Made by a program: the position numbers and the translations under genes
The notes under the pieces: generated by a model
What the model was told of the DNA's origin: nothing
The model's database searches: none
Seen by the model: only the letters and a program-made list of their open reading frames with translations
Source of the DNA: an uncultured Acidobacteriaceae bacterium
GTDB lineage: Bacteria > Acidobacteriota > Terriglobia > Terriglobales > Acidobacteriaceae
Direction: 5' to 3'
Assembly: GCA_963718445.1 (NCBI GenBank)
Contig: CAVQZI010000001.1
Coordinates: 1,706,522 to 1,770,521 of the forward strand
Length of the DNA: 64,000 nt
Shown: positions 1 through 64,000 of the stretch, in pieces
Numbering within the stretch: position 1 is the first letter of the stretch
Layout of the letters: each line of letters opens with the position of its first letter

Positions 1-2
1 AA

Positions 3-596
3 CTCGCGCCCGAGCAGAGGAAGCGGATCGTCCAGCTTCAGCCGCATTGGATTTACTTCGGCACGCTTTATAACAATTCAGCCCCGGCGCGTTTATCGAC
101 TCTGAAGCTGCTCGATGAGCTTCCGTCCGCCCAGAAAATCTATGACGTGAATCTGCGGGACGGGAATTGGAGCCTGAACGCGGTGGAGCAACTGGCATCA
201 AGAGCTGACGTGGTCAAATTGAGCGACAGCGAGGCTGAATTCCTTGATGCCACTGTCGGGGCGGATGGAGACGGAGCTTCTGTCCAGCGATTCTGCGAGC
301 GTTGGAGCGATCAATACCACTGCAAAACCATATGCGTGACCTTGGGCGAACGGGGCTGCGCTGTCTACGATAACGGTGCTTATACAGATGCGCGCGGCTG
401 CAAGGTGAAAGTCGCTGATACGGTCGGCGCCGGTGATGCATTCGCGGCAGCGCTTGTTCACGGCATTGGGCAGGGGTGGGCTGCTGAGCGCTATGCGACG
501 TTTGCCAATGCGGTAGCTGCTCTAGTCGCGAGCCGGTCTGGCGCCATTCCCCAGTGGAGTATCGAAGAGGTGTGGCCCCTGCTACGGCGTGGCTAG
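3..596 (+). CDS. PfkB-family sugar kinase (fructokinase-like), 5'-partial at window edge
   Basis: Frame is open from position 3. C-terminal DTVGAGDAFAAALVHG matches the PfkB/ribokinase ATP-site signature. Confidence 0.75.
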   Translation, partial: LAPEQRKRIVQLQPHWIYFGTLYNNSAPARLSTLKLLDELPSAQKIYDVNLRDGNWSLNAVEQLASRADVVKLSDSEAEFLDATVGADGDGASVQRFCERWSDQYHCKTICVTLGERGCAVYDNGAYTDARGCKVKVADTVGAGDAFAAALVHGIGQGWAAERYATFANAVAALVASRSGAIPQWSIEEVWPLLRRG

Positions 597-623
597 AGCA
601 GCGCTAACACTCCTTCACGAAAC

Positions 624-1328
624 TCACTGCTGAGGCTTCGAAGTAGCACCCTCTTTCACGCCTGTACCCGAGATCTTTTGGGCAGATCCGCCTGCCGCTT
701 GCCCCGGCTGAACGATCTTGATGTGAGTGATCTTTACAGGATTGAGCGGACGGTCATTGGCGCCGGTGGGCATACGAGCGATCTTTTTGACCAGGTCGAT
801 GTCTTGGCACTGGCCGAAGATGGTGTACCCACCATTGAGGGAAGGGTATGGGACTTCGGTGATGAAAAACTGCGATCCGTTCGTATCAGGCCCGGCATTA
901 GCGTACGCGAGTCGCCCTGGCTGATCGAAGCTCGGGCCGGAGCTGGTCTCGTTCTTGAATTTGTATCCCGGGTCACCCGTGCCCGTGCCGATGGGATCGC
1001 CGCCCTGGATCATGAAATTCGGAATCACGCGATGGAAGATGGTGCCGTCATAAAGTGGCACGCCCTTCATCGCCTTGCCGGTCTTTGGGTCCGTCCATTG
1101 TTTTGTGCCGGTCGCCAGTCCAATGAAATTTGCTGTTCCGATCGGCGCTTTGTCAGGGAACAGCGTGCAGTGAATGTTTCCCGCCGTGGTTTCAATCACG
1201 GCCGTCGGTTCGTTACTGGTTTGAGCTGCTTTCTCCGTGGCGGCATGTTGCTGCGAAGGGGTGCTGCCGCTTACCTGTGCTGTGACGAAGCCGGTGAGAC
1301 AGAAAATTGCGATGAGTAGTTTGTGCAT
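624..1328 (-). CDS. Secreted cyclophilin-type peptidyl-prolyl cis-trans isomerase
   Basis: FHRVIPNFMIQGGDP and GPDTNGSQFFIT motifs. Signal-like MHKLLIAIFCLTGFVTAQ at the internal Met (1328), preferred over the track start at 1385. Confidence 0.9.
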   Translation of the reverse strand: MHKLLIAIFCLTGFVTAQVSGSTPSQQHAATEKAAQTSNEPTAVIETTAGNIHCTLFPDKAPIGTANFIGLATGTKQWTDPKTGKAMKGVPLYDGTIFHRVIPNFMIQGGDPIGTGTGDPGYKFKNETSSGPSFDQPGRLAYANAGPDTNGSQFFITEVPYPSLNGGYTIFGQCQDIDLVKKIARMPTGANDRPLNPVKITHIKIVQPGQAAGGSAQKISGTGVKEGATSKPQQ

Positions 1329-1420
1329 CAAGCCTCCAAAAAGTGGATAGTGGGTAGTGGATAGACACGCGACCTGATTCGACATAGTCGATAGTGGCGC
1401 AATCCACTATCCACTATCCA

Positions 1421-2647
1421 CTACTTTCGCATCTGCTGCGATAGCTTCTCTACATCCCCAAAGACTCGCAGCAGGTTGCCGCCAAGAATCTTATCAAGAT
1501 CGGCCGCACTGTACCCTCGCTCGTAGAGGGCATGTGTGATCTTCGGCAGGTCGGCTGCGGAATCGAGACCCTCCGGCGAGCAGTCGATGCCGTCGAAGTC
1601 GGAGCCCAGCCCGACATGGTCCACGCCCGCAACCTTCGCCATGTGGTCGATGTGGTCAATCAGGTCGCTAAGCGGCGGCCTGGGAAGCTTGAGCGCCAGC
1701 CTCGCCCTGGCCGCGGCCAATTCCTTCGCAACTTCCGGCGTGGTCGGCTTGATGAACAGTTCCTGCTCTTTCTCAAAGTCGGGATCGTGCTGAGCCGCCA
1801 GTTGCTTCATGCCGTCGAAGTATTTCTGCGATACAAAGCCGCAGTAGAAGTTCACCTGTGCGACGCCGTTCTTGGCGGCCAACGCACGCAACATGTCATC
1901 GGTCATGTTGCGCGGAGCGCTGGTCAATGCGCGCGATGACGAATGAGATGCGATCACCGGAGCACGGCTCAACTCCAGAGCCTGGTAAAACGTGGAGTCC
2001 GCGACATGCGAGATGTCGACCATCATGCCGATCCGATTCATCTCCGTCACCACCTGCCGTCCGAACGGAGTGAGCCCTCCGTGGTGCTCCAGCTTGGGAT
2101 CGTTCATATCGCCGCTGGAATCTCCGATGTCGTTGGTGTTCGACCAGGTCAGGGTCATATAGCGGACACCCAAGCGATAGTAGTCGCGCAGAATGCGAAT
2201 ATCTCCTTCAATCGCGTGTCCGCCCTCGACGCCTAGCAGCGCAGCCAGTTTGTGCTCGCGATGTGCGGTACGAATGTTCTCTGTGCTGAACGCCATCATC
2301 ATCTGGTCAGGATGACGGCGTGCCTGCTCGTACACCGAGTCGATCATGTCGAGCGCGCGCCTGGCCTCGTGCCCCTTGAACGCCCAGGGATTTACCCAGA
2401 TCGAAAAGAACTCGGCGCCTAGGTTCCCGGCTTTTATCTTCTTCAAATCGAGATAGCCGGTACCGGCGTCCTGCGCCAGATCGAAGCTCTCGTCCACGAA
2501 CCGTCCAGGTGTATCGGCATGGGTGTCGACGATGATTGCCGAATCGTGGATCGCGCGCCACTCCTGGGTTTGATTTGTGGTCTGGGCGACGGCGGGTGTG
2601 GAGAAGAGCAACGCACAGACAAACAGCCGAGACGACGTTCGTATCAA
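1421..2647 (-). CDS. Membrane dipeptidase, peptidase family M19
   Basis: IIVDTHADTP, HVADS and SHSSSRAL motifs of renal-dipeptidase family. Probable TTG start at 2647 (GGAG 10 nt upstream) gives a signal peptide; the track ORF extends to 2743. Confidence 0.85.
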   Translation of the reverse strand: MIRTSSRLFVCALLFSTPAVAQTTNQTQEWRAIHDSAIIVDTHADTPGRFVDESFDLAQDAGTGYLDLKKIKAGNLGAEFFSIWVNPWAFKGHEARRALDMIDSVYEQARRHPDQMMMAFSTENIRTAHREHKLAALLGVEGGHAIEGDIRILRDYYRLGVRYMTLTWSNTNDIGDSSGDMNDPKLEHHGGLTPFGRQVVTEMNRIGMMVDISHVADSTFYQALELSRAPVIASHSSSRALTSAPRNMTDDMLRALAAKNGVAQVNFYCGFVSQKYFDGMKQLAAQHDPDFEKEQELFIKPTTPEVAKELAAARARLALKLPRPPLSDLIDHIDHMAKVAGVDHVGLGSDFDGIDCSPEGLDSAADLPKITHALYERGYSAADLDKILGGNLLRVFGDVEKLSQQMRK

Positions 2648-2795
2648 TTCAGTGAAACTCCGGAGCGAGAAGATTTCGTCGCGTTTGGGATTGTAAATGA
2701 ATGTGCGAGTTGAGGTTGCAGGGCGACAGCTAATAGCCCGCATTTCAGGGCGGGGGAGACCGAAATGTGAACCCCGAGTGCCATCGGCAGGACAG

Positions 2796-3548
2796 CTACG
2801 TCCGGAAGAAATCCTTGATCGCCTGCCACATTACCTGGCCGCCAACATCGGCAATCGACTTCGTGAGAGGAATGTCCTTGGGGCAGACCTCAACGCAGTT
2901 CTGCGCATAGCCGCACTCCTGGATGCCGCCGTCACCCATGAGCGCCTGTAGGCGTTCAATCTTCAGCGCCTTGCCCGTGGGATGGGAATTGAAGAGACGC
3001 ACCTGAGAGATAGTGGCCGCACCCACGAATCCGGTCTTCTCATTGAACTGCGGGCAAGCTTCCATGCAGCAGCAGCAAGACATGCAACGAGACAAGGGGT
3101 ACGCTTGCTCCTGATCGACCGGTGACTGCCGGAGCCCGGGACCGAGATCATACGTTCCATCCACCGGGACCCAGGCTTCCACCTTCTTCAGGTTTTCGAA
3201 CAGCACACTGCGGTCCACCGAGAGATCGCGGACCACAGGAAACTTGGAGAACGGTTCCAGCGAGATCGGCTGCTCGAGCTTGTCAATCAGCGAGGAGCAT
3301 GCCATTTTGGCCTTGCCGTTGATGATCATGGCGCACGAGCCGCACACCTCTTCCAGGCAATTGGAGTCGTAGGTGACCGGTGTGGTCGCTTTGCCCTCAC
3401 GCGTCACCGGATTCGCGGCGATGTCCATCAGCGCAGAGGTGACGTTCATTCCGGGCCGGTGTGCCAGGCTAAATTCTTCCCAGTGAGGCTTCGCTTCCGG
3501 AGTCTCTTGCCGCTTGATTCGTATGATTACAGTCTTCGAGTTTGGCAT
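2796..3548 (-). CDS. sdhB: Succinate dehydrogenase/fumarate reductase iron-sulfur subunit
   Basis: Cys clusters CGSCAM, CMSCCCCMEACP and CVEVCP. Lies immediately downstream of sdhA. Confidence 0.95.
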   Translation of the reverse strand: MPNSKTVIIRIKRQETPEAKPHWEEFSLAHRPGMNVTSALMDIAANPVTREGKATTPVTYDSNCLEEVCGSCAMIINGKAKMACSSLIDKLEQPISLEPFSKFPVVRDLSVDRSVLFENLKKVEAWVPVDGTYDLGPGLRQSPVDQEQAYPLSRCMSCCCCMEACPQFNEKTGFVGAATISQVRLFNSHPTGKALKIERLQALMGDGGIQECGYAQNCVEVCPKDIPLTKSIADVGGQVMWQAIKDFFRT

Positions 3549-3634
3549 CGGTATAATTCGCTCTTCGCTTTTCGCGAAGTGCTCTTAGCAGTTTCTCCAT
3601 CTATCCACGATCCACTGATCGCTATCCAGTGGTC

Positions 3635-5422
3635 CTACGTCGCTACGTCATAGCGCCGCGGCCGTGGCTTGATCAGCGACGTGTCCACCGGCTCGAATTC
3701 AAAGCGCGGCTCGTCGGCATCGGCCGCGAAGTACGCTTTGGTCGTCTTCAGCCAGTTCACGTCATCACGCTCGGGAAAGTCCGGCTTGTAATGTGCGCCG
3801 CGCGACTCGTCGCGCATTGCCGCACCCTGCGCGATCACGCGCGCTAGTTGCAGCATGTTGTAGAGCTGCCGCGCGAAGACGAACGAAGTGTTTGCCCACA
3901 TGGAGCGGTCACTCAGGTTCACGTGCCTGTAACGCTCCAGCAACTCGACCAGCTTCGCGTCCGTTTCGCGGATGTTTTTGTTGTAACGAATTACCGTGAC
4001 GTTCTTGGTCATGATCTCCCCAAGTTCTCGCCACAGAAGGAACGGGTTCTCCGTCCCATCGTTCTTCATCAGTCGCGCATTGATCTCTTCCTGCCGCTTG
4101 CGTTCGGAGTCAAAAAGATGTCCGGCAGGATTCTTGCCGCTCTTGATTACGTTGTGCGCATACTTCACCGCGTTCGGCCCGGCAATAAAGCCACCATAGA
4201 TACACGACACCAGCGAGTTTGCGCCCAGGCGGTTCGCGCCATGGATCGAATAGTCGCACTCGCCGCAGGCGTACAGTCCCTCGATATTCGTCTTCTGATC
4301 GAAATCGACCCACATGCCACCCATCGTGTAGTGCATGCCCGGGAAGATTTTCATCGGCGTGTCGCGCGGATCGTCGCCGACAAACTTTTCGTAGATTTCC
4401 AGGATGCCTTCCAGCTTGCGGTCGAGAATCTTGCGATCGATGTGTGTCAGGTCGAGATAGACCATTGGCTGGCCGTCAATACCGAGGTGGTGCTCGTAAA
4501 CGACCTTGTGGATCGCGCGAGTAGCGATGTCGCGCGGCACCAGGTTGCCATACTTGGGATACCATTCTTCCAGGAAGTACCAGCGCTCGCTCTCAGGAAT
4601 GCTCTTCGGATCCCGCTTGTCGCCCGCCTGCTTTGGCACCCAGACGCGTCCGCCTTCGCCGCGCGCCGATTCCGACATCAGCCGAAGCTTGTCCTCGCCG
4701 GGAATGCACGTGGGATGTACCTGAATGAACTCGCCATTGGCGTAAAACGCTCCCTGCTGATAGAGAGCCGACTGCGCGGATCCGGTGCAGACCACCGAAT
4801 TGGTTGACTTGCCGAAGATCGCGCCGATGCCGCCCGTGGCCATAATCACGGCTTCAGCGGGAAACGTCTGCACCTGCATGCTGCGCAGATCCATCGCGCA
4901 GATCCCGTGGCAGGAGCGATGATCGTCGAAGACGCCGGAGAGAAACTCCCAACTCTCGTACTTTGTGACCTTGCCTTCCGACTCGTAGCGGCGCACCTGT
5001 TCATCGAGCGCGTAAAGAAGCTGCTGGCCTGTCGTCGCGCCGGCAAATGCAGTGCGGTTATAAAGCGTGCCGCCGAAACGGCGGAAATCAAGCAGTCCTT
5101 CGGGCGTCCGGTTGAACGGAACGCCCATGCGGTCGAGCAGATCGATGATGGCCGGCGCCATCTCGCACATTACCTTCACCGGCGGCTGATTGCCCAGGAA
5201 GTCGCCACCGTAAACGGTGTCGTCAAAATGAATCCACGGGGAGTCGCCTTCGCCCTTCAGGTTCTTCGCGGCGTTGATGCCGCCCTGCGCACATACCGAG
5301 TGGGACCGCTTTACCGGAACGATGGAAAAGAGGTCGACGTGACCTCCCATCTCGGCGATTTTGATGGTGGCTGCCAGTCCCGCCAGTCCGCCACCCACAA
5401 CGATGATCTTAGGATGAGCCAT
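3635..5422 (-). CDS. sdhA: Succinate dehydrogenase flavoprotein subunit
   Basis: N-terminal IVVGGGLAGLAA FAD fold, HSVCAQGGINA, HPTCIP and RGAHYKPDFPERDD motifs. Confidence 0.97.
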   Translation of the reverse strand: MAHPKIIVVGGGLAGLAATIKIAEMGGHVDLFSIVPVKRSHSVCAQGGINAAKNLKGEGDSPWIHFDDTVYGGDFLGNQPPVKVMCEMAPAIIDLLDRMGVPFNRTPEGLLDFRRFGGTLYNRTAFAGATTGQQLLYALDEQVRRYESEGKVTKYESWEFLSGVFDDHRSCHGICAMDLRSMQVQTFPAEAVIMATGGIGAIFGKSTNSVVCTGSAQSALYQQGAFYANGEFIQVHPTCIPGEDKLRLMSESARGEGGRVWVPKQAGDKRDPKSIPESERWYFLEEWYPKYGNLVPRDIATRAIHKVVYEHHLGIDGQPMVYLDLTHIDRKILDRKLEGILEIYEKFVGDDPRDTPMKIFPGMHYTMGGMWVDFDQKTNIEGLYACGECDYSIHGANRLGANSLVSCIYGGFIAGPNAVKYAHNVIKSGKNPAGHLFDSERKRQEEINARLMKNDGTENPFLLWRELGEIMTKNVTVIRYNKNIRETDAKLVELLERYRHVNLSDRSMWANTSFVFARQLYNMLQLARVIAQGAAMRDESRGAHYKPDFPERDDVNWLKTTKAYFAADADEPRFEFEPVDTSLIKPRPRRYDVAT

Positions 5423-5473
5423 AGTAAGTCTTAACTAGTTCGATCAATTCAATGTTCCAAACGAATCAGGCGA

Positions 5474-6202
5474 TCAGTCGTGCTGAATGTACGGCACCTG
5501 TTGCGCCGGCATCCGCAAGAATCCGCCTACGCTCCATAGGCCAATGCCTACCAGGAGGATCGCCAGGGCGAAGCACACATAGCCAAATTTGCGGCGCGCG
5601 TTGTCGCCCACCGTGAAGCCCCACTTCGCGGCAAACAGCCAGAGGCCGTAGGCGAAGTGCCACGATGCCGCGACGATGCCGATTACGTAGAACGCGACCT
5701 GCCAGGGATTCTGAAAGGCATACCACACCTTGGAGAATGCGTAGTTGTAGCCGCCGCCCATCAGGTGCACGCCGTTGAAGCGCATGTCCCAAACGTGATA
5801 GCCGATGTAGATGAAGGCGATGATCCCGGTCCAGCGCTGCGCCGTATACAGCCAATTGCCGGTCCACGGATACTCTTTGACGTTCGAGTCGCCCTGGTGC
5901 CAGATGTAAATGCCGTATAAGCCGTGGTACAGGAGCGGAATAAAAATGAATACCCATTCCAGCACATGTACGAAGGGCAGGCTGGTGAGGAACTTCACCT
6001 GATCGTTGTAGGCTTGGACGCCGTTGGCGGACTCGGCATTGGAGATGAAGTGTTCGATCAGGAACGCCCCGATGGGTACGATGCCGGAGAGCGAGTGCAG
6101 GCGGCGCAAAACGAAGGAGTAGCCCTGTCCTGCCCGCAGGGGAGCTACTCCTTTTTCAACTCGGGTGGCACTGGTTTCGACAGAACTGGCTGATGAAGCC
6201 AC
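5474..6202 (-). CDS. sdhC: Succinate dehydrogenase cytochrome b (b558-type) membrane subunit
   Basis: Multi-TM protein directly upstream of sdhA. Probable GTG start at 6202 preceded by AGGAG; the track ORF extends to 6250. Confidence 0.8.
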   Translation of the reverse strand: MASSASSVETSATRVEKGVAPLRAGQGYSFVLRRLHSLSGIVPIGAFLIEHFISNAESANGVQAYNDQVKFLTSLPFVHVLEWVFIFIPLLYHGLYGIYIWHQGDSNVKEYPWTGNWLYTAQRWTGIIAFIYIGYHVWDMRFNGVHLMGGGYNYAFSKVWYAFQNPWQVAFYVIGIVAASWHFAYGLWLFAAKWGFTVGDNARRKFGYVCFALAILLVGIGLWSVGGFLRMPAQQVPYIQHD

Positions 6203-6503
6203 GAAAGCCAACTCCTTATGAGCGCGGATGAATATAGGTAAACATTTCATTATCGAATTCGCCGATATCGCAGGTCAAGGAAACGGGCCTGCAGAATGTG
6301 TGCGGCGAAGCATTCAGCCCAACTCACGTGCAACCGCTGCAAAGCGGCGAGCCCTGGGCGACTCTGGGGGGCGGAACGAGATTCAGAATAGCTTTTGCGT
6401 GGGCGAACTGTTTGTGATTTTCGTCACAGTGTCTCATGACGATATGACGCCCGTGGCTAAGGCATCTGAGGGCGGTTTCGACAGGGAATCGCTTATAGTG
6501 AGT

Positions 6504-7556
6504 TCGTCCATGCGGATTCGCGAAAACGTGCCTTTAGCCCCCCTGACCACGCTTGGCGTAGGCGGCCGCGCGCGATATTTTGTCGATGCCGGGACAGAAG
6601 CCGAAGTCTTGGAAGCGGTCGAACTCGCGCGCTCGCGCGATCTGCCGCTATTCGTCCTCGGCGGAGGCAGCAATATCGTTGTAGCGGATGCAGGTTTCTC
6701 AGGTTTGGTGCTGAAGGTTGGCATCACGGATTCCTCGCACTTCTCCGTAGAAAATAAGACGATATTCCAGGCTGGTGCAGGGTACGAATGGGACGGACTG
6801 GTGGAACAGACAGTTCAGGCAGAGTGCGCCGGGTTGGAGTGCCTCAGCGGAATTCCCGGCACAGTGGGCGGAACCCCGGTTCAAAACGTGGGAGCCTACG
6901 GGCAGGAGGTATCACAAACCATCGAAGAGGTCCGCGCTCTTGATTTGCGGTCACTCGAGATCAAGACGCTGACGAATGCTGAGTGCGGATTTGGCTATCG
7001 CTCCAGCATCTTCAACACCAGCGAGCGCGGACGCTACATCGTCCTGGAGGTTTCGTTTGCTGTGCGTCCGGAGGGCACGCCGACTCTGCACTATCCCGAT
7101 CTGCAGAAGTTCTTTGCCGGACGCATGGAAGAACCAAAGCTCAGCGACGTGCGAGCGGCGGTCCGCGAAATCCGTCATCGCAAGGCAATGCTGATCGTCC
7201 CCGGCGAGGACGACGCGCACAGCGTCGGATCGTTCTTTAGAAATCCGATCGTGCCGAGTGCGTTTGCTGACGAGTTGTGGGCGCGATTAAGCGCTCGCGG
7301 CTTCGAGTTGCCGATTTATCCCGCAGCCAACGGCTTTCGGAAACTCGCCGCGGCCTGGCTGGTGGAACACGCCGGATTCGCTAAGGGCTACACCCGGGGG
7401 AGGGCCGGTATCTCGCGCAAGCACGCCTTAGCGATCGTGAATCGCGGAGGCGCCAGCGCGGCGGAGATCGTTGCGTTGAAAGACGAGATCCAGTCACGCG
7501 TTTTCGGCGAGTTCGGGATCCAACTTGAGCCGGAGCCGGTGTTCGTGGGATTTTGA
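6504..7556 (+). CDS. murB: UDP-N-acetylenolpyruvoylglucosamine reductase
   Basis: MRIRENVPLAPLTTLGVGG ... VLGGGSNIVV and a GSFFRNP C-terminal region. Alternative start at 6444; the track start at 6228 overlaps the sdhC upstream region and is unlikely. Confidence 0.9.
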   Translation, partial: SSMRIRENVPLAPLTTLGVGGRARYFVDAGTEAEVLEAVELARSRDLPLFVLGGGSNIVVADAGFSGLVLKVGITDSSHFSVENKTIFQAGAGYEWDGLVEQTVQAECAGLECLSGIPGTVGGTPVQNVGAYGQEVSQTIEEVRALDLRSLEIKTLTNAECGFGYRSSIFNTSERGRYIVLEVSFAVRPEGTPTLHYPDLQKFFAGRMEEPKLSDVRAAVREIRHRKAMLIVPGEDDAHSVGSFFRNPIVPSAFADELWARLSARGFELPIYPAANGFRKLAAAWLVEHAGFAKGYTRGRAGISRKHALAIVNRGGASAAEIVALKDEIQSRVFGEFGIQLEPEPVFVGF

Positions 7557-7598
7557 AAGACCGCCGTTCGCTAGTCGCTCTTCGCTTTTCGCTAACTG

Positions 7599-8945
7599 CT
7601 AGTTGCTAATTGCTGCCTTTTTTTGCCACTCGGTCGCCTGCTCGTAAGCATTCGCGAGACGCAAGCACATCGAATCCCCGCCCGGCCGGCTGGAGATCTG
7701 CATTCCAACCGGCAGCCCGCCGCTCGTGAATCCGCAAGGCACCGAAATGGTCGGCCAGAACAGCACGCTAAAGGGTGCCGTGTTGCGCAAAAGATACTTC
7801 ACTTCGAATGGCCGCACATCTGGGACGGCCAGCTCCTCTACACCCGCTAGTTTCGGCGCAGGTACCGGGACCGTGGGCGTGATGATCAAATCCATTTCCT
7901 CGAAGATGCGTGCAGCGTTCGTGCGAAACGCCACCAACCGGCGCTGCTCGCGAATGTAGTTCGTCGCGCTGATTCCGGCACAGTTCTTCAGCCGGAACAG
8001 CGTGCGCGGATCGTATAGCTCGGGAGTATTGGCGATCATGGCCTCATGGAATTCATAGATTTCCGCATCGAACATGGTCCGGAATCCTTCGGCTGGCACA
8101 TCGACCTCGTGCACCTGGGAAACCATCCTGGTCAGCGTTTTCAACGCCCCCTCCAGGCAGGTGCTCACCTCGGGGTCGAGGTCGTCGAAGAACTTCTTCC
8201 GGGCAATCCCAATCTTTAATGGCAAGACGGGGTCCTCAAGCGATTGCACGAACCCGGAACCGCCGCTAAACACATCCATCAAGATCGCGGTATCGCGAAC
8301 CGTGCGCGTCATCGGCCCCACCGTATCAAACGATGTGGACAGCGGAACGATGCCTTCGCAACTCAGTAGGCCGGCACTGGGCCGATGCCCCACAAGTCCG
8401 CACAACGCGGAGGGACATCGGATTGACCCGGAGGTGTCAGACCCCATCGCTACCACACACAGACCCGCCGCCACCGCCGCCCCCGAGCCCGATGAAGATC
8501 CGCCCGTGATTCTTTTCACGTTCCAGGGATTCCTCGTCGGCCCGAATGCGCTCACCACACCGCTCATCCCGAAGGCGAACTCGTGCATATTCAACTTCCC
8601 CAGAATGACAGCACCCGCGTCTTTTAATCGACGGACAATTTCTGCATCTCGCGACGGCACACGGTTCCGATACTGATTGCTGGCCGCCGTCGTTCGCACC
8701 CCGGCCGTATCGAAGAGGTCTTTCAACCCTATGGGAACGCCGTGCAGTGGCCCGCGACATCTTCCCGCGTTTATCTCGGCCTCTGCACGCCTCGCCTGCT
8801 CGAGAGCAAGATCGGCCGTAACAGTAATGAAAGCATTGACCACCGGATTGAGACGCTCGATTCCAGCCAGGCACGCGCGCGTGAGTTCAACCGGAGAAAG
8901 GCGGCGAGTGCGAATCTGTTCCGCCGCTTCCGTAAGTGTCAGCAT
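7599..8945 (-). CDS. Amidase-signature family amidohydrolase (GatA-like)
   Basis: GGSSSGSGAAVAAG amidase signature and a KDLFD motif. Confidence 0.85.
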   Translation of the reverse strand: MLTLTEAAEQIRTRRLSPVELTRACLAGIERLNPVVNAFITVTADLALEQARRAEAEINAGRCRGPLHGVPIGLKDLFDTAGVRTTAASNQYRNRVPSRDAEIVRRLKDAGAVILGKLNMHEFAFGMSGVVSAFGPTRNPWNVKRITGGSSSGSGAAVAAGLCVVAMGSDTSGSIRCPSALCGLVGHRPSAGLLSCEGIVPLSTSFDTVGPMTRTVRDTAILMDVFSGGSGFVQSLEDPVLPLKIGIARKKFFDDLDPEVSTCLEGALKTLTRMVSQVHEVDVPAEGFRTMFDAEIYEFHEAMIANTPELYDPRTLFRLKNCAGISATNYIREQRRLVAFRTNAARIFEEMDLIITPTVPVPAPKLAGVEELAVPDVRPFEVKYLLRNTAPFSVLFWPTISVPCGFTSGGLPVGMQISSRPGGDSMCLRLANAYEQATEWQKKAAISN

Positions 8946-8963
8946 GGGTAATCAAGTACGGTG

Positions 8964-9455
8964 TTATGGGCGCTTCTGCTTTTTCCTGCACTCCTCGCAG
9001 ACGCCGTAAATCTGGAAGGTGTGGCGTGTGGGCACGTATTTGTTCTTGCGACCAATCTCCTGCTCGATGCGTTCAATGTCGGGGGAGAAAAATTCCACCG
9101 AGCTGCCGCATTCGGTGCAAACCATGTGGTGATGGTTGCGCCTCTGGTATTGGTGTTCGAAACGTGCCACCCCGTCATTGAAGGCCACTTCGCTCGCCAA
9201 GCCGCATTCGGAGAACAGCTTCAGAGTGCGATAGACCGTGGTAAAGCCGATTCCCGGCTCTTTCTTCTTGACCAGGCGGTACAGTTCATCCGTCGAGAGA
9301 TGGTCGCGGGTATCCAGAAACGTTCGCAGAATCGTGTCGCGCTGGCTCGTGCGCTTCAGACCAACATGCTTGAGGTGGTTGTGGAATACCGCCTCAGCTT
9401 CGCGCAGCATCTGACGCGAGATTGTCGGCTGATCGTCGATACGTTTCTGGAGCAT
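8964..9455 (-). CDS. fur: Fur-family metal-responsive transcriptional regulator
   Basis: HHHHMVCTECG and CEEC metal sites. Winged-helix N-terminus with STDELY. Confidence 0.9.
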   Translation of the reverse strand: MLQKRIDDQPTISRQMLREAEAVFHNHLKHVGLKRTSQRDTILRTFLDTRDHLSTDELYRLVKKKEPGIGFTTVYRTLKLFSECGLASEVAFNDGVARFEHQYQRRNHHHMVCTECGSSVEFFSPDIERIEQEIGRKNKYVPTRHTFQIYGVCEECRKKQKRP

Positions 9456-9590
9456 AGACCTTGCTCCGCTGAGAGACGTGCGCGTTGCAAGTTAGTCGCT
9501 ACAGAATAACACCGGCCCCCAAAGTCACCATCTGGAAAGCCGCTGTGATTTCCACCGCCTTTAACAGGTTCGCCGCCGTTTCCCACAGTT

Positions 9591-9619
9591 TTGAATCCAG
9601 GTACCTTGTTTTATATTCT
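9591..9619 (+). promoter_or_regulatory. Candidate sigma70-type promoter for dnaG (TTGAAT, 17 nt spacer, TATTCT)
   Basis: Hexamers read directly from the sequence, about 57 nt upstream of the dnaG ATG. Confidence 0.35.
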
Positions 9620-9675
9620 TCCGCCCACTCGCCATCCGATACGATGACAGGATTCTCTCTCTCCGTCGGAGCATC

Positions 9676-11526
9676 ATGGCCACACCCGGCGACTTTGCGC
9701 ACACCATCAAGGAGCAGGCTGATATCGTCCGCATCGTGGGCGAGTACGTCAAGCTGCGCAAAAGCGGAGCACAGAATTTTCAGGGCTTGTGTCCATTTCA
9801 TCAGGAGAAGACGGCGTCGTTCTCGGTCCATGCGACGCGTCAGTTCTTTCACTGTTTCGGCTGCGGAGCTTCGGGCGATGTCTTTGCGTTCGTACAGAAG
9901 CTCGAGAACATTACCTTCCCTGAGGCTGTACGACTCGTAGCAGAGAAGCTCAACATTGCGCTGCCCAAGATGACTTACTCCTCGCCCGAGGAGGCCCGTG
10001 CCGGCAAACTTCGTGGCGGGCTCATCGATGTGCACGAGCGGGCCTGCGCTTTTTTCCAGGATCAACTGCGCCGCCCGGAGGCCGCACACGCCCGAGAGTA
10101 TCTTGCCTCCCGTGGACTCACGCCAGAGCACATTGCCGAGTTTCGCATCGGCTATGCGCCAGATTCGGGCTTTCTGCTTCGCGACGCGCTCCGCAAGCAG
10201 TTCGACGACGAAGAGCTTCTGCGCGAGTCGGGGCTGTTTAGTTGGAAGGCCGCTGATCCCTCCCCCCTGGCCCCTAACCCCCAGCCCCTGCCCTCCGCCT
10301 ACTCCCGCTTCCGCAATCGCGTGATGTTCCCGATCTGCAATGAGTCAGGCAAAGTAATCGCCTTCACCGGACGCACGCTCTCTGCCGACGAGAAAGCTGG
10401 GCCCAAGTATTTGAACTCGCCGGAGACGCCGATCTACTCCAAGTCGCGCGTCCTCTTCAACCTGGGCAAAGCCAAAGACGCCATTCGCAAGCTCGATTAC
10501 TCCATCCTGGTGGAGGGTCAGATGGATTGCATCTCCGTGTACAACGCCGGTTTTCACAATGTGATCGCCAGCTCCGGAACTGCGTTCACTGAGCCGCAGG
10601 CGCGACTGCTGGCGCGATTCAACAAGAACATCGTCGTCAATTTCGATCCTGACACCGCTGGGGCTGCGGCGGCCGAGCGTTCCCTCGCGCTGTTGGTGAG
10701 CGAAGACTTCCAGATCAAGATCCTGACTCTTGAGAACGGCTTTGACCCCGATCTTTACATCCGGCGCAGGGGACGGGATGCGTACGAGCTGGCGCTCCAG
10801 CAATCGCAAAAATACTTTGATTATCTAATCGAACGTTCGCGCTCCCAGTTCTCTGTGCGCACGCCCGAGGGCAAGGTGAAGGCAGTGAACTACCTGCTGC
10901 CCCATCTTCAGCGAGTCCCCAGCCGCATAGTTCGCGACGAGTGGGCCAACGAGATTTCTCACCGGCTGGGCATTGACTCGGCGGTGTTGCGCCAGGAGCT
11001 GCGACATGCCGCAGGATCGCGATCCACGTCACGCGTAAACGCGACGAGCGCTGGCGGCCTGACCGATGCTGAGCGGGTCTTGATTCGTGCCTTGTCGAGC
11101 GAGGCCCCGGCGCATGCAGCGGCTAGCAGTCGCGAAGGTCTGGACAGCGAGTTCGAGCCGGCGCGGCAGGCCCATTTCGCGCTCACCCGCGAGCGGCTGC
11201 ACGAAGGCTCCAGTGCCGAGACGCTCCTCGACGCTATCTTACTGGCGCACGAGCAGGGGCTGAACCCCATGTCCCTTCCCTTGGACGACGCGGGTAGAAG
11301 TCTCTTGGCGGCCGTACTGATGGACGAACACGAGGAACTCACGCCGGAGTTGCTGGACAGCGCGCTTCGCTCCCTCCGTAGGCGTGTTTTGCGGCGTCAA
11401 CTCGACAACCTGCAATATCAGTTGAAGGATGCCGAGCGGCGCCAAGACCCGGCTTCCGCAGCAAAGCTTTTGCAGGAGCGGGTCCGATTACGCAAGATGA
11501 TGAGCACCATCGGAGAGAGCGCCTGA
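9676..11526 (+). CDS. dnaG: DNA primase
   Basis: Zinc ribbon CPFHQEKTASFSV...FHCFGCG, RFRNRVMFPI, KYLNSPET, and a TOPRIM EGQMDCIS motif. Confidence 0.97.
   Translation: MATPGDFAHTIKEQADIVRIVGEYVKLRKSGAQNFQGLCPFHQEKTASFSVHATRQFFHCFGCGASGDVFAFVQKLENITFPEAVRLVAEKLNIALPKMTYSSPEEARAGKLRGGLIDVHERACAFFQDQLRRPEAAHAREYLASRGLTPEHIAEFRIGYAPDSGFLLRDALRKQFDDEELLRESGLFSWKAADPSPLAPNPQPLPSAYSRFRNRVMFPICNESGKVIAFTGRTLSADEKAGPKYLNSPETPIYSKSRVLFNLGKAKDAIRKLDYSILVEGQMDCISVYNAGFHNVIASSGTAFTEPQARLLARFNKNIVVNFDPDTAGAAAAERSLALLVSEDFQIKILTLENGFDPDLYIRRRGRDAYELALQQSQKYFDYLIERSRSQFSVRTPEGKVKAVNYLLPHLQRVPSRIVRDEWANEISHRLGIDSAVLRQELRHAAGSRSTSRVNATSAGGLTDAERVLIRALSSEAPAHAAASSREGLDSEFEPARQAHFALTRERLHEGSSAETLLDAILLAHEQGLNPMSLPLDDAGRSLLAAVLMDEHEELTPELLDSALRSLRRRVLRRQLDNLQYQLKDAERRQDPASAAKLLQERVRLRKMMSTIGESA
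10257..10298 (+). repeat. Heptamer-periodic C-rich tract (CCCCTGG CCCCTAA CCCCCAG CCCCTGC CCTCCGC) inside dnaG
   Basis: 7-nt periodicity read directly. Encodes DPSPLAPNPQPLPS. Confidence 0.6.
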
Positions 11527-11749
11527 CTGGCGAAACCAGCGGTTATCCTGGCTGCCAACACCCGTAAGTGGTTGACCACAAAAGCGTGAAGCCAACTCCG
11601 ATGTGCCGACATCTAAAAGTACAGAAGATCAGGAGGAAAACCGCGTAACTGCCGATTGCAGGTTTGGCGTGGCTATTCTTCGTAAATCGTAGAAACAACT
11701 ACTCAAGCGGCGTGGTGTATGCTAAAATTCGTAAGTTTCCGCATACGTC

Positions 11750-11763
11750 GGTACTGCAGTACC
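11750..11763. promoter_or_regulatory. Perfect 14-nt palindrome GGTACTGCAGTACC upstream of rpoD
   Basis: Self-complementary as read. Lies 68 nt upstream of the rpoD start. Function unknown. Confidence 0.25.
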
Positions 11764-11830
11764 GCTCCCGCCGCAGTGTGCACTGAATCAGCGCGCCTTA
11801 AAAGGGACGCGTGGTAGAGGAAATTCCGCT

Positions 11831-13513
<1,683 letters not shown>

Positions 13514-13516
13514 AAA

Positions 13517-13548
13517 CAGTTGTCGTTTGCCGGGTGTCAGTTGTCAGT
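13517..13548 (+). repeat. GTTGTC/GTCAGTT heptamer-word element (intergenic copy)
   Basis: CAGTTGTCGTTTGCCGGGTGTCAGTTGTCAGT uses the same words as the mnmG insertions. Confidence 0.6.
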
Positions 13549-13555
13549 ATTTCAA

Positions 13556-13583
13556 GACGGGACGCGAGAGCGTCCCGTCTTTT
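13556..13583 (+). terminator. Rho-independent terminator after rpoD
   Basis: GACGGGACGC GAGA GCGTCCCGTC followed by TTTT. Confidence 0.8.
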
Positions 13584-13627
13584 GCCGCCCGAATATCCCG
13601 CTGGGGAGTTGAGTCCGGGACGCGCGT

Positions 13628-13873
13628 GTGCCAGACTATGCAGTGAGGCTGCCAATGGACTGGTCAGAATGTGAACTCGTGGAGAGTGTTCCAGGCAAGG
13701 TCTCCGGGAAACCGGTGATCAAGGGCACGCGTGTCCTCGCCGATCAAGTTGTTGAAGAGGCCGAACTCGGAAGCTCCATCGACGAGATCGCAGAGAATTA
13801 TCCATCCCTCACCCTTGAAAAGATCAGACAGTTGCTCGCCTACGCCAGCTCTCACATCCCTCAATCGCGGTGA
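13628..13873 (+). CDS. DUF433-domain protein (antitoxin-like partner)
   Basis: GKPVIKGTRVLADQVV...IDEIAENYPSLTLEKIRQLLAYA fits the DUF433 pattern. 4-nt overlap with the next gene. Confidence 0.75.
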   Translation: MPDYAVRLPMDWSECELVESVPGKVSGKPVIKGTRVLADQVVEEAELGSSIDEIAENYPSLTLEKIRQLLAYASSHIPQSR

Positions 13874-14219
13874 AGATCCTACTGGACGAAAACATCCCCC
13901 ACAATTTGCGATCCCGCTTACCTGGTCACGAAGTTGCGACGGTAACTCACTGTGGCTGGGGCGGCCTGAAGAATGGTGAGTTGCTGGACGCCGCTGAGAG
14001 AAACGGGATTCGAATCTTCGTCACTGGCGATCGAGAATTGGAATACCAGCAGAACATGCCTCCACGCAGATTGGCTGTCGTTGCTCTTTCCGCCCATCAC
14101 TGGCAATCATCAAGTATCACGTCCGGGAGATTCTTGAGGCAATAAACCGCGCGTCTCAGGGTCAACTGGTGCACGTGAACTGCGGAAGTTTCGTCAGGCA
14201 CAGACGCCGAGGATTGTGA
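13870..14219 (+). pseudogene. DUF5615 (PIN-like) protein, frameshifted near 14101-14106
   Basis: MKILLDENIPHNL...FVTGDRELEYQQN continues convincingly only in the -1 frame (LAIIKYHVREILEAINRASQGQLVHVNCGSF). The annotated frame stops at 14145. Confidence 0.6.
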
Positions 14220-14569
14220 AACTCAGGCGGGTTCTGGGGCACCAACAACAGAACTCCGAGTATGAACCGTTCTGGCAGAAGAGATACTATGACCGGAACG
14301 TGCGCAGCGTGCGCGAGTTCGGGATCAAGTTGCGCTATCTGCACCGCAATCCCCGGGGTCCCCAGGCAGCGCTTCTTTTGCGCTGGTTGGGGTGGAAGCC
14401 GGTGAAGCGCGGGTTGGTGCGTGACCCGGGCGATTGGAAGTGGAGCAGCTTTCGGCACTACGCCTTCCGCGAGATGGGTGTGGTCGAGATTGAGTCAGAG
14501 TGGACGGGAAGAGATCGCGAGCTCAAAGTGACCGGCGGCCAGCCCCACGTGTTCCTCTGCCCGAGTTAG
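14216..14569 (+). pseudogene. 5'-truncated REP-associated tyrosine transposase (IS200/Y1-like RAYT) remnant
   Basis: FWQKRYYDRNVRS...LRYLHRNP[16-aa insert]VKRGLVRDPGDWKWSSFRHY. The N-terminal HUH half is missing. Confidence 0.7.
14353..14395 (+). repeat. 43-nt REP-like hairpin element, copy A (inside RAYT remnant)
   Basis: CCGGGGTCCCCAGGCAGCGCTTCTTTTGCGCTGGTTGGGGTGG aligns without gaps to the copies at 21271 and 33247. Confidence 0.8.
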
Positions 14570-14585
14570 GCCGAGGCCCAGGTTA

Positions 14586-14618
14586 GCGTCCAAAAGATGG
14601 ACGCGAACCTGGGGCACC
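14586..14618 (+). repeat. REP-type hairpin next to the RAYT remnant
   Basis: GCGTCCA AAAGA TGGACGC followed by GAACCTGGGGCACC, 17 nt after the RAYT stop. Confidence 0.5.
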
Positions 14619-14682
14619 AGGCTGGCTTGTGCGAGAGAACCGACCGGTGTACCCAGCGGGCGACGCGGGTGATGAGGACTCA

Positions 14683-14943
14683 GGTCCAACTTGTGTCAGT
14701 TGGCCTGGCGGAGATTCAGTGGGTCATCGTCGGCGGCGAAAGCGGGGCGGGGCCCGTCCGATGGAACGGGAATGGGCCATCTCCCTTCGTCGACAGCGCC
14801 GCAGTTTCGGCGTGCCCTTTTTCTTCAAACAATGGGGCGGCAATCGAAAAAAGAAACCAGGGCGACGGCTCGATGGCCGCACTTATGATGAGATGCCTCG
14901 GGTGGACCCTAGTCTCAAGCCTGTGTCGATCCGCATGGGCTGA
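14683..14943 (+). pseudogene. Truncated, frameshifted phage Gp37/Gp68-family (DUF5131) remnant
   Basis: IQWVIVGGESGAG in one frame, then ARPMEREWAISL...GVPFFFKQWGG...GRRLDGRTYDEMP in the -1 frame. The shift lies in the G-run at 14744-14752. Confidence 0.65.
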
Positions 14944-14976
14944 AGTCGAGAGACTACCGTGCGGACCCTCGAACCG

Positions 14977-15288
14977 CTATCCCGCGCGGCGTGTCTCCTG
15001 CAACACCTCGTCCAGCGCGCCCGCGAGATGTTCGGCGCGCTCGTTGTAATCGCTGGCGACGCAATCGTACTTGCGCTTGAGGACATGAAGTTCGTCGGCG
15101 ATATTTAACGCTGCCAGCACAGCCAACCGCAGAGAGTCCACTGTGGCCGCTTGCTTGGAAATCAACCGCATTTTCGTATCCACGTACTCTGCCAGCTGCG
15201 CGATGTATTCAGGATCAGAGCCCCGAAGATGATAGGTCTGATCATAGATTTCCACGCGAACCTTGCCGTTGCTGTTCGAGTCACTCAA
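14977..15288 (-). CDS. zapA: Cell division protein ZapA
   Basis: VRVEIYDQTYHLRG...VDSLRLAVLAALNIADEL pattern. TTG start at 15288 with AGGAGG 6 nt upstream; the track start is 15318. Confidence 0.8.
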   Translation of the reverse strand: MSDSNSNGKVRVEIYDQTYHLRGSDPEYIAQLAEYVDTKMRLISKQAATVDSLRLAVLAALNIADELHVLKRKYDCVASDYNERAEHLAGALDEVLQETRRAG

Positions 15289-15324
15289 GATCGGCCTCCT
15301 GATGAGATGCCAGGCCACTGGCCT

Positions 15325-15394
15325 CTCGCCCCTAATCTCTCGCCCCTAATCTCTCGCCCCTAATGTCTCGCCCCTAATGTCTCGCCCCTAATCC
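15325..15394. repeat. Tandem repeat, 5 x 14 bp (CTCGCCCCTAATNT)
   Basis: Five head-to-tail units read directly, differing only at the 13th and 14th positions of the unit (ct, ct, gt, gt, cc). Confidence 0.95.
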
Positions 15395-15405
15395 CTATCT
15401 GCTCA

Positions 15406-15687
15406 CTACGCTTCTTCCAGCGCCAACGCTTCAATTTGCCCTAACATCTTTTCCACGCGAACGCGTACCTCCTCCCGTTCGCGGCGCAACGCCACCAACT
15501 CGTGGCGCATTGTCTCCACTTCTTCCTCCCGCTCATTCAATTGTTCGCGCAGCCGCGCGACATCGCGTTCCGCCACGGCCTTGCCTTCCCGAGCGGATTT
15601 CAACAACTCAATCGTACGCAGGATTTTTTCTTCCAGGGATTTGAACTCTGTGGTGGCGGGAGCGGCTTCAACTGCATTTGCTCGCAT
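15406..15687 (-). CDS. Coiled-coil protein, ZapB-like (upstream of zapA)
   Basis: Heptad-rich sequence rich in charged Glu/Arg residues, in the conserved position before zapA. No enzymatic motif. Confidence 0.5.
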   Translation of the reverse strand: MRANAVEAAPATTEFKSLEEKILRTIELLKSAREGKAVAERDVARLREQLNEREEEVETMRHELVALRREREEVRVRVEKMLGQIEALALEEA

Positions 15688-15915
15688 AATCGCGCATAAC
15701 CTTCCAAGGCATGTTTACTATTGCGAGCGCAGTATATCGCAGAAATTCATGTGTAAAAGTGCGCAAGTCACGATTGTGAGCATTTCGGCGAGGGCTGAAC
15801 CTCAGTGTGCAACGCCCTCGGTGCAAGGGGCTGCCCCACCTTGTCTCATCTGCAGAGTGCTTCCGCGTGTCCCCCGCCAGGCCGCGCCCCGTGACCTCCC
15901 GGGTGAACCCGGTAA

Positions 15916-18060
15916 CTACGCTCGAAGCACTCCGCCCAGCGCCTCCAGTTTGGCGATGACCTGCTCCGACCACTGCGCTACCTCCTCGTCGCGCAGCGTG
16001 CGATCCTGCGACTGGAACTCTGCGTGGAGCAGAATAGAGTACTTGCCGGCGCCCACCTTCTCACCACGATAAATTTCGCCGGGAATGAACGCACGCAGCT
16101 CGGCAACGCCAAATTCTCCAACGGCGGAACCGATTTTATCGAATGTAATCTCATCGTCGAAGACGAACGAGAAATCGCGCTCCACAACCGGAAACTTCGA
16201 AATAGCCTGATACCGCGGTTCGCGCAACGGGTGCCCGTAAAGACGGTCAAGCATCACCTCGGCCACATAAATTTCCTGCCGGAGCTTGCGCGCGGCCGCC
16301 TGCTCGGGATGCAATTGCCCAAATAGAGCGACGGTCTCTCCATCCACCACAGCCCTCGCCGCGCGCCCCGGATGGAGATACGCAGGCACATCCGTGTTGA
16401 AGCACAGCGACTGATGCTGAAATGCTGCGAGCAGCTCTTCGATGTCGCCCTTCAAATGGAAGAACGTGTACGGCTGAGCCTGGAAATGCAAGCCCCCCGG
16501 CAGCGCATTTCCGCTTGCAACGAAGCCGAGATGGCGACGCTCATCGTGCAGATCGCCCACCGTCTTGAAGACCTCGCCTGATTCAAAGAGGCGCACATCG
16601 GTAATCCCGCGGTTTAGGTTGTAGCTGATGAGGTTGAGGAGGCCTGGCAGCAATGACGTGCGCATATAACCCGCTTCCGCGCTTAGCGGATTGGCCAAGG
16701 CAAGCGGTTCGCCTCCTCCGAAGGTGCGTGCGTCCTGCTCCGAGATGAAGGTGATCGAGATCGCCTCGTTGTATCCCAGGGCAAGCATCGTCTCGCGAAT
16801 TCTTGAGTTCTTGCGTTCATCCGGCAGCTCGGCCACGGCCCCAACAAAGGCGGGCAGCGTGTTCGGGAATTTGTTGTACCCGTAAATGCGCGCCAGCTCC
16901 TCAATCAAATCGATCTCACGCTCCACATCCAGCCGCCACGTCGGAAGCTGCACAGTCCAGGTCGAGCTTGCCTTGTCAGGCGTGTCATCCCGAGCGACCA
17001 AGGCGACAGATTTCACCGCTGCCGCGTTGGCGCCGGTCGCCGACGAACTCGAGGGACCTGCTGTTGAGCTTGTCGCACTAGGGTTCCCAGCACGCAGTGC
17101 GAATCCCAGCCTTCGCAAAATCCGTTCGATCTCGCCTTCGCTGATGTCGATGCCAAGATGGCGCTTGATCTCTGATCGGCGGAGCGGTAGAGGCGCCCGG
17201 TCCAGCTTGCGACCGATTGCATCGATGCGCCCGCCGTAGAGCTCGCCGCCCGCACTTTGCAGAATCAGTTCGGCAACTCGATCACAGGCTAGAGCTGTGA
17301 TGCCGTAATCGGCGCCGCGCTCAAACCGATGTGACGCGTCTGTATGCATACCATGCCGCTTGGCCATGCTCCGAACCGTCGCCGGATCGAACCATGCTGA
17401 CTCGATCAGCACATGCTTCGTGCCCTCAGTGATCATGGTGTCGAAGCCACCCATCACACCGGCTAATGCAACTGGCTTCTTCGCGTCGGCGATCACCAAG
17501 TCTTCAGTCGTCAGCTTGCGATCCACGCCGTCGAGAGTCTTCAGCGATTCGCCCTCTCGTGCGCGGCGGACGATGATCGTGCCTCCCTCCAGCAGGTCGA
17601 GATCGAAGGCGTGTGTGGGATGACCAAGCTCGTTGATGGCATAGTTGGTCGCGTCAGCAACATTGTTGATGGAACGGGATCCTAGAAGTTCAAGCCGCTT
17701 CACCACGAGTTCCGGCGATGACCCGATCTTCACGTTGCGAACAATGCGCGCGGTGTACCGGGCGCAGCCGTGAGCGTCTTCAGTGACAATGGGGAAGTGA
17801 GCATCGCCCTTCGCGGCGGGAAGTTTCAGTTCGACCTTCTTCAGTTCAACGTCGTAGATGGCCGACGCCTCACGTGCGACGCCGTAGTGATTCATCGCAT
17901 CGACGCGGTTGGTGGTCAGGTCCATCTCGTAAACCGTAGCGCCGTTTTCTTCCTGGACAGACTCCACCGCCATACCTGCCGAAGTCAGAGCTTCGGCAAA
18001 TTGGCGATCATCGGGTGGAGCGTCGACGAACTCTCGCACCCATGCAGGAATGATCCTCAT
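15916..18060 (-). CDS. pheT: Phenylalanine--tRNA ligase beta subunit
   Basis: B3/4 motifs NNVADATNYAINELGHPTHAFD and ALAGVMGG, B5 IDLIEELARIYGYN, and a C-terminal FDEITF anticodon-binding-like domain. 4-nt overlap with pheS. Confidence 0.95.
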   Translation of the reverse strand: MRIIPAWVREFVDAPPDDRQFAEALTSAGMAVESVQEENGATVYEMDLTTNRVDAMNHYGVAREASAIYDVELKKVELKLPAAKGDAHFPIVTEDAHGCARYTARIVRNVKIGSSPELVVKRLELLGSRSINNVADATNYAINELGHPTHAFDLDLLEGGTIIVRRAREGESLKTLDGVDRKLTTEDLVIADAKKPVALAGVMGGFDTMITEGTKHVLIESAWFDPATVRSMAKRHGMHTDASHRFERGADYGITALACDRVAELILQSAGGELYGGRIDAIGRKLDRAPLPLRRSEIKRHLGIDISEGEIERILRRLGFALRAGNPSATSSTAGPSSSSATGANAAAVKSVALVARDDTPDKASSTWTVQLPTWRLDVEREIDLIEELARIYGYNKFPNTLPAFVGAVAELPDERKNSRIRETMLALGYNEAISITFISEQDARTFGGGEPLALANPLSAEAGYMRTSLLPGLLNLISYNLNRGITDVRLFESGEVFKTVGDLHDERRHLGFVASGNALPGGLHFQAQPYTFFHLKGDIEELLAAFQHQSLCFNTDVPAYLHPGRAARAVVDGETVALFGQLHPEQAAARKLRQEIYVAEVMLDRLYGHPLREPRYQAISKFPVVERDFSFVFDDEITFDKIGSAVGEFGVAELRAFIPGEIYRGEKVGAGKYSILLHAEFQSQDRTLRDEEVAQWSEQVIAKLEALGGVLRA
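16985..17062 (+). repeat. GTCATCCCGAGCG...GAGGGACCTGC family element embedded in pheT coding sequence
   Basis: Both signature words are present. On the coding strand they translate as ...VALVARDDTPD... within a low-complexity Ser/Ala-rich segment. Confidence 0.55.
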
Positions 18061-19160
18061 GCGAACTGCTCCAAAAACCGCACGTCGCCTTCAAAGAACT
18101 GCTGGATTTCCTCAACCCCGTACTTCAGCAGCGCAATCCGGTCTGGCCCCATGCCGAAGGCGAACCCGGAAATCTTCGATGAGTCGTAGCCATTGTGCTT
18201 CACAAAGTCGAAGACATTCGGATCGACCATGCCGCAGCCCAGCAGTTCGATCCAGCCGCTGAACTTGCACTTGCGGCAGCCCTTGCCGCCGCAAAAAATG
18301 CAGCTCACCTGCATATCGGCGCTCGGTTCAGTGAACGGAAAGAACGACGGATAAAAACGAGTCTTGACCGAGGAACCGAACAGCGCCTTCATCGCGTGAT
18401 CGAGCGTGCCCTTCAGATCGCAAAACGTGATGTTGGTATCGACTGCCAGTCCTTCGACCTGATGAAAGACGGGCGAGTGCGTTGCGTCGAGGGGGTCATT
18501 GCGGTGCACCTTGCCGGGAATGATGATGCGCACCGGCGGCGGCTGCTTCTCCATGACGCGAATCTGCACCGGCGAGGTGTGCGTGCGCAATAGCAGACGA
18601 TCGCGCGCGGGCTTGCTTTCCTGGCCGGCGATGAACAGCGTGTCCTGCGTATCGCGCGCCGGATGGTTGGGCGGGAAGTTGAGCGATTCGAAGTTGTAGT
18701 AGTCGGTCTCGACCTCCGGCCCTTCGCCGATCGAGTAGCCCATCGCCTTGAAGACAGCGACGATCTCGTCCATCACGCGCAGCACCGGATGCTTGACGCC
18801 TATGGGGCGCTGAATGCCGGGAAGAGTGATGTCGACACGCTCGCTTGCGAGCTTGGCGTCGGTCGATGAAGCATGAATTTTACTGTGCGCGTCTTCAATG
18901 ACGGCTTCGACGCGAGCCTTTAGTTCGTTGACGCGGCGGCCGACGTCGCGCTTCGCCGCACCAGGCGCGGCCTTCAACCAGATATCGTTGACTTGTGTGA
19001 GCACGCCGTTCTTGCGCGCCAGCCAGCGATCGCGAAAAGTCTTCCAATCGGCGTCAGTGCGCAAAGCGGAAGTTTCAGAGTCCAAGGCGGCGAACAGCTC
19101 CGCGACCCCGCGATCCAGCGCTTCGGGCGAGTAGTTGTCGAGTTTGGGGACGGTGTACAT
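18057..19160 (-). CDS. pheS: Phenylalanine--tRNA ligase alpha subunit
   Basis: HPARDTQDTLF, LLRTHTSPVQIR, FRYFPFTEPS-like FYPSFFPFTEPSADM, and GFAFGMGPDRIA motifs. Confidence 0.97.
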   Translation of the reverse strand: MYTVPKLDNYSPEALDRGVAELFAALDSETSALRTDADWKTFRDRWLARKNGVLTQVNDIWLKAAPGAAKRDVGRRVNELKARVEAVIEDAHSKIHASSTDAKLASERVDITLPGIQRPIGVKHPVLRVMDEIVAVFKAMGYSIGEGPEVETDYYNFESLNFPPNHPARDTQDTLFIAGQESKPARDRLLLRTHTSPVQIRVMEKQPPPVRIIIPGKVHRNDPLDATHSPVFHQVEGLAVDTNITFCDLKGTLDHAMKALFGSSVKTRFYPSFFPFTEPSADMQVSCIFCGGKGCRKCKFSGWIELLGCGMVDPNVFDFVKHNGYDSSKISGFAFGMGPDRIALLKYGVEEIQQFFEGDVRFLEQFA

Positions 19161-19162
19161 GG

Positions 19163-20821
19163 CTAATAATGCCAGCCCTTCGTGTCAGTACCCGCCGGCG
19201 CGTGCGCCGCGATATGGTCCGCCATCATCCTGATGAACTCGCCCGGCTCCCACGGGAACCATCCATGACCTTTTTCAGGACGTCCATACTCAAATTTCGC
19301 GTGGGCCTCAGGATGCGACTTGAGGAGCTCTTCCATGTCATACACGGCCAGGTTCAAGTAGAAATTATCCATGTCGCCGACCCAGACGAAGATCTTGTCC
19401 GTAATCTGCGGTCCGATGCGCGCCCAGTTCGTTTGCAGGTAATACCGCAAGTCATAGCCCTGATCGCGCATGTAGTCGGCTACCGAGCGGTCGATCGCGC
19501 CCGTGCGCTTGTCCCACAGCGGCTTAGGATAGCCGTCGCCCCCAACCGGCCCATACACCGATTCCCAGGCCTCGAGCTGCTGGCCGGAGCGGCCGTGCGA
19601 TCCGAGCGCCTCTTCCAGTTGGCTCATCTGCCGCATGGTTTCAACTACCTGACCCTCGCCCGTGCGCATCAGCGGGCGCTCGCGCTGCACCCACTCGTAC
19701 CCCGGTACCTTGAATGCGCTGGCATCCTGGTAGATGTTCACCAGCTGGTAGTGGCGGAAATCAATCGGGTCGGGAAAGCCGGTAAACGTCCCGCCGAAAA
19801 ATTCGGGATGATAGAGCTGCAATGCAAGCGACTCCCATCCTCCGGTTGAGCCGCCCATCAACACACGTGCCCAGGGCTCGCGAATCGTGCGGAAATGTTC
19901 CTCCACATACGGAATCAGCTCCTGCATAATCGCATCGCCGTATGGACCGTTGTTGACGGAATTAACGGCGTAGGAATCGTCAAAGTACGGTGTCGGGTGT
20001 TGAAACTTCACGGCGATCATTCGCGGGAAATTTTCGCCGTTCCACGCCTGGAACGCCGAGTAGCGAAACTCGGCCGCCTTCGAGCCCGGCTCCGGGGGCT
20101 CCATCTGCATGAACAGTGGTGGCTGCAGGTTGAAGTGGTCTTGCTCGTACACCACGGGATAGCGCACGTTCGGGTGTTGGTCGTAGCCCTTGGGCAGCAG
20201 CACCGTCGCGCCAATGTACATCGGCCGGCCCCAGAAATGGCTGAGCAGGTTGCTTTCAAACTTAACCTGCTTTACCCACGGCGTGTCCGGCGGCACTTCA
20301 ACCGGCGGGATGACCTTGCTTGCTTCAAGCCTGATGTCGTATCTCTGTGCAGAGTCAAGGTGTACCTGCTTGACCTCGCTGTACAGGTTCCCCGGAGACT
20401 GGTTGAAGTGTTGGCCTTCCCACTGGTCCATGTGCGCCCAAATTACATGGCCGTCGACGCGATGGAACTCGGTGTATACGTCGACGAGCGCCTGAGCGTA
20501 GTAGTCGCCGGGAGGGATCTCTTTCAGGCCGTGCAGCGGATATCCGGGAGTGTCGGCGTCAATGATGCCGGGCTCGCCGGGACGAAGTGCGCTCACGTCG
20601 TTGCCGAAGAAGGGCGTCTCCTGTTGCCAGGAGCCGATCAGCTGCAGCAAATTGTCGCTCTGCTCGCGGCTGACGATCACGAACACTCGCCCCGTAATCG
20701 GTTGCGGCTGCACCGACTGCGGGACGACGACTTCAAATTTTGGACCGGTCTGCGCGGCGAGGCAAAGCGCATGCAGGAAGAGCAGCGCCGCCACGAACGC
20801 GGGTCTCAGAGGAAGTTGCAT
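19163..20821 (-). CDS. Secreted esterase-family alpha/beta hydrolase (putative esterase/enterochelin-esterase-like)
   Basis: GGSTGGWESLALQLYHPEFFGG nucleophile-elbow region. Signal peptide from the internal Met MQLPLRPAFVAALLFLHALCLAAQ; the track start at 20896 would overlap rplT. Confidence 0.55.
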   Translation of the reverse strand: MQLPLRPAFVAALLFLHALCLAAQTGPKFEVVVPQSVQPQPITGRVFVIVSREQSDNLLQLIGSWQQETPFFGNDVSALRPGEPGIIDADTPGYPLHGLKEIPPGDYYAQALVDVYTEFHRVDGHVIWAHMDQWEGQHFNQSPGNLYSEVKQVHLDSAQRYDIRLEASKVIPPVEVPPDTPWVKQVKFESNLLSHFWGRPMYIGATVLLPKGYDQHPNVRYPVVYEQDHFNLQPPLFMQMEPPEPGSKAAEFRYSAFQAWNGENFPRMIAVKFQHPTPYFDDSYAVNSVNNGPYGDAIMQELIPYVEEHFRTIREPWARVLMGGSTGGWESLALQLYHPEFFGGTFTGFPDPIDFRHYQLVNIYQDASAFKVPGYEWVQRERPLMRTGEGQVVETMRQMSQLEEALGSHGRSGQQLEAWESVYGPVGGDGYPKPLWDKRTGAIDRSVADYMRDQGYDLRYYLQTNWARIGPQITDKIFVWVGDMDNFYLNLAVYDMEELLKSHPEAHAKFEYGRPEKGHGWFPWEPGEFIRMMADHIAAHAPAGTDTKGWHY

Positions 20822-20865
20822 GGGGTGAGCTTGAACGCGATTCGCGCTTTGAACCGCCGCCGACG

Positions 20866-21222
20866 TTACGCCGCTGCGCTTTGCGCTTGCTTGCACAGCG
20901 CCGCAAACCCCGATGGATCATTCACCGCCAAATCGGCCAGGATCTTGCGGTCCAGCTCGATGCCGGCCTTCTTCAGTCCGCTGATGAACTTGCTGTAGCT
21001 CATGCCATTCAGCTTGGCGGCAGCGCCGATGCGCACAATCCAGATGGAACGGAACTGGCGTTTCTTCTGCTTGCGGCCACTGTAGGCGAATTTCAGGCCT
21101 CGCTCGACCGACTCTTTCGCCGAACGGTAGAGTTTGGATTTTGTCAGGTAATAGCCGCTTGCGCGATCCAGTATCTTTTTGCGGCGCGCACGGCGCTTGG
21201 TTCCACGTTTTACGCGAGGCAT
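20866..21222 (-). CDS. rplT: 50S ribosomal protein L20
   Basis: [18 protein letters not shown]...[15 protein letters not shown]. Confidence 0.97.
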
Positions 21223-21270
21223 TGCTGCTCCTTTTTCTTTGTTATCCCGTCAGCTTCTAAACAACTGATA

Positions 21271-21313
21271 TCGGGGCCCCCGACGAGCGCCGCTTTTGCG
21301 CTTGTTGGGGCTG
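21271..21313 (+). repeat. 43-nt REP-like hairpin element, copy C (rpmI-rplT spacer)
   Basis: TCGGGGCCCCCGACGAGCGCCGCTTTTGCGCTTGTTGGGGCTG. Confidence 0.75.
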
Positions 21314-21463
21314 ATGAAGCGGCTGGAGGCAAGAAGTTGACCACGCTCGTTGCCCGGTCTTACCAGGCTGCCGAGGGGCCGGAATAGCCTCTTCACACGC
21401 TGTTGACCGTCTTGGCCGGAAGGCCGAAGCCGGTTTCCGCAATATGCGGAGTCGCGGATCCCG

Positions 21464-21658
21464 CTAGTAGGGGATCATGCGCTTGATTTTGGGCACGTCG
21501 GCCTTGTCAAGCATCACGTCTTTGTCGAGCTGGCGCTTGCGCTTCGTGCCCTTTGAAGTCAGGATGTGGCGCTTGAACGCGTGACCACGTTTGATCTTGC
21601 CCGTGCCCGTCTTTTTGAAGCGTTTGGCCGCTCCGCTATGTGTCTTCAGCTTTGGCAT
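21464..21658 (-). CDS. rpmI: 50S ribosomal protein L35
   Basis: [34 protein letters not shown]. Confidence 0.95.
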
Positions 21659-21766
21659 AGTTATTTTTCTATTACAACATACAACGCGCAAATTGGGCCA
21701 GCTCGGACGCCTATTACTCGAGCACCGCAACGAGTCCGGCGCGCAAACGGACTAGCTTTAAATTCT

Positions 21767-21790
21767 GGCGAAGAGCGAAAAGCGAACACG
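21767..21790 (-). repeat. TCGCTCTTCGCTTTTCGC word element (infC-rpmI spacer)
   Basis: The reverse complement matches the copies at 3556 and 7572. Confidence 0.6.
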
Positions 21791-21793
21791 ACT

Positions 21794-22396
21794 TTACTGC
21801 GGTTGCTGTGGCGGAGCCGGTGGACGCGGCGGCGGCGCGGCGCTCTTCTCCGGCTTCGGGCCAGATGGCTTTGCTCCCGGCTGGACCTTCGGTGGTGCAA
21901 GGATGAGGTGCAGCGTATTGCCTTCCTGTCGCGGACGAAACTCCACGACCGCCTTGTCGCCGAGGTCCTGAATCAATCGATCCAGAATCCCGCGTCCCAG
22001 TCCCTGCCGCGTCATCTCGCGTCCACGGAAGAAGATCGTCGCCTTCACCTTGTCGCCTTCGCCGAGAAAGCGCAGCACGTGGTTCTTCTTGGTCTCGTAG
22101 TCGTGGTCGTCCACGTTGATGCGGAACTTCACTTCCTTGACCGTGATCTGGTGCTGATGCTTCTTGGCTTCGCGCTCGCGCTTTTCCTGCTGGTACAGGT
22201 ATTTCCCGTAATCCATGATGCGGCAAACCGGCGGCTGCGCGGTGGGCGAGACTTCTACCAGGTCGAGGTTTTTTTCGCGGGCTTTTTTCAGCGCTTCGAA
22301 GGGCGGCATCACGCCAAGCTGGTTGCCCTCATCGTCGATAACGCGAATTTCGCGTGCACGAATACGATCATTCGTGCGGATAAAACGTTTGTCGAT
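21794..22396 (-). CDS. infC: Translation initiation factor IF-3, probable non-AUG (ATC) start
   Basis: IRAREIRVIDDEGNQLGVM...KEVKFRINVDDHDYETK. GGAGGA lies 4 nt before the ATC at 22396. The track ORF to 22507 adds an implausible N-terminal extension. Confidence 0.85.
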   Translation of the reverse strand: MDKRFIRTNDRIRAREIRVIDDEGNQLGVMPPFEALKKAREKNLDLVEVSPTAQPPVCRIMDYGKYLYQQEKREREAKKHQHQITVKEVKFRINVDDHDYETKKNHVLRFLGEGDKVKATIFFRGREMTRQGLGRGILDRLIQDLGDKAVVEFRPRQEGNTLHLILAPPKVQPGAKPSGPKPEKSAAPPPRPPAPPQQPQ

Positions 22397-22496
22397 ACAG
22401 TCCTCCGCTGTAACTGTAGTAGTTGAAAGTATAGCATGGGATGAAAGTTGATTCCGGAGGGCGGTGCACGCAGTTCTTGGGTTGGCGAACACGTTG

Positions 22497-22575
22497 TATC
22501 GGGGCACGGCTTCAGCCGTGCTCGGGCAAACAGCAGGCCCTCCACTCGCCGCTGACGCGGCTCGCTCGGGGTGAC
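22497..22575 (-). repeat. Composite of two repeat families (GTCAYCCCGAGCG..GAGTGGAGGG.CCTGCT plus GGCACGGCTTCAGCCGTGC hairpin)
   Basis: On the minus strand it reads GTCACCCCGAGCGAGCC...GCGAGTGGAGGGCCTGCTGTTTG CCCGAGCACGGCTGAAGCCGTGCCCCGATAC. The same two families are adjacent at 55012-55219. Confidence 0.65.
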
Positions 22576-22612
22576 AAAAAGAAAAAGAAGAAGAGAGAGC
22601 GTGACGGCGCAG

Positions 22613-23959
22613 CTAGAGCTGCGCCCCTTCAAAGCCGATCAGCGTGTCATCCCGCACGGCCTCAATCCGGACTCGTATTTGCTGATTAGCGTGGCACTGT
22701 CCCCTTACTCGCAGCTTCAAATAATTGTCGGTCAGGGCTTCGGTGAACTCACCATCGTAGTGCGTCAAGGTAATCGCTTCGACATCGCGGCCGATGAACG
22801 ACTGCATGAATCTGCGCTTCTTCTCGGCTGCCAACTCGCGCAGCACGCGATTGCGTTCCCGCGCGATCTGTACCGGAACTTGCTCTGCCATCGCTGCCGA
22901 CGGCGTGCCCGGGCGCGAGGAATACGTGAACACGTGAAGGTACGTGAAAGGCAGGTGGTCGATGAACGCTCGCGTCTGCTCGAAGTTGTCGTCGGTCTCG
23001 CCGGGGAAGCCGACCATCACGTCGGCCCCAATTGCGGCATCCGGCATGGCTCGGCGAATGCGCTCGATGCGATCCGCGTAATGCCATGGGCGGTACTTGC
23101 GATGCATCTTCCGCAGAATACGATCGCTCCCGGATTGCAGCGGCACGTGCGCGTGCTTGCAAATGCGGGTTGACGTTGCCACCAATTCGATCAGTTCATC
23201 CGTCCAGTCCATCGGCTCGACCGAGCTGATCCGAAGCTTTTCAATCGCCGTGCGCTCCAGTATTGCTCGAAGCATCGCGGCGAAACTTGTGGGCGGCGTC
23301 AGCTCGCGACCCCAGCGCCCAAGGTTGATGCCCGAGAGAACGATTTCGCGATAGCCGTTTGCTACCAAGGCATCAACTTCGTGTAGCACCTGTTCCAGTT
23401 TTAGCGAGCGGCTCTTGCCCCGAACGTAGGGGATGATGCAAAACGAGCAGCGATTATTGCAGCCATCCTGCACTTTTAAATTGGGGCGGGTCTTCTCGAA
23501 TGTGTCGCCGCCAAACACCGGCGCAGCCGTGAGTTCGGTGTGCGCAAAGATGTCACCGACGATGACATTCGGCCCACCATTCACGCCAATGTGCGCCAGC
23601 GGAACGAAACCCGAGTCACTAACTGGCGGCCTGACGTACTCAGCAAGTTGATGCTTATGGGAGTTGCCGATTACGAGACTCACCCCCGGTATCGCGGACA
23701 ACTCCTCCGGCGCGCGCTGCGCATAACAGCCAGTCACCAGGATTTGCGCTCCCGGATTTTCGCGATGAATGCGGCGAATGGCGGCCCGTGCGTCCTGATC
23801 GGCAGCCGCCGTCACCGTGCATGTGTTGAGAACGACCACTTCTGCGTGGTTCGGCGCGTCAGCTCGCAACAAGCCACGATCGAGCAGTTGCCGCTCGATA
23901 GACGCGCCGTCGGCCTGCGTCGCTCGGCATCCGAAATTCTCAACATGATAGGTCGCCAC
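22613..23959 (-). CDS. mtaB: Radical-SAM tRNA methylthiotransferase, MtaB-like
   Basis: N-terminal FGCRATQ...LNTCTVT...VTGCYAQ Cys triad, radical-SAM CNNRCSFCIIP, and a C-terminal TRAM-like region. Confidence 0.8.
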   Translation of the reverse strand: MATYHVENFGCRATQADGASIERQLLDRGLLRADAPNHAEVVVLNTCTVTAAADQDARAAIRRIHRENPGAQILVTGCYAQRAPEELSAIPGVSLVIGNSHKHQLAEYVRPPVSDSGFVPLAHIGVNGGPNVIVGDIFAHTELTAAPVFGGDTFEKTRPNLKVQDGCNNRCSFCIIPYVRGKSRSLKLEQVLHEVDALVANGYREIVLSGINLGRWGRELTPPTSFAAMLRAILERTAIEKLRISSVEPMDWTDELIELVATSTRICKHAHVPLQSGSDRILRKMHRKYRPWHYADRIERIRRAMPDAAIGADVMVGFPGETDDNFEQTRAFIDHLPFTYLHVFTYSSRPGTPSAAMAEQVPVQIARERNRVLRELAAEKKRRFMQSFIGRDVEAITLTHYDGEFTEALTDNYLKLRVRGQCHANQQIRVRIEAVRDDTLIGFEGAQL

Positions 23960-24126
23960 CGAATGATTATACTGAGCGCCAAGATACGCCTGGTTTTGCG
24001 TCGGAGGTTTTCAGGGTGTAGGATGATGTCAATCAAGTGAGCCGTTGACGAATTGCAACTGATTTTGGCCCACTCGCATCTCATGAAACCCATTGCTCGC
24101 TAGGGTGCCGGCCCTTGGAGTTCCCC

Positions 24127-24585
24127 ATGAAACGTCGCATTTTGTTGGTCGATGATGAGCTCGCAATTCTTCTCACACTCCGTGCCATCCTCGAGATGAA
24201 TGGCTTCGAAGTGGACACCGCCGCGTCTTCCAAGGAAGCACAAAACAAATTGAAGGACGGCGTCTACGAGATGGTCATTACTGACATGCGCATGGAAACT
24301 GAGACCGCCGGTTACGACGTTATCCGCACTGCTCGTCAGCAACCCTATGATCCCGCCACAGCCTTGCTCACCGCCTATCCGTCACTCGGAAACGAATGGA
24401 AGAGCAAGGGGGTCCAATCTCTACTCGTTAAGCCAGTCAACACCGATGAGCTGCTGCGTCAACTGGAAGCGTTGCTGATCACTCACCAGGACCACAAGAT
24501 GTTGTCCCAGAAGAGCGACAAGAAGGCTGCCGTGCCCAGCGCCCCGCGGACGGACCGGCAAGCAGCCGCGAAACGGGCGCACTAA
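24127..24585 (+). CDS. Stand-alone response regulator receiver protein (CheY-like)
   Basis: KRRILLVDDE...VITDMRM...LVKP receiver motifs. GGAG lies 6 nt before the ATG at 24127. No output domain, only a basic tail. Confidence 0.85.
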   Translation: MKRRILLVDDELAILLTLRAILEMNGFEVDTAASSKEAQNKLKDGVYEMVITDMRMETETAGYDVIRTARQQPYDPATALLTAYPSLGNEWKSKGVQSLLVKPVNTDELLRQLEALLITHQDHKMLSQKSDKKAAVPSAPRTDRQAAAKRAH

Positions 24586-24617
24586 GGAATCCCATTATTC
24601 CAGTTATTAATCGTGAT

Positions 24618-25538
24618 CTATCGGGTAGTGACCCGGGGGACCGATGCTGCCTGCAACTTGGGCAGCGGTAGTGTCCACAGTTGCTCTGGGTCGATGAACG
24701 CTCCCTGCCAGCGCGCTGCCAAGTGGAGGTGCGGTCCCGTGACCCGGCCCGTCGCTCCTGACAGTCCGATCTCCTGACCGGTTTGCACCTTCTGCCCTTC
24801 GCTGACCTCGATCTGCGATAAATGCATGTAGATGGTCGTGAACTGATGGCCGTGATCGATGATGACGCAGTTGCCTTCGTAAAACAGTTCACGCGCCAGT
24901 ACCACTGCGCCGCCGTTTGCTGCGGATATGGGCGAGCCCGGCGCTGCATGATAGTCAACTCCCCGATGAATGCTGGCCAGCTTGCCGTTGAAGGTGCGTC
25001 GGGTGCCGAATGCTTCCGAAATTGCCGAATCAATAGGGGGACGAAATGCCCCTGACCACTCAGCTGAATTCTGCTCCGAGAAAGCGGCGTGCTTAAGCTG
25101 CTCATCGGCCTCGATCCGCACAAGAGTCTCCCGATCCGGTTCTACGAAGCGATGCGGCACTTTCAGTTGTTCGGTCGCGAATTTTGCCCGGGTCACCAGC
25201 ACTGATCGCTGCTCCCGGATCTGACTCCCATTTGCCAGGGTCGCCTGAACTTCCAGCGGGTAATACGCGGGCTTGGTTTCTACATCCACGCCGGCGAGTG
25301 CGTACCAGATATGTCCATCGGGAGAAGCGACGAATGCCAATTCACGTTTTTGCCATCGGCCGTTGACGCTTGTAGCCGGCACCGTCATCTCAACTCGAAA
25401 GATGCATGGTGAGCCGGTCATGATCTTTTGTGGAGCCCATGAGATCTTGTGAAAGCCGCTGCTGATTTCCCCCGGGGACGTGCCTGCGAGCACCATCCAT
25501 GAGACAACTATGAGCACAAGCCTAAATGGGTACTTCAT
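24618..25538 (-). CDS. Secreted M23 (LytM-type) metallopeptidase
   Basis: HRGVDYHAAPGSPI...IIDHGHQFTTIYMHLS...GATGRVTGPHLHL. Signal peptide from MKYPFRLVLIVVSW. Confidence 0.9.
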   Translation of the reverse strand: MKYPFRLVLIVVSWMVLAGTSPGEISSGFHKISWAPQKIMTGSPCIFRVEMTVPATSVNGRWQKRELAFVASPDGHIWYALAGVDVETKPAYYPLEVQATLANGSQIREQRSVLVTRAKFATEQLKVPHRFVEPDRETLVRIEADEQLKHAAFSEQNSAEWSGAFRPPIDSAISEAFGTRRTFNGKLASIHRGVDYHAAPGSPISAANGGAVVLARELFYEGNCVIIDHGHQFTTIYMHLSQIEVSEGQKVQTGQEIGLSGATGRVTGPHLHLAARWQGAFIDPEQLWTLPLPKLQAASVPRVTTR

Positions 25539-25617
25539 ATTTGCTGCCAGGTGAGGACACATATCCCGAGGCGTCCAGACTAGAACGACGGCTACAGAAA
25601 GACTGAAATTCCGCTGG

Positions 25618-25926
25618 TCAGGCAGTGGCAGCGTTGGTGCGTCGCTGCTGGAAGCACTCCCGACAGAAGACAGGCCGGCCTTGCGTGGGTCGGAAGGGCA
25701 CGGTGGTCTCCTTACCGCACTCCGAGCAATTGGTTCGCGTCTCCACTTTCGGATAGTTCCCCGGAGTGGTAGTCCCCAGTGTTGAGGCCCGCTTCGCCTT
25801 GCAGGATTTACAACGTTTGGGTTCGTTCTTGAACTGCTTGTCGTGAAAGAACAGTTGTTCGCCCGCCGTGAACACGAAGTCAGCGCCGCAGTCGATGCAC
25901 TTCAGAACCTTGTCCTGGTATTCCAT
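25618..25926 (-). CDS. Zinc-ribbon protein (two CxxC pairs twice)
   Basis: CIDCGADFVFTAGEQLFF...CKSCK and CSECGKETTVPFRPTQGRPVFCRECF. GAAGGGAG Shine-Dalgarno. Confidence 0.7.
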   Translation of the reverse strand: MEYQDKVLKCIDCGADFVFTAGEQLFFHDKQFKNEPKRCKSCKAKRASTLGTTTPGNYPKVETRTNCSECGKETTVPFRPTQGRPVFCRECFQQRRTNAATA

Positions 25927-26129
25927 GGAGAGTTGCTCCCTTCAGCCCGCGACTCCCGAGCACATGAACGGGGTCAACTTGCGAAGCACAGGAGAACCGG
26001 ACTGAGCGTTCCGGCTGGCGATCGCAAATTCCAGTGCTCAGGTATATCTCCCTGGGTTCGGCCCCCATGCGCAAACGCATGGCACTGCTGATAAAACTGC
26101 GGTTCGACTCGATGAAAATCGCTGCCAGT

Positions 26130-26165
26130 ATCGAAAAGCAAGGGCCGCCATCGCGACGGCGGCCC
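26130..26165 (-). terminator. Rho-independent terminator after rpsU
   Basis: Minus strand GGGCCGCC GTCGCGAT GGCGGCCC followed by TTGCTTTT. Confidence 0.6.
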
Positions 26166-26173
26166 ACTTTGAA

Positions 26174-26371
26174 TTAGTCCTGCTCTTTCCGAGCCTTCTT
26201 TCGGCTACGCTTCTGCGCCAGCGCTTCCTTTACGCGCTTCTTCTCGCCAGGCTTGAGGTAAAAGGAATGACGCTTTACTTCCTTGATGATGTCCTCTTGC
26301 TGGACCTTGCGCTTGAAACGTCGCAGGGCATTCTCTACCGCTTCGCCCTCTTGAATGCGAACTTCCGCCAA
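26174..26371 (-). CDS. rpsU: 30S ribosomal protein S21
   Basis: (M)AEVRIQEGEAVENALRRFKRKVQQEDIIKEVKRHSFYLKPGEKKR. Probable TTG start at 26371. Confidence 0.9.
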   Translation of the reverse strand: MAEVRIQEGEAVENALRRFKRKVQQEDIIKEVKRHSFYLKPGEKKRVKEALAQKRSRKKARKEQD

Positions 26372-26526
26372 ACAGGAAACACCCCCAAACACGCCCACAA
26401 TGGACTCTAGTAGTTAGCCTGTGTTACAGAGGGAAGTCAAGCGAAGACTTACGTAGCCAACTATCGCGGACTAGCACGAAATTGTCTGGGCATGGCACGA
26501 AGGTAGGACACGGTGGTTCCTGCTGT

Positions 26527-29500
26527 TTAGAAACCAACCCTTAATGAGAACTGCACTTGCCGCGGGGCGTACGCATTGGTCGGAGTCATGAAGCCTGAAT
26601 TCACCAGGAACATGCCGGGATAAACCTTTCCCTTCACGGTTGTAGTGTACGCGACAAACTGTCCCGCTGAATTGTAGAAGCCATCATCACTGATCTGCAC
26701 ACGGCTGTTGGTTCGATTGAATACATTGAATGATTCTGCGGCAACGTTCCACGTGACATGCTCGCCGCATTTGATGACGCGTGTCACGCGCAGGTCGGTG
26801 CTGAAGTAATCGGGACCGAGAAAAGCATTTCTCGTGTAGCCTGGCAGCCGATCGTTGTAGATATTCCCATCGCCATTGGCATCGCCGGCCAGCGTTGCAT
26901 TGACCGGTCGCCCCGAACCAGCAGTAATCACGCTAGACAGTTTCCAGTGATCAGCAAGCGCGTTGAGCATGCCGTGATCGAACTTGAACTTGGGTTCTGC
27001 CACCCACGCCGCCACGAAACGATGCCGTTGTTGCGTGACACTCGGCCCCCATTCCAGAGAGGGGACGTAGGAATTCTGCACATTTCCAGGCCGGCCGATC
27101 ACCAGCGCATCAGGTCCATCATCCTTGGCGCTGGCCAGCGTGTAGCCCACCTGGAAGTACATACCGTGATTCATCTGTCGCTTAAGCAAGAAGCTCAATC
27201 CGCTGTAGATACTGCTCGATTCGCTTTCGTAAGAGTTGATCGCACCCAAACGCGGGTCGGGCCGCTGCACTGGGTTGATACACGGAGGGTAGGGACATGT
27301 GACAGAGGGAGTGGTTTGCCAGGTTGCAAACGAGGCGACATCATACGTGCCGAGAAACACCGATCCAGTGTCGTTGTAGACGGGATATTCCGTGATCGTC
27401 GGCTTGGGAAGGTTCCTGTCAAGCGAACGTATCTCATGAATGCCATGCACGTATTCGTAGCCGATGCCGGCAATGATGCCGTGTCCCAATTCGCGCTGGG
27501 CAGATACATTGGCCTGTTCCGTGTGTGGCGTCTGGAAGTTCGGCGAGAAGGCTGAAATATTCGTCGTTAAATATGGCGCCAGCGCTTTTGGGGCTGTACA
27601 AACTGTCATCCCCGAGCAATTGACCAGCGCGTTCGGATAGCTCGGGATCAGCGCCGCCTGCGCGGGCACCATCATGTCCAGGCGAACCTCCGTCTGCTGC
27701 AATCCATTCTCGGTGACAACTTGCGATGCGTACATGGCCGGGATCGGCATGTAGAACAGTCCAGCCCCGCCGCGAATCACCAGCGGATGATGGTCGCCGA
27801 CGGAGTAGGCAAAGCCGAGTCTCGGCGAGAAATTGTTGAGGTCCGTCGGCACCTTACCCGAGGGCGCATACAAGGGATTGCTGACCAGCGAACCTGGCTC
27901 GAAGGTTTGCAGGTCGTAGCGCAATCCCAGGTTGAGCGTGAACTTCTCCGTAACTCGCACCGTGTTCTGCACGAACGCGCCATAGAAGCGCGAGTTGGGA
28001 TTCGATGCCGCGTTCCCAAAGTCTTGCATGTAATAGCGTGGTACATCGTGGGCATAGGCGCGCAGCGGCGTCAGCGGCTCACCATGTTTCTCCGGAGCGA
28101 ACGTGAACGGATTAACCTTCACGTCGCTGAAATAGTATTCGCCGCCAAACAAGTACGGGTAGTAGTTATAGATCCACGCCTGAATGAAGTCGCCGCCGAA
28201 CTTCCAGTGCATGCGGCCATGCTCATAGCTGAGAGTTTCCGCCACATGCAGCTTACGTTCGCGAGTCTCGCGCGGAAGCATGCTCGACCCTCCAAATCCG
28301 TTGACCAGGTCATAAATCCGGGACCAGGGCTGATCGGAGTTTGTGGTGGATTGCTGTAAATCGCGCGAAAACTGCACCCGCAGATTAGTGGCGAGGTTGT
28401 TGGACCAGGAACTGATCAGCGCCGCTGCCACGCTTTCCGTGTGTACATTCTCCGTCCCATTGGCACTGGCGGCATAACCTGTCAGCGGGCTGGATGGGTC
28501 AAAAAAAACATTGTTGATTCCTGTCAGCATGGATGTACTCACCCGCACAAACGCCAGCTGTTTGGGGGTGAGATTGAAATCAAGCTTGGCAAATCCGGCG
28601 TTCCCTTGCATGTTGGTCGGATATGTCCCGCCCATGCTGTCCAGCTTCTGGGCCGCCGCGAAGACCAGCTGCCTATCCAGATAGTCGTAATCGCCGACTC
28701 GAGGGACTACGGTCATAGTGCCGCCGCCGAATTGGACGATGGAGGGGACCGTCAGCAGGTGCTGATCAAAGCCGGCGTAAAGAAAAATGCGGTCTTTGCG
28801 TATCGGCCCCCCAAATGACCCGCCGAATTGTTGTTGGCGGTCGTCAGGCTTGGTGTCAGCATAGGGTTGTTGCGCGTCGAATAGGCTGTCGCGGAGGTAA
28901 TAAAACCCGCTGCCATGCCACTGATTGCTCCCCGACTTTGTAGCTACGTTGAACACGGCGCCGCCCGACCGCCCTACTTCGGCACTGTATGAATTCTTCG
29001 CAATACGAAATTCCTTGATCACCTCATTGCTAAATTGATACGGTGCGCGGTAGCGGCCGTTCGCCTGGGCAAAGAACGAATTGTTGTCGTCCATCCCGTC
29101 AACCAGAAAACTATTCTGGAAACCGCGTACTCCTCCAACCGAAAGATCGCCGTTCGAATCTGATGTGAGCCCGCGAGGATCCTGGACCACATCGGACGAC
29201 AGCAACGCAAGATCGGTGAAGCGCCGCCCATTCAAAGGCAAGCCTGCGATTGCCTGCTGCGTCACTACACTCGAAATTTCGCCGCTTTGCGTCTCCAACA
29301 GCACCGGCGGCGCGACAACTGTGATCTCCTGGGTTATAGCCGCCGGAGCCAGTCGCAGTTGCACTGCGGAGACTCCGCCCACCAGCAGTTCGACTCCTCG
29401 GCTCGTCTTGGTCGCCATGCCGGGAGCTGAAGCGGTGACGTCATACCGCCCCGGCGGAAGCATGCCGAAGTTGAAACTGCCCTGAGCATCGGTGCGGGTC

Positions 29501-29745
29501 TGAAAACGTACTCCGCGCGACCCATCTGTAACAACGACTACTGCCGAGGCGATCCGGGCGCCACTCGCGTCCTCGATGACACCTTGCAACGACGTGGATC
29601 CGTCTTGCGAGCATGCGGGCTGGGGCAAGCTCAGGACCAAAATGCAGAAAGTGCAGAGCCGCACCAGAGATCCCAGACGGCCACGTAGCACCCGCGCCAC
29701 TTCGGGCAGAGTTCGCGTTCGGAACGCCCTGCGGGAAATCTCCAC
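26527..29745 (-). CDS. TonB-dependent receptor-like outer-membrane protein with N-terminal carboxypeptidase-regulatory-like domain
   Basis: Signal peptide. GVIEDASGARIASAVVVVTD...TDAQGSFNFGMLPPGRYDV. About 1000 aa of beta-rich sequence with a terminal aromatic residue (SLRVGF). Confidence 0.85.
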   Translation of the reverse strand: MEISRRAFRTRTLPEVARVLRGRLGSLVRLCTFCILVLSLPQPACSQDGSTSLQGVIEDASGARIASAVVVVTDGSRGVRFQTRTDAQGSFNFGMLPPGRYDVTASAPGMATKTSRGVELLVGGVSAVQLRLAPAAITQEITVVAPPVLLETQSGEISSVVTQQAIAGLPLNGRRFTDLALLSSDVVQDPRGLTSDSNGDLSVGGVRGFQNSFLVDGMDDNNSFFAQANGRYRAPYQFSNEVIKEFRIAKNSYSAEVGRSGGAVFNVATKSGSNQWHGSGFYYLRDSLFDAQQPYADTKPDDRQQQFGGSFGGPIRKDRIFLYAGFDQHLLTVPSIVQFGGGTMTVVPRVGDYDYLDRQLVFAAAQKLDSMGGTYPTNMQGNAGFAKLDFNLTPKQLAFVRVSTSMLTGINNVFFDPSSPLTGYAASANGTENVHTESVAAALISSWSNNLATNLRVQFSRDLQQSTTNSDQPWSRIYDLVNGFGGSSMLPRETRERKLHVAETLSYEHGRMHWKFGGDFIQAWIYNYYPYLFGGEYYFSDVKVNPFTFAPEKHGEPLTPLRAYAHDVPRYYMQDFGNAASNPNSRFYGAFVQNTVRVTEKFTLNLGLRYDLQTFEPGSLVSNPLYAPSGKVPTDLNNFSPRLGFAYSVGDHHPLVIRGGAGLFYMPIPAMYASQVVTENGLQQTEVRLDMMVPAQAALIPSYPNALVNCSGMTVCTAPKALAPYLTTNISAFSPNFQTPHTEQANVSAQRELGHGIIAGIGYEYVHGIHEIRSLDRNLPKPTITEYPVYNDTGSVFLGTYDVASFATWQTTPSVTCPYPPCINPVQRPDPRLGAINSYESESSSIYSGLSFLLKRQMNHGMYFQVGYTLASAKDDGPDALVIGRPGNVQNSYVPSLEWGPSVTQQRHRFVAAWVAEPKFKFDHGMLNALADHWKLSSVITAGSGRPVNATLAGDANGDGNIYNDRLPGYTRNAFLGPDYFSTDLRVTRVIKCGEHVTWNVAAESFNVFNRTNSRVQISDDGFYNSAGQFVAYTTTVKGKVYPGMFLVNSGFMTPTNAYAPRQVQFSLRVGF

Positions 29746-29914
29746 GTTCCTATCTTGAAAATACTAGATGGTTGTAGTCTGTGATTCAGGCCTACACGAA
29801 AGGTCAATTCCGAAGTGGGAAGCGATTGTACCTTCGTAAGGGTAGAGGTCCTTGACTGGCGTCTGTGATTTGTGGTGGTTTCTTGCCCGTCTAATGGGTC
29901 GTTGCTAGCTGCTC

Positions 29915-30628
29915 TTAATCCAGCCTTACCAGAAACACTCCGCCCTCTTTCACATGGGTTTTGCTGGCGACCTCTTCCGCTTTGCGCTTATCGTCGCCTT
30001 CCGGGCGGATACGCACCCACTCACCCGTCGGTCCGGTGAACTGGATGACATTGGCGTTTTCGTAATGGTCCTGCAGCGTCTCTTTGAGCCTGCGGGCCTC
30101 ACGTTCGCTATGAAACGCCCCAATCTGCACACACCAGCGTCCGCCCTGCGCGATCGGGGCGGGCGCCGATAACACTTCCAGCCTTACCTCGGCTGTACCT
30201 GGCCGCCACACATCAACTGCTTTGGCGGCTGCAAGAGAAAGATCGACAATGCGGTCTTCGACGAACGGTCCGCGATCGGTGATGCGCACCAGCGCCACAT
30301 GACCGGTGGTGAGGTTCGTGACGCGCACCATCGAGTTCAGCGGCAACGTGCGATGCGCTGCCGTCATTGCGTTCTGGTCATAGATCTCGCCATTGGCCCC
30401 GCGACGGTGATGGTATGGAGGCCCATACCAGCTCGCCAGACCGGTCTCAACATAGATCGGCTTCGCCTTGTTCGGAATCGCGGTGCTGCCGTTTTCAGCT
30501 GTCGCGGGCTCGGGAGCGATTGTGGGCGGAGGAGGAACGGGGTGGCTGCGCGCAGTCTTTCGCCCTCCGCATGCTGACAACAACAGCACCATAACCAGAA
30601 CGCTGGCGAGCGGGCGCTTCGCGGTTAT
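29915..30628 (-). CDS. rlpA: Septal-ring lytic transglycosylase RlpA-family lipoprotein (DPBB + SPOR), start codon uncertain
   Basis: GLASWYGPPYHHRRGANGEIYD...VRVTNLTTGHVALVRITDRGPF, a C-terminal SPOR-like WCVQIGAFHSEREARRLK, and lipobox LLSAC. Only an ATA at 30628 gives a normal signal peptide. Confidence 0.8.
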   Translation of the reverse strand: MTAKRPLASVLVMVLLLSACGGRKTARSHPVPPPPTIAPEPATAENGSTAIPNKAKPIYVETGLASWYGPPYHHRRGANGEIYDQNAMTAAHRTLPLNSMVRVTNLTTGHVALVRITDRGPFVEDRIVDLSLAAAKAVDVWRPGTAEVRLEVLSAPAPIAQGGRWCVQIGAFHSEREARRLKETLQDHYENANVIQFTGPTGEWVRIRPEGDDKRKAEEVASKTHVKEGGVFLVRLD

Positions 30629-30864
30629 CGCTTTTGTTGTTTGCTCGAGTCCATGTGATCGGCGGCCTTCGCCAGCTTCTCGGCGGCGATGCGCAGCGCC
30701 TTGGTCGAGCCCTCGCGAATGGAAGGCACCAATTCGTCGTTGATGTATTTGAGCAACAACTGGGTCTCTTCCTCGATACGCGTCGAGGCCTCGCCCAGCA
30801 TGTCGTCGAGCCGCTCCCCGGCCGTCTGGAAAGGACGGCGGGCGTTCTTGTTTTGCTCGTTCAC
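30625..30864 (-). CDS. Small conserved-looking hypothetical protein (helical)
   Basis: Non-repetitive helical sequence. GTG at 30864 preceded by AAGGTGG. Stop overlaps the putative rlpA start. Confidence 0.45.
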   Translation of the reverse strand: MNEQNKNARRPFQTAGERLDDMLGEASTRIEEETQLLLKYINDELVPSIREGSTKALRIAAEKLAKAADHMDSSKQQKR

Positions 30865-31057
30865 AGCAAGCCACCTTGTGAGTAGCGGAGAATCGTCCAG
30901 GCACGACAATTATGATGCGCGCAGAGAGCGCCGGTCAATTGGCGAGTAGGGTGCAGGAAAGCACTCAGCACGAGGCATGTAATTCAGCAGTCATGAGCCG
31001 CGGTCCGGATGCTGCCGAACTCGCTTTGCCGCAGAATAACCGTCCCTGATGCAGCCT

Positions 31058-31435
31058 CTACTTGCCGGCAGGTTTCGAGTCACGATGGTCCTTGGGCTGT
31101 GATTCCATTGCTTTCCGCTGTTCTTCCCGCTCGATTTGTCGGCGCAGCTCGTGGATCAGCACCGTCCACATCTGCGAATTCGTGCGTAGCAGAATCTGCA
31201 AGTTCTGGTCGCGCAGAAACTCCGTCTCGCTGCTCATGTTGAGGTTTAAGCTCTCTAGCCTGTTCAGATCGTTGCGCATTTCGGCCAGTGGATCGTTCGC
31301 TTCACCCGTGGGCTGCTGAATCGCAGGTTTTTCCTGCAGCGGAGCTGCCGCCGGACTCTGACCTACGCCAGTCGAGCTTTGCGCCATTAGTGCTGAGCTC
31401 AGCAACAACACACATCCAACCTCTTTCCGTATCAT
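31058..31435 (-). CDS. Secreted hypothetical protein
   Basis: Signal-like MIRKEVGCVLLLSSALMAQ followed by a helical charged region. No recognisable motif. Confidence 0.45.
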   Translation of the reverse strand: MIRKEVGCVLLLSSALMAQSSTGVGQSPAAAPLQEKPAIQQPTGEANDPLAEMRNDLNRLESLNLNMSSETEFLRDQNLQILLRTNSQMWTVLIHELRRQIEREEQRKAMESQPKDHRDSKPAGK

Positions 31436-31510
31436 TCCTCACCTCCCTGCGGTTCTCTGGCCGGCAGTCATTCAGTATGATCGCAGTTACCTTTCCTGAG
31501 GAGACGATCT

Positions 31511-32365
31511 GTGCACCGGACGACACTCGGCGACTTCGAACTCACCATTCTTTCCGATGGCAACTACTGGGCGGACGGTGGCGCGATGTTTGGCATCATC
31601 CCCCGCGTGATGTGGGAGAAGCGCATCTCTCCCGACGAGCGCAATACCATTGCGATGGGAACGAACTCTTTGTTGATTCGCACCGGCCGTCATAATGTGC
31701 TCGTCGACACCGGTATCGGAAGCAAGTTGAATGAGAAGATGCAGTCCATTCACCGCAACCAGGCTCTGCTATTGAAGAGCTTCGAAGCTGCCGGGGTCTC
31801 GCCTGACGAGATCGATATCGTCATCAACACCCACCTGCACTTCGACCATTGCGGCTGGAACACCTACTACGACCAGCATGGCAAGCCGGTGCCGACGTTC
31901 CCTCGCGCTACTTACTACGTGCAAAAGGGCGAAATGGAGCATGCTCACGAGCAGCACGAGCGCGACCGCGTCAGCTACATGACGAACAACTACGACCCCC
32001 TGCTCGCCAGCGGCCAGATGAAGCTGCTCGAAGGCGACACGGAGATCGTACCCGGCATCTCGGTGAAGGTTTATCCCGGGCATACCCGCGATCTTCAGGC
32101 GGTGATGATCCACAGCAACGGCAAAGTTGCGTCCTATCCCAGCGATCTGCTCTGCGACGCCAAGCACCTGGATCCAGTCTGGGTCTTAGGCTTCGACTTA
32201 TATCCGCTGGAAACGATCGCCAACAAGCACCGCTTTTACGAGCATGCGATTCCGCAAGACTGGCTGGTCATCTTCACTCACGATCACGAATTGCCCTGGG
32301 CTTACCTGGAAATGGGCGAAAGGGGACGGCCTGTGGTCCGGCACATCGGTCTAAAGGTGGACTGA
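31511..32365 (+). CDS. MBL-fold metallo-hydrolase
   Basis: NTHLHFDHCGWN (HxHxDH) plus downstream His/Asp ligands (YPGHTRD, FTHDH). Confidence 0.85.
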   Translation: MHRTTLGDFELTILSDGNYWADGGAMFGIIPRVMWEKRISPDERNTIAMGTNSLLIRTGRHNVLVDTGIGSKLNEKMQSIHRNQALLLKSFEAAGVSPDEIDIVINTHLHFDHCGWNTYYDQHGKPVPTFPRATYYVQKGEMEHAHEQHERDRVSYMTNNYDPLLASGQMKLLEGDTEIVPGISVKVYPGHTRDLQAVMIHSNGKVASYPSDLLCDAKHLDPVWVLGFDLYPLETIANKHRFYEHAIPQDWLVIFTHDHELPWAYLEMGERGRPVVRHIGLKVD

Positions 32366-32447
32366 CGCTCTACCGCTTAAGAGCCATTTACCTCTCGCTC
32401 GCTTGTTCCTACAATGTGGGACACTACATAATTTGGCGGAGGCGCAG

Positions 32448-32756
32448 ATGGGCAAGAAGGATAAGAGGGACAAGAAGAAGAACAAGCACCGCGACGAGCA
32501 GAGGAGTGCGCCTGAGGGCGGCAGCAAGGTCGATCTTCGAGCGGTTGAAATCCCGCCACGCCCCAAGCCACTGAAGCCCGCCGACATCCGCGCCTTGCGT
32601 GAGGAGTTGAATGCCAGCCAGGCGCTGTTCGCACGCTTGCTGAACGTCAGCTCCAATGCCGTCGAGAGCTGGGAGCAGGGCATTCGACAGCCGCGGCAAG
32701 CCACGCTCAAGCTACTACATGTTGCCCGCAAAAATCCCGAGGTGCTGCTGAGCTAA
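32448..32756 (+). CDS. XRE-family HTH protein, antitoxin-like (YiaG/MqsA-C-terminal type) with Lys-rich N-terminus
   Basis: IRALREELNASQALFARLLNVSSNAVESWEQGIRQPRQATLKLL helix-turn-helix pattern. ATG at 32448. Confidence 0.7.
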   Translation: MGKKDKRDKKKNKHRDEQRSAPEGGSKVDLRAVEIPPRPKPLKPADIRALREELNASQALFARLLNVSSNAVESWEQGIRQPRQATLKLLHVARKNPEVLLS

Positions 32757-32811
32757 GTTGAGGTTCGACTGGCTGTGGACAAGAATACCAAATCGCCTGC
32801 ATTCGCTGCCG

Positions 32812-33237
32812 CTAATGCGCAACCACCGTTTGCCCCGCCCGTCCAGCCACTTCCAAACGTACTTCTGCCCGGCGCTGCGCGAGTAATGTCGCCTCGTAGT
32901 CCAATTCCGGATCTTGCTTACGAAGCGCTTCATCGGCCCGCGCCTTCGCTTCCTGGGCGCGCTTCACGTCGATGTCCTCAGGACGCTCGGCCGAGTCCGC
33001 CAGGATCGTCACCTTGTCCGGCAGCACTTCGGCGAATCCCCACGACACCGCCAGATAGCTGGCCTTTCCGCCTTGCGTATAGCTGATTTCGCCGGGCCCC
33101 AGTTCGGTAAGAAGCGGAGCGTGTTGCGGCAGAATGCCGAGATATCCGCTGCGGCCGGGCATCTGTACCTGCTCGACGTTTTCGTCCACCAGTCGCTTCT
33201 CCGGCGTGACGACCTGTAAATGCAGCGTGTCGGCCAT
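32812..33237 (-). CDS. atpC: F1 ATP synthase epsilon subunit
   Basis: LHLQVVTPEKRLVDENVEQVQMPG..GYLGILPQHAPLLTEL. Confidence 0.95.
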   Translation of the reverse strand: MADTLHLQVVTPEKRLVDENVEQVQMPGRSGYLGILPQHAPLLTELGPGEISYTQGGKASYLAVSWGFAEVLPDKVTILADSAERPEDIDVKRAQEAKARADEALRKQDPELDYEATLLAQRRAEVRLEVAGRAGQTVVAH

Positions 33238-33246
33238 AGTTTTTCA

Positions 33247-33289
33247 CCGGGGTCCCGGGCCAGCGCCGTTTTTGCGCTGGCTGGGGTGT
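33247..33289 (+). repeat. 43-nt REP-like hairpin element, copy B (atpD-atpC spacer)
   Basis: CCGGGGTCCCGGGCCAGCGCCGTTTTTGCGCTGGCTGGGGTGT. About 35 of 43 positions are identical to copy A (hand count). Confidence 0.8.
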
Positions 33290-33292
33290 CTG

Positions 33293-34783
<1,491 letters not shown>

Positions 34784-34784
34784 T

Positions 34785-34804
34785 CAACCGACAACTGACA
34801 ACCG
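34785..34804 (-). repeat. GACAACY heptamer-word element (atpG-atpD spacer)
   Basis: CAACCGACAACTGACAACCG, the same words as the right arms of the mnmG insertions. Confidence 0.55.
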
Positions 34805-34806
34805 CT

Positions 34807-35844
34807 TTAAAGCGCCGCCGCCCCACTCACGATCTCAATAATCTCTTTGGTGATCGCCGCCTGCCGAACCCGGTTCATGGTCAGCGTCAGCGAGTCGATC
34901 ACGTCGTTGGCATTGTTGCTGGCCGAATCCATTGCGGTCATGCGGGCAGCGTTTTCGGCAGCCACTGACTCCAGCATCGCCTGATAAAGCTCCAGGATTA
35001 CGTATCGCGGCAAAATGCCTGCGAAGATTTGTTCCGGCGGCTGCTCGTAGATGTAATCCACATCCGGCGCCAGGAACTCCTTGGCCTTGCGCTCTTCCTC
35101 GCTCTCCGGCACCTCTTTCAGGCTAATGCCTGCCGCCCGGGCCGCCTCGCCCATGCGCTCCCTCTCCTCCACCGTGAACTCCTCCGCCAGCGCCACTTCG
35201 CGGCGGCCGATTTCCTGTACCGGCAAAATGCGTTGCGCGATAAGTCGCTGCGAGATTACCGACTTAAACTCGTTGTAGATGACGTACACCGAATCGATCT
35301 CGCCGTCCTTGTATGCCTGGATCACTCTCCCCACAATCTCAGCAACCCTGTCATATTCCAGTTTGCCGAGAAGATCGAGATGTTCGCCAACAATCTCAAT
35401 CTTGCCAGCGCGAGTCGTGCTGTCCGGAGGCCTCACCGGGTAACGGCGGCGCATGTAATCGCGGCCCTTGCGGCCAATCGCGGCGATACTGATGTTCTTG
35501 TCCTTGAAAGCTTCGATAAATTTCGCCGTCGCCTTCAGGACGTTTGAGTTGAAAGCACCTGCCAATCCGCGGTCGCCCGTAACCAGCACAAGCAACACGT
35601 TCTGCTCCGGCCGGTGCGCCAGCAGAGAATGCTTGGGCTCGCCCGTCTTCTCATCCACCAGATCGGCGCGCTCGATCAACGAGCGCAGCACCTGCGTAAT
35701 CATCAGCGCGTAAGGCCGCGACGCCAAAGCGCGCTCCTGCGCACGCCGCAACTTCGCTGCGGCCACCATCTTCATGGCTTTGGTGATCTGCCGCGTGTTC
35801 TTCACGCTGCGGATGCGCCGCCGGATGTCGCGTACGTTTGCCAT
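34807..35844 (-). CDS. atpG: F1 ATP synthase gamma subunit (about 50 aa longer than typical)
   Basis: MANVRDIRRRIRSVKNTRQITKAMKMVAAAKLRRAQ and a C-terminal RQAAITKEIIEIVSGAAAL. Confidence 0.95.
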   Translation of the reverse strand: MANVRDIRRRIRSVKNTRQITKAMKMVAAAKLRRAQERALASRPYALMITQVLRSLIERADLVDEKTGEPKHSLLAHRPEQNVLLVLVTGDRGLAGAFNSNVLKATAKFIEAFKDKNISIAAIGRKGRDYMRRRYPVRPPDSTTRAGKIEIVGEHLDLLGKLEYDRVAEIVGRVIQAYKDGEIDSVYVIYNEFKSVISQRLIAQRILPVQEIGRREVALAEEFTVEERERMGEAARAAGISLKEVPESEEERKAKEFLAPDVDYIYEQPPEQIFAGILPRYVILELYQAMLESVAAENAARMTAMDSASNNANDVIDSLTLTMNRVRQAAITKEIIEIVSGAAAL

Positions 35845-35850
35845 TCGTGG

Positions 35851-37437
35851 TTACGCGCTCGCCTTCGCCGCCGGTTGCCGCTCTGGCTGTTTTTGCTCAG
35901 CTGGTTGCGGCTTTGCCGGTTGATGTTCGCTGACGAACCGCTCCTTAAATTCCTTAATGACCTTTGTCATCGCGGCCCGGAGCTCGTCATCCAGCACCTT
36001 CTTCTCCTCGATTGCCCGCAAGACGGCAGCATTGGAGCTGTCAACGTATTCGTACAGGCCCTTTTCAAACTCGCGCAGCTGATCGACCGGCAGATCGTCC
36101 ACCAGGCCCTGCGTTCCAGCGAAGATGATAAGAATCTGTTTGGAGAAGGGAAGCGGCTGATATTGCCCCTGTTTCAACATCTCCGTCAGGCGTTGGCCGC
36201 GGGCAAGCTGGGCCTGGGTCGCTTTATCCAAGTCGCTGCCGAACTGCGAGAAGGCCGCCAGCTCGCGATATTGTGCGAGGTCGAGCCGCAACGTTCCGGC
36301 GACTTGGCGCATGGCCTTGATCTGCGCGTTCCCACCCACGCGGCTGACCGAGAGTCCCACATTCACCGCCGGGCGTACGCCTGAGTTGAACAAATCGGTT
36401 TCCAGATAAATCTGGCCATCCGTAATCGAGATGACGTTGGTCGGAATGTAAGCCGAGACGTCGCCCGCCTGCGTTTCGATGATGGGCAGCGCAGTCAAAG
36501 ACCCGCCTCCCAGATCGTTGCTCAGCTTGGCAGCGCGCTCCAGCAAACGCGAGTGCAAATAGAACACGTCACCGGGATAAGCTTCGCGTCCCGGTGGACG
36601 GCGCAGCAGCAGCGAAATCTCGCGGTAGGCTACCGCGTGCTTGGAAAGATCGTCGTAGATGCACAGCGCATGACGCTTGTTATCGCGGAAGTACTCGCCC
36701 ATGGCGCACGCTGCATAGGGAGCGATGTACTGCATCGGAGCAGGATCCGATGCCGACGCGGAGACGACGATGGTGTATTCCATCGCACCGTAATCCTCCA
36801 GCGTCTTCACCACCTGCGCCACCGACGAGCGCTTCTGACCGATTGCGCAGTAAATGCAGATCAGATCCCGACCCTTGCTGTTGATGATGGTATCCAGCGC
36901 AACCGCGGTCTTGCCGGTCTGGCGGTCGCCGATGATGAGCTCGCGCTGCCCGCGGCCGATCGGAATCATCGAGTCAATGGCCTTCAGTCCCGTCGCCATC
37001 GGCTCTTTCACCGGCTGGCGTTGAATGACACCAGGCGCCAGACGCTCCAGTTCGATGAACTGATCGGTGTTGATCGGGCCCTTGTCGTCGATGGGTTGGC
37101 CGAGCGAGTTCACCACTCGACCCACCAGCGCCTCGCCCACGGGAACGCTCATGATTCGGCCCGTGCGCTTCACCTCGTCGCCCTCTTCTACCTCGACGTA
37201 ATCGCCCATCAGCACCACGCCGACCTGATCTTCTTCCAGGTTCATGGCAATTCCGGCGACATCATGAGGGAAGGAGAGCAGCTCGCCGGCCATGACCTTT
37301 TCCAGGCCGTAGACGCGGGCGATGCCGTCGCCGATGGACATGACCGTGCCGACTTCGTCGACCGCGATCTTGGATTCGTAGTTGTCGATCTGCTGCCGGA
37401 GCAGCTGCGTGATCTCGTCTGCTTTAATCTGCGCCAT
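35851..37437 (-). CDS. atpA: F1 ATP synthase alpha subunit
   Basis: GDRQTGKTA Walker A and the alpha signature region. ATG at 37437 ([10 protein letters not shown]). C-terminal Pro/Gln/Lys-rich tail. Confidence 0.97.
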
Positions 37438-37496
37438 ATGATTTGTTCGGGTACATCCGGCCTTCAGGCCAGCGTCCACGCAATCTCAACAAAATT

Positions 37497-37540
37497 GTCA
37501 TCCCGAGCGCGCGCGGCTCGAAGCTGGCGGCTCGAAGCCG
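37497..37540 (+). repeat. GTCATCCCGAGCG word plus 2 x 14-bp tandem (GCGGCTCGAAGCYG) in atpH-atpA spacer
   Basis: Read directly. GGCCTTCAGGCC hairpin also present at 37459-37470. Confidence 0.6.
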
Positions 37541-38081
37541 TTAGGCCATGCTCAGCTCTTGCCGCATCTTCTCCAGTTGTCCGCGCACCGAGCCGTCGTA
37601 AATCGTGTCGCCAACGCGCACCACAACTCCCCCCAGCAACTCCGGGTTCGACACATAGCTTGCGCGAACTTTCTTGCCCGTCATGCGTTCCACACGCGAT
37701 TCCACCTCGCGCTGCTCTGGCGGCGAGAGCAGCCGCGCGCTCGACACCTGCACTTCCAGCAAATCCCAACTGCGCGTCGAGCTCGGTCTCGAACACACGC
37801 ACGATATCGTCCAGCATCTTGAGCCGGCGGTGATCGATAATCACGGCCATGAAGTTTCGGATCGGCTTCACCGCCCCGATTTGATCGGTGATCGCGTCGA
37901 GCACGGCCCGCTTCTGCTCGGGCAACACCGCAGGCGACTCCCAAACCCGCCGCAACTCCAGACTCTCGTGCACGGCGTCGACAAACGCTCTCAGCTGCTG
38001 ACGAGCAACATCGCCGTCGATCTTCTGCTCGAGTATGACTTCCACCAACGCACGGGCGTAACGACTCGCAACAGCTGCCAT
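37541..38081 (-). CDS. atpH: F1 ATP synthase delta (OSCP) subunit, interrupted by an apparent 1-nt frameshift
   Basis: N-terminal about 100 aa in one frame (MAAVASRYARALVEV...FETELDAQLG). C-terminal LLEVQVSSARLLS...LLGGVVVRVGDTIYDGSVRGQLEKM in the +1 frame. Confidence 0.85.
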
Positions 38082-38083
38082 GC

Positions 38084-38788
38084 TTAGCGCCCGTCCTTTC
38101 CGAGCTGCTCGACGAACTCATGCACTAGCGCATGGTCGGTGGGCTCGTCTACCTGAATTCGGCGTGCCGCGAGATCGACCGCCAGTGATGCTGCGTAGCC
38201 CTTCAGCTCGCGAAGCGCATTGCGGGAGAGGGCCTGGATCTCAGCCTCCGCGCCTTCGACGATCTTCTGTTTGTCCTGCTCCGCCGCCTGCCGGATGCGT
38301 TCCTCTTCCGCCGCGGCTTCGCGCTCCGCCGAGCTGCGAAGCTCTTCCACCTCGGAGTCCAGCTTGCTCAAGCGTGCTTCGATGTCGCTCAGGCGCCGCG
38401 TGGCGTCGGCGCTGGCAGCCTGTGCCTCCCGAATGCCTTTCTGAATCGTTGCCGTGCGTTCCCGAAAAGCCTGAGGCAATTTCGATTTCAGAAGCACCCA
38501 TAGGAAAAGCACGATGCCGGCAAAGTTCACCGCCAGCGAGATGGTGAACGATACCTTGGGTCCAATCCCTAGTTTCTGTCCCCACGTCTCGGCACTGTGG
38601 GCAGATTGCTCCGTCGTTTTTGTGAGAATTTGCGCGACGCCGGCGTTCGCATTGCCGGATTCTTCTGCGCTCGCCTGCTGGGTGTTCGCGGCGGAATGTT
38701 CCTTCGACTCCTGCGCAGCCGTCGCGCCGAGCAGGAGAAATGCCAGAAAACCAACAGCGACGAGACCTCTCAGGCGGGACTGGCTCAT
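38084..38788 (-). CDS. atpF: F0 ATP synthase subunit b (N-terminally extended)
   Basis: TM segment then a long charged coiled coil (RERTATIQKGIREAQAASADATRRLSDIEARL...). 4-nt overlap with b'. Confidence 0.85.
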   Translation of the reverse strand: MSQSRLRGLVAVGFLAFLLLGATAAQESKEHSAANTQQASAEESGNANAGVAQILTKTTEQSAHSAETWGQKLGIGPKVSFTISLAVNFAGIVLFLWVLLKSKLPQAFRERTATIQKGIREAQAASADATRRLSDIEARLSKLDSEVEELRSSAEREAAAEEERIRQAAEQDKQKIVEGAEAEIQALSRNALRELKGYAASLAVDLAARRIQVDEPTDHALVHEFVEQLGKDGR

Positions 38789-39258
38789 GCTGGACCGCCC
38801 AACTGAGGTGCTGCTGCGGCCGGCTTCAGGATGGTGCGGATGATCTCGGACGCCAGGCGCTCGGTTTCGCTTTGCAGGGTCGTCCGCGCCACGGCCATTT
38901 CCTGCTCGACGGCGGCGCGAGCGGCGCGGATCTGCTCCTGGGCGCGTCCACGCGCCTCGTCCAGCGCGCGCGTCCGCATCACCTGTGCCTGTTGACGGCG
39001 CGCTTCCTGCAGCTTAAAGATGGCGAGCCGCGCTTCGCGCAGCTTCTGCTCGTATTCCTGGGTACGGGCTTCGGCGGCGGCGATGTTCGCCCGCGCTTTT
39101 TGCAGTGCTCCCTCGGTGCGCTCACGGCGTTCGGCCAGCATTCGTTCCAGCGGCTTGCGGACTAGATTCTGGTAAATGGCGTAAAGCAACAGGAGCAGCA
39201 CGATCGTCGGAATGGCGTCGAGCAGTAATTGCCCTACTTGTCGGAGAGTCGTGTCCAT
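38785..39258 (-). CDS. atpF2: F0 ATP synthase subunit b'
   Basis: Single N-terminal TM (IPTIVLLLLLYAIY) followed by a b-type coiled coil. Confidence 0.8.
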   Translation of the reverse strand: MDTTLRQVGQLLLDAIPTIVLLLLLYAIYQNLVRKPLERMLAERRERTEGALQKARANIAAAEARTQEYEQKLREARLAIFKLQEARRQQAQVMRTRALDEARGRAQEQIRAARAAVEQEMAVARTTLQSETERLASEIIRTILKPAAAAPQLGGPA

Positions 39259-39325
39259 CCTTTGTCGTTGAGTCCTACCGCTTGAAGATACACTGAGGGC
39301 GCTAGCGATCTAACTGGAACTATTC

Positions 39326-39355
39326 AAACTAACAGAGCGTTTTGTACGGTGTCAA
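39326..39355 (-). promoter_or_regulatory. Candidate sigma70-type promoter of the atp operon (TTGACA, 17-18 nt spacer, TTAGTT/TAGTTT)
   Basis: Perfect -35 hexamer on the minus strand, about 68 nt upstream of the atpF' ATG. Confidence 0.35.
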
Positions 39356-39491
39356 CGAACGGTCGCTGGTTTTGGAAGCCCGAAGGGCGTGCCATGATGG
39401 CCCAGCACGGAGCCGCAGGCGGAGTGCAGGTATAGGTGACACTTGAGAGGCCGAGTCCCTAGGGGACGCAGTCATCTCTGCAAGCTATTGT

Positions 39492-40898
39492 TCATGGCGC
39501 GTTCTTCACGAACTCCGGCTGTTTCCCTTCCACCCACGGATCGTAGGTCTGCACGAAGATCATGCGATCGCGGATTGTGGGGTGGTTCCACGCCCAGAAT
39601 TCCCAGAACTTGTTCACGTAGGGATAGTCGAGCGATACCTCGCCGAGCGCCTGAAATGCCATCGCAGCGGCATGCGGTGCGTCCGGCACCAGGCCGTGAA
39701 TCACTTCCAACCCGTATTGGTCAGCCTGGTGCTCGTAATGACGCGAGACCGCGTTGAATGCAGGCGTTGCTATAAACGCAAGCACCGACAGAATCAGCAT
39801 CAGCAGCGGAAGCGAAGCCCAATCTGCCAGATCGCGAATTCCCCACGCCCCACCATATCGCGCGACCATCCACGTGGCGACCCGATAGCCCACATAAAAC
39901 AGCACCAGCAATATCCCCAGGATCATTACAAGTTCCTTGGGGATGTGGTGCAACACGTAATGCCCCATCTCATGCCCGAAGACGAACAGCGTTTCCGGAG
40001 TAGTCATCTTCTGCATCGTGGTGTCCCACACCACCACGCGCTTGGTCGCGCCGAAGCCGCTGACGTAGGCGTTCAGCGTGGTGCGTTTTTCGCTGGCCTT
40101 CATCTCGAACATGCGCTGCGGAGGGATGTCCATGCCTGCGCGATTCACCACACGTTCAATCTGCGCCACCAGATCGGCATGACGATCCGTGAGCGGCTCG
40201 AACTTCTCGAAAATCGGCTCGATCCAGACCGGTGCAATGAAGAGGACGAAGATGACGATGGGAATCAACGCCAGCCAAAAGTAAAACCACCACCGGCGCG
40301 GGCTGCGTCGCAGCACGCCATACAGAAGCCAGCCGAGAAATATCGCGAAGACCAACCCCAGCAACAGGCTCTTGCCCCAGTCCGCAAACCACGATCCCCA
40401 ATGTTGCACAGACAGACCGTATCTCAGCCCCACATGGTGGTCGTACATGTCGAATGGAAGTTGCGCCATTTGGACCACCAGCACGAACAGCGACATGACA
40501 ATAACCGCCTGCACGAAGCGAAGGCGCGATGCCCGTTCCGCCCAGTCGCGGAGCCGAACGCCGAAGCGCGTCCGCAGCATCAGCCAGAGGACGACAAATC
40601 CCCACAGCGTCGTCACGAAGTAGAGCGTGCCGTCCAGCAGATAAAGAGCGTAGGCTTTGGTGAGCTTGTCCGGAGGCAGAGAATACTGCAGCAACTGGTG
40701 GGATTCCGCACTCCCGCCGCCGCTTGAAGCCTGTGGGTTCTCGGCGGCAGGGGACGCAGCTGGAAACAGCAAAATCAGGAACAAGAAAAACACTGGCACG
40801 ATTGTCAAAATCCCAAACAAAGACGTGGTAGAAACTACCGTCTTGAAACGAGGTCCGCGTGCCCTATCGACCTCCAAACTATCTGCTTTTTCAATCAC
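39492..40898 (-). CDS. M48-family zinc metallopeptidase, Ste24/CAAX-protease-like, polytopic membrane protein
   Basis: FVFGHEMGHYVLHH (HExxH) and multiple TM segments. Confidence 0.85.
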   Translation of the reverse strand: MIEKADSLEVDRARGPRFKTVVSTTSLFGILTIVPVFFLFLILLFPAASPAAENPQASSGGGSAESHQLLQYSLPPDKLTKAYALYLLDGTLYFVTTLWGFVVLWLMLRTRFGVRLRDWAERASRLRFVQAVIVMSLFVLVVQMAQLPFDMYDHHVGLRYGLSVQHWGSWFADWGKSLLLGLVFAIFLGWLLYGVLRRSPRRWWFYFWLALIPIVIFVLFIAPVWIEPIFEKFEPLTDRHADLVAQIERVVNRAGMDIPPQRMFEMKASEKRTTLNAYVSGFGATKRVVVWDTTMQKMTTPETLFVFGHEMGHYVLHHIPKELVMILGILLVLFYVGYRVATWMVARYGGAWGIRDLADWASLPLLMLILSVLAFIATPAFNAVSRHYEHQADQYGLEVIHGLVPDAPHAAAMAFQALGEVSLDYPYVNKFWEFWAWNHPTIRDRMIFVQTYDPWVEGKQPEFVKNAP

Positions 40899-41128
40899 TT
40901 GAAATTCCTTTTCGAAAGACTTACATGCACTCTAAACTTCACACATCATCGCGGTTTCTTCTTGACTTTTCCACACGCTGCGCTAGCATATGAGTATCAC
41001 CTCCGATCCATTTCAGGATCGAATGGGCTCGGAGCCAAGGAAATCGTCACCGCTCCTTGGCATCGGGCCCATTTTATTGCCTGCAGTATGACATTGGCTT
41101 CTCGCATCCCAGCGGCAGTTTCCCCCGG

Positions 41129-42052
41129 ATGAACGCAAAACTCCTGTTTGCAATCGGGTTGTTCTTCTGTCTGACGCCCTGGGCCACACCGCCGTTAGCT
41201 TTGCTGGTGGGCCTCATCTTCGGGGCCATTGCCACCCACCCTTACAAAGACGAATCCAGAAGGCTCTCCCGAGTTTTGTTGCAGTCTGCCGTCGTGGGAC
41301 TCGGCTTCGGGATGAACTTGCACGAAGTCTTGCACGCAGGCGTGAGCGGGTTCCTCTACACGGCAGTGGGCATCGCTTTCGCGATGGTCGTCGGAACCGT
41401 CCTGGGCAAATGGATCGCGGTGCGCCCGCGGGCGGCTTTCCTCATCTCCACCGGCACTGCAATCTGCGGGGGTAGCGCCATCGCAGCCGTCGGTCCAATC
41501 ACCGGCGCAACCGAAGATGAGATGTCGGTTTCGCTGGGCACTATTTTTGTCTTGAATTCTGTCGCCCTGCTCACATTTCCCGTCATCGGTCTCTGGTTGA
41601 AACTGTCGCAGACGCAGTTCGGGTTGTGGGCCGCGCTGGCGATTCACGATACCAGTTCGGTTGTAGGAGCGTCGGCGAAGTACGGGGCTGTCGCTCTGGC
41701 CGTAGGAACGACGGTCAAACTGGCACGCGCTCTGTGGATTGTTCCTCTCTCTGTCGCAACTGCCGCGGTCAAGGGCAGCAAGACCCGCATTCAGTGGCCG
41801 TGGTTCATCCTCTTCTTCTGCCTGGCGGCAGTCGCGAACACCTACCTGTTTCCGGGTGCGGTCGCCTATCGCTTTCTGAGCAATGCCGGCAAGTTGATGC
41901 TGGTCATCACACTATTTCTTATCGGCGCAAGCCTCTCGCCCGCAACCCTGCGCAGAGTTGGTCCAAGACCTCTGCTGCAGGGCATCCTGCTGTGGATTGT
42001 GGTCGCCGTAGCCAGTCTACTGGCGATACGTGCGGGCTGGATTCGAATTTAG
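41129..42052 (+). CDS. YeiH/UPF0324-family putative sulfate-exporter-type membrane protein
   Basis: About 10 TM segments with family-like LLQSAVVGLGFGMNL and GTAICGGSAIAA. ATG at 41129. Confidence 0.65.
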   Translation: MNAKLLFAIGLFFCLTPWATPPLALLVGLIFGAIATHPYKDESRRLSRVLLQSAVVGLGFGMNLHEVLHAGVSGFLYTAVGIAFAMVVGTVLGKWIAVRPRAAFLISTGTAICGGSAIAAVGPITGATEDEMSVSLGTIFVLNSVALLTFPVIGLWLKLSQTQFGLWAALAIHDTSSVVGASAKYGAVALAVGTTVKLARALWIVPLSVATAAVKGSKTRIQWPWFILFFCLAAVANTYLFPGAVAYRFLSNAGKLMLVITLFLIGASLSPATLRRVGPRPLLQGILLWIVVAVASLLAIRAGWIRI

Positions 42053-42069
42053 ACAATGCGATTCCTTAG

Positions 42070-42786
42070 CTACGGTTCCCAGCCCTCTTCACCGACCAGC
42101 GGCACAAACCGGCATAGCTCATGATTGGTGACGGCGATCTGATCGTCCAACTTTCTGACCAGCTGCAATTGCTGTTCGTGCCGCGAACCGACGGGAAGAA
42201 TCATCCGTCCGCCATCAGCCAACTGCGCGACCAGTGTGTCGGGAATGCGAGGCGCAGCCGCCGCGACCAATATCTTGTCAAACGGCGCTTGCTCCGGCAG
42301 GCCACCGCTTCCGTCCGCGTGCACCACGTGAACGTTGCCGTATCCGAGCTTCTCCAGAGTTTCGCGGGCCTTGGCTGCCAGCTCTGGGTGACGCTCGATG
42401 GTCCAGACCTCGGCGGTCAGCTCACCGAGAATCGCGGCTTCATAGCCGGTGCCGGTTCCAATCTCAAGCACGCGGTCCTCGGGCCACAGCTCCAGAATCT
42501 GCAGCATGGCGGCGACGATGTACGGTTGGGAGATGGTTTGGCCCGCGCCAATCGGGAGCGGGTAATCACCGTAGGCGCTCTGGCGATCTTCGGGGGCGAC
42601 GAACTCCTCGCGAGGGACCTTCACCATCGCAGACAAGATGCGCTCATCGCGGATCCCTCGATCGCGCAGCTGGTCCTGCACCATGGCGGCGCGCTGCTGT
42701 GCCAGGCCTTCGTGTTGAGCGTTGTTGAACAGGTGAAAGGGCACGGTTTGCGACTCGCTCGCTGCTAGCCGCCGATTCCCAACCAT
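42070..42786 (-). CDS. pcm: Protein-L-isoaspartate O-methyltransferase (start uncertain)
   Basis: VPREEFV...PLPIGAGQTISQPYIVAAM...VLEIGTGTGYEAAIL. Confidence 0.9.
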   Translation of the reverse strand: MVGNRRLAASESQTVPFHLFNNAQHEGLAQQRAAMVQDQLRDRGIRDERILSAMVKVPREEFVAPEDRQSAYGDYPLPIGAGQTISQPYIVAAMLQILELWPEDRVLEIGTGTGYEAAILGELTAEVWTIERHPELAAKARETLEKLGYGNVHVVHADGSGGLPEQAPFDKILVAAAAPRIPDTLVAQLADGGRMILPVGSRHEQQLQLVRKLDDQIAVTNHELCRFVPLVGEEGWEP

Positions 42787-43613
42787 TCGCCGAGCTTCTG
42801 CACCGGGCAGCGCAGGCCCACAAAGAACTGGCCGAAGGCGGCATACACCGCGCTCACCTCGTCGAAGCGCATCTCGTAAATCAGCTTCTTGAAAATGAGC
42901 GGGTCATTGGCGAACAAATCCACGCCCCACTCCCAGTCATCGAAGCCGATGGAGCCGGTGATGATCTGCTGCACCTTGCCGGCGTAGCGGCGCCCCACCA
43001 TGCCATGCTCTTCCATCTGGCGTTGGCGTTCTTCGATGGGCAGCGTGTACCAGTTCTTGTCTTCGCCGCGTTTGCGGTCCATAGGGTAAAAGCACAAGTA
43101 GCGGCTGTCGGGAATCTTGGGATAGAGCCGCGGGTGCATCGCCTGCCGCTGCCGCTCCATCGTCTCTTCTACTTCGCGGTTCCATTCCTCTGACATCGGA
43201 GCGATGCCGCGCTCGGCAAGCTGGCGAAACAGCTTCACGCTGGAGTCGTACAGGCCCAACTCGATCACCGACAAATAGGAGTGTGTCGGCTCCAGATATT
43301 CCTTGAGCGCGGTGCGATTCAACTCCAGCTCCGCGGCGTTCAACTGGTCGAAGGTATCGCGGAAGTGCACCAGCATCAGGTCGCCCTTGTGCCCCAGCAT
43401 GGAGTAGACCGCGCTCTGCCCGGCTTCTTCCGCCGCCGACAGCGCGGCCATCGCCTCGCGCGGGATCTCCTGCTGACGCGACGCGCTCAGCTTGCGCCAC
43501 TCCGGCCAGCGAAAGCGAAACATCTGGTGCAGCACGCTCAGCCCTTCCAGCGTGAGTGGCACAGCATGCAGTTCAGCCGGGATGGTTTGCGTCGCGGCAT
43601 TGCGGGAAGCCAT
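42765..43613 (-). CDS. Chlorite-dismutase-family protein, HemQ/coproheme-decarboxylase-like
   Basis: FYPMDRKRGEDKNWYTL...EHGMVGRRYAGKVQQIITGSIGFDDWEWGVDLF. Confidence 0.8.
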   Translation of the reverse strand: MASRNAATQTIPAELHAVPLTLEGLSVLHQMFRFRWPEWRKLSASRQQEIPREAMAALSAAEEAGQSAVYSMLGHKGDLMLVHFRDTFDQLNAAELELNRTALKEYLEPTHSYLSVIELGLYDSSVKLFRQLAERGIAPMSEEWNREVEETMERQRQAMHPRLYPKIPDSRYLCFYPMDRKRGEDKNWYTLPIEERQRQMEEHGMVGRRYAGKVQQIITGSIGFDDWEWGVDLFANDPLIFKKLIYEMRFDEVSAVYAAFGQFFVGLRCPVQKLGEWLGIGG

Positions 43614-43654
43614 TAGATAACTCCCAAGAGAGAAGATGCAGGTTCTGCCGTATT

Positions 43655-44071
43655 CTATGTTTCCTCCAGCTGAAAGAACACCGCAGGAGAAACTCCGAAC
43701 CGCGCGCTCAGCCGCTTGATGTGCTCGCTCGTGAGATTGCGCTTGCCACTGAGCACCTCTGAGACGATACTCTCGCTGCCAAAAATCGGACCCAGGTCCT
43801 TCTGACGCAAGTGGTGGGCATCCAGCAGGTGGCGGATAATGTCAGCCGCCGCCGCATCTGGAACGGGGTATTGTCTGGACTCGAAGTCCTGGATCAGCAC
43901 CGTGAGCAACTGGATAAGCTTTTCTTCAGCCCGCGTCACCGACTTTTTGCTGGTGAGCCGTTCCAGCATACGGAGGTAGGCCTGATTCTGCCTTTCATCG
44001 CGGATGACTTCCGGTCGCGTCTCCGACAACAGGGCGGCGTAATTAGCGCTCATCGCGTTCCTTATTGCCAC
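43655..44071 (-). CDS. higA: HigA-family antitoxin (XRE HTH)
   Basis: C-terminal HTH VSEVLSGKRNLTSEHIKRLSARFGVSPAVFF. Overlaps and follows higB. Confidence 0.8.
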   Translation of the reverse strand: MAIRNAMSANYAALLSETRPEVIRDERQNQAYLRMLERLTSKKSVTRAEEKLIQLLTVLIQDFESRQYPVPDAAAADIIRHLLDAHHLRQKDLGPIFGSESIVSEVLSGKRNLTSEHIKRLSARFGVSPAVFFQLEET

Positions 44072-44346
44072 TTACCTCGGTCGTACTCGGCGTGGGTGAG
44101 TAACCCCTTCACGAAGATGATCTGCCAGCGGTATTCAATCTTCACGAGTAAACGATAGTTGTTTCCCTTGATGTTAAATACCGTATATGCGCCCACTCGA
44201 TCGGCGTGGGGATAAGTTTTCCTGGCTTCCGTCAGGCTTCGCCAGTTTGCGTGTCTTGCGATTTTGTACCACTCTGAAATCGGTCCCAGCAGTGATGGAC
44301 CACTCGCCACAGCGGCACGCCAGGCGCTCTTGCTGATGATCCGCAT
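44062..44346 (-). CDS. higB: HigB-family mRNA-interferase toxin
   Basis: MRIISKSAWR...WYKIARHANWRSLTEARKTYPHADRVG..TVFNIKGNNYRLLVKIEY. Toxin-first gene order. Confidence 0.8.
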   Translation of the reverse strand: MRIISKSAWRAAVASGPSLLGPISEWYKIARHANWRSLTEARKTYPHADRVGAYTVFNIKGNNYRLLVKIEYRWQIIFVKGLLTHAEYDRGKWQ

Positions 44347-44504
44347 GTGCCGAACTTCGCAAATCGCGAACTTAGATTCTAGTACGCGAAGCGGGAAGAA
44401 GCAAAAGTCGGGAGTGTCTGGAATCCGGCCGGCCGAAAAACGCCCCACTTAAGCTTTCGCTCAAGTGGGGCACGGTTCATCGCTGTCACAAATTGATGCC
44501 CACG

Positions 44505-45824
44505 CTAACAGTTGTTCCCGCCAGGTCCGCCAAAGAAGAAGTACTCACCCCAGGTGGTATTGTTGACGAACCACGGGCCGGCCACCGTGTAGCAAGCGGG
44601 CGATGGCTGCTGCGCGGTCAGGTTCGCCCACTGCGATGCATTGGTGGTGTTCACGAAATAGATTTGCCGTTGATAGGCGGCGAACCTGTAGCCCTGGTTT
44701 GCGAAGGCGCCGCTGCCCATCAGACCCCAATTGTTCACGCCCACCGTCTCACCGCCATACCGGATGCTCTGCGCATTCTGCGTCATCTGGCCGCCGCGGA
44801 AGACCTGTCCCGGATAGTATCCAACCCATGTTCTGTTAGTGTCGTTGCCCAGCGCCAGCCACCAGTTGCCCTGGTAGAAGTACCACGTCATGGTGAAGTA
44901 ATACTGCGTGCCGCCGGAGGTGCTGTAGTTGGAGAACTTCCCGCCGAGGTGCCACTGGTTGCTGATCTGCATGAAACCTGGGCAGTCCAGGTTGTAGCAA
45001 CCGATGTTGGGGACCGTATTTCGCCTGCCGTAATTGTTCGCAGTCCAGAAGATGAACAGGCGGGAATTCTGATCGCCGTATTTGGCCGGATAGTTCTGCC
45101 AGCCGCCTTCGACGGTTTGCAGGTTGTTTCCTGTGCCCCCGGAATACCACTGCTGCGACAAGGAGAAGATCTGTCCCAGCCTGGTGTTCACGAATGGACT
45201 CCAGAGGTTCAGGGCCGAGCTGCCACCGAAATTATTGACCAACTCGACCGTGTAGGCGTACTTGTGGCTGGCTTGCGGAGCTTGGGTGCCGGGAAGCTGG
45301 CCGCTGCCGTCAGGAGCCTTGCTGAAGAAGTCATTAAGGTTCGCGAAACTGGCCACCTCGTTAAGAGTGATCCGGCGCATCGGGACGGTATTGAGCTCGC
45401 AAGTTGAGGAGTTGCCAAACTGATCGTACTGATCGCCGGGCCCTAGCTGCGGGCTGAAGGTGTCAGCGTTGGGCGCCGTGCCCAGCGCGGGAGGCGGCTG
45501 TGCCACGCTGTTCAGGCCCTGCAGCACGTACGATGGCTGCTGCTGAATGGGAACGCAGTCGTAGTACTGGCCGTAGAGGAAGAAGCTGTGGCTTACCTGT
45601 ACCGCCTGGTACAGGGTTTCAACATACTGCTGCATCTGGGAAAACGTGGCGTCATCCTGGACTGCGTACCCGGGCTGCCCGACGTATTGCGAGGCATTGG
45701 CGGATACGGTGTTGCTCATGAATTGGGTAAAGGGGACGAAGGTTTGGGCATGCAATGTTCCGGTCAGCGTGACAAGAAGCAGCACCATCACGCTCAGCAG
45801 CATTCGCTGTTTCATGGCTTTCAT
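44505..45824 (-). CDS. Secreted neprosin-like (DUF239, glutamic peptidase G3-type) protein with N-terminal pro-region
   Basis: Signal peptide. HKYAY..., FSLSQQWYSGG...TVEGGWQNYPAKYGD..RLFIFWTANNY...GCYNLDCPGFMQ...GNWWLALG...GYYPGQVF...IRYGGET...MGSGAF closely follows the plant DUF239 pattern. Confidence 0.75.
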   Translation of the reverse strand: MKAMKQRMLLSVMVLLLVTLTGTLHAQTFVPFTQFMSNTVSANASQYVGQPGYAVQDDATFSQMQQYVETLYQAVQVSHSFFLYGQYYDCVPIQQQPSYVLQGLNSVAQPPPALGTAPNADTFSPQLGPGDQYDQFGNSSTCELNTVPMRRITLNEVASFANLNDFFSKAPDGSGQLPGTQAPQASHKYAYTVELVNNFGGSSALNLWSPFVNTRLGQIFSLSQQWYSGGTGNNLQTVEGGWQNYPAKYGDQNSRLFIFWTANNYGRRNTVPNIGCYNLDCPGFMQISNQWHLGGKFSNYSTSGGTQYYFTMTWYFYQGNWWLALGNDTNRTWVGYYPGQVFRGGQMTQNAQSIRYGGETVGVNNWGLMGSGAFANQGYRFAAYQRQIYFVNTTNASQWANLTAQQPSPACYTVAGPWFVNNTTWGEYFFFGGPGGNNC

Positions 45825-46138
45825 TGCGATCTCCTTTCGGCGCTGCGCATTAGAGCGCCGGGGTTGTTTTGGAATGTATTGTTCGGTGGCCAGCCGTCCT
45901 CGATTGCGAGTGCAGAATGCGGCAGATCGGCGGGCGCTTCAATGGTCAGCGTCTGATTCCGTACTGATTTCGGGATGATCGCCTAAGCTGATGATGGGAG
46001 AGGGATTAGCTGGCTGTATGAGCGACGATAGCCAGTAGCCACTTGTCAGTAAAGCTTCAAGTCGTGAGAGCAGCAGGTTCACGTGTACCCGAGGCCCGTT
46101 CACTTTTACTCTTTGGGGACCACCCTGCCTGCGCTTTG

Positions 46139-46192
46139 GCTGAGTGTGACAGTTGGGTGCTGAGCGCTGAGTGCTTGAATGCTTATTGCTAG
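46139..46192 (+). repeat. Heptamer-periodic word tract (GCTGAGY / TGCTNNT) upstream of mnmG
   Basis: GCTGAGTGTGACAGTTGGGTGCTGAGCGCTGAGTGCTTGAATGCTTATTGCTAG. Confidence 0.5.
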
Positions 46193-48359
46193 AATCAAAT
46201 TAGCCGGGGTGTTTGGCTTGCAGTCACAATTTACAGAAACTTACGACGTTGTCGTGGTCGGTGCCGGCCATGCTGGTTGCGAGGCCGCAATGGCGGCCGC
46301 GCGCATGGGCCTGAGAACTGCACTTTACACCCTCAACGTCGATCTCATCGCGCAGATGTCGTGCAACCCGGCTGTCGGCGGAATTGCCAAAGGCCATCTT
46401 GTCCGCGAAGTCGACGCTCTCGGTGGCATCATGGGCGAAGTGACGGACGCCGTCGGTATTCAGTTTCGTCTGCTGAACACCTCGCGCGGCCCGGCGGTTT
46501 GGTCCCCGCGAGCGCAATGCGACAAGCAGCAGTATCGCCGGAAGATGCGCGAGGTGCTGGAATCCGAGCCCAACCTGCACATCAAGCAGGCGGAAGTGGC
46601 CGAACTAGTTGTCAGTTGTCAGTTGCCAGCTGTCAGTGGAATCGATGAGCAGCCACAACTGACAACCGACAACCGACAACTGATAACTGGCATTCGCCTT
46701 CGCGACGGCCGCACCGTTGGCGCGCAGGCAGTCATCATCACGACCGGGACATTCCTCAATGGCCTGATCCACTGCGGCGAACAGCAGTATCCCGCGGGCC
46801 GCAGTGGTGAACCCGCGGCCGTGCTTCTCGGCGAAGCATTAAAGAAGCTCGGCCTGCGCGGTTGCCGGCTGAAGACGGGCACGCCGCCGCGTCTTGATGG
46901 CCGCAGCATCGATTGGTCGAAGTTCACGGTGCAGCCGGGCGATGAGGATCCCACGCCCTTCAGCTTCCGCACCAGGCGCGTTGCGCATCACGACAAGCAG
47001 GTGCCGTGCTACATCGCGTTCACCACGCCAGAGACGCACCGCATCATCCGCGAGAACGTGCACCGCTCGCCCATGTACAGCGGGCAAATCCAGTCCATTG
47101 GGCCGCGCTACTGCCCTTCCATCGAGGACAAGATCGTCAAGTTCCCCGACAAGGAAGTGCATCAGCTCTTTCTTGAGCCTGAGGGGCTGAACACACACGA
47201 GATCTACGTCAATGGCATGAGCACCTCGCTGCCCATCGAGGTGCAGCTCGCGATCATCAAGTCGATTCCCGGCCTGGAGAACGCGGAGATGCTGCGCCCA
47301 GGCTACGCCATTGAGTACGACTCCATCGATCCCACCGAACTGCAACGCACGCTGGAGACGAAGAAGATCGAGCGACTTTATTTGGCCGGGCAGATCAACG
47401 GCACCAGCGGCTACGAAGAGGCAGCGTGTCAGGGGCTGATGGCCGGCATCAACGCCGCGCTGAAGATCAAGGGCCAGCCACCGCTCATCCTCGACCGTAC
47501 CGAGGCATATACCGCGATCCTGATCGACGACCTCATCAGCAAGGGAACGAACGAGCCCTATCGCATGTTCACCTCGCGCGCAGAGTTCCGCCTGCATCTG
47601 CGCATCGACAACGCCGACCGGCGCCTGACGCCGCACGGCCGCCGCGTAGGCTTGATCAGCGATGCCGCCTGGGCGGATTATCTCGCCAAGCAGGAGCGCA
47701 TGAAGGCCTTGCGCGAATTGCTGGAACGCACGCGGGTGAATGAGGCAGTTGTCGGTTGTCAGTTGCCAGTTGTCGGAGCGGATCCCAATGCAGTCAACGA
47801 TTCCAAGCACCTGTTGGAGCTATTAAGAGACGCCAAAGCCGCGGGGGTTACGCTGGCGCAGTTTCTGAAGCGTCCCGAAGTGCGAGTAGAGCAGCTTGCG
47901 CCAGTACTTGCGAGTCTGATGCCTGGTTTTTTTGTGAGAGAGGCAGACGTCAGTTGTCAGCCTTCAGCTCTCAGCCAGAGCTTACCGGTGACGCAGCCGA
48001 CAACTGACAACGGACAACTGACAACTCCGCGCTTGAGCGCGGCCGTCCGCAACGAACTGAAGTCCGTCGAGACTGAGATCAAGTACTCCGGCTACCTCGA
48101 GCAGCAGGCCAAGGCCATCGAGCGGTTGAAGAAATCCGAGCAGCGGATGATCCCCGATTGGTTCGACTACGGCAGGGTATCGGGCCTCTCGCGTGAGATG
48201 AATGAAAAGCTCACCCGCGTTCGCCCGCAAACACTGGGACAGGCCAGCCGCATTCCGGGCGTGACGCCCGCCGCGGTTTCCCTCATCAACGTGTACATCG
48301 AAATCCAGGCGCGGCAAAAGGGCGCGCCTGCACATGCCGGTGCTCACCGCGTCTCTTAG
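46179..48359 (+). CDS. mnmG: tRNA uridine-5-carboxymethylaminomethyl synthesis enzyme MnmG (GidA), about 95 aa longer than E. coli MnmG
   Basis: [76 protein letters not shown], and [11 protein letters not shown]. Start could also be 46209 or 46218. Confidence 0.97.
46607..46688 (+). repeat. Imperfect hairpin of AGTTGTC heptamer words, in-frame inside mnmG (insertion 1)
   Basis: Left arm 46607-46639 and right arm 46653-46688 are approximate reverse complements. Confidence 0.8.
47746..47776 (+). repeat. GTTGTC-word tract inside mnmG (insertion 2, single arm)
   Basis: CAGTTGTCGGTTGTCAGTTGCCAGTTGTCGG encodes [10 protein letters not shown]. Confidence 0.7.
47949..48026 (+). repeat. Heptamer-word hairpin inside mnmG (insertion 3), 78 nt
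   Basis: GTCAGTTGTCAGCCTTCAGCTCTCAGCC ... GCCGACAACTGACAACGGACAACTGACAACT. Confidence 0.75.
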
Positions 48360-48394
48360 AATCCCGGCAGCAACGCACTCCGTCTAATCACGCA

Positions 48395-48904
48395 ATGCAA
48401 ACCCAGGACCTTGACACCTTTCTCGAATACCTCGGTAGAGTACAGCAACGTACCATGCGGGTGGTCTGCTGCATTCCCGCCGACAAGCTGGATTGGTCCT
48501 ATGCTGAGGGAAAATTCACGCTCGGCGATCTGGTGCGCCACATGGGAGCCATCGAGCGCTACATGTTTGCCGAGACGATTCAGAACAAGCCAAGCCTTTA
48601 CAGCGGATGCGGCAAAGAGCTGGCCGACGGTCTTGATGAGGTCGTTCGCTTCAAGCAGACCATGGATCGCGAGACGGTGGAGATTATTCGCCGGCTGGGC
48701 AACGAGGGCATGATGCGCAAGTGCAACACGCCCGATGGAGCGTCGATTACAGTCTGGAAGTGGCTACGCCTGATGGTGGAGCACGAAATCCACCATCGCG
48801 GCCAGATTTATCTCTATCTCGGCATGCTCAATGTGCCCACTCCGCCGTTGTATGGCCTCACCTCGGAGCAGGTGAGCGAGCGCAGCGCACGCGCCCACAG
48901 CTAG
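48395..48904 (+). CDS. DinB-family (four-helix-bundle) protein
   Basis: His triad context (LVRHMGAIERY ... MVEHEIHHRGQIYLYL). Confidence 0.8.
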   Translation: MQTQDLDTFLEYLGRVQQRTMRVVCCIPADKLDWSYAEGKFTLGDLVRHMGAIERYMFAETIQNKPSLYSGCGKELADGLDEVVRFKQTMDRETVEIIRRLGNEGMMRKCNTPDGASITVWKWLRLMVEHEIHHRGQIYLYLGMLNVPTPPLYGLTSEQVSERSARAHS

Positions 48905-48908
48905 CCAG

Positions 48909-49745
48909 TTATTGCCCGAGAAACTCCAGCACGCAACGCACGAACTCCGCAGGCTTTTCCAGCGCGGGCAGATGTCCGCACTTGGGTATCACCTGGAGCC
49001 TGGAGCCGGCAATCAGACGATGTATCCGCCGGCCGAGCTCCACCGGAATCATCTCGTCCTGCTCGCCCCAGATGACCAGCGTAGGGACTCGCAGTTCCGC
49101 AATGCGGTCGTCGAGGTGCTCGCGTCCGTCGCTCAGGTTCCGTAAGACGCTGTCAATAGTGTATCCGTCGCCGCGTTCCAGATGCTGCTGATAGGCCATC
49201 TCGATCAGGGCATCGGTTGCCAGGCTCTTGTCACAGAACAGATGCCCGAACACCTCGCGCATGTGGGCCAGGCTTGAGACGTGCAGGTCGACGGGCAGTT
49301 CCGTTATGCCCTCCCACACGCCGGCGGAATCCACCAGCACCAGCTTGTCCACGGACTCTGGGAAGCGCAGCGTGTAAGCCGCCGCTATCCAGCCCCCGAG
49401 AGAACCGCCAACCAGGGTTGCGCGTTCGATCCCCAGTGCACGCAGAAAACGTTCCAGCACCTCAACGAAACCGCCGAGGGTGTACTCGATATGTGGCTTA
49501 TCGGAGCGCCCGAAACCGAGCATATCGAGCGCAATGACGCGGTGCGAAGAACTCAGTGCTTGCAGGCAGAATGCCCAGTCATCGGCGTCGCCGCCAATCC
49601 CATGAATCAGGATCAGAGGTGGTCCGGAGCCCACATCGTAGTAGCGGAGGGTGCAGCCAAACACCTTTATGCTGCGCAACTCAGGCAGAGGAGGCAAAGT
49701 GAATTTTTCGAACAGAGTTTGGGTTCTCGCGCCCTGCGTGAGCAT
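48909..49745 (-). CDS. Alpha/beta-fold hydrolase
   Basis: LILIHGIGGDADDW oxyanion region, GGSLGG nucleophile elbow, and a C-terminal CGHLP His motif. Confidence 0.85.
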   Translation of the reverse strand: MLTQGARTQTLFEKFTLPPLPELRSIKVFGCTLRYYDVGSGPPLILIHGIGGDADDWAFCLQALSSSHRVIALDMLGFGRSDKPHIEYTLGGFVEVLERFLRALGIERATLVGGSLGGWIAAAYTLRFPESVDKLVLVDSAGVWEGITELPVDLHVSSLAHMREVFGHLFCDKSLATDALIEMAYQQHLERGDGYTIDSVLRNLSDGREHLDDRIAELRVPTLVIWGEQDEMIPVELGRRIHRLIAGSRLQVIPKCGHLPALEKPAEFVRCVLEFLGQ

Positions 49746-49754
49746 CGCATCAGC

Positions 49755-50705
49755 TCACAAGATCTTCTTCCCGAATGCCGACAGCGCCAGCTCAACCGCC
49801 AGTTCGGCGGTCTGGTTGCGCTCGTCGAGCACCGGGTTCACTTCCACCATCTCGAAGCTCAACATGCGGCCATGATCGGCGATGATCTCCATCCCCAGGT
49901 GCCCTTCGCGGTATGTGGCGCCACCCCACACCGGTGTGCCGACACCAGGCGCATCCTCGGGATCGATCCAATCCAGATCGAGCGAGACGTGATATCCGAT
50001 GGTGCCGCGGCCTACCAGGCGAAGCGCCTCCTCCATAACCGCGCGCATGCCGCGCTCGTCGATATCGCGCATGGTGAAGACATGCACACCAGCGCGGCGG
50101 ATGTTCTCGCGCTCGTGCTCGTCCACGTCACGGATACCGACCAGGGCGACGTTTTCCGGACGCACCTTCGGGCTGAAATCGAACATGTCGCTTAGCGGTG
50201 AATGAAACAATCCCATGATTGCGCCGAGCGGCATGCCATGCACATTGCCGCTGGGCGAGGTCTCGGGGGTATTGATGTCAGTATGCGCGTCGATCCAGAG
50301 CAGCCCGATGCGCTGCTTCTTGCGGCGATAAAATTCGGCAACTCCGGAAACAGTTCCGGCCGCAATGGAGTGATCGCCGCCCAGCGTGAGAGGGATTTTG
50401 CCGTCCTCGAGCGTCTTGATCACCAGTTCCGCCTGCGCGGCGCAGGTGTTGGTGATTTCGTTTAGGTACTTGGCGTGAGGGTCGCCCTCCGCCTCGGTTT
50501 CCAGCATGGCTACGGGAACATTACCGCTGTCCTCGACGTCATAACCAAGCGCCTCGAGTTTGGCTTCCAGGCCGGCCACGCGCATGGCGGACGGACCCAT
50601 GTCAACCCCGCGACGCGACTGGCCGAGATCAAGCGGCACACCGATGATGCGGATGTGCTTGGTTTCGATGTTTTGCAGCGGCTTGGTGATGGGACTGGTT
50701 GCCAT
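49755..50705 (-). CDS. rocF: Arginase-family ureohydrolase (arginase-like)
   Basis: [42 protein letters not shown], and EVNP Mn-site motifs. Confidence 0.85.
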
Positions 50706-50724
50706 AATGTTCTTGGATAGTATC

Positions 50725-50750
50725 GGGTAGAGCCGGCCTTTAGGCCGGCG
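50725..50750 (+). repeat. GGGTAGAGCCGRCCTTYAGGYCGGCG hairpin repeat, copy 1
   Basis: GGGTAGAGCCGGCCTTTAGGCCGGCG in the arginase-asnS spacer. Confidence 0.75.
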
Positions 50751-50802
50751 GCCCCAGCATGCCTTCTAGACAACGTTCTAATTCACACAGTCACACCAAG
50801 TC

Positions 50803-52152
50803 TCACGGATACAGCCGGTGCAGCATGCGAGGGAAGGGAATCGTCTCGCGCACGTGCTCCAGGCCGCAGATCCACGCCACGGCCCGCTCGATTCCCATCC
50901 CGAAGCCCGCGTGCGGCACGCCACCGAACTTCCGCAAATCCAGATACCACTTGAAGGCCTCTTCCGGCAAACCGTGCTGGTGAATCCTCTGCAGCAGCAA
51001 CTCATGTGACGCCATGCGCTGCGAGCCACCAATGATCTCGCCGTAGCCCTCCGGCGCAAGTACGTCAACACACAGTGCCAGCTCAGGCCGCTCGGGGTCG
51101 GGCTCCATGTAGAACGCCTTTACCGACGCTGGATAGCGATGAATCATTACCGGCCGCTCGAACTGCGATGAGATGTAGGTCTCATCGGGCGAGCCCAGAT
51201 CACCGCCCCATTCGAACTTGTTTTCCAGCTCGCCCCGAGCATGCGCTTCTTGCAACATCTTCACCGCTTCATCGTAGGTAATGCGCGGGAAGGGCGTCCC
51301 AACCTTTTCGAGCTTGCTGAGATCACGCCCGATAATTTCCAGCTCGGGACGGCGCCGCTCCAGGCACCGCTTCACAATGAAGGTGATGAACTCCTCTGCC
51401 AGCGACATGAGGTCGTCGAGCGTGGCGTAGGCGACCTCCGGCTCGACCATCCAGAATTCTGTGAGATGGCGGCGGGTCTTCGATTTCTCGGCGCGGAAGG
51501 TTGGGCCGAAGCTGTAGACCTTGCCCAGCGCCATTGCCGTTGCTTCTATGTAGAGTTGGCCAGACTGCGTGAGGAACGCCTGCTCCTCAAAGTAGTCCAC
51601 CGGAAACAGCGTCGTCGTGCCCTCGCATGCGGCGGGCGTGAGGATGGGCGGATCGGTCAGCGTGAAGCCGCGATCGTCTAAGAAATCGCGCGCGGCTTTG
51701 ATGATCTCCGCACGCACGCGCAGGATTGCCGCCTGGCGCGGCGAGCGAACCCACAGATGCCGGTGCTCCATCAGGAAATCGACGCCGTGTTCCTTAGGCG
51801 TTATCGGGTACGGATCGTCAGGATTCACGCGCTGCACGACTTGCGCATCGCTGATGTCAATCTCGTAGCCGCCGGGAGCACGCTTGTCGGAACGCACCTT
51901 GCCAGTGACGATGACGCTGGACTCTTGGGTTAGTCCCTTGATCGACTCGAACAGCTCGGGTGAGACAGCGTTTTTCGCGACTACGCCCTGGATGATGCCG
52001 CTGCCGTCGCGAAATATTGGAAACAGCAGCTTTCCGCTCTCGCGCAGGTTGTAGAGCCAGCCGCGAATGGTGACAGTCTCGCCCTCGTGGCGGCCGATCT
52101 CGCGAATGGTGGAGACGGGGGCTTCGGTTTCAGCTTTGGCCGATGGGTTCAT
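50803..52152 (-). CDS. asnS: Asparagine--tRNA ligase
   Basis: [29 protein letters not shown], and [27 protein letters not shown]. Length about 450 aa. Confidence 0.9.
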
Positions 52153-52422
52153 GAGAATAAGTATTAAGTATGCACGTTGCTCATGGAAAAGTCAGGCAGG
52201 GGATTACCGACACCTCAGCATTCAGCTTGACCGAGGGCAGCAGAGAATTTACGAAGGCGTGAACTCCCGGGCAGCGTTTCCCTATCTTGGTCGTGTCGGC
52301 CGGAAGCAAAGACGCGCGAACTAACGTTTGTCGGCTTGCCTTATTTAGCCATTTACCGCGTACACGGCGAAATTGTTGAAATCATCCGCATTTTGCATGG
52401 GCCGCAAGACCGGCCATGAAAC

Positions 52423-53250
52423 CTACTCTCCCACCTTCTCCAACCTCGCAAACGCCTCCGCCATCTTCTGGCTGACGTTCTCCCCTTCAACCGCCTCAAT
52501 TTCCAGCAGCAACGGCGGTACATGCGGCGCCGTGCGTAGCAGCTCCACCGCCCTCTTCCAATCGATGCTGCCCTCGCCGGGCCAGAGGTGCGAATCACGG
52601 TCCTGTTTATTGTCATGCACGTGGGTTGAGCGAATTCGGTCCTTCAACAGCTCGAATGCCTGCCCAACTCCAGGCGACAGGTGCGCGTGACCGACATCGA
52701 AGCACACTCCGATGTCCGCAAATCGTCCTGCCTGCAACAACTGCATCAGGTTTTCCGGAGTGGACAGCTCGTTAGGAATATTCTCGACCAGCAATTCCAC
52801 GCCCAGCGGCTTGGCGAATGCGTGCAGGTGCTCAAGAGAGCTTATGGCCCCATCAACCTTGTGCTCGTTTGTTTCCTCGTTGCCGATGCCCACGTGCTGC
52901 ACTAAAAACCGGAACGGCGCCTGTTCCGCCACCTCGATGGCGCGCTTGATCTCGTCCATCGCCGCAATGCGCTCCCGCTTTTCGACCGCCGCAATGTTGA
53001 TGGCCTGCGTACCACCGCTTCGCCATTCCTCGTCGCCGTGCATCGGAGAATGCAGGGAATGGAAGCTGACTCCGGTGCTGCGGAACCAGTTTGCGATCTC
53101 GCGCACATGCTGCCGGTCGGTGTAGTTGAAGTGACCGCGGGCCGCAAAGATTTCCACCGCCTCGGCGCCGCCGCGCACGAACTTGTCCAGCAGTCCTGGA
53201 TGCAGCCGTTCGTGCCGGGCGTACAACAGTGTGGACATTGCCCTGCGCAT
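52423..53250 (-). CDS. Sugar-phosphate isomerase/epimerase (xylose-isomerase-like TIM barrel)
   Basis: Pattern of His/Asp/Glu metal ligands (SLHSP, VENIPNE, FDVGHAH, HVHDN). Confidence 0.7.
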   Translation of the reverse strand: MRRAMSTLLYARHERLHPGLLDKFVRGGAEAVEIFAARGHFNYTDRQHVREIANWFRSTGVSFHSLHSPMHGDEEWRSGGTQAINIAAVEKRERIAAMDEIKRAIEVAEQAPFRFLVQHVGIGNEETNEHKVDGAISSLEHLHAFAKPLGVELLVENIPNELSTPENLMQLLQAGRFADIGVCFDVGHAHLSPGVGQAFELLKDRIRSTHVHDNKQDRDSHLWPGEGSIDWKRAVELLRTAPHVPPLLLEIEAVEGENVSQKMAEAFARLEKVGE

Positions 53251-54984
53251 TCAGTAACCAATCGCCTTTCCGCCATTGCGTCCGTCGCTTGCGCCCAGCA
53301 GCTCGCCCGTCTTCTCGTCAACCGCAATGCACTCGGCGTCTCCCAAGTAATCGCGGTCGACCTTAATCTTGTGACCCATATGTTCCAGAATGCCGATCGT
53401 GTCCGGCGAGATACCCGTCGGCTCAATTTCAATCTGGTCGGGCATCCACTGCTCGTGGAAACGCGGGGCGTTTACCGCCTGCTGAATGTTCAAGCCGTAA
53501 TCCACAACTCCCATCAGCGTATTGGCAACCGTGGTGATGATGGTCGGCCCTCCCGGTGAGCCGAGCACGAGGAACAGCTTGCCATTCTTCAGCACGATGG
53601 TCGGCGTCATTGCCGATAGCGGCCGCTTGCCCGGCCCGATAGCGTTCGCCGGCCCCTGAATCAGACCATACATGTTCGGCACCCCGGGTTTCGACGAGAA
53701 ATCGTCCATCTCGTCGTTCAGCAGGAATCCCAGACCTTCTGCCGTCACGCGCGAGCCGAATGAATCGTTCAGAGTAGTTGTCACCGCGACCGCATTCCCT
53801 TCAGCGTCAACTACCGAGTAGTGGGTTGTGTGTACTGGTTCGGCTACAGATTTCGGTTGCGGATGCGAGCTGGCATAACTGTCAAGCTCGGAAAAGACCG
53901 ACGGGCGCCGGAGTTCCGTGCTGGGCGTTGCACGGCGCAGTGGAATGGTTTCGCGCCAGGCATTGCCGTAACGCTTGTCAATGAGTTGCGCGACCGGAAT
54001 CTTCGAGAAATCGGGATCGCCCATAAACTCGGCGCGGTCGAAGAAGGCGCGCTGAAACGCCTCGGCGGTGAGGTGAATGCTCTGCGCAGAGCGGTCACCT
54101 TCTTTGTTTAGATCGTAGCCTTCGAGGATGTTCAGGATTTCCACCAGCGCGACGCCTCCCGATGACGGTGGAGGCGCGCTGATGATCTCGTAGCCGCGAT
54201 ACGTTCCCCGAATTGGCTGCCGTTCTTTGACCTCGTACTGCGCCAGGTCGTCGGCGGTGATCAGTCCACCGCCCTTCTGTATTGCGGCGGCAATCTCTCG
54301 CGCCAGCGAGCCGTGATAGAAGTCCTCGGGATTTTCGGCGATCCGCTCCAAAGTTCTTGCCAGTTCCGGCTGCTTGAATGTCTCTCCCGGCTGGTAGTAC
54401 TGGCCATCGCGCTGAAAGATGCGATGCGAGTCGGGGAACTCTGCAAGCTCCGAATCCTGGAACGATTTTGCATCGTCGTAGTCCAGCACAAAGCCGTCGC
54501 GCGCCAACCGCATCGCGGGTTCCATTACCTGCTTTAGCGAAAGCTTACCCCAGTGCTGCTCGGCGTAAACCAGTCCGGCCACAGAACCCGGCACCGCAAT
54601 TGACTTGTAACCGATTGTGCTCAGCTTGGGGATGACGTTGCCATGCGCGTCCTGATACATGCTGGCGGTCGCCTTAGCTGGCGCCTTCTCGCGGTAATCA
54701 AGAAAGTCGACGTCGCCGCCTGGCCGCCGAAAGAGCAGAAATCCGCCTCCGCCAATGTTGCCGGCTTGGGGATAAACCACCGTCAGCGCGAAACCCACAG
54801 CCACGGCTGCGTCGATGGCGTTGCCTCCTCGTCGCAGAACATCCACGCCTACGCGTGAGGCTTCGGGATGTACCGTGGCCACCATGCCTTTGGAACCGTG
54901 GCTGGGGCTCACCATGTCGCCCGCAAATCCTTGCATGCACAGCGCGAGCAGTGCTGTAAACAGGAGATGAGGGCGTAGTCTCAT
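53251..54984 (-). CDS. ggt: Gamma-glutamyltransferase
   Basis: Autoprocessing site HTTHYSVVD, GFLLNDEMDDFS, and SSMTPTIV-like SAMTPTIV. Signal peptide from the ATG at 54984; the track ORF extension to 55197 runs through a repeat element. Confidence 0.93.
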   Translation of the reverse strand: MRLRPHLLFTALLALCMQGFAGDMVSPSHGSKGMVATVHPEASRVGVDVLRRGGNAIDAAVAVGFALTVVYPQAGNIGGGGFLLFRRPGGDVDFLDYREKAPAKATASMYQDAHGNVIPKLSTIGYKSIAVPGSVAGLVYAEQHWGKLSLKQVMEPAMRLARDGFVLDYDDAKSFQDSELAEFPDSHRIFQRDGQYYQPGETFKQPELARTLERIAENPEDFYHGSLAREIAAAIQKGGGLITADDLAQYEVKERQPIRGTYRGYEIISAPPPSSGGVALVEILNILEGYDLNKEGDRSAQSIHLTAEAFQRAFFDRAEFMGDPDFSKIPVAQLIDKRYGNAWRETIPLRRATPSTELRRPSVFSELDSYASSHPQPKSVAEPVHTTHYSVVDAEGNAVAVTTTLNDSFGSRVTAEGLGFLLNDEMDDFSSKPGVPNMYGLIQGPANAIGPGKRPLSAMTPTIVLKNGKLFLVLGSPGGPTIITTVANTLMGVVDYGLNIQQAVNAPRFHEQWMPDQIEIEPTGISPDTIGILEHMGHKIKVDRDYLGDAECIAVDEKTGELLGASDGRNGGKAIGY

Positions 54985-55011
54985 GTATGCGGCGGGAAAG
55001 TACGGTTCGTA

Positions 55012-55040
55012 ATCAGGGCACGCCTTCAGGTGTGCCGATA
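55012..55040 (+). repeat. ATCRGGGCAYRGCTTYAGCC hairpin repeat (left flank copy)
   Basis: ATCAGGGCACGCCTTCAGGTGTGCCGATA. Related to the copies at 22497 and, inverted, 55193. Confidence 0.6.
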
Positions 55041-55056
55041 ACAACTCTTCAGGATT

Positions 55057-55171
55057 GTCATCCCGACCGAGCGGGCGAGTGGAGGGACCTGCTTGCATCG
55101 CGCAGAAAGCAGGTTCCTCGACTGCGCGAGTCCGGTTACTGCGTGACCGGACTCGCTCCGCTCGGGATGAC
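55057..55171. mobile_element. MITE-like 115-bp element with terminal inverted repeats GTCATCCCGA...TCGGGATGAC
   Basis: TIRs plus two internal hairpins (ACCTGCTT/AAGCAGGT and GAGTCCGGT/ACCGGACTC) read directly. No coding capacity. Confidence 0.7.
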
Positions 55172-55192
55172 ACGAGAAAAAATGCCGCAAAC

Positions 55193-55219
55193 GGCAAGGC
55201 TAAAGCTATGCCCTGATAC
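55193..55219 (-). repeat. ATCRGGGCAYRGCTTYAGCC hairpin repeat (right flank copy, inverted)
   Basis: Reverse complement reads GTATCAGGGCATAGCTTTAGCCTTGCC. Confidence 0.6.
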
Positions 55220-55538
55220 CAACCGATGTTCGAAGAAACTATGCGTAAAAGCTGTGCAAGGCATTGAGGCTAGTCCAACATCGCTGGCAGAGTCAAATGA
55301 GGAACGGGCGCTTTCCGCCTACCGATGACTGCCGCTTGCGCCCGCCAACGGATTAGTTGTGATACGGCGATGTTACGTAAGTTATCCAGCGCGATACTGT
55401 TCTGACTCGACCTGATCGGAATCCGAGCAGGGTGGACACAGCGTCTGAAGCGCCGGGGCAACCCGAATCCCTCCGCCATCCGCCATGGCAGTTGGCGGAT
55501 TGCAGATTTTCGTTGTATATCTAGTTAGCCTGTGGGCC

Positions 55539-56390
55539 ATGATGCAGACTTCCATCTTTTCCGTTGACGTCGAGGACTGGTTTCACATCCTCGATGTTCC
55601 GAGCGCACCCGTCATCTCGGAATGGAGCAGCTTACCCTCACGCGTTGAAAAGAACTTTTCCCGGCTGCTCGACATCTTCAGCGAACACAACGTTCAGGTG
55701 ACCTGCTTCTTCCTCGCCTGGGTCGGCGAGCGATTCCCCCACCTGGTAAAAGAAGCCGCCGCACGTGGACACGAGGTCGCGTCGCATGGCTACAGCCATC
55801 GACTGGTGTACCAGCAGTCGCGCGAAGAATTTTACGAAGATGTTCGTCGCGCCCGCTTGTTGCTGGAGGAAGTTGCGGGCTCGCCGGTGGTGGGTTATCG
55901 CGCCCCTGGCTTCTCCACCACAACCGACACGCCGTGGTTCTTTGACGTGTTGGCGCAAGCAGGCTATCAGTACGACTCGTCGGTTTTTCCGGCGGCACGG
56001 GGCCATGGAGGCATACGAGACGCCCGCCGCGATCCTTACCGCGTTAACGACGCCTTTCTCGAGGTCCCCATCACGGTGGCCGACATTGCCGGCAAAGCGA
56101 TGTGTTTCTTCGGCGGCGGCTACTTGCGCTTGTTCCCCTACTGGCTGATTCGCAAGAAAGCAAACGAAGTTCTGGCCGAGGGCCGTCCGGTAGTGTTCTA
56201 CATCCATCCGCGAGAGATCGATCCCGCCCATCCGCGGCTGCCCATGAGCCGCAGGCGCACCTTCAAGTCCTACGTTAACCTTGAAACTACCGAGTGGAAA
56301 ATCCGGCGCATTCTGCGCGATTTCCCGGTGACGACATTTCGGAACGTACTCAGCAATCATCCCCAATTGGCTAAATCCCATGTCGCTTGA
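55539..56390 (+). CDS. Polysaccharide deacetylase, PEP-CTERM/XrtA-locus-type (DUF3473-containing)
   Basis: IFSVDVEDWFH...TCFFLAWVGERFPHLVKE...GHEVASHGYSH...GYRAPGFS. Start 55539 or 55485. Confidence 0.8.
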   Translation: MMQTSIFSVDVEDWFHILDVPSAPVISEWSSLPSRVEKNFSRLLDIFSEHNVQVTCFFLAWVGERFPHLVKEAAARGHEVASHGYSHRLVYQQSREEFYEDVRRARLLLEEVAGSPVVGYRAPGFSTTTDTPWFFDVLAQAGYQYDSSVFPAARGHGGIRDARRDPYRVNDAFLEVPITVADIAGKAMCFFGGGYLRLFPYWLIRKKANEVLAEGRPVVFYIHPREIDPAHPRLPMSRRRTFKSYVNLETTEWKIRRILRDFPVTTFRNVLSNHPQLAKSHVA

Positions 56391-57036
56391 TCGTACCCAG
56401 ACTTTCTTCCATCAGTATGCCAACGATTTTGACGCCATCTATGGCAACCAGAATGGCGTGATCGACAGCGTCATCAATCGTCTCTTTCGCAAGAGCATGC
56501 GCTTGCGTTACGAGAAGTCGATTGCAGGCTGCGAGCCCGTGCAGGGAAAGAGCGTCCTGGACGTGGGCTGCGGGCCGGGCCATTATTCCATCACGCTGGC
56601 GCAGCGCGGGGCCTCGCGTGTGGTCGGTATCGATTTTGCCGACGGCATGTTGAAGCTGGCGACCGAGCACGCGCAAAAGGTCGGCGTCGGCGATCGCTGC
56701 AAATTCATGGTTGCCGACTTCTTTAACTATCAGCCACAAGACATCTTCGATTACGTCATCGTGATGGGCTTCATGGACTACATGCCCGAGCCGGAGAAAG
56801 TCGTGGCCAAGGTGTTGTCGCTGACGCGGAGCAAGGCATTCTTCTCGTTTCCGGTGGCGGGCGGAGTGCTCGGCTGGCAGCGGCAGATGCGCTACAAAAA
56901 GCGCTGTGATCTTTTTCTGTACACCCAAGACCAGCTCAAGCAGCTCTTCGCCAAGTTTCCGGAAGCAAGTGCCAGTATCGAGCCGATCAGCCGCGATTTC
57001 TTCGTGACGCTGGAGCGGAACGGCAAGAAGGTCTAG
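56380..57036 (+). CDS. Class I SAM-dependent methyltransferase
   Basis: VLDVGCGPGHYSITLAQRGA motif I. 11-nt overlap with the upstream gene. Confidence 0.85.
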   Translation: MSLDRTQTFFHQYANDFDAIYGNQNGVIDSVINRLFRKSMRLRYEKSIAGCEPVQGKSVLDVGCGPGHYSITLAQRGASRVVGIDFADGMLKLATEHAQKVGVGDRCKFMVADFFNYQPQDIFDYVIVMGFMDYMPEPEKVVAKVLSLTRSKAFFSFPVAGGVLGWQRQMRYKKRCDLFLYTQDQLKQLFAKFPEASASIEPISRDFFVTLERNGKKV

Positions 57037-57076
57037 CGGAGCCAGTCGTCCGATTCCACACACTGTGGCATAAACT

Positions 57077-58501
57077 GTGTTCATGGCTGGAACGCAGCGA
57101 CGAGCCGTCGTCATTGGAGCAGGTCCCAACGGTTTAGCAGCGGCTATCATTCTGGCGCAAGCGGGATTGCAGGTCGATGTCTTCGAAGCCGAACCCCAGC
57201 CCGGCGGTGGCGCGCGCACTCTTCCTCTTACATTGCCCGGATTCATGCACGACTTCGGCTCCGCCGTGCACCCAATGGCGCTGGCATCGCCGTTCTTCTC
57301 TAGCTTGCCTCTGCGGGATTACGGGCTGGAGTGGATTCAGCCCTCGGCGCCGCTGGCCCACCCGCTAGACGATGGCACCGCGGTCATTCTGGAGCGCAAT
57401 CTCAAGGACGCGCAGTCTGCGCTGGGGGACGACGGCAGGCAGTGGCGCCGGCTCTTTGGTCCCTTCGCGGAGCATTGGAACGAGATCGCTCCGGAGATCC
57501 TGCGGCCTGTCTCGTTGCTTCCGCGGCATCCGCTTCTGCTGGCCCGATTCGGCTTGCTGGGATTCCCTTCGGCCAGCGCAACCGCTCAATTCTGGTTTCG
57601 CAACCCGCGTACGAAGGCGCTCTGGGCCGGACTGGCGGCACATTCGGTTCTTTCCCTCGACGAACCGCTTACCTCCGCATTTGGAATCATCTTCGCTGCA
57701 ACTGCCCACGCTGTGGGATGGCCGATTCCGCGCGGCGGAGCACAGTCGATCACCAGTGCCCTGTGTGCACATCTCGCCAGCTTGGGCGGCACAGTGCGCA
57801 CCTCCAGCAGAGTCGAGGACCTCGCGACAGTTGGCACGTTCGATGTTGCGCAATGTGATGTCACGCCAAGGCAGTTGTTGCGAATCGCGGGTGAGCGTTT
57901 GTCGTCGTCATACCGGCGCAAGTTGGAGAAGTACCGCTATGGCCCCGGCGTCTTCAAGGTCGACTACGCTTTGTCGAGTTCAATTCCGTGGAAAGCCACG
58001 GACTGCAACCGCTCGGCGACCGTGCACTTGGGCGGAACGCTGGAGGAGATCGCGCGCTCCGAAGACGGCATGCGGCACGGCCGGCCCGCCGAGCGGCCAT
58101 TCGTGCTGTTGGCACAGCCGACCCTCTTTGATCCCTCGCGCGCTCCCGAAGGGAAGCACATCGCCTGGGCGTACTGCCACGTACCAAACGGCTCTGACTT
58201 TGACATGCTGCCCCGGATTGAGGCGCAGATTGAGCGTTTCGCACCCGGCTTTCGCGATTGCATTCTGGAGCGTCGAGTCTTTTCTCCCGCGGCTTTGGAA
58301 GCCATGGATGCGAACCTGGTCGGCGGCGACATCGGCGGCGGACTGGCCAATCTCCCGCAGCTTCTCTTCCGTCCCACAATGAGGTACTATGCCACCTCTG
58401 CGCACGACATCTACATCTGCTCGTCCTCCACTCCTCCCGGCGGCGGCGTGCATGGGATGTGCGGCTATAATGCCGCCAAACTCGCGCTAAAACGCCTGTG
58501 A
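57077..58501 (+). CDS. Phytoene-desaturase-family NAD(P)/FAD-dependent oxidoreductase
   Basis: AVVIGAGPNGLAAAIILAQAGLQVDVFEAEPQPGGGART dinucleotide fold and a C-terminal CSSSTPPGGGVHGMCG. Confidence 0.8.
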   Translation: MFMAGTQRRAVVIGAGPNGLAAAIILAQAGLQVDVFEAEPQPGGGARTLPLTLPGFMHDFGSAVHPMALASPFFSSLPLRDYGLEWIQPSAPLAHPLDDGTAVILERNLKDAQSALGDDGRQWRRLFGPFAEHWNEIAPEILRPVSLLPRHPLLLARFGLLGFPSASATAQFWFRNPRTKALWAGLAAHSVLSLDEPLTSAFGIIFAATAHAVGWPIPRGGAQSITSALCAHLASLGGTVRTSSRVEDLATVGTFDVAQCDVTPRQLLRIAGERLSSSYRRKLEKYRYGPGVFKVDYALSSSIPWKATDCNRSATVHLGGTLEEIARSEDGMRHGRPAERPFVLLAQPTLFDPSRAPEGKHIAWAYCHVPNGSDFDMLPRIEAQIERFAPGFRDCILERRVFSPAALEAMDANLVGGDIGGGLANLPQLLFRPTMRYYATSAHDIYICSSSTPPGGGVHGMCGYNAAKLALKRL

Positions 58502-58539
58502 GCAATCCTCTCGAGCCCGGTAACCGCGGTAAGATCGCG

Positions 58540-58647
58540 ATGGCCCTGTCACTCACGGCGGTGGGCGGCTTCGTCGATGCCGTCGGCTACATAGCCTTGT
58601 TCCAGATCTTCACCGCCAATATGAGCGGCAACAGCGGGGCGCCGTGA
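58540..58647 (+). pseudogene. N-terminal fragment (35 aa) of a DUF1275/YoaK-family membrane protein
   Basis: MALSLTAVGGFVDAVGYIALFQIFTANMSGN then stop. Matches the family N-terminal motif only. Confidence 0.5.
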
Positions 58648-58664
58648 TTGCTAAACCAATGGAA

Positions 58665-58698
58665 CTGCGGTAGTCATTTGTAAGAATGACCACCGCAG
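58665..58698. repeat. 14-bp-stem hairpin (CTGCGGTAGTCATT / AATGACCACCGCAG)
   Basis: One mismatch, 6-nt loop, no T-tract. Confidence 0.6.
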
Positions 58699-58724
58699 CC
58701 CCATTTAGTAGGATGTAGCTTTGA

Positions 58725-58750
58725 CGCCGACCTGAAGGTCGGCTCTACCC
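58725..58750 (-). repeat. GGGTAGAGCCGRCCTTYAGGYCGGCG hairpin repeat, copy 2 (inverted)
   Basis: Reverse complement reads GGGTAGAGCCGACCTTCAGGTCGGCG. Confidence 0.75.
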
Positions 58751-58768
58751 TCGCAGCGGGGTAACAGC

Positions 58769-60004
58769 ATGTCCTCAGCGTCGCTATCGTCGCAAAACCG
58801 CAAGCTTGCCGTGCTCTGTCTGGCCAGCTACTACAAGGGCGCCGAGTTCATTCGCGAGTGCCACCGCCAGGGATGCCGCACCTTGCTGCTCACCTCGCAC
58901 AGCCTGAAAGACGAGAACTGGCCGCGCGAGAGCATCGACGAAATCTTCTACATGCCCGATGTGCAGAAGAAATGGAAGCTGGAAGACGCTCTGCTCGGCG
59001 TGAGCTACATGGCGCGAACGGAAAACATCGATCGCATCGTCGCCCTCGATGACTTCGACGTCGAGACCGCCGCAACTTTGCGCGAGCATCTGCGCGTGCC
59101 CGGAATGGGCGACACCACCGTGCGCTACTTTCGCGACAAGCTGGCCATGCGAAGCAATGCCCGTGACCACGGCCTGCTCGTTCCGGCTTTCATTCAGGTC
59201 CTGAATCACGCTCAATTGCGCGGCTTCATGGAGCGCGTCCGTCCGCCGTGGGTGTTGAAGCCTCGCTCCATGGCTGGATCCATGGGAATTAGCAAAATTC
59301 ATCACCCTGACGAATTCTGGGCGGCGGTCGACAAGCTCGGCGACCAGCAATCCTTTTATCTCCTCGAGCAGTACGTCCCGGGTGATATCTACCACGTCGA
59401 TTCCATCTTCTCCGAACGCGAGCCGGCATTTTCCATCGCCAGCCGCTATGGACGTCCGCCGATGGACGTCTCGCAGCAGGGCGACATCTTTACTACCGCG
59501 ACGCTGCCGCTGGACTCAGCTGAGGCACAGCCGTTGATCGCGATGAACCAGGAAGTGATGAAGGCTTTCGGCTTGCTGCGAGGCGCATCGCACAGCGAGT
59601 TCATTCGCGGTCGTGAGGATGGCAGGTTGTACTTCCTGGAGACTTCCGCGCGCGTGGGTGGCGCCCATATTGTCGACCTGATCGAAGTCGCAAGCGGCAT
59701 CAACATGTGGGCGGAATGGGCTAAGGTTGAGATCGGCGGTGGCAAGACCTCATACGCCCCACCTGTTCCGAGGAGAGATTCTGCCGGACTGCTGGTTTCG
59801 CTCGCCCGGCAGGAATATCCCGACACGTCGGCCTACAACGATCCGGAAATCGTGTGGCGCATGAAAGACAAGAAACACCATGTCGGTCTGATTGTTAAGT
59901 CACCGGATCCGAAGCGCGTCCAGGAATTGCTGCAGAATTACGTCGAGCGCATGCGGCAGGATTTTCTCGCTTGGCAGCCCCCACTGGAACGCCCCAACTT
60001 CTAA
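58769..60004 (+). CDS. ATP-grasp-fold ligase of unknown substrate
   Basis: PWVLKPRSMAGSMGI, LLEQYVPGDIYHVDSI, and SHSEFIRGREDGRLYFLETSARVGGAHI follow the ATP-grasp pattern. Confidence 0.75.
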   Translation: MSSASLSSQNRKLAVLCLASYYKGAEFIRECHRQGCRTLLLTSHSLKDENWPRESIDEIFYMPDVQKKWKLEDALLGVSYMARTENIDRIVALDDFDVETAATLREHLRVPGMGDTTVRYFRDKLAMRSNARDHGLLVPAFIQVLNHAQLRGFMERVRPPWVLKPRSMAGSMGISKIHHPDEFWAAVDKLGDQQSFYLLEQYVPGDIYHVDSIFSEREPAFSIASRYGRPPMDVSQQGDIFTTATLPLDSAEAQPLIAMNQEVMKAFGLLRGASHSEFIRGREDGRLYFLETSARVGGAHIVDLIEVASGINMWAEWAKVEIGGGKTSYAPPVPRRDSAGLLVSLARQEYPDTSAYNDPEIVWRMKDKKHHVGLIVKSPDPKRVQELLQNYVERMRQDFLAWQPPLERPNF

Positions 60005-60183
60005 CTTTCCTCCTCGCGAAGTAATTTGCTCAATGTGGGCTTGTGCTTCTCCGCTTTGCCTTTCCGCTTCTTGTCTCCGGGCTCGGCTCGCGTCGGAGGA
60101 GGCGTTCCGACGACCGCGCGAGCTGCAGCTTTCACCGCCGATGTGGCGCGAAACGGCTTCGGCTTCCGGGGTTTCGATGGCAT
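60001..60183 (-). CDS. Small highly basic hypothetical protein (weak call)
   Basis: MPSKPRKPKPFRATSAVKAAARAV...KKRKGKAEKHKPTLSKLLREEES. No motif. Its 3' end overlaps the ATP-grasp stop by 4 nt. Confidence 0.3.
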   Translation of the reverse strand: MPSKPRKPKPFRATSAVKAAARAVVGTPPPTRAEPGDKKRKGKAEKHKPTLSKLLREEES

Positions 60184-60224
60184 GAGAACTTCTCGGCCGA
60201 CCTCAATCATCTTCTATTGCAGCA

Positions 60225-61559
60225 TCATCGGCGAAGCGCACCCTGATTCACCCAATGAAAACCCCTGTTGATCAGTAAGAATCTGTGCGGATCCGACAAA
60301 TCCAACTTGCCTAGATGGGCCGTGAAAGGCCGGCCGTCCATGCGCCCGGTCATGGTCATGCTGTCCGGCTGCGAATTCTCGTAGCTGAGTGAGGCCTTCC
60401 AGTGTTGGCTGCCCAGTTCCGCAAACGTCAGCCTGTTTTGCTGCTCATTCAGCCGTAAATAATACTGCTGCAGACTGCCATCCATCATTTGAATGCTAAG
60501 CAGGTTCGGGGCATCAAAAACGACGTTCTGCCACCGGTCCTTGTCGGTCACCAGCGGCGGATGTGGCACATTGTCCAGCGCGAACTCGTCCACGAACCAG
60601 ATGCCACGCAGCGGCGGCCCAAGATGCGCCGCCTCCCTCGCTTCGTCTATGCGTGCGTAGTACGACGCCATGGAAATCGCAACCACGCCGAATCCGAGCT
60701 GAAAGAGCAAGGCCCACTTGTTCCACTGCTTGTCCTTGAACAACGGCACGCGGCGGGCGGGCTCGACCGGCCGGTTGACGATAAACATGTTCGCCAAACG
60801 GCGCATGTCCGGAAGCAGCAGAATAATGCCGATCACCATGAGATGTATGGAATAGATTTTGCGCGGAACGTCATAGCACAAATTCAGCATCAGCACGTTG
60901 CTCATGACGCCCAACATGACAAGCGATCCCAAAGTGGCAAGTTGTGGCACCAGGAGCAGCAAGCCCCCCAGGACTTCGCCGGCGCCGCCAAACAGGCTGT
61001 AGGCGCGTGACACTCCCATGAACGTCCACAGAAATCCCATCGGTGAGGTCTGTCCCAATGGATCGATCAGTCTCACTAGCGGCGGCTCGGGGAATTGCGC
61101 GCGAAACATCTTGTTGACGCCGTAGCCGATCATCGGGCCCGCCACCGCCAATCGCAGGCCGAGTCTCAGCCATGCATCCAGACGTTCGTAATTCGTGCGC
61201 TTTCGGTCCAGCCACGACCATATAACCGTGGCAATAATGGCCAGCACGAAGACGCAAAAGACCAGAACGTAGTCGTACAGTTCGTCGCCACTGCCGTTCA
61301 GCACCTCGCTGAAATCGCCTTTAAGGTGCAGGACATTTGTTCCTACCCAGGGGACGACGTTGTGCCAGAAGCTGCCCCAAATGGCGCGGTAAGGATTCTG
61401 GATGTTCTGGTCGTGGGCACCCAGTCCACCTACCCCACCCGGCCCCAGGTAGAGAACGAAGTACGCAAAGATGAAGCGGAAGCCGATCCGAGTCGCCAAT
61501 GACCACTGGGGTGTCTCAGGAGATGCGACGGGAGCGTCCCGCTGCAACTGCGGTATCAT
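60225..61559 (-). CDS. Integral membrane protein, DoxX-like N-terminal half plus soluble C-terminal domain
   Basis: Several TM segments (FRFIFAYFVLYL, VLVFCVFVLAIIATVIW, LLLLVPQLATLGSLVMLGVM). Family assignment is tentative. Confidence 0.45.
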   Translation of the reverse strand: MIPQLQRDAPVASPETPQWSLATRIGFRFIFAYFVLYLGPGGVGGLGAHDQNIQNPYRAIWGSFWHNVVPWVGTNVLHLKGDFSEVLNGSGDELYDYVLVFCVFVLAIIATVIWSWLDRKRTNYERLDAWLRLGLRLAVAGPMIGYGVNKMFRAQFPEPPLVRLIDPLGQTSPMGFLWTFMGVSRAYSLFGGAGEVLGGLLLLVPQLATLGSLVMLGVMSNVLMLNLCYDVPRKIYSIHLMVIGIILLLPDMRRLANMFIVNRPVEPARRVPLFKDKQWNKWALLFQLGFGVVAISMASYYARIDEAREAAHLGPPLRGIWFVDEFALDNVPHPPLVTDKDRWQNVVFDAPNLLSIQMMDGSLQQYYLRLNEQQNRLTFAELGSQHWKASLSYENSQPDSMTMTGRMDGRPFTAHLGKLDLSDPHRFLLINRGFHWVNQGALRR

Positions 61560-61704
61560 GAGGGCCCTCTTGATGAGCTGGGGTTGTTATCTTGCGCGCG
61601 CTACCTGCGTTCAGCCCGCTGCCAAGGCTGAGGCATTTTCGCCCGAACGCGGCATTTGTGCAACTTTCCTGACGTTGACGGCGCTGAAAGGTCGCAACAC
61701 GCGC

Positions 61705-61730
61705 AAAAAAGGCTCCCGTTTCCGGGAGCC
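61705..61730 (-). terminator. Rho-independent terminator after the M48 peptidase gene
   Basis: Minus strand GGCTCCCG GAAA CGGGAGCC followed by TTTTTT. Confidence 0.85.
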
Positions 61731-61754
61731 TCTCTTACTCGATTGCTCAATGAC

Positions 61755-62897
61755 TCAGTTGAACGACTGCGAGCCGGAGCCGTCGTTGCGCTTCAGCGTC
61801 GGGCGATCGTCGGCAGGCTGGCTGCCCGAGCCACTGCCGCTATCGTCAGAGGGATGGTCGGCCGTAGCGCGACGCAGCGTTGGCCGGTCTTTGTTGTCTT
61901 TGTCGTTCTGCAACTTGTGCCGGTTCTCCAGCGACGCCAGCCGCGACTTCACATCATCGAACTCGGAGGTGTTGACGATGTACTCGGGTCGCGCCGGTAG
62001 CACCGTCCGCATCTCCTGCTGAGCGGAAGCGACCCGGTCAGGCGTCATGGGATGCGACGCGAACGCCTTGGCCAACGTACCCGGCTTCTTTTTCTCCTGC
62101 GCCTCAATCTTCTCGAAGAACGAAATGAACGACTGCGGATCGTAGCCCGCCTTGTACATGTATTCCATGCCCAGGAAATCGGCTTGAGCTTCGAAGCTGC
62201 GCGAGAACTTCATGAAGGTGAGCGGCACGCCGATACCCATTGCGGCCTGAGTTCCCTCGTACACCGCCCAGCCGCCCGGCACGAAGATCAGCGGGATGCT
62301 GGCCAGATTGACGATATTGCTGCGCGTCTGCTCGCGCGCTACGTGGCAGGCCGCGACGTGTCCGATTTCATGCGCCATAACTCCGGCCAGTTCAGCTTCG
62401 TTGTCGGCGGCCAGAATCAAACCGGAATTCACATAAAAGAAGCCGCCGGGCAGGGCGAAGGCGTTGATGTCATCGGTATCGATGACCTTGATCGTGAAGG
62501 GGACCTTGGCGTCGGAGTTGCGCACCAGGTTCTGTCCGATTCGATTCACGTACTCGGTGATCACCGGATCGCTGACCATCTTGGCGCCGTGCTCCACCAT
62601 CTGCGAGTACTGGCGCCCCATGGCAACCTGCTTGTCCAGCGAGTACCAATTACCAAGTCCCTTGTCACAGCCGACGTTGCGGTTGCCGATCGCGTCGATG
62701 TTCTTCATCGCGTCCGGCGAAGGGGCATTCTTCTCCGGCTTCTCAGGGGCGTACTGGCCATCCGACGATGAGCTCTGCGAGGTAGAGGCTTGGGTTGAGG
62801 AGCCCTGCCCAGACGAGCCCTGGTTCTGGGCGATCCCCAACGGAACCAGCATTAGAGCGAGCAGGCTAATTAGAGAAAATCGCACCGCGGAACGCAT
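61755..62897 (-). CDS. Secreted M48-family metallopeptidase (BepA/YcaL-like)
   Basis: GVMAHEIGHVAACH HExxH. Signal peptide from the ATG at 62897. Ser/Gly/Asp-rich C-terminal tail. Confidence 0.85.
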   Translation of the reverse strand: MRSAVRFSLISLLALMLVPLGIAQNQGSSGQGSSTQASTSQSSSSDGQYAPEKPEKNAPSPDAMKNIDAIGNRNVGCDKGLGNWYSLDKQVAMGRQYSQMVEHGAKMVSDPVITEYVNRIGQNLVRNSDAKVPFTIKVIDTDDINAFALPGGFFYVNSGLILAADNEAELAGVMAHEIGHVAACHVAREQTRSNIVNLASIPLIFVPGGWAVYEGTQAAMGIGVPLTFMKFSRSFEAQADFLGMEYMYKAGYDPQSFISFFEKIEAQEKKKPGTLAKAFASHPMTPDRVASAQQEMRTVLPARPEYIVNTSEFDDVKSRLASLENRHKLQNDKDNKDRPTLRRATADHPSDDSGSGSGSQPADDRPTLKRNDGSGSQSFN

Positions 62898-63177
62898 GAT
62901 GAACACCTTTTTTTGGCCGGGATACACTTCGGCCCAAAACCTTGCCTTCGCCATCAAACCCCAACCGGCGCCAATTGTTGCCGATCGTTACCCCTTATTC
63001 TCTTCCCCTTCGGACCCGAAGTCCACCCCGCTGGAGACTTTGTATCTAAATCAGATGTCACGCCGCCATTAGAGTTTCCATATTTCCGGCTTTCGAGTTT
63101 CAAAATATGGGGCCGACTGCAGCCATCCCGTCCAGCAAGCACTCCGGCCCTGCGTGCTAAACTTTTTGATGGTCCGC

Positions 63178-64000
63178 ATGGCAATGCCGGGCAAAATCCT
63201 GCTGGTGCGCTTCAGCGCCTTGGGCGATGTCATCCAGACATTGCCCATTCTCACCATGCTGAGGGACGGCTTTCCCCAAGCCAAGATCGGCTGGGCCATT
63301 GACACCGAGCTCGCGCCAGCAATTGAAGGTCATCCTGCCCTGGACTACATCCATCGCTGCTCGCGCCGGAGCTGGATGCGAGGCCTTTCGAACCCAGCGA
63401 AGTGGCCCGCTGCCACTCGCGAATTTCAAGCATTTGTGGACGAGGTGCGGGCGGTCCATTACGACGTTTCCATCGACGCCCAAGGTCTGCTCAAGACTGC
63501 GCTGCTGCCTTATGCCGCGGCCATCAAGCGGCGAATCGGCTTCAAACACGGCCGCGAATTCAGCAGTTCCTTCTACACGGAACGGTACATGGATCGGAAG
63601 GAGTATTTCGATCCGGCAGTGTGTCATCTGCAACACATGGCCGATCTGGCACACAGCATCGGCGCCGCGGATGTTCGCCAAACGATTGAGCCGCCGCAGG
63701 TGACCGAGACCGCACGGCAGCGAGTCTCTGCGTTGCTGGATGGCGTGTTCGGAAACGATGCGGCGTTGGTGGCCATGGCTCCCGCAACCCAGTGGGTCAG
63801 CAAGCACTGGCCGGAAGAGTATTGGGTTGCGCTGATCTCGCGTTTGCTTGCCGAGACCGATCTCAACCTGATTTTGCAGGGTTCGGCAGCGGATGCGGAG
63901 GTTGGCGCCCGCATTCTGCGCACCTTCCCGCCGTCCCAGCTTCAGGGGCGCGTGTGTGATCTATTCGGCAAGTTGCCGATTCCGGAGATGTACGCCTTAT
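63178..64000 (+). CDS. Glycosyltransferase family 9 (LPS heptosyltransferase-like), 3'-partial at window edge
   Basis: Not in the ORF track because there is no stop in the window. Hand translation gives MAMPGKILLVRFSALGDVIQTLPILTMLRDGFPQAKIGWAID...VSIDAQGLLKTALL...PATQWVSKHWPEEYW. Confidence 0.8.
   Translation, partial: MAMPGKILLVRFSALGDVIQTLPILTMLRDGFPQAKIGWAIDTELAPAIEGHPALDYIHRCSRRSWMRGLSNPAKWPAATREFQAFVDEVRAVHYDVSIDAQGLLKTALLPYAAAIKRRIGFKHGREFSSSFYTERYMDRKEYFDPAVCHLQHMADLAHSIGAADVRQTIEPPQVTETARQRVSALLDGVFGNDAALVAMAPATQWVSKHWPEEYWVALISRLLAETDLNLILQGSAADAEVGARILRTFPPSQLQGRVCDLFGKLPIPEMYAL

Follow-up and report, generated by a model that had tools for sequence, protein, structure and literature searches.

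Heptamer-repeat hairpins lying in frame within the mnmG gene of a Terriglobales acidobacterium

The mnmG gene of a Terriglobales acidobacterium contains a hairpin built of tandem heptamers that lies in frame and is found in one lineage only; its arms recur at other loci, whereas its loop does not. It is a member of a widely distributed class of such hairpins, which in soil bacteria are located in conserved proteins at the tips of loops. The reading that we favor, and hold to be fairly probable, is that this structure (element A) is a tolerated and translated dispersed heptamer palindrome of the form (GTTGTCA)n ... (TGACAAC)n, evolving by slippage and by the templating of one arm on the other. 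On this reading it is neither a functional domain nor a regulatory RNA.

The host ORF is identified as MnmG by its similarity to the Aquifex protein (2ZXH, E = 4e-188) and to that of E. coli (3CES, E = 7e-186), and the identical protein (P0001) is found on a 3.84-Mb metagenome contig. It exceeds the usual length by ~100 aa because it contains three in-frame repeat sites; elements B and C come in addition to the single element noted in the preliminary description. Four stretches of the gene are recognized by Tandem Repeats Finder as period-7 repeats of 4.0-5.0 copies. Its features are as follows.

46179..48359, + strand: mnmG (gidA) ORF, 726 aa, assigned from the ORF translation and PDB matches
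46607..46639, + strand: 5′ arm of element A, 4.4 units of AGTTGTC, peptide SCQLPAVSG
46640..46652, + strand: loop of element A, AATCGATGAGCAG, coding for part of ..GIDEQP..
46653..46688, + strand: 3′ arm of element A, 5 units of the ACAACTG type, with CGA in the in-frame TGA slot
47746..47776, + strand: element B, an array of the 5′-arm type only, AGTTGTCGGTTGTCAGTTGCCAGTTGTCGG
47945..47975, + strand: decayed 5′ arm of element C, AGACGTCAGTTGTCAGCCTTCAGCTCTCAGC
47994..48026, + strand: clean 3′ arm of element C, CAGCCGACAACTGACAACGGACAACTGACAACT, with GGA in the in-frame TGA slot

The preliminary description had set out element A as arm, loop and arm at 46607-46688, with arms that are imperfect reverse complements and a reading frame that is maintained, and all of this is borne out. 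The left arm reads AGTTGTC AGTTGTC AGTTGCC AGCTGTC AGTGG, and the right arm CCACA ACTGACA ACCGACA ACCGACA ACTGATA ACT. An inverted-repeat search pairs 31 nt of the arms with 84% complementarity, and both are recognized by Tandem Repeats Finder as period-7 arrays (46607-46637 with 4.4 copies, and 46655-46689 with 5.0 copies). Folded as RNA the element has a predicted free energy of -38.8 kcal/mol (z = -5.66), equaled by 0/200 shuffled sequences, and as DNA -20.5 kcal/mol (z = -4.27). Element A is thus palindromic as judged by the z score of its hairpin, and it lies within the ORF at 46179..48359 (+) with the frame intact. A known RNA family was considered for this position and rejected, since the Rfam matches at element A are confined to generic miRNA-precursor hairpins below threshold.

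The 3′ arm has an inherent stop codon, which has been removed through single-base changes. TGA is the commonest filling of this slot in arrays at large, with 438 occurrences against 34 for the next, while in the in-frame arms it is swapped for CGA, TGG or GGA. At the level of the peptide, the slot in TTDNxQ is filled by R (81 cases), W (12), G (3), Q (3) or P (1). Translation of element A is suggested by its intact frame together with the editing of the stop codons.

How is the insert distributed among MnmG proteins? In the MnmG of both E. coli and Aquifex a gap falls opposite it, with ..DLIVE as the strand before and VVGAV.. as the strand after, so that the suggestion that E. coli MnmG has no counterpart is upheld, and mapping onto the solved MnmG structures places the insertion point between two β-strands. 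Representatives of MnmG at ≤56% identity are 620-640 aa in length, and have no insert at either site A or site C. The closest homologs, 120 proteins with 75-88% identity, range from 669 to 822 aa and all vary at the same three sites, with a hairpin at the same codon position of site A in 120/120. A site-A hairpin is likewise present in most of 83 orthologous Terriglobales metagenome DNAs, and of about 200 orthologs analyzed from the Terriglobales (Acidobacteriota), the majority have heptamer hairpins at site A. Distant orthologs thus lack the insert, and there are other copies of the repeat (below). The preliminary description had regarded element A as a dispersed repeat captured by the gene; the repeat is indeed dispersed and in frame, but a recent capture is not consistent with the presence of a hairpin at this position in every one of the closest homologs.

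Site A is highly variable. More than 15 heptamer families are found there among the 83 ortholog DNAs, in all stages of decay, and the heptamers and loops are vertically inherited within clades. In the inserts of homologs both arms change together, as in GDQGSGVG/LTPDTWPLTP. The region ranges from 87 to 249 nt among orthologs, and the peptide is hypervariable in both sequence and length; the site is nearly empty in three of them (L192, L154 and L195). The RNAfold z score at site A is below -3 in 28/83 orthologs and below -2 in 42/83, but above -2 in 41/83, showing that fresh and decayed hairpins coexist.

The loop at site A behaves differently from the arms. It is homologous between the window (the whole 64-kb stretch of DNA that was analyzed) and L002, and in three heptamer families the loop of a filled site apparently lines up with the turn codons of L192 (GGTGATGGC vs GGCGATGGC, GGCGACGGG), the matches being short at 9-15 nt and L192 possibly being a collapsed hairpin itself. 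On this alignment the arms of element A seem to flank host sequence at a β-turn, and its loop is probably composed of the native β-turn codons, outside the repeat proper. MnmG would then have gained two extra segments placed around the old turn of a β-hairpin in its FAD domain. The β-hairpin extension rests on the alignment to solved structures, because an AlphaFold2 model calculated from a 56-sequence alignment was poor (mean pLDDT 55.8, and <50 for the insert); being too poor for a fold search, it was used solely for the strand-coil-strand pattern around residues 140-174.

Element C as a whole occupies 47945-48026, in frame in mnmG, and element B is predicted to pair with its 3′ arm (30 nt, 90% complementary). 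Despite this predicted pairing, we rejected the idea that B and the 3′ arm of C are a single split element. Full local hairpins are present at both positions in the orthologs P0086, P0042 and P0014, and B and C are therefore treated as two sites at each of which one arm has been lost.

The same heptamers are dispersed through the window. Allowing ≤3 mismatches, the 18-mer GTTGTCAGTTGTCAGTTG occurs 13 times compared with 0.03 expected, and strict period-7 arrays number seven, where about 0.2 would be expected. The GTTGTCA family is found at five loci, and there are also AGTGGAT, TTCGCTA, CCCCTAG and 14-mer arrays. The non-coding copies reported in the preliminary description at 13517-13548 and 34785-34804 are real, each having a single arm, and the first extends to 13550.

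13517..13550, + strand: single-arm array of the GTTGTCA family, 4 nt past the stop of the ORF 11831..13513, followed by a terminator-like hairpin
34785..34804, − strand: single-arm array of the GTTGTCA type on the minus strand, 3 nt past the stop of the ORF 34807..35844 (−)
1342..1423: AGTGGAT hairpin with 3 units of AGTGGAT, a 37-nt loop and 3 units of ATCCACT, located between two minus-strand genes

The hairpin at 1342..1423 has the architecture of element A with a different heptamer. A period-7 array at 21768-21788 was considered as a further coding case and set aside, its 289-codon ORF appearing spurious. The copy numbers given here are those of the 64-kb window.

The family extends well beyond the Acidobacteriota. 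The exact 18-mer GTTGTCAGTTGTCAGTTG is present in at least 120 stretches of DNA from Cyanobacteria, Planctomycetota, Acidobacteriota, Bacteroidota, Poribacteria, Chloroflexota and Chromatium; among the matches listed are Microcoleus, Nostoc, Calothrix, Tolypothrix, Moorena, Hymenobacter, Flavobacteriales and Chromatium okenii. Where arrays form inverted pairs the GTTGTCA arm is always located 5′, by 49 to 0 overall and by 30 to 0 for independent loci. A broader rule, by which every 5′ arm would be rich in G and T, was tried and abandoned: most families follow it, T exceeding A in 42 cases and the reverse being found in 11. Exceptions such as AGTACCC confine the claim of strict polarity to the GTTGTCA family. 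Single arms make up about 70% of arrays, and arm lengths vary by heptamer steps.

In the 49 hairpins the loops range from 2 to 117 nt, are unrelated and have no motif in common, so that the heptamer arms alone are common to them. Loops differ even within one genome, as between elements A and C of the window and among the three hairpins of L074. A GCAGCC sequence beside the right arm in four copies was considered as a conserved core and rejected, being best regarded as a degenerate unit. No target-site duplication was seen at element A, at site A of L002 or at the L018 kinase described below, and no conserved terminus at the elements inspected. Arrays in flanking DNA match the mnmG heptamer exactly in 2/10 cases against 3.4% expected; with 10 cases only, this is merely suggestive of a sharing of heptamers within genomes. 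A peptide-based classifier of families at sites A, B and C proved too noisy for scoring.

An element of the same architecture is found in a quite different protein. In a Ser/Thr kinase of the Gemmataceae (L018) it lies in frame between HRDLKPANIL and DFG, with the TGA changed to TGG. A search for homologs returned paralogs only, of about 50% identity, and no close ortholog of the host kinase. The same search exposed a hot spot for inserts at the HRD-DFG hairpin: related kinases have 21-54 aa at this position in place of 10 aa, and many of these inserts read like the peptides of palindromic heptamers.

To which known class of repeat do these elements belong? They consist of head-to-tail 7-nt units, found at many loci in several families, and in the phyla expected of heptamer tandem repeats. 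Heptamers termed STRR (short tandemly repeated repetitive) were reportedly described in cyanobacteria by Mazel et al. in 1990, and Vioque is said to have found them within the RNase P RNA gene in 1997. Like the present arrays they comprise several heptamer families per genome in arrays of a few to tens of units, and a functional gene can harbor them, with the effect of lengthening a hairpin already present (helix P12 of RNase P RNA). They differ in that their descriptions concern heterocystous cyanobacteria and, for the most part, direct arrays between genes, and we know of no in-frame translated palindromic pairs described for STRR.

Together with STRR, the nearest of the known repeats are the TAACTGA heptamers, which are direct repeats in Beggiatoaceae, Cyanobacteria and Bacteroidetes (MacGregor 2015, PMC4679880). 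Both are tandem 7-nt units dispersed in the genome, with lengths that shift in 7-nt steps, and the units differ by one base (CAACTGA here); indeed the last unit of element A is TAACTG. In both the forward strand carries TGA stops while the reverse can be translated, giving LSVISYQ there and LSVVSCQ here, and the taxa overlap in the Cyanobacteria, Bacteroidota and Chromatiaceae. The TAACTGA repeats are however mostly direct and intergenic, often just upstream of start codons, with one indirect case reported, and those within genes lie at the ends of proteins or in hypothetical ORFs (PMC4679880). The arrays studied here are paired into hairpins whose polarity is fixed, their host gene encodes a conserved enzyme, and their range takes in the Acidobacteriota and Planctomycetota as well. 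The unit CAACTGA (GTTGTCA) is identical to none of TAACTGA, STRR1 (CCCCAGT), STRR2 (TTGGTCA) and STRR3 (CAACAGT); judged by its units, the family is related to the TAACTGA and STRR heptamers but richer in G+C. The four-heptanucleotide elements of Geobacter metallireducens, with a GGACCGG consensus, have been proposed to be regulatory RNA elements (PMC2700814); their unit is different, and neither hairpin pairing nor an in-frame analysis was reported for them.

The preliminary description had likened element A to the Rickettsia palindromic elements (RPEs) of Ogata et al. 2000. As summarized in PMC10969869 and PMC3184786, RPEs are palindromic and translated, keep the frame of the various housekeeping genes that they enter, and lie where the fold can accommodate them; in its effect on the protein the likeness is retained. 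But those accounts give units of about 105-150 bp, conserved throughout within each family and restricted to Rickettsia. The present copies, in a Terriglobales acidobacterium, have nothing in common but the heptamer arms; their loop is apparently host sequence and the heptamer depends on lineage. With unrelated loops, and neither target-site duplication nor conserved terminus, the elements do not have the character of an RPE- or MITE-type unit, and the class that suits them better than RPEs is that of the heptamer tandem repeats (STRR, TAACTGA). REPINs offer another comparison, being doublets of REP sequences that form hairpins and are mobilized by RAYT transposases (Bertels and Rainey 2011, PMC3116915). 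They too have two inverted copies of a short repeat that form a larger hairpin in fixed orientation, and are non-autonomous and dispersed. Each REP arm is nevertheless one imperfect palindrome, 20-40 nt long and tagged with GTAG or CGTC (PMC3733652), and REPINs are extragenic, while the present arms are tandem heptamers with no GTAG or CGTC tag at their ends.

We suggest that arrays would grow and shrink by slipped-strand mispairing, and that the likeness of the arms may be kept by intrastrand template switching within the hairpin or by gene conversion from other arrays. Selection would allow insertions in essential genes to persist only at permissive loop tips, and such a filter would account for the collection of arrays at the three mnmG sites and at the HRD-DFG hairpin of planctomycete kinases. 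Slippage and templating alone do not explain the invariant polarity or the sharing of heptamers between phyla, and an active, enzyme-driven process may therefore exist.

Might arms and loop move together, as an RPE- or MITE-like unit that a transposase acting in trans has repeatedly inserted into mnmG? The arms could pass for the inverted repeats of a MITE, and their fixed orientation is what terminal inverted repeats would be expected to show. Copies at unlinked loci and across phyla, the near-identical architecture in an unrelated gene of another phylum, the nesting of other repeat types at the same mnmG sites in orthologs and the RPE precedent for in-frame insertion of palindromes (PMC10969869) would all fit. 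We consider it unlikely even so, because copies have no common loop or core even in one genome, and no defined terminus or target-site duplication was seen. The steps of seven in arm length and the preponderance of single arms point the same way, as does a site-A loop that appears native in three families, which replacement of whole elements would not have kept. No transposase linked to the element was found in the 64-kb window and the short loci.

A purely local origin, in which a short ancestral quasi-palindrome at the β-turn expanded in place, through slippage and templating within the hairpin, and its heptamers drifted in each lineage with no transfer between loci, seems to us rather unlikely. 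Drift does not predict a polarity of 30 to 0, nor would it put one heptamer at all three mnmG sites and two intergenic loci of the window, in ≥120 stretches from many phyla and in the planctomycete kinase; the slight excess over chance of matches between flank arrays and the mnmG heptamer also runs against it. There is nonetheless much that such an origin would explain: the conservation of the loop while arms change, the vertical inheritance of loops and heptamers within clades, the mixture of heptamer variants in single arrays (element A included), and families that are one or two substitutions apart (GTTGTCA, GTTGCCA, GCTGTCA, GCTCTCA, GTTCTCA and GGGGTCA). The native L192 sequence GGCCAACGG moreover resembles the CCAACGA unit of one clade.

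Throughout an order-level lineage one codon position has retained a hairpin of some kind, and such persistence could also reflect function. The mRNA hairpin might regulate mnmG through ribosome pausing, as an RNase target or by mRNA stability, or the peptide might extend a functional β-hairpin. The strong predicted RNA structures and the intergenic copies directly after stop codons are in keeping with this, as is the post-transcriptional role proposed for the TAACTGA repeats by MacGregor (2015) (PMC4679880). Yet about half of the orthologs have decayed hairpins (z > -2 in 41/83), the peptide is hypervariable and near-empty sites exist, no Rfam family is matched, and the insert is modeled as a low-confidence coil. 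We regard a functional role as quite improbable.

Equally improbable in our estimation, an undescribed but widely distributed process might add G/T-rich heptamers to the 3′-OH ends of two staggered nicks, one in each strand, around a short segment of host sequence. It would be akin to target-primed or telomerase-like synthesis off a short repeated template. Nick extension would explain arms that flank host sequence, a loop that is not conserved, the constant 5′ position of the G/T-rich GTTGTCA arm on both strands and the occurrence of the same heptamers in distant phyla. If it took place, selection would keep the events in essential genes only at the tips of β-hairpins, and it would be a general source of variation in protein length.

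The source is a metagenome assembly of long reads, but an error of assembly or sequencing is refuted by homologous inserts with intact frames in >200 independent ENA, NCBI and JGI assemblies.

Dispersed heptamer repeats have been on record since 1990 with, to our knowledge, no origin or function assigned to them. To this our analysis adds hairpins of fixed polarity whose arms apparently flank host sequence instead of a core of their own. It adds their likely translation within essential conserved enzymes, with the built-in stop codon edited out, and it adds the accumulation of arrays in successive lineages at three loops of mnmG and at the catalytic-loop/DFG hairpin of planctomycete kinases. 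The polarity rule constrains models of how heptamer repeats are generated. In soil metagenomes the inserts inflate and fragment gene calls and the alignments of marker genes such as mnmG. Should these observations stand, palindromic repeat DNA would be a recurrent source of β-hairpin extension and length variation in the Acidobacteriota and Planctomycetota, and the phenomenon seen in RPEs would be extended to free-living soil bacteria and to another class of repeat.

The palindrome in mnmG is a dispersed heptamer array, carried in frame and confined to one lineage. The hairpin at 46607-46688 (element A) has the sequence ascribed to it in the preliminary description, with about 4.4 units of AGTTGTC, a 13-nt loop and about five units of the ACAACTG type; Tandem Repeats Finder gives a period of 7 for both arrays, and an inverted-repeat search pairs arms of 31 nt each at 84% complementarity. 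The predicted folding energy is -38.8 kcal/mol as RNA (z = -5.66, none of 200 shuffles being equally good) and -20.5 kcal/mol as DNA (z = -4.27). The in-frame position is likewise upheld, as the element lies inside ORF 46179..48359 (+), of 726 amino acids, identified as MnmG by E = 4e-188 to the Aquifex structure 2ZXH and 7e-186 to the E. coli structure 3CES. Both of these have a gap opposite the element, between ..DLIVE(ND) and (R)VVGAV... When up to three mismatches are allowed, the 18-mer GTTGTCAGTTGTCAGTTG has 13 matches in the window where 0.03 would be expected. The two intergenic copies described earlier are indeed present, as single-arm GTTGTCA arrays (in the regions 13517-13583 and 34785-34809); both begin 3-4 nt past a stop codon, their sense strand being the one that reads GTTGTCA, and after the array at 13517 comes a hairpin that resembles a terminator, GACGGGACGC...GCGTCCCGTC TTTT.

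Two further elements of the same family in mnmG, B and C, had been overlooked. The three sites together account for most of the ~100 surplus residues of the window protein.

Repeat elements within mnmG (ORF 46179..48359, +)
46607-46688: element A, both arms present; in frame, predicted to be translated
47746-47776: element B, array of the 5′-arm type only; in frame, predicted to be translated
47945-48026: element C, 5′ arm decayed, 3′ arm clean (CCGACAACTGACAACGGACAACTGACAACT); in frame, predicted to be translated

Over 30 nt, array B is 90% complementary to the 3′ arm of C (47997-48026), and the two are predicted to form a long-range mRNA stem across a conserved coding stretch of 220 nt (MFE -122.5 kcal/mol, z = -4.4). 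Since orthologs have complete local hairpins at B and at C, we treat these as separate sites, each of which has lost one arm. The combination of a lone 5′ arm at B and a lone 3′ arm at C is also seen in many orthologs.

How general are these inserts among MnmG proteins? An identical protein is encoded on metagenome contig ENA ERZ25039506 (3.84 Mb), and the named homologs belong to Terriglobales or 'Candidatus Korobacteraceae' (Acidobacteriota). When 1.84 billion cluster representatives were searched, the nearest MnmG proteins outside this group had no more than 56% identity and lengths of 620-640 amino acids. Their alignment is gapped at both A and C; the homologous peptide in distant orthologs that would have refuted the preliminary interpretation is thus lacking. 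Some MnmG cluster representatives from other lineages (P0210, P0214, P0251, P0252, P0260 and P0265; 838-1169 amino acids) match in 3-4 separate stretches, which indicates large insertions elsewhere in the protein.

Among the 120 closest homologs (75-88% identity) the length ranges from 669 to 822 amino acids, and this variation is confined to the same three sites. At every site the peptides of the 5′ and 3′ arms vary jointly between lineages.

Arm peptides of the MnmG inserts and the corresponding heptamers
SCQLSVVS (5′; 3′ peptide of 11 amino acids): GTTGTCA
SGQWPVAS / LATDHWPLAT: CAGTGGC
SSFEFQVSS / LETRNSKLET: AGTTTCG
GDQGSGVG / LTPDTWPLTP: GGGGTCA, DNA seen in locus L003
SDQSPVAS / LSTIHYPLST: AGTGGAT, as in the intergenic hairpin at 1342-1423

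Site A was compared in 83 orthologous DNAs (the window, L002, L003 and 80 JGI metagenome loci), where its hairpins draw on more than 15 heptamer families. Hairpins at all stages of decay are present. The RNAfold z-score is below -3 in 28 of the 83 and below -2 in 42, one arm is gone in many orthologs, and in a few, such as L192 (VADLVIEDAGDGQRRAVGIK), the site is almost empty. So wide a range from intact to decayed gives no hint of a functional structure under conservation. The sites are old hot spots with lineage-specific heptamers, and not the product of a recent capture. Many families differ from each other by one or two substitutions (GTTGTCA, GTTGCCA, GCTGTCA, GCTCTCA, GTTCTCA and GGGGTCA), and three of them are mixed within element A, a pattern in keeping with concerted drift through slippage and arm-to-arm copying. 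Sites A and C also harbour nested in-frame repeats of other types (P0005-P0120, e.g. P0010, P0044 and P0071; loci L128, L135, L145 and L157), with the peptides EQQVPPLGLKPSVGMT, VILSEATEGSxVEGPL (GTCATCCTGAGCGAAGCG...), GPSTPLRSAQDD, HVGTAALGRPVERSST and PRPSQKxARTGHP; in P0120 the last lies between duplicated copies of ELIVEE that may be a target-site duplication.

Heptamer repeats of other kinds occur elsewhere in the window. The hairpin at 1342-1423 (three AGTGGAT units, a 37-nt loop and three ATCCACT units) has the architecture of element A with a different heptamer, the one that gives LSTIHYPLST at MnmG site C in other lineages; on one side of it is the stop codon of ORF 1421..2743 (-), on the other the ribosome-binding site of the next gene on the minus strand. 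In dnaG (ORF 9676..11526) in-frame heptamers of the CCCCTxx type at 10260-10300 (CCCCTGG CCCCTAA CCCCCAG CCCCTGC), translated PSPLAPNPQPLPSA, directly precede the conserved RFRNRVMFPI motif, where the aligned Aquifex primase is ~10 residues shorter. The 14-mer CTCTCGCCCCTAAT, equal to two heptamers, is repeated five times in tandem at 15323-15393, between ORFs 14977..15318 (-) and 15406..15687 (-). A one-armed run of ~7 heptamers at 7567-7614 (TTCGCTA GTCGCTC TTCGCTT TTCGCTA ACTGCTA GTTGCTA ATTGCTG) lies between the convergent ORFs 6228..7556 (+) and 7599..8945 (-), overlapping the 3′ end of the latter. Upstream of mnmG is a gene for a secreted neprosin-family protein (44505-45824 (-), 439 amino acids, PF03080), and the gene order around mnmG differs from that in the close relatives L002 and L003.

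Once a TGACAAC run reaches three units it contains TGA in every frame. Coding copies have a one-base change in the unit that would otherwise bring TGA into frame, which reads CGA in element A, GGA in element C and TGG in further copies. The corresponding slot of T-T-D-N-x-Q among the 120 homologs is R in 81, W in 12, G in 3, Q in 3 and P in 1, while in arrays at large TGA is the commonest (438 vs 34 for the runner-up); the lack of in-frame TGA is partly due to the choice of intact ORFs, and what is informative is that the edit is minimal and specific to one position. In more than 200 independent assemblies, inserts of widely varying length leave the frame intact. The stop codon of the element has been edited out of its sequence, and these features are evidence that the element is translated.

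The same architecture recurs in frame in a Ser/Thr kinase on a Gemmataceae chromosome (L018, 3692-3780, checked at the DNA level in this locus), between HRDLKPxN[IV]L of the catalytic loop and the DFG motif, with TGA changed to TGG. The position is a β-hairpin tip, as in mnmG. This spacer has its native 10 amino acids in 28 of 120 related planctomycete kinases (P0271-P0390) and 21-54 in most others; judged from the protein alone, many of the long spacers resemble peptides of palindromic heptamers from several families (VVSGGVVSGEW..HHSPLTTHHSPLT, LQIADCRLQIA..QSAILNLQSAI).

The arms are the sole sequence common to the copies. The loop of A differs from that of C, and in 49 inverted pairs from all loci the loops range from 2 to 117 nt without a common motif. 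The site A loop is homologous between the window and L002, an 88% identical relative, which points to vertical descent. In pairwise DNA alignments of L192 with filled sites, the loops of three heptamer families fall on native turn codons: GGTGATGGC ('GDG') of L192 aligns with GGCGATGGC of L199 and GGCGACGGG of L137, and GAAGATGCGGGTGA with GAAGACGCCGGCGG of L148. The matches extend over short stretches of 9-15 nt, and L192 could be a collapsed hairpin in its own right. These short alignments suggest that the arms flank native turn codons. With this reservation, the old β-turn appears to have an arm on each side of it, and the arms turn over faster than the loop, which argues against replacement by whole mobile units in the manner of MITEs or RPEs.

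The polarity is fixed. An exact scan for GTTGTCAGTTGTCAGTTG in one genome per species found at least 120 stretches; the matches listed include Cyanobacteria (Microcoleus, Nostoc, Calothrix, Tolypothrix, Moorena and Dolichospermum), Planctomycetota, Acidobacteriota, Bacteroidota, Poribacteria, Latescibacterota, Chloroflexota, Chromatium okenii and others, and ~30% of the arrays among them are accompanied by an inverted partner no more than 250 nt away. In 49/49 pairs from all loci, and in 30/30 from independent scan loci among the matches listed, GTTGTCA forms the 5′ arm and TGACAAC the 3′ arm. A pair in the reverse order would form an identical duplex, and the bias thus has no thermodynamic explanation. 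The trend is weaker in other families, the 5′ arm having T > A in 42 cases and A > T in 11.

The closest repeats described are the TAACTGA heptamer direct repeats of Beggiatoaceae, Cyanobacteria, Bacteroidetes and Thiocystis (MacGregor 2015, PMC4679880), which differ by one base in the unit and share the stop-codon asymmetry and overlapping taxa; unlike element A, they are nearly all direct and intergenic, with one indirect repeat reported. Further relatives are the cyanobacterial STRRs, the four-heptanucleotide elements of Geobacter metallireducens, both intragenic and intergenic (PMC2700814), and the heptamers of Xanthomonas and Nostoc (PMC4692102). In the literature searched, the coverage of which was incomplete, we met with no account of such heptamers from Acidobacteria or Planctomycetes. 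The likeness to Rickettsia palindromic elements extends to a comparable effect on proteins (PMC10969869, PMC3184786), but their defining conserved unit of 105-150 bp is missing; the earlier interpretation is partly supported: it holds for a dispersed in-frame repeat and fails for an RPE-type unit. MITEs have a conserved core and target-site duplications, and element A shows neither.

The element is a heptamer tandem repeat in the form of a polar, presumably translated hairpin at the β-hairpin tips of conserved proteins. The best-supported reading, and probably the correct one, is that it is tolerated repeat DNA without a function of its own. Array length would change through slipped-strand mispairing, and the arms may be made alike by hairpin-templated repair or conversion from other arrays. 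Selection would admit such DNA into essential genes at permissive loop tips only, where a symmetric palindrome would extend two β-strands by equal amounts. That arrays are seeded by addition of G/T-rich repeats to the 3′ ends at two staggered nicks around a short host segment would suit the anatomy, but is speculative and improbable. What stands out most is the combination of fixed polarity, arms apparently set around a host loop, and repeated hot spots in mnmG and in kinases.

Follow-up and report, generated by a model that had tools for sequence, protein, structure and literature searches.

Direct repeats of the heptamer TAACTGA occur in intergenic regions of Beggiatoaceae, Cyanobacteria, and Bacteroidetes (MacGregor 2015, PMC4679880), and heptamer repeats are also known in Nostoc (bioRxiv 10.1101/2022.06.06.494920). 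The TAACTGA sets are built from one dominant word and are essentially direct repeats, with one inverted set among 170, and translation of genic copies has been considered only theoretically (PMC4679880). Rickettsia palindromic elements (RPEs; Ogata et al. 2000) are palindromic repeats located in frame in unrelated housekeeping genes, where they encode a fold-compatible extra peptide, and are regarded as selfish (PMC10969869). Repeats translated in essential genes, as in Rickettsia, and intergenic heptamers are known, but published descriptions of the two together are scarce, and a literature search on heptamer repeats in Acidobacteriota found nothing on the subject.

Here we describe such a combination in an uncultured Acidobacteriaceae bacterium of the order Terriglobales. 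In the window (the whole stretch of 64,000 nt that was analyzed), heptamer arrays of one word family occupy three sites of the mnmG (gidA) gene, referred to below as insertions 1, 2, and 3. The features, in window coordinates, are as follows.

46179..48359, + strand: mnmG (gidA) coding sequence (ORF, 726 aa), containing the three heptamer sites
46607..46689, + strand: insertion 1, a local hairpin of (AGTTGTC)x4.4, a 17-nt spacer, and (ACAACTG)x5; arm duplex -35.5 kcal/mol
47746..47776, + strand: insertion 2, a lone left-type array (CAGTTGT/CGGTTGT)x4.1-4.4 giving 11 translated residues (sequence, Tandem Repeats Finder)
47777..47948, + strand: ordinary mnmG coding sequence bracketed by two complementary arrays (orthologue alignments)
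47949..47979, + strand: left part of insertion 3, the degenerate array GTCAGTT, GTCAGCC, TTCAGCT, CTCAGCC (TCAGNNN family), an orphaned left arm (alignment with relatives)
47980..47998, + strand: former loop remnant of insertion 3 (GAGCTTACCGGTGACGCAGCC region; alignment to L081, L083, L084, L085)
47999..48026, + strand: right part of insertion 3, the right-type array (GACAACT)x4, translated TTDNGQLTT (reverse complement of insertion 2)
48012..48014, + strand: GGA codon in the sole array slot where the consensus TGA falls in frame, a T to G edit (direct reading)

The coordinates, sequences, and translations of 47746-47776 and 47949-48026 given in the original prediction agree with the sequence and with the ORF reading, the array borders being fuzzy to within about 3 nt. 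Insertion 2 (CAGTTGTCGGTTGTCAGTTGCCAGTTGTCGG) reads in frame as (CAGTTGT)x4, and Tandem Repeats Finder reported period 7 both for this array (47746-47774, 4.1 copies) and for the right array of insertion 3 (47999-48026, 4.0 copies). The best explanation, to which we assign a probability of roughly 0.7, is that these are translated members of a genome-wide class of heptamer arrays, which reside in tolerant loops of MnmG, are kept by copying at the DNA level, and are carried as passengers.

When at most two mismatches are allowed, a 15-mer built from the word has 16 matches in the window versus 0.18 expected (0/100 shuffles). Of about 466 period-7 arrays in this genome, 284 are wholly intergenic, 89 partial, and 93 genic, these counts being approximate owing to a crude gene caller; as about 82% of the genome is coding (about 18% non-coding), arrays are depleted roughly 14-fold in genes. 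About 140 different heptamer words coexist in the genome, and the word family of the insertions accounts for about 4-7% of the arrays (about 30, dispersed). A typical array is about 31 nt long, or roughly 4.4 units, of left-type CAGTTGT or right-type GACAACT. The arrays concentrate just past stop codons and just ahead of start codons in co-directional spacers, giving a bimodal distribution. Neighbouring arrays within 120 nt are inverted copies in 39 of 88 pairs, compared with 4% among random pairs, and among the inverted pairs listed the same orientation always comes first on the strand as given, whereas at 121-500 nt the inverted fraction (3/21) is not clearly above the 4% background.

In their 7-nt unit, short tandem sets, and mostly intergenic position near start codons these arrays resemble the MacGregor-type repeats. 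Their head-to-tail copies (4.1 and 4.0 at the two C-terminal sites; 466 arrays) lie within the described range of 2-6 or more, and the class as a whole is mainly intergenic (284/466), insertions 2 and 3 being intragenic exceptions. The specific word is different: in one rotation it reads CAACTGA/CAACCGA here, CAACTGA being one base from TAACTGA. In both systems one orientation is stopped in every frame (LITDN-stop for TAACTGA, LTTDN-stop here) and the reverse is open (LSVISYQ and QLSVVSC, respectively), and neither has a known spreading mechanism. Unlike the MacGregor-type repeats, the arrays described here comprise about 140 words with many inverted pairs in an acidobacterial host, and some copies lie inside a conserved enzyme, with an open frame and an edited in-frame stop. 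They also differ from phase-variable contingency repeats, since their length is nearly fixed, their units are imperfect, and the gene is intact in 160/160 relatives.

The 726-aa product matches MnmG structures in the PDB at E = 4e-188 and contains the Pfam domains GIDA (residues 23-433), GIDA_C_1st (495-643), and SAM_GIDA_C (648-703). E. coli MnmG has 629 aa, 97 fewer. Most of roughly 95 extra residues had been attributed to the three elements; these add about 27 + 10 + 26 = 63 of the 97, and in GIDA_C_1st, where a profile of 96 positions extends over 149 residues (+53), insertions 2 and 3 contribute 36. The sites of insertions 2 and 3 are inter-helix loops in the first C-terminal helical domain. 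An AlphaFold2 model computed from 28 close orthologues was poor (mean pLDDT 61.6), and its use was limited to helix placement and to the absence of predicted structure in insertion 3; in this low-confidence model helices 495-517 and 536-555 flank insertion 2, and residues 589-615, corresponding to insertion 3, are coil with pLDDT <50. In an Rfam search insertions 2 and 3 had no match, and the insertion 1 hairpin gave only sub-threshold microRNA look-alikes. A location of mnmG at the replication origin was considered and rejected, as the GC-skew extremes fall at 0.34 and 1.30 Mb of C1 and the gene at about 1.75 Mb.

The two loops differ greatly in length among the roughly 200 orthologues covered. 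In sets of 80 from genomes and 80 from metagenomes they range from nearly absent to >100 residues and are filled with many unrelated repeat-derived peptides, other heptamer hairpins, and translated MITEs, the frame being always open. This hypervariability is in agreement with the strong tolerance of the linker region proposed in the original prediction, and the extra residues are confined to a small clade rather than conserved across the phylum at the protein level. The multiple-of-3 lengths, which had been offered as a possible sign of selection, are uninformative, since the array borders are fuzzy and no insert can persist in an intact gene unless it keeps the frame. GACAACT arrays contain one TGA per 21 nt whichever frame is read, and CAGTTGT arrays have no stop; in orthologue arrays the stop is kept in 0/21 in-frame slots versus 40/53 out-of-frame slots. 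Judging from the frame and from this stop-codon pattern, both arrays are most likely translated into floppy loops of MnmG. The word at one orthologous site differs among species, with place and length kept (29-32 nt in 57 of the 83 orthologue arrays). Similarly, the site of insertion 1 carries a hairpin in most Terriglobales orthologues, with the heptamer differing from one to the next.

Insertion 2 is common to a five-species clade (SH-aLRT support 98%) and arose once, in the ancestor of this small clade. It is old, because the whole clade carries the array despite near-saturated synonymous divergence. Between the RTRVN anchor and TLAQ there are 30 aa in the array-bearing L001 versus 27 in the array-less L004 and L005, a net gain of only +3 codons compared with the 10-11 codons of the array itself. 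Read from these alignments, the 11 array codons replaced at least 7 native codons, and insertion 2 is not a clean addition of 10. Its four-fold sites are identical in 209/228 cases (92%) in ten relatives, versus 1534/2971 (52%) in the flanking codons, and none of its four Val codons varies among the ten sequences (P = 5e-5 by resampling), the codons used being minor ones (GTT 17%, GGT 13%, TGT 23%, TTG 15%). Such nearly frozen synonymous sites, which the original prediction did not notice, indicate that the nucleotide word, as DNA or RNA, is maintained, and not only the peptide. The CGG variant of unit 2 is shared by all ten sequences, a pattern suggestive of vertical descent under constraint and not of repeated copying from the pool. 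In the right array of insertion 3 synonymous conservation is weak (0.60 vs 0.52 in the flanks), and any homogenisation is thus not uniform.

Insertion 3 (47949-48026) was originally described as a 78-nt hairpin-type unit. Its length and 26 codons are correct, but it is a composite of a TCAGNNN arm and a GACAACT array and not one hairpin, since the left part has its own right arm in the nearest relatives: the matching arm CTGACAGCTGAAAGCCGACAGCTGA of the TCAGNNN hairpin is kept in L081, L083, and L084 and deleted in this genome. The fold of the 78-nt unit is of only moderate stability (-27.0 kcal/mol, z = -3.4), with a 10-bp stem in which GTCAGTTGTC pairs with the distal end of the GACAACT array. 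Insertion 3 is almost absent from L004.

The GACAACT array and insertion 2, located 224 nt upstream, are reverse complements. Their duplex of 26-29 bp has an energy of -41.1 kcal/mol, versus -21.8 for the right array with the local left part. The intervening segment belongs to mnmG itself, its 3' part encoding conserved helices (18 residues) and its 5' part being lineage-variable. The word family of insertion 2 and that of the right array agree in 13/15 relatives, an agreement that rests on few independent switches; the exceptions are L001 (partial), L090 (mismatched), and L085 and L088 (no partner). L006, L110, L122, and L132 have CAGTGGC at insertion 2 and GCCACTG-type words at the right array, with duplex energies of their own of -58 to -62 in wider windows, and the insertion 2 array of L006 reaches only -19 to -27 with the right arrays of WIN (the sequence of the studied genome's window), L002, or L007. 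In wide windows (60 and 48 nt) own duplexes average -31.2 and cross duplexes -28.2, a weak separation because GC-rich background pairs anyway, and co-change was assessed by word-type classification in place of these energies, the register of the arrays being ambiguous by multiples of 7. Mirror-image arrays, one of them constant across relatives at the level of DNA letters, point to a coupled pair and not to independent insertions. The three copies had been called independent; this is not supported, as they belong to one word family, the complementary arrays tend to change together, and insertion 2 is clade-inherited and displaced native codons.

One explanation of this coupling is that the mnmG mRNA, or single-stranded DNA, forms a functional long-range helix in which insertion 2 and the right array pair and enclose about 220 nt of coding sequence. 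The helix would slow ribosomes at a domain boundary, protect the message, or be recognized by a protein that reads heptamers, and the pairing itself would be selected. This helix closes the intervening segment in the minimum-free-energy fold of 47730-48045, where it takes the place of the local helix, and its left-type-then-right-type order is that of all local hairpins of the genome. Selected pairing would also be consistent with the frozen synonymous sites of insertion 2 and with the matched word switch in four relatives and the family agreement in 13/15. Long brackets do exist in this genome, as shown by a PF05635 gene located between inverted arrays 409 nt apart (C1:2070339-2070829); the segment between the mnmG arrays has no PF05635 gene. 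However, any arrays of the same family pair, and the right arm of insertion 1, at a distance of 1 kb, is just as good a partner for insertion 2 (-41.9). The right array shows no comparable synonymous conservation, the rule is broken in L001, L085, L088, and L090, L081 retains the right array and lacks insertion 2, and inverted pairs are not clearly enriched genome-wide at such distances. Moreover, L006, in which both arrays switched word, shows a corresponding change in word frequency across its genome (the new word is enriched there, 90:118 vs 34:102 in the genome studied here), and every ribosome melts a helix within the ORF. We consider a selected helix unlikely.

Under the preferred reading of heptamer arrays kept by copying at the DNA level, insertion 2 originated when a left-type array overwrote at least 7 native codons in the lineage ancestral to the small clade, and insertion 3 combines a hairpin of another family, decayed and without its right arm, with a right-type array behind it that mirrors insertion 2. 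Copying at the DNA level would both make the arrays and keep them uniform, candidate routes being template switching or gene conversion between inverted arrays, or conversion against the genome-wide pool of that word. Such copying would account for the frozen synonymous sites, the constancy of the 31-nt length, and the concerted word change in relatives. The ribosome would read the arrays as QLSVVSC-type and TTDNxQL-type heptads, and the sole edit required would be the loss of one in-frame TGA per right-type array. The arrays would then most likely be neutral passengers with no role in MnmG chemistry. A bolder version seems doubtful to us, in which a dedicated, sequence-aware process writes and proof-reads inverted pairs of ~31-nt arrays, even in ORFs, overwriting codons and coupling insertion 2 and the right array as a maintained bracket; if it were true, its traces would be the frozen synonymous sites, quantised length, constant order of orientations, and coordinated switches.

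The model implicit in the original prediction was that a small mobile element had recently inserted in frame several times independently, with frame-compatible copies surviving in a tolerant linker. The word family is dispersed, and real MITEs with the terminal inverted repeats GTCATCCTGAGCG...CGCTCAGGATGAC were inserted and are translated in the same loop in L001, L006, L007, and L011. Like REP/BIME-type palindromes and MITEs, the arrays are small, dispersed, hairpin-forming, and enriched after genes in co-directional spacers; like RPEs, they lie in frame in a housekeeping gene, in fold-compatible hypervariable loops, with insertion 3 unstructured in the low-confidence model. Unlike REP/BIME-type palindromes and MITEs, however, the heptamer arrays have no fixed ends, and no terminal inverted repeats, evident target duplications, or fixed length were seen at their borders. 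RPEs have about 100-150 bp, a family consensus, and a conserved peptide, whereas arrays of 29-31 nt here share nothing beyond the 7-nt word, their arms can be single (one-armed arrays are common) or hundreds of nucleotides apart, the word varies by species at a site of fixed place and length, and one copy overwrites. Five Y1_Tnp matches show that Y1-transposase genes are present in the genome; a link between these genes and the arrays, as between RAYT transposases and REP elements, would be conjectural. Together with the age of insertion 2 and its substitution for native codons, these differences make a mobile element highly improbable.

Least probable of all is an adaptive role of the inserts in the protein itself, for example as new surface loops altering contact with MnmE or tRNA, with the repeat as a by-product: the inserts do lie in the C-terminal helical region of MnmG, which contacts MnmE, and ten relatives have conserved the peptide AVVGCQL, but protein selection does not explain conservation that reaches four-fold synonymous positions and minor codons, and the loops are hypervariable, with unrelated fillings in sister lineages, absence of either insert in some relatives (insertion 2 in L081, almost all of insertion 3 in L004), and predicted disorder in insertion 3.

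With three sites in one gene, replaced codons, unchanged rare codons, and a mirror copy that tends to change in concert, these observations go beyond "tolerated junk". The mnmG gene of Terriglobales offers a compact test bed for distinguishing array upkeep by a copying mechanism from selection on nucleic-acid structure, and such arrays lengthen proteins and add low-complexity peptides in the annotated proteomes of soil bacteria.

The window (C1:1706522-1770521, C1 and C2 being the two contigs of the 4.99-Mb, 58% GC source genome, whose relatives are Terriglobales/Acidobacteriaceae from peat and soil) carries an mnmG gene whose product matches MnmG proteins in PDB with E = 4e-188. Re-reading of the sequence reproduced exactly the coordinates, sequences and translations originally predicted for two insertions in this gene, and Tandem Repeats Finder called period-7 arrays at insertion 2 and at the right array, the 3' end of insertion 3. 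The window contains 16 matches to the heptamer word, versus 0.18 expected.

Features of mnmG and its two C-terminal insertions
46179..48359, + strand: mnmG, 726 aa, three Pfam MnmG domains
47746-47776, + strand: insertion 2, (CAGTTGT)x4, in frame in mnmG
47949-48026, + strand: insertion 3, 26 codons, 3' end (GACAACT)x4
47949-47979, + strand: orphaned left arm of the TCAGNNN family, whose hairpin partner arm is kept in L081, L083 and L084
between 47979 and 47999, + strand: loop remnant, part of insertion 3
47999-48026, + strand: independent right-type array (right array), part of insertion 3

The original prediction took 47949-48026 for one 78-nt hairpin, and this unit alone folds at -27 kcal/mol (z = -3.4) via a 10-bp stem. 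However, the nearest relatives (L081, L083, and L084) possess a good local hairpin (left arm GTCAGTTCTCAGCCGTCGGCCATCAGCC, loop, right arm CTGACAGCTGAAAGCCGACAGCTGA) with a separate GACAAC array 3' of it, and the right arm of this hairpin has been lost in the window gene; insertion 3 is therefore a composite of an orphaned left arm, a loop remnant and an independent right-type array. Directly 3' of the latter lies the palindrome CCGCGC-TTGA-GCGCGG (48027-48042, encoding PRLSAA). The palindrome and the RLSA(A/E) motif recur in array-bearing relatives and are missing from array-less ones, and may thus belong to the inserted DNA.

The arrays of mnmG have numerous counterparts in the genome: period-7 arrays number 466 there and represent about 140 canonical words, with about 4-7% of the arrays belonging to the CAGTTGT/GACAACT family or its CGGTTGT/GACAACC variant. 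With genes called by a crude self-trained caller (3944 genes, 82% coding), 284 of the arrays fall entirely between genes, 89 lie over a gene end, and 93 are within genes, many of the latter in the first few percent of the called gene and probably representing 5' leaders. Intergenic copies of the CAGTTGT/GACAACT family are plain 3-5-unit arrays that abut stop codons or directly precede a ribosome-binding site and ATG. Arrays reach 0.44 per kb in co-directional spacers, where they lie immediately 3' of the stop or 5' of the start; convergent spacers have 0.31 per kb and divergent ones 0.17. Among neighbouring arrays within 120 nt, 39 of 88 pairs are mutually inverted, versus 4% of random pairs, and the order of orientations on the strand as recorded, e.g. 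(AGTTGTC)n ... (GACAACT)n, is constant in all listed pairs read. Array length is tightly set, with a median of 30 nt in the genome and 31 nt in mnmG orthologues (29-32 nt in 57/83).

In a 5-kb stretch of short co-directional genes (C1:978239-983364), five arrays of the CAGTTGT/GACAACT family lie between the genes in alternating orientation, an arrangement suggestive of a local hotspot or centre of spread for the family. In the window, an intergenic-type hairpin at 1342-1423 consists of (AGTGGAT)x3.3, a 37-nt spacer and (ATCCACT)x3.1; the same AGTGGAT word makes the insertion 3 hairpin in mnmG of the relative L005. The strongest tandem repeat of the window is at 15323-15393 (14-nt unit CTCTCGCCCCTAAT x5.1, 96% identity, score 128). 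Further short period-7 arrays lie at 34785-34804 (CAACCGA x2.9, of the CAGTTGT/GACAACT family), 7567-7614 (TTCGCTA/GCTAATT), and 10264-10293 (CCCCTAG).

Both insertions fall into the first C-terminal helical domain, where 96 Pfam profile positions span residues 495-643 with 53 extra residues, and HMMER alignments to solved MnmG structures stop at residues 523-526 and restart at 625-629. A low-confidence AlphaFold2 model (mean pLDDT 61.6) has helices 495-517 and 536-555 on either side of insertion 2, and shows insertion 3 (589-615) as coil with pLDDT < 50. Across 80 aligned species-level orthologues the loops of insertions 2 and 3 range from near zero to more than 100 residues, with similar variation at the loop of insertion 1 (46607-46689), and contain unrelated low-complexity peptides. 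As DNA, the fillings are other heptamer hairpins (e.g. AGTTTCG, AGTGGAT and CCAACGA) and REP-like units reading CHPERSEAKPNAVEGP. The loop matching 47949-48026 in L001, L006, L007, and L011 holds a MITE of roughly 150 bp with terminal repeats GTCATCCTGAGCG...CGCTCAGGATGAC, nested in the heptamer-bounded loop and read through as VILSEATEGSAVEGPLL...; its in-frame reading is also seen as GVILSEATEGSGVEGPLLCDDDR...SAQDD (L001:1486-3798, L006:1471-3822, also L007 and L011). At the insertion 1 site, most Terriglobales orthologues among L001-L080 carry a two-armed heptamer hairpin, with arms almost always about 31 nt long, the second usually matching, and a word that varies by species (CAGTTCT, CGGCTTC, AGTACCC, AAGTTTC, CAGCGAT, others). 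Such hypervariable, variously filled loops firmly support the proposed tolerance of this region; phylum-wide conservation of the extra residues at the protein level was not found in the orthologues.

Since 7 and 3 have no common factor, (CAGTTGT)n encodes the cyclic stop-free peptide QLSVVSC in any frame, and (GACAACT)n has TGA once per 21 nt in each frame; MacGregor made the equivalent point for TAACTGA repeats (PMC4679880). In insertion 3, the sole in-frame TGA slot reads GGA (48012-48014), and both out-of-frame slots retain TGA. Among all orthologue arrays with a stop in the consensus, the stop is retained in 0 of 21 in-frame slots (replaced by CGA in eight, TGG in three, TGC in three, and others) and in 40 of 53 out-of-frame slots. 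In 160 relatives the frame is kept and stops are avoided, which speaks for uninterrupted translation of the arrays; excision or bypass is disfavoured, because an excised or skipped segment would need neither an open frame nor stop avoidance.

Insertion 2 is old: the window gene, L002, L007, and (L001, L006) form one clade (98% SH-aLRT, maximum-likelihood tree of the conserved core), an array occupies the site in all five members, and none occurs in the sister clade (L003, L011, L004, L005). The distance from the RTRVN anchor to TLAQ is 30 residues in array-bearing L001 versus 27 in array-less L004 and L005 despite an array of 10-11 codons, a comparison indicating that at least seven native codons were displaced. 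The metagenome relative L081 has no array here, is 11 codons shorter and retains CCAGTGGCCACTG alone, probably by secondary loss.

In ten sequences with the A-type (CAGTTGT/GACAACT) insertion 2, four-fold sites are 92% identical inside it (209/228) versus 52% in flanking conserved codons (1534/2971), the latter being near saturation. All ten share the same four Val codons in it (GTT, GTC, GTT, GTC), a result matched by four random flank columns in 5 of 100,000 draws, and the codons of insertion 2 are minor in the genome (GTT 17%, GGT 13%, TGT 23%, TTG 15%). The right array shows little synonymous conservation (0.60). Protein-level selection cannot account for the freeze at synonymous sites of insertion 2; either the DNA/RNA word is under selection, or homogenising copying holds insertion 2 to the family consensus.

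At minimum free energy, the segment 47730-48045 folds so that insertion 2 and the right array form a duplex (-41.1 kcal/mol versus -21.8 for the local alternative). In L006 both arrays have changed word, to CAGTGGC and GCCACTG-type (the B word), and its insertion 2 pairs with its own right array at -54.4 versus -19 to -27 with those of the window gene, L002 and L007; its sister L001 lies between the two states, in that its insertion 2 retains the old word and its right array is mixed. The 15 sequences typable at both sites, drawn from relatives including 80 added metagenome ones, are A/A in 8, B/B in 5, A/B in 1, and B/A in 1, a distribution in which the B group may stem from very few switches. 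The two arrays are thus likely coupled, whether through selected pairing, copying between the arms, or conversion from each genome's own array pool. Several observations qualify this coupling: insertion 2 forms an equally stable duplex (-41.9) with insertion 1's right arm, the partner array is missing from L085 and L088, and the B word is enriched throughout the L006 genome (90:118, versus 34:102 here and 10:176 in L007).

We favour, at roughly 70%, the explanation that the mnmG arrays are translated members of the dispersed heptamer-array class, which would be tolerated because they lie in floppy loops, would owe their origin to overwriting in place and copying of arms, not to transposition, would be kept uniform by a DNA-level copying process, and would be neutral for MnmG chemistry. 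The main rival, a functional long-range mRNA helix, accounts for the frozen sites of insertion 2, but its partner is unconserved, and it explains neither the exceptions to pairing nor the genome-wide word shift; we consider it unlikely. Recent independent transposition fits poorly and is quite improbable, and protein-level adaptation, another poor fit, is more doubtful still.

Translated arrays also occur in other conserved genes: class II ribonucleotide reductase (C2:1348306-1348334; ADNREPATDNR, adjoining REP-like GEAEGSAFA), the C-terminal tail of aspartokinase-homoserine dehydrogenase (C1:817724-817861; SRELRAAGSELRAAS and LQLATDNWQLT, with TGG in place of TGA), a nickel-insertion (LarC-type) protein (C2:575650-575681), and three tandem TPR membrane-protein paralogues with an identical CTCTTCG/CGAATAG hairpin in each (C1:2495995-2499708). 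A gene of the 23S rRNA intervening-sequence protein family (PF05635, 105 bits, C1:2070339-2070829) lies between inverted heptamer arrays 409 nt apart (left AGCACTT/TCAGCCC-type, right GCTGAAT/GCTGACT); these enclose cargo, whereas the mnmG arrays enclose host coding sequence. A PF05635 fragment (C1:1207952-1208089) is likewise followed by a GCGAAAA-type array.

The literature searches turned up no account of heptamer arrays in Acidobacteriota. The closest published systems are the intergenic TAACTGA repeats of MacGregor (PMC4679880), one base from the present word and alike in stop logic but different in exact word, and the Rickettsia palindromic elements, which also reside in frame within genes but differ in size and consensus. 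The feature is real, related to known systems yet differing from each in a defining feature; new here are the composite insertion 3, the overwriting at insertion 2, the likely mirror coupling of the two arrays, and the synonymous-site freeze.
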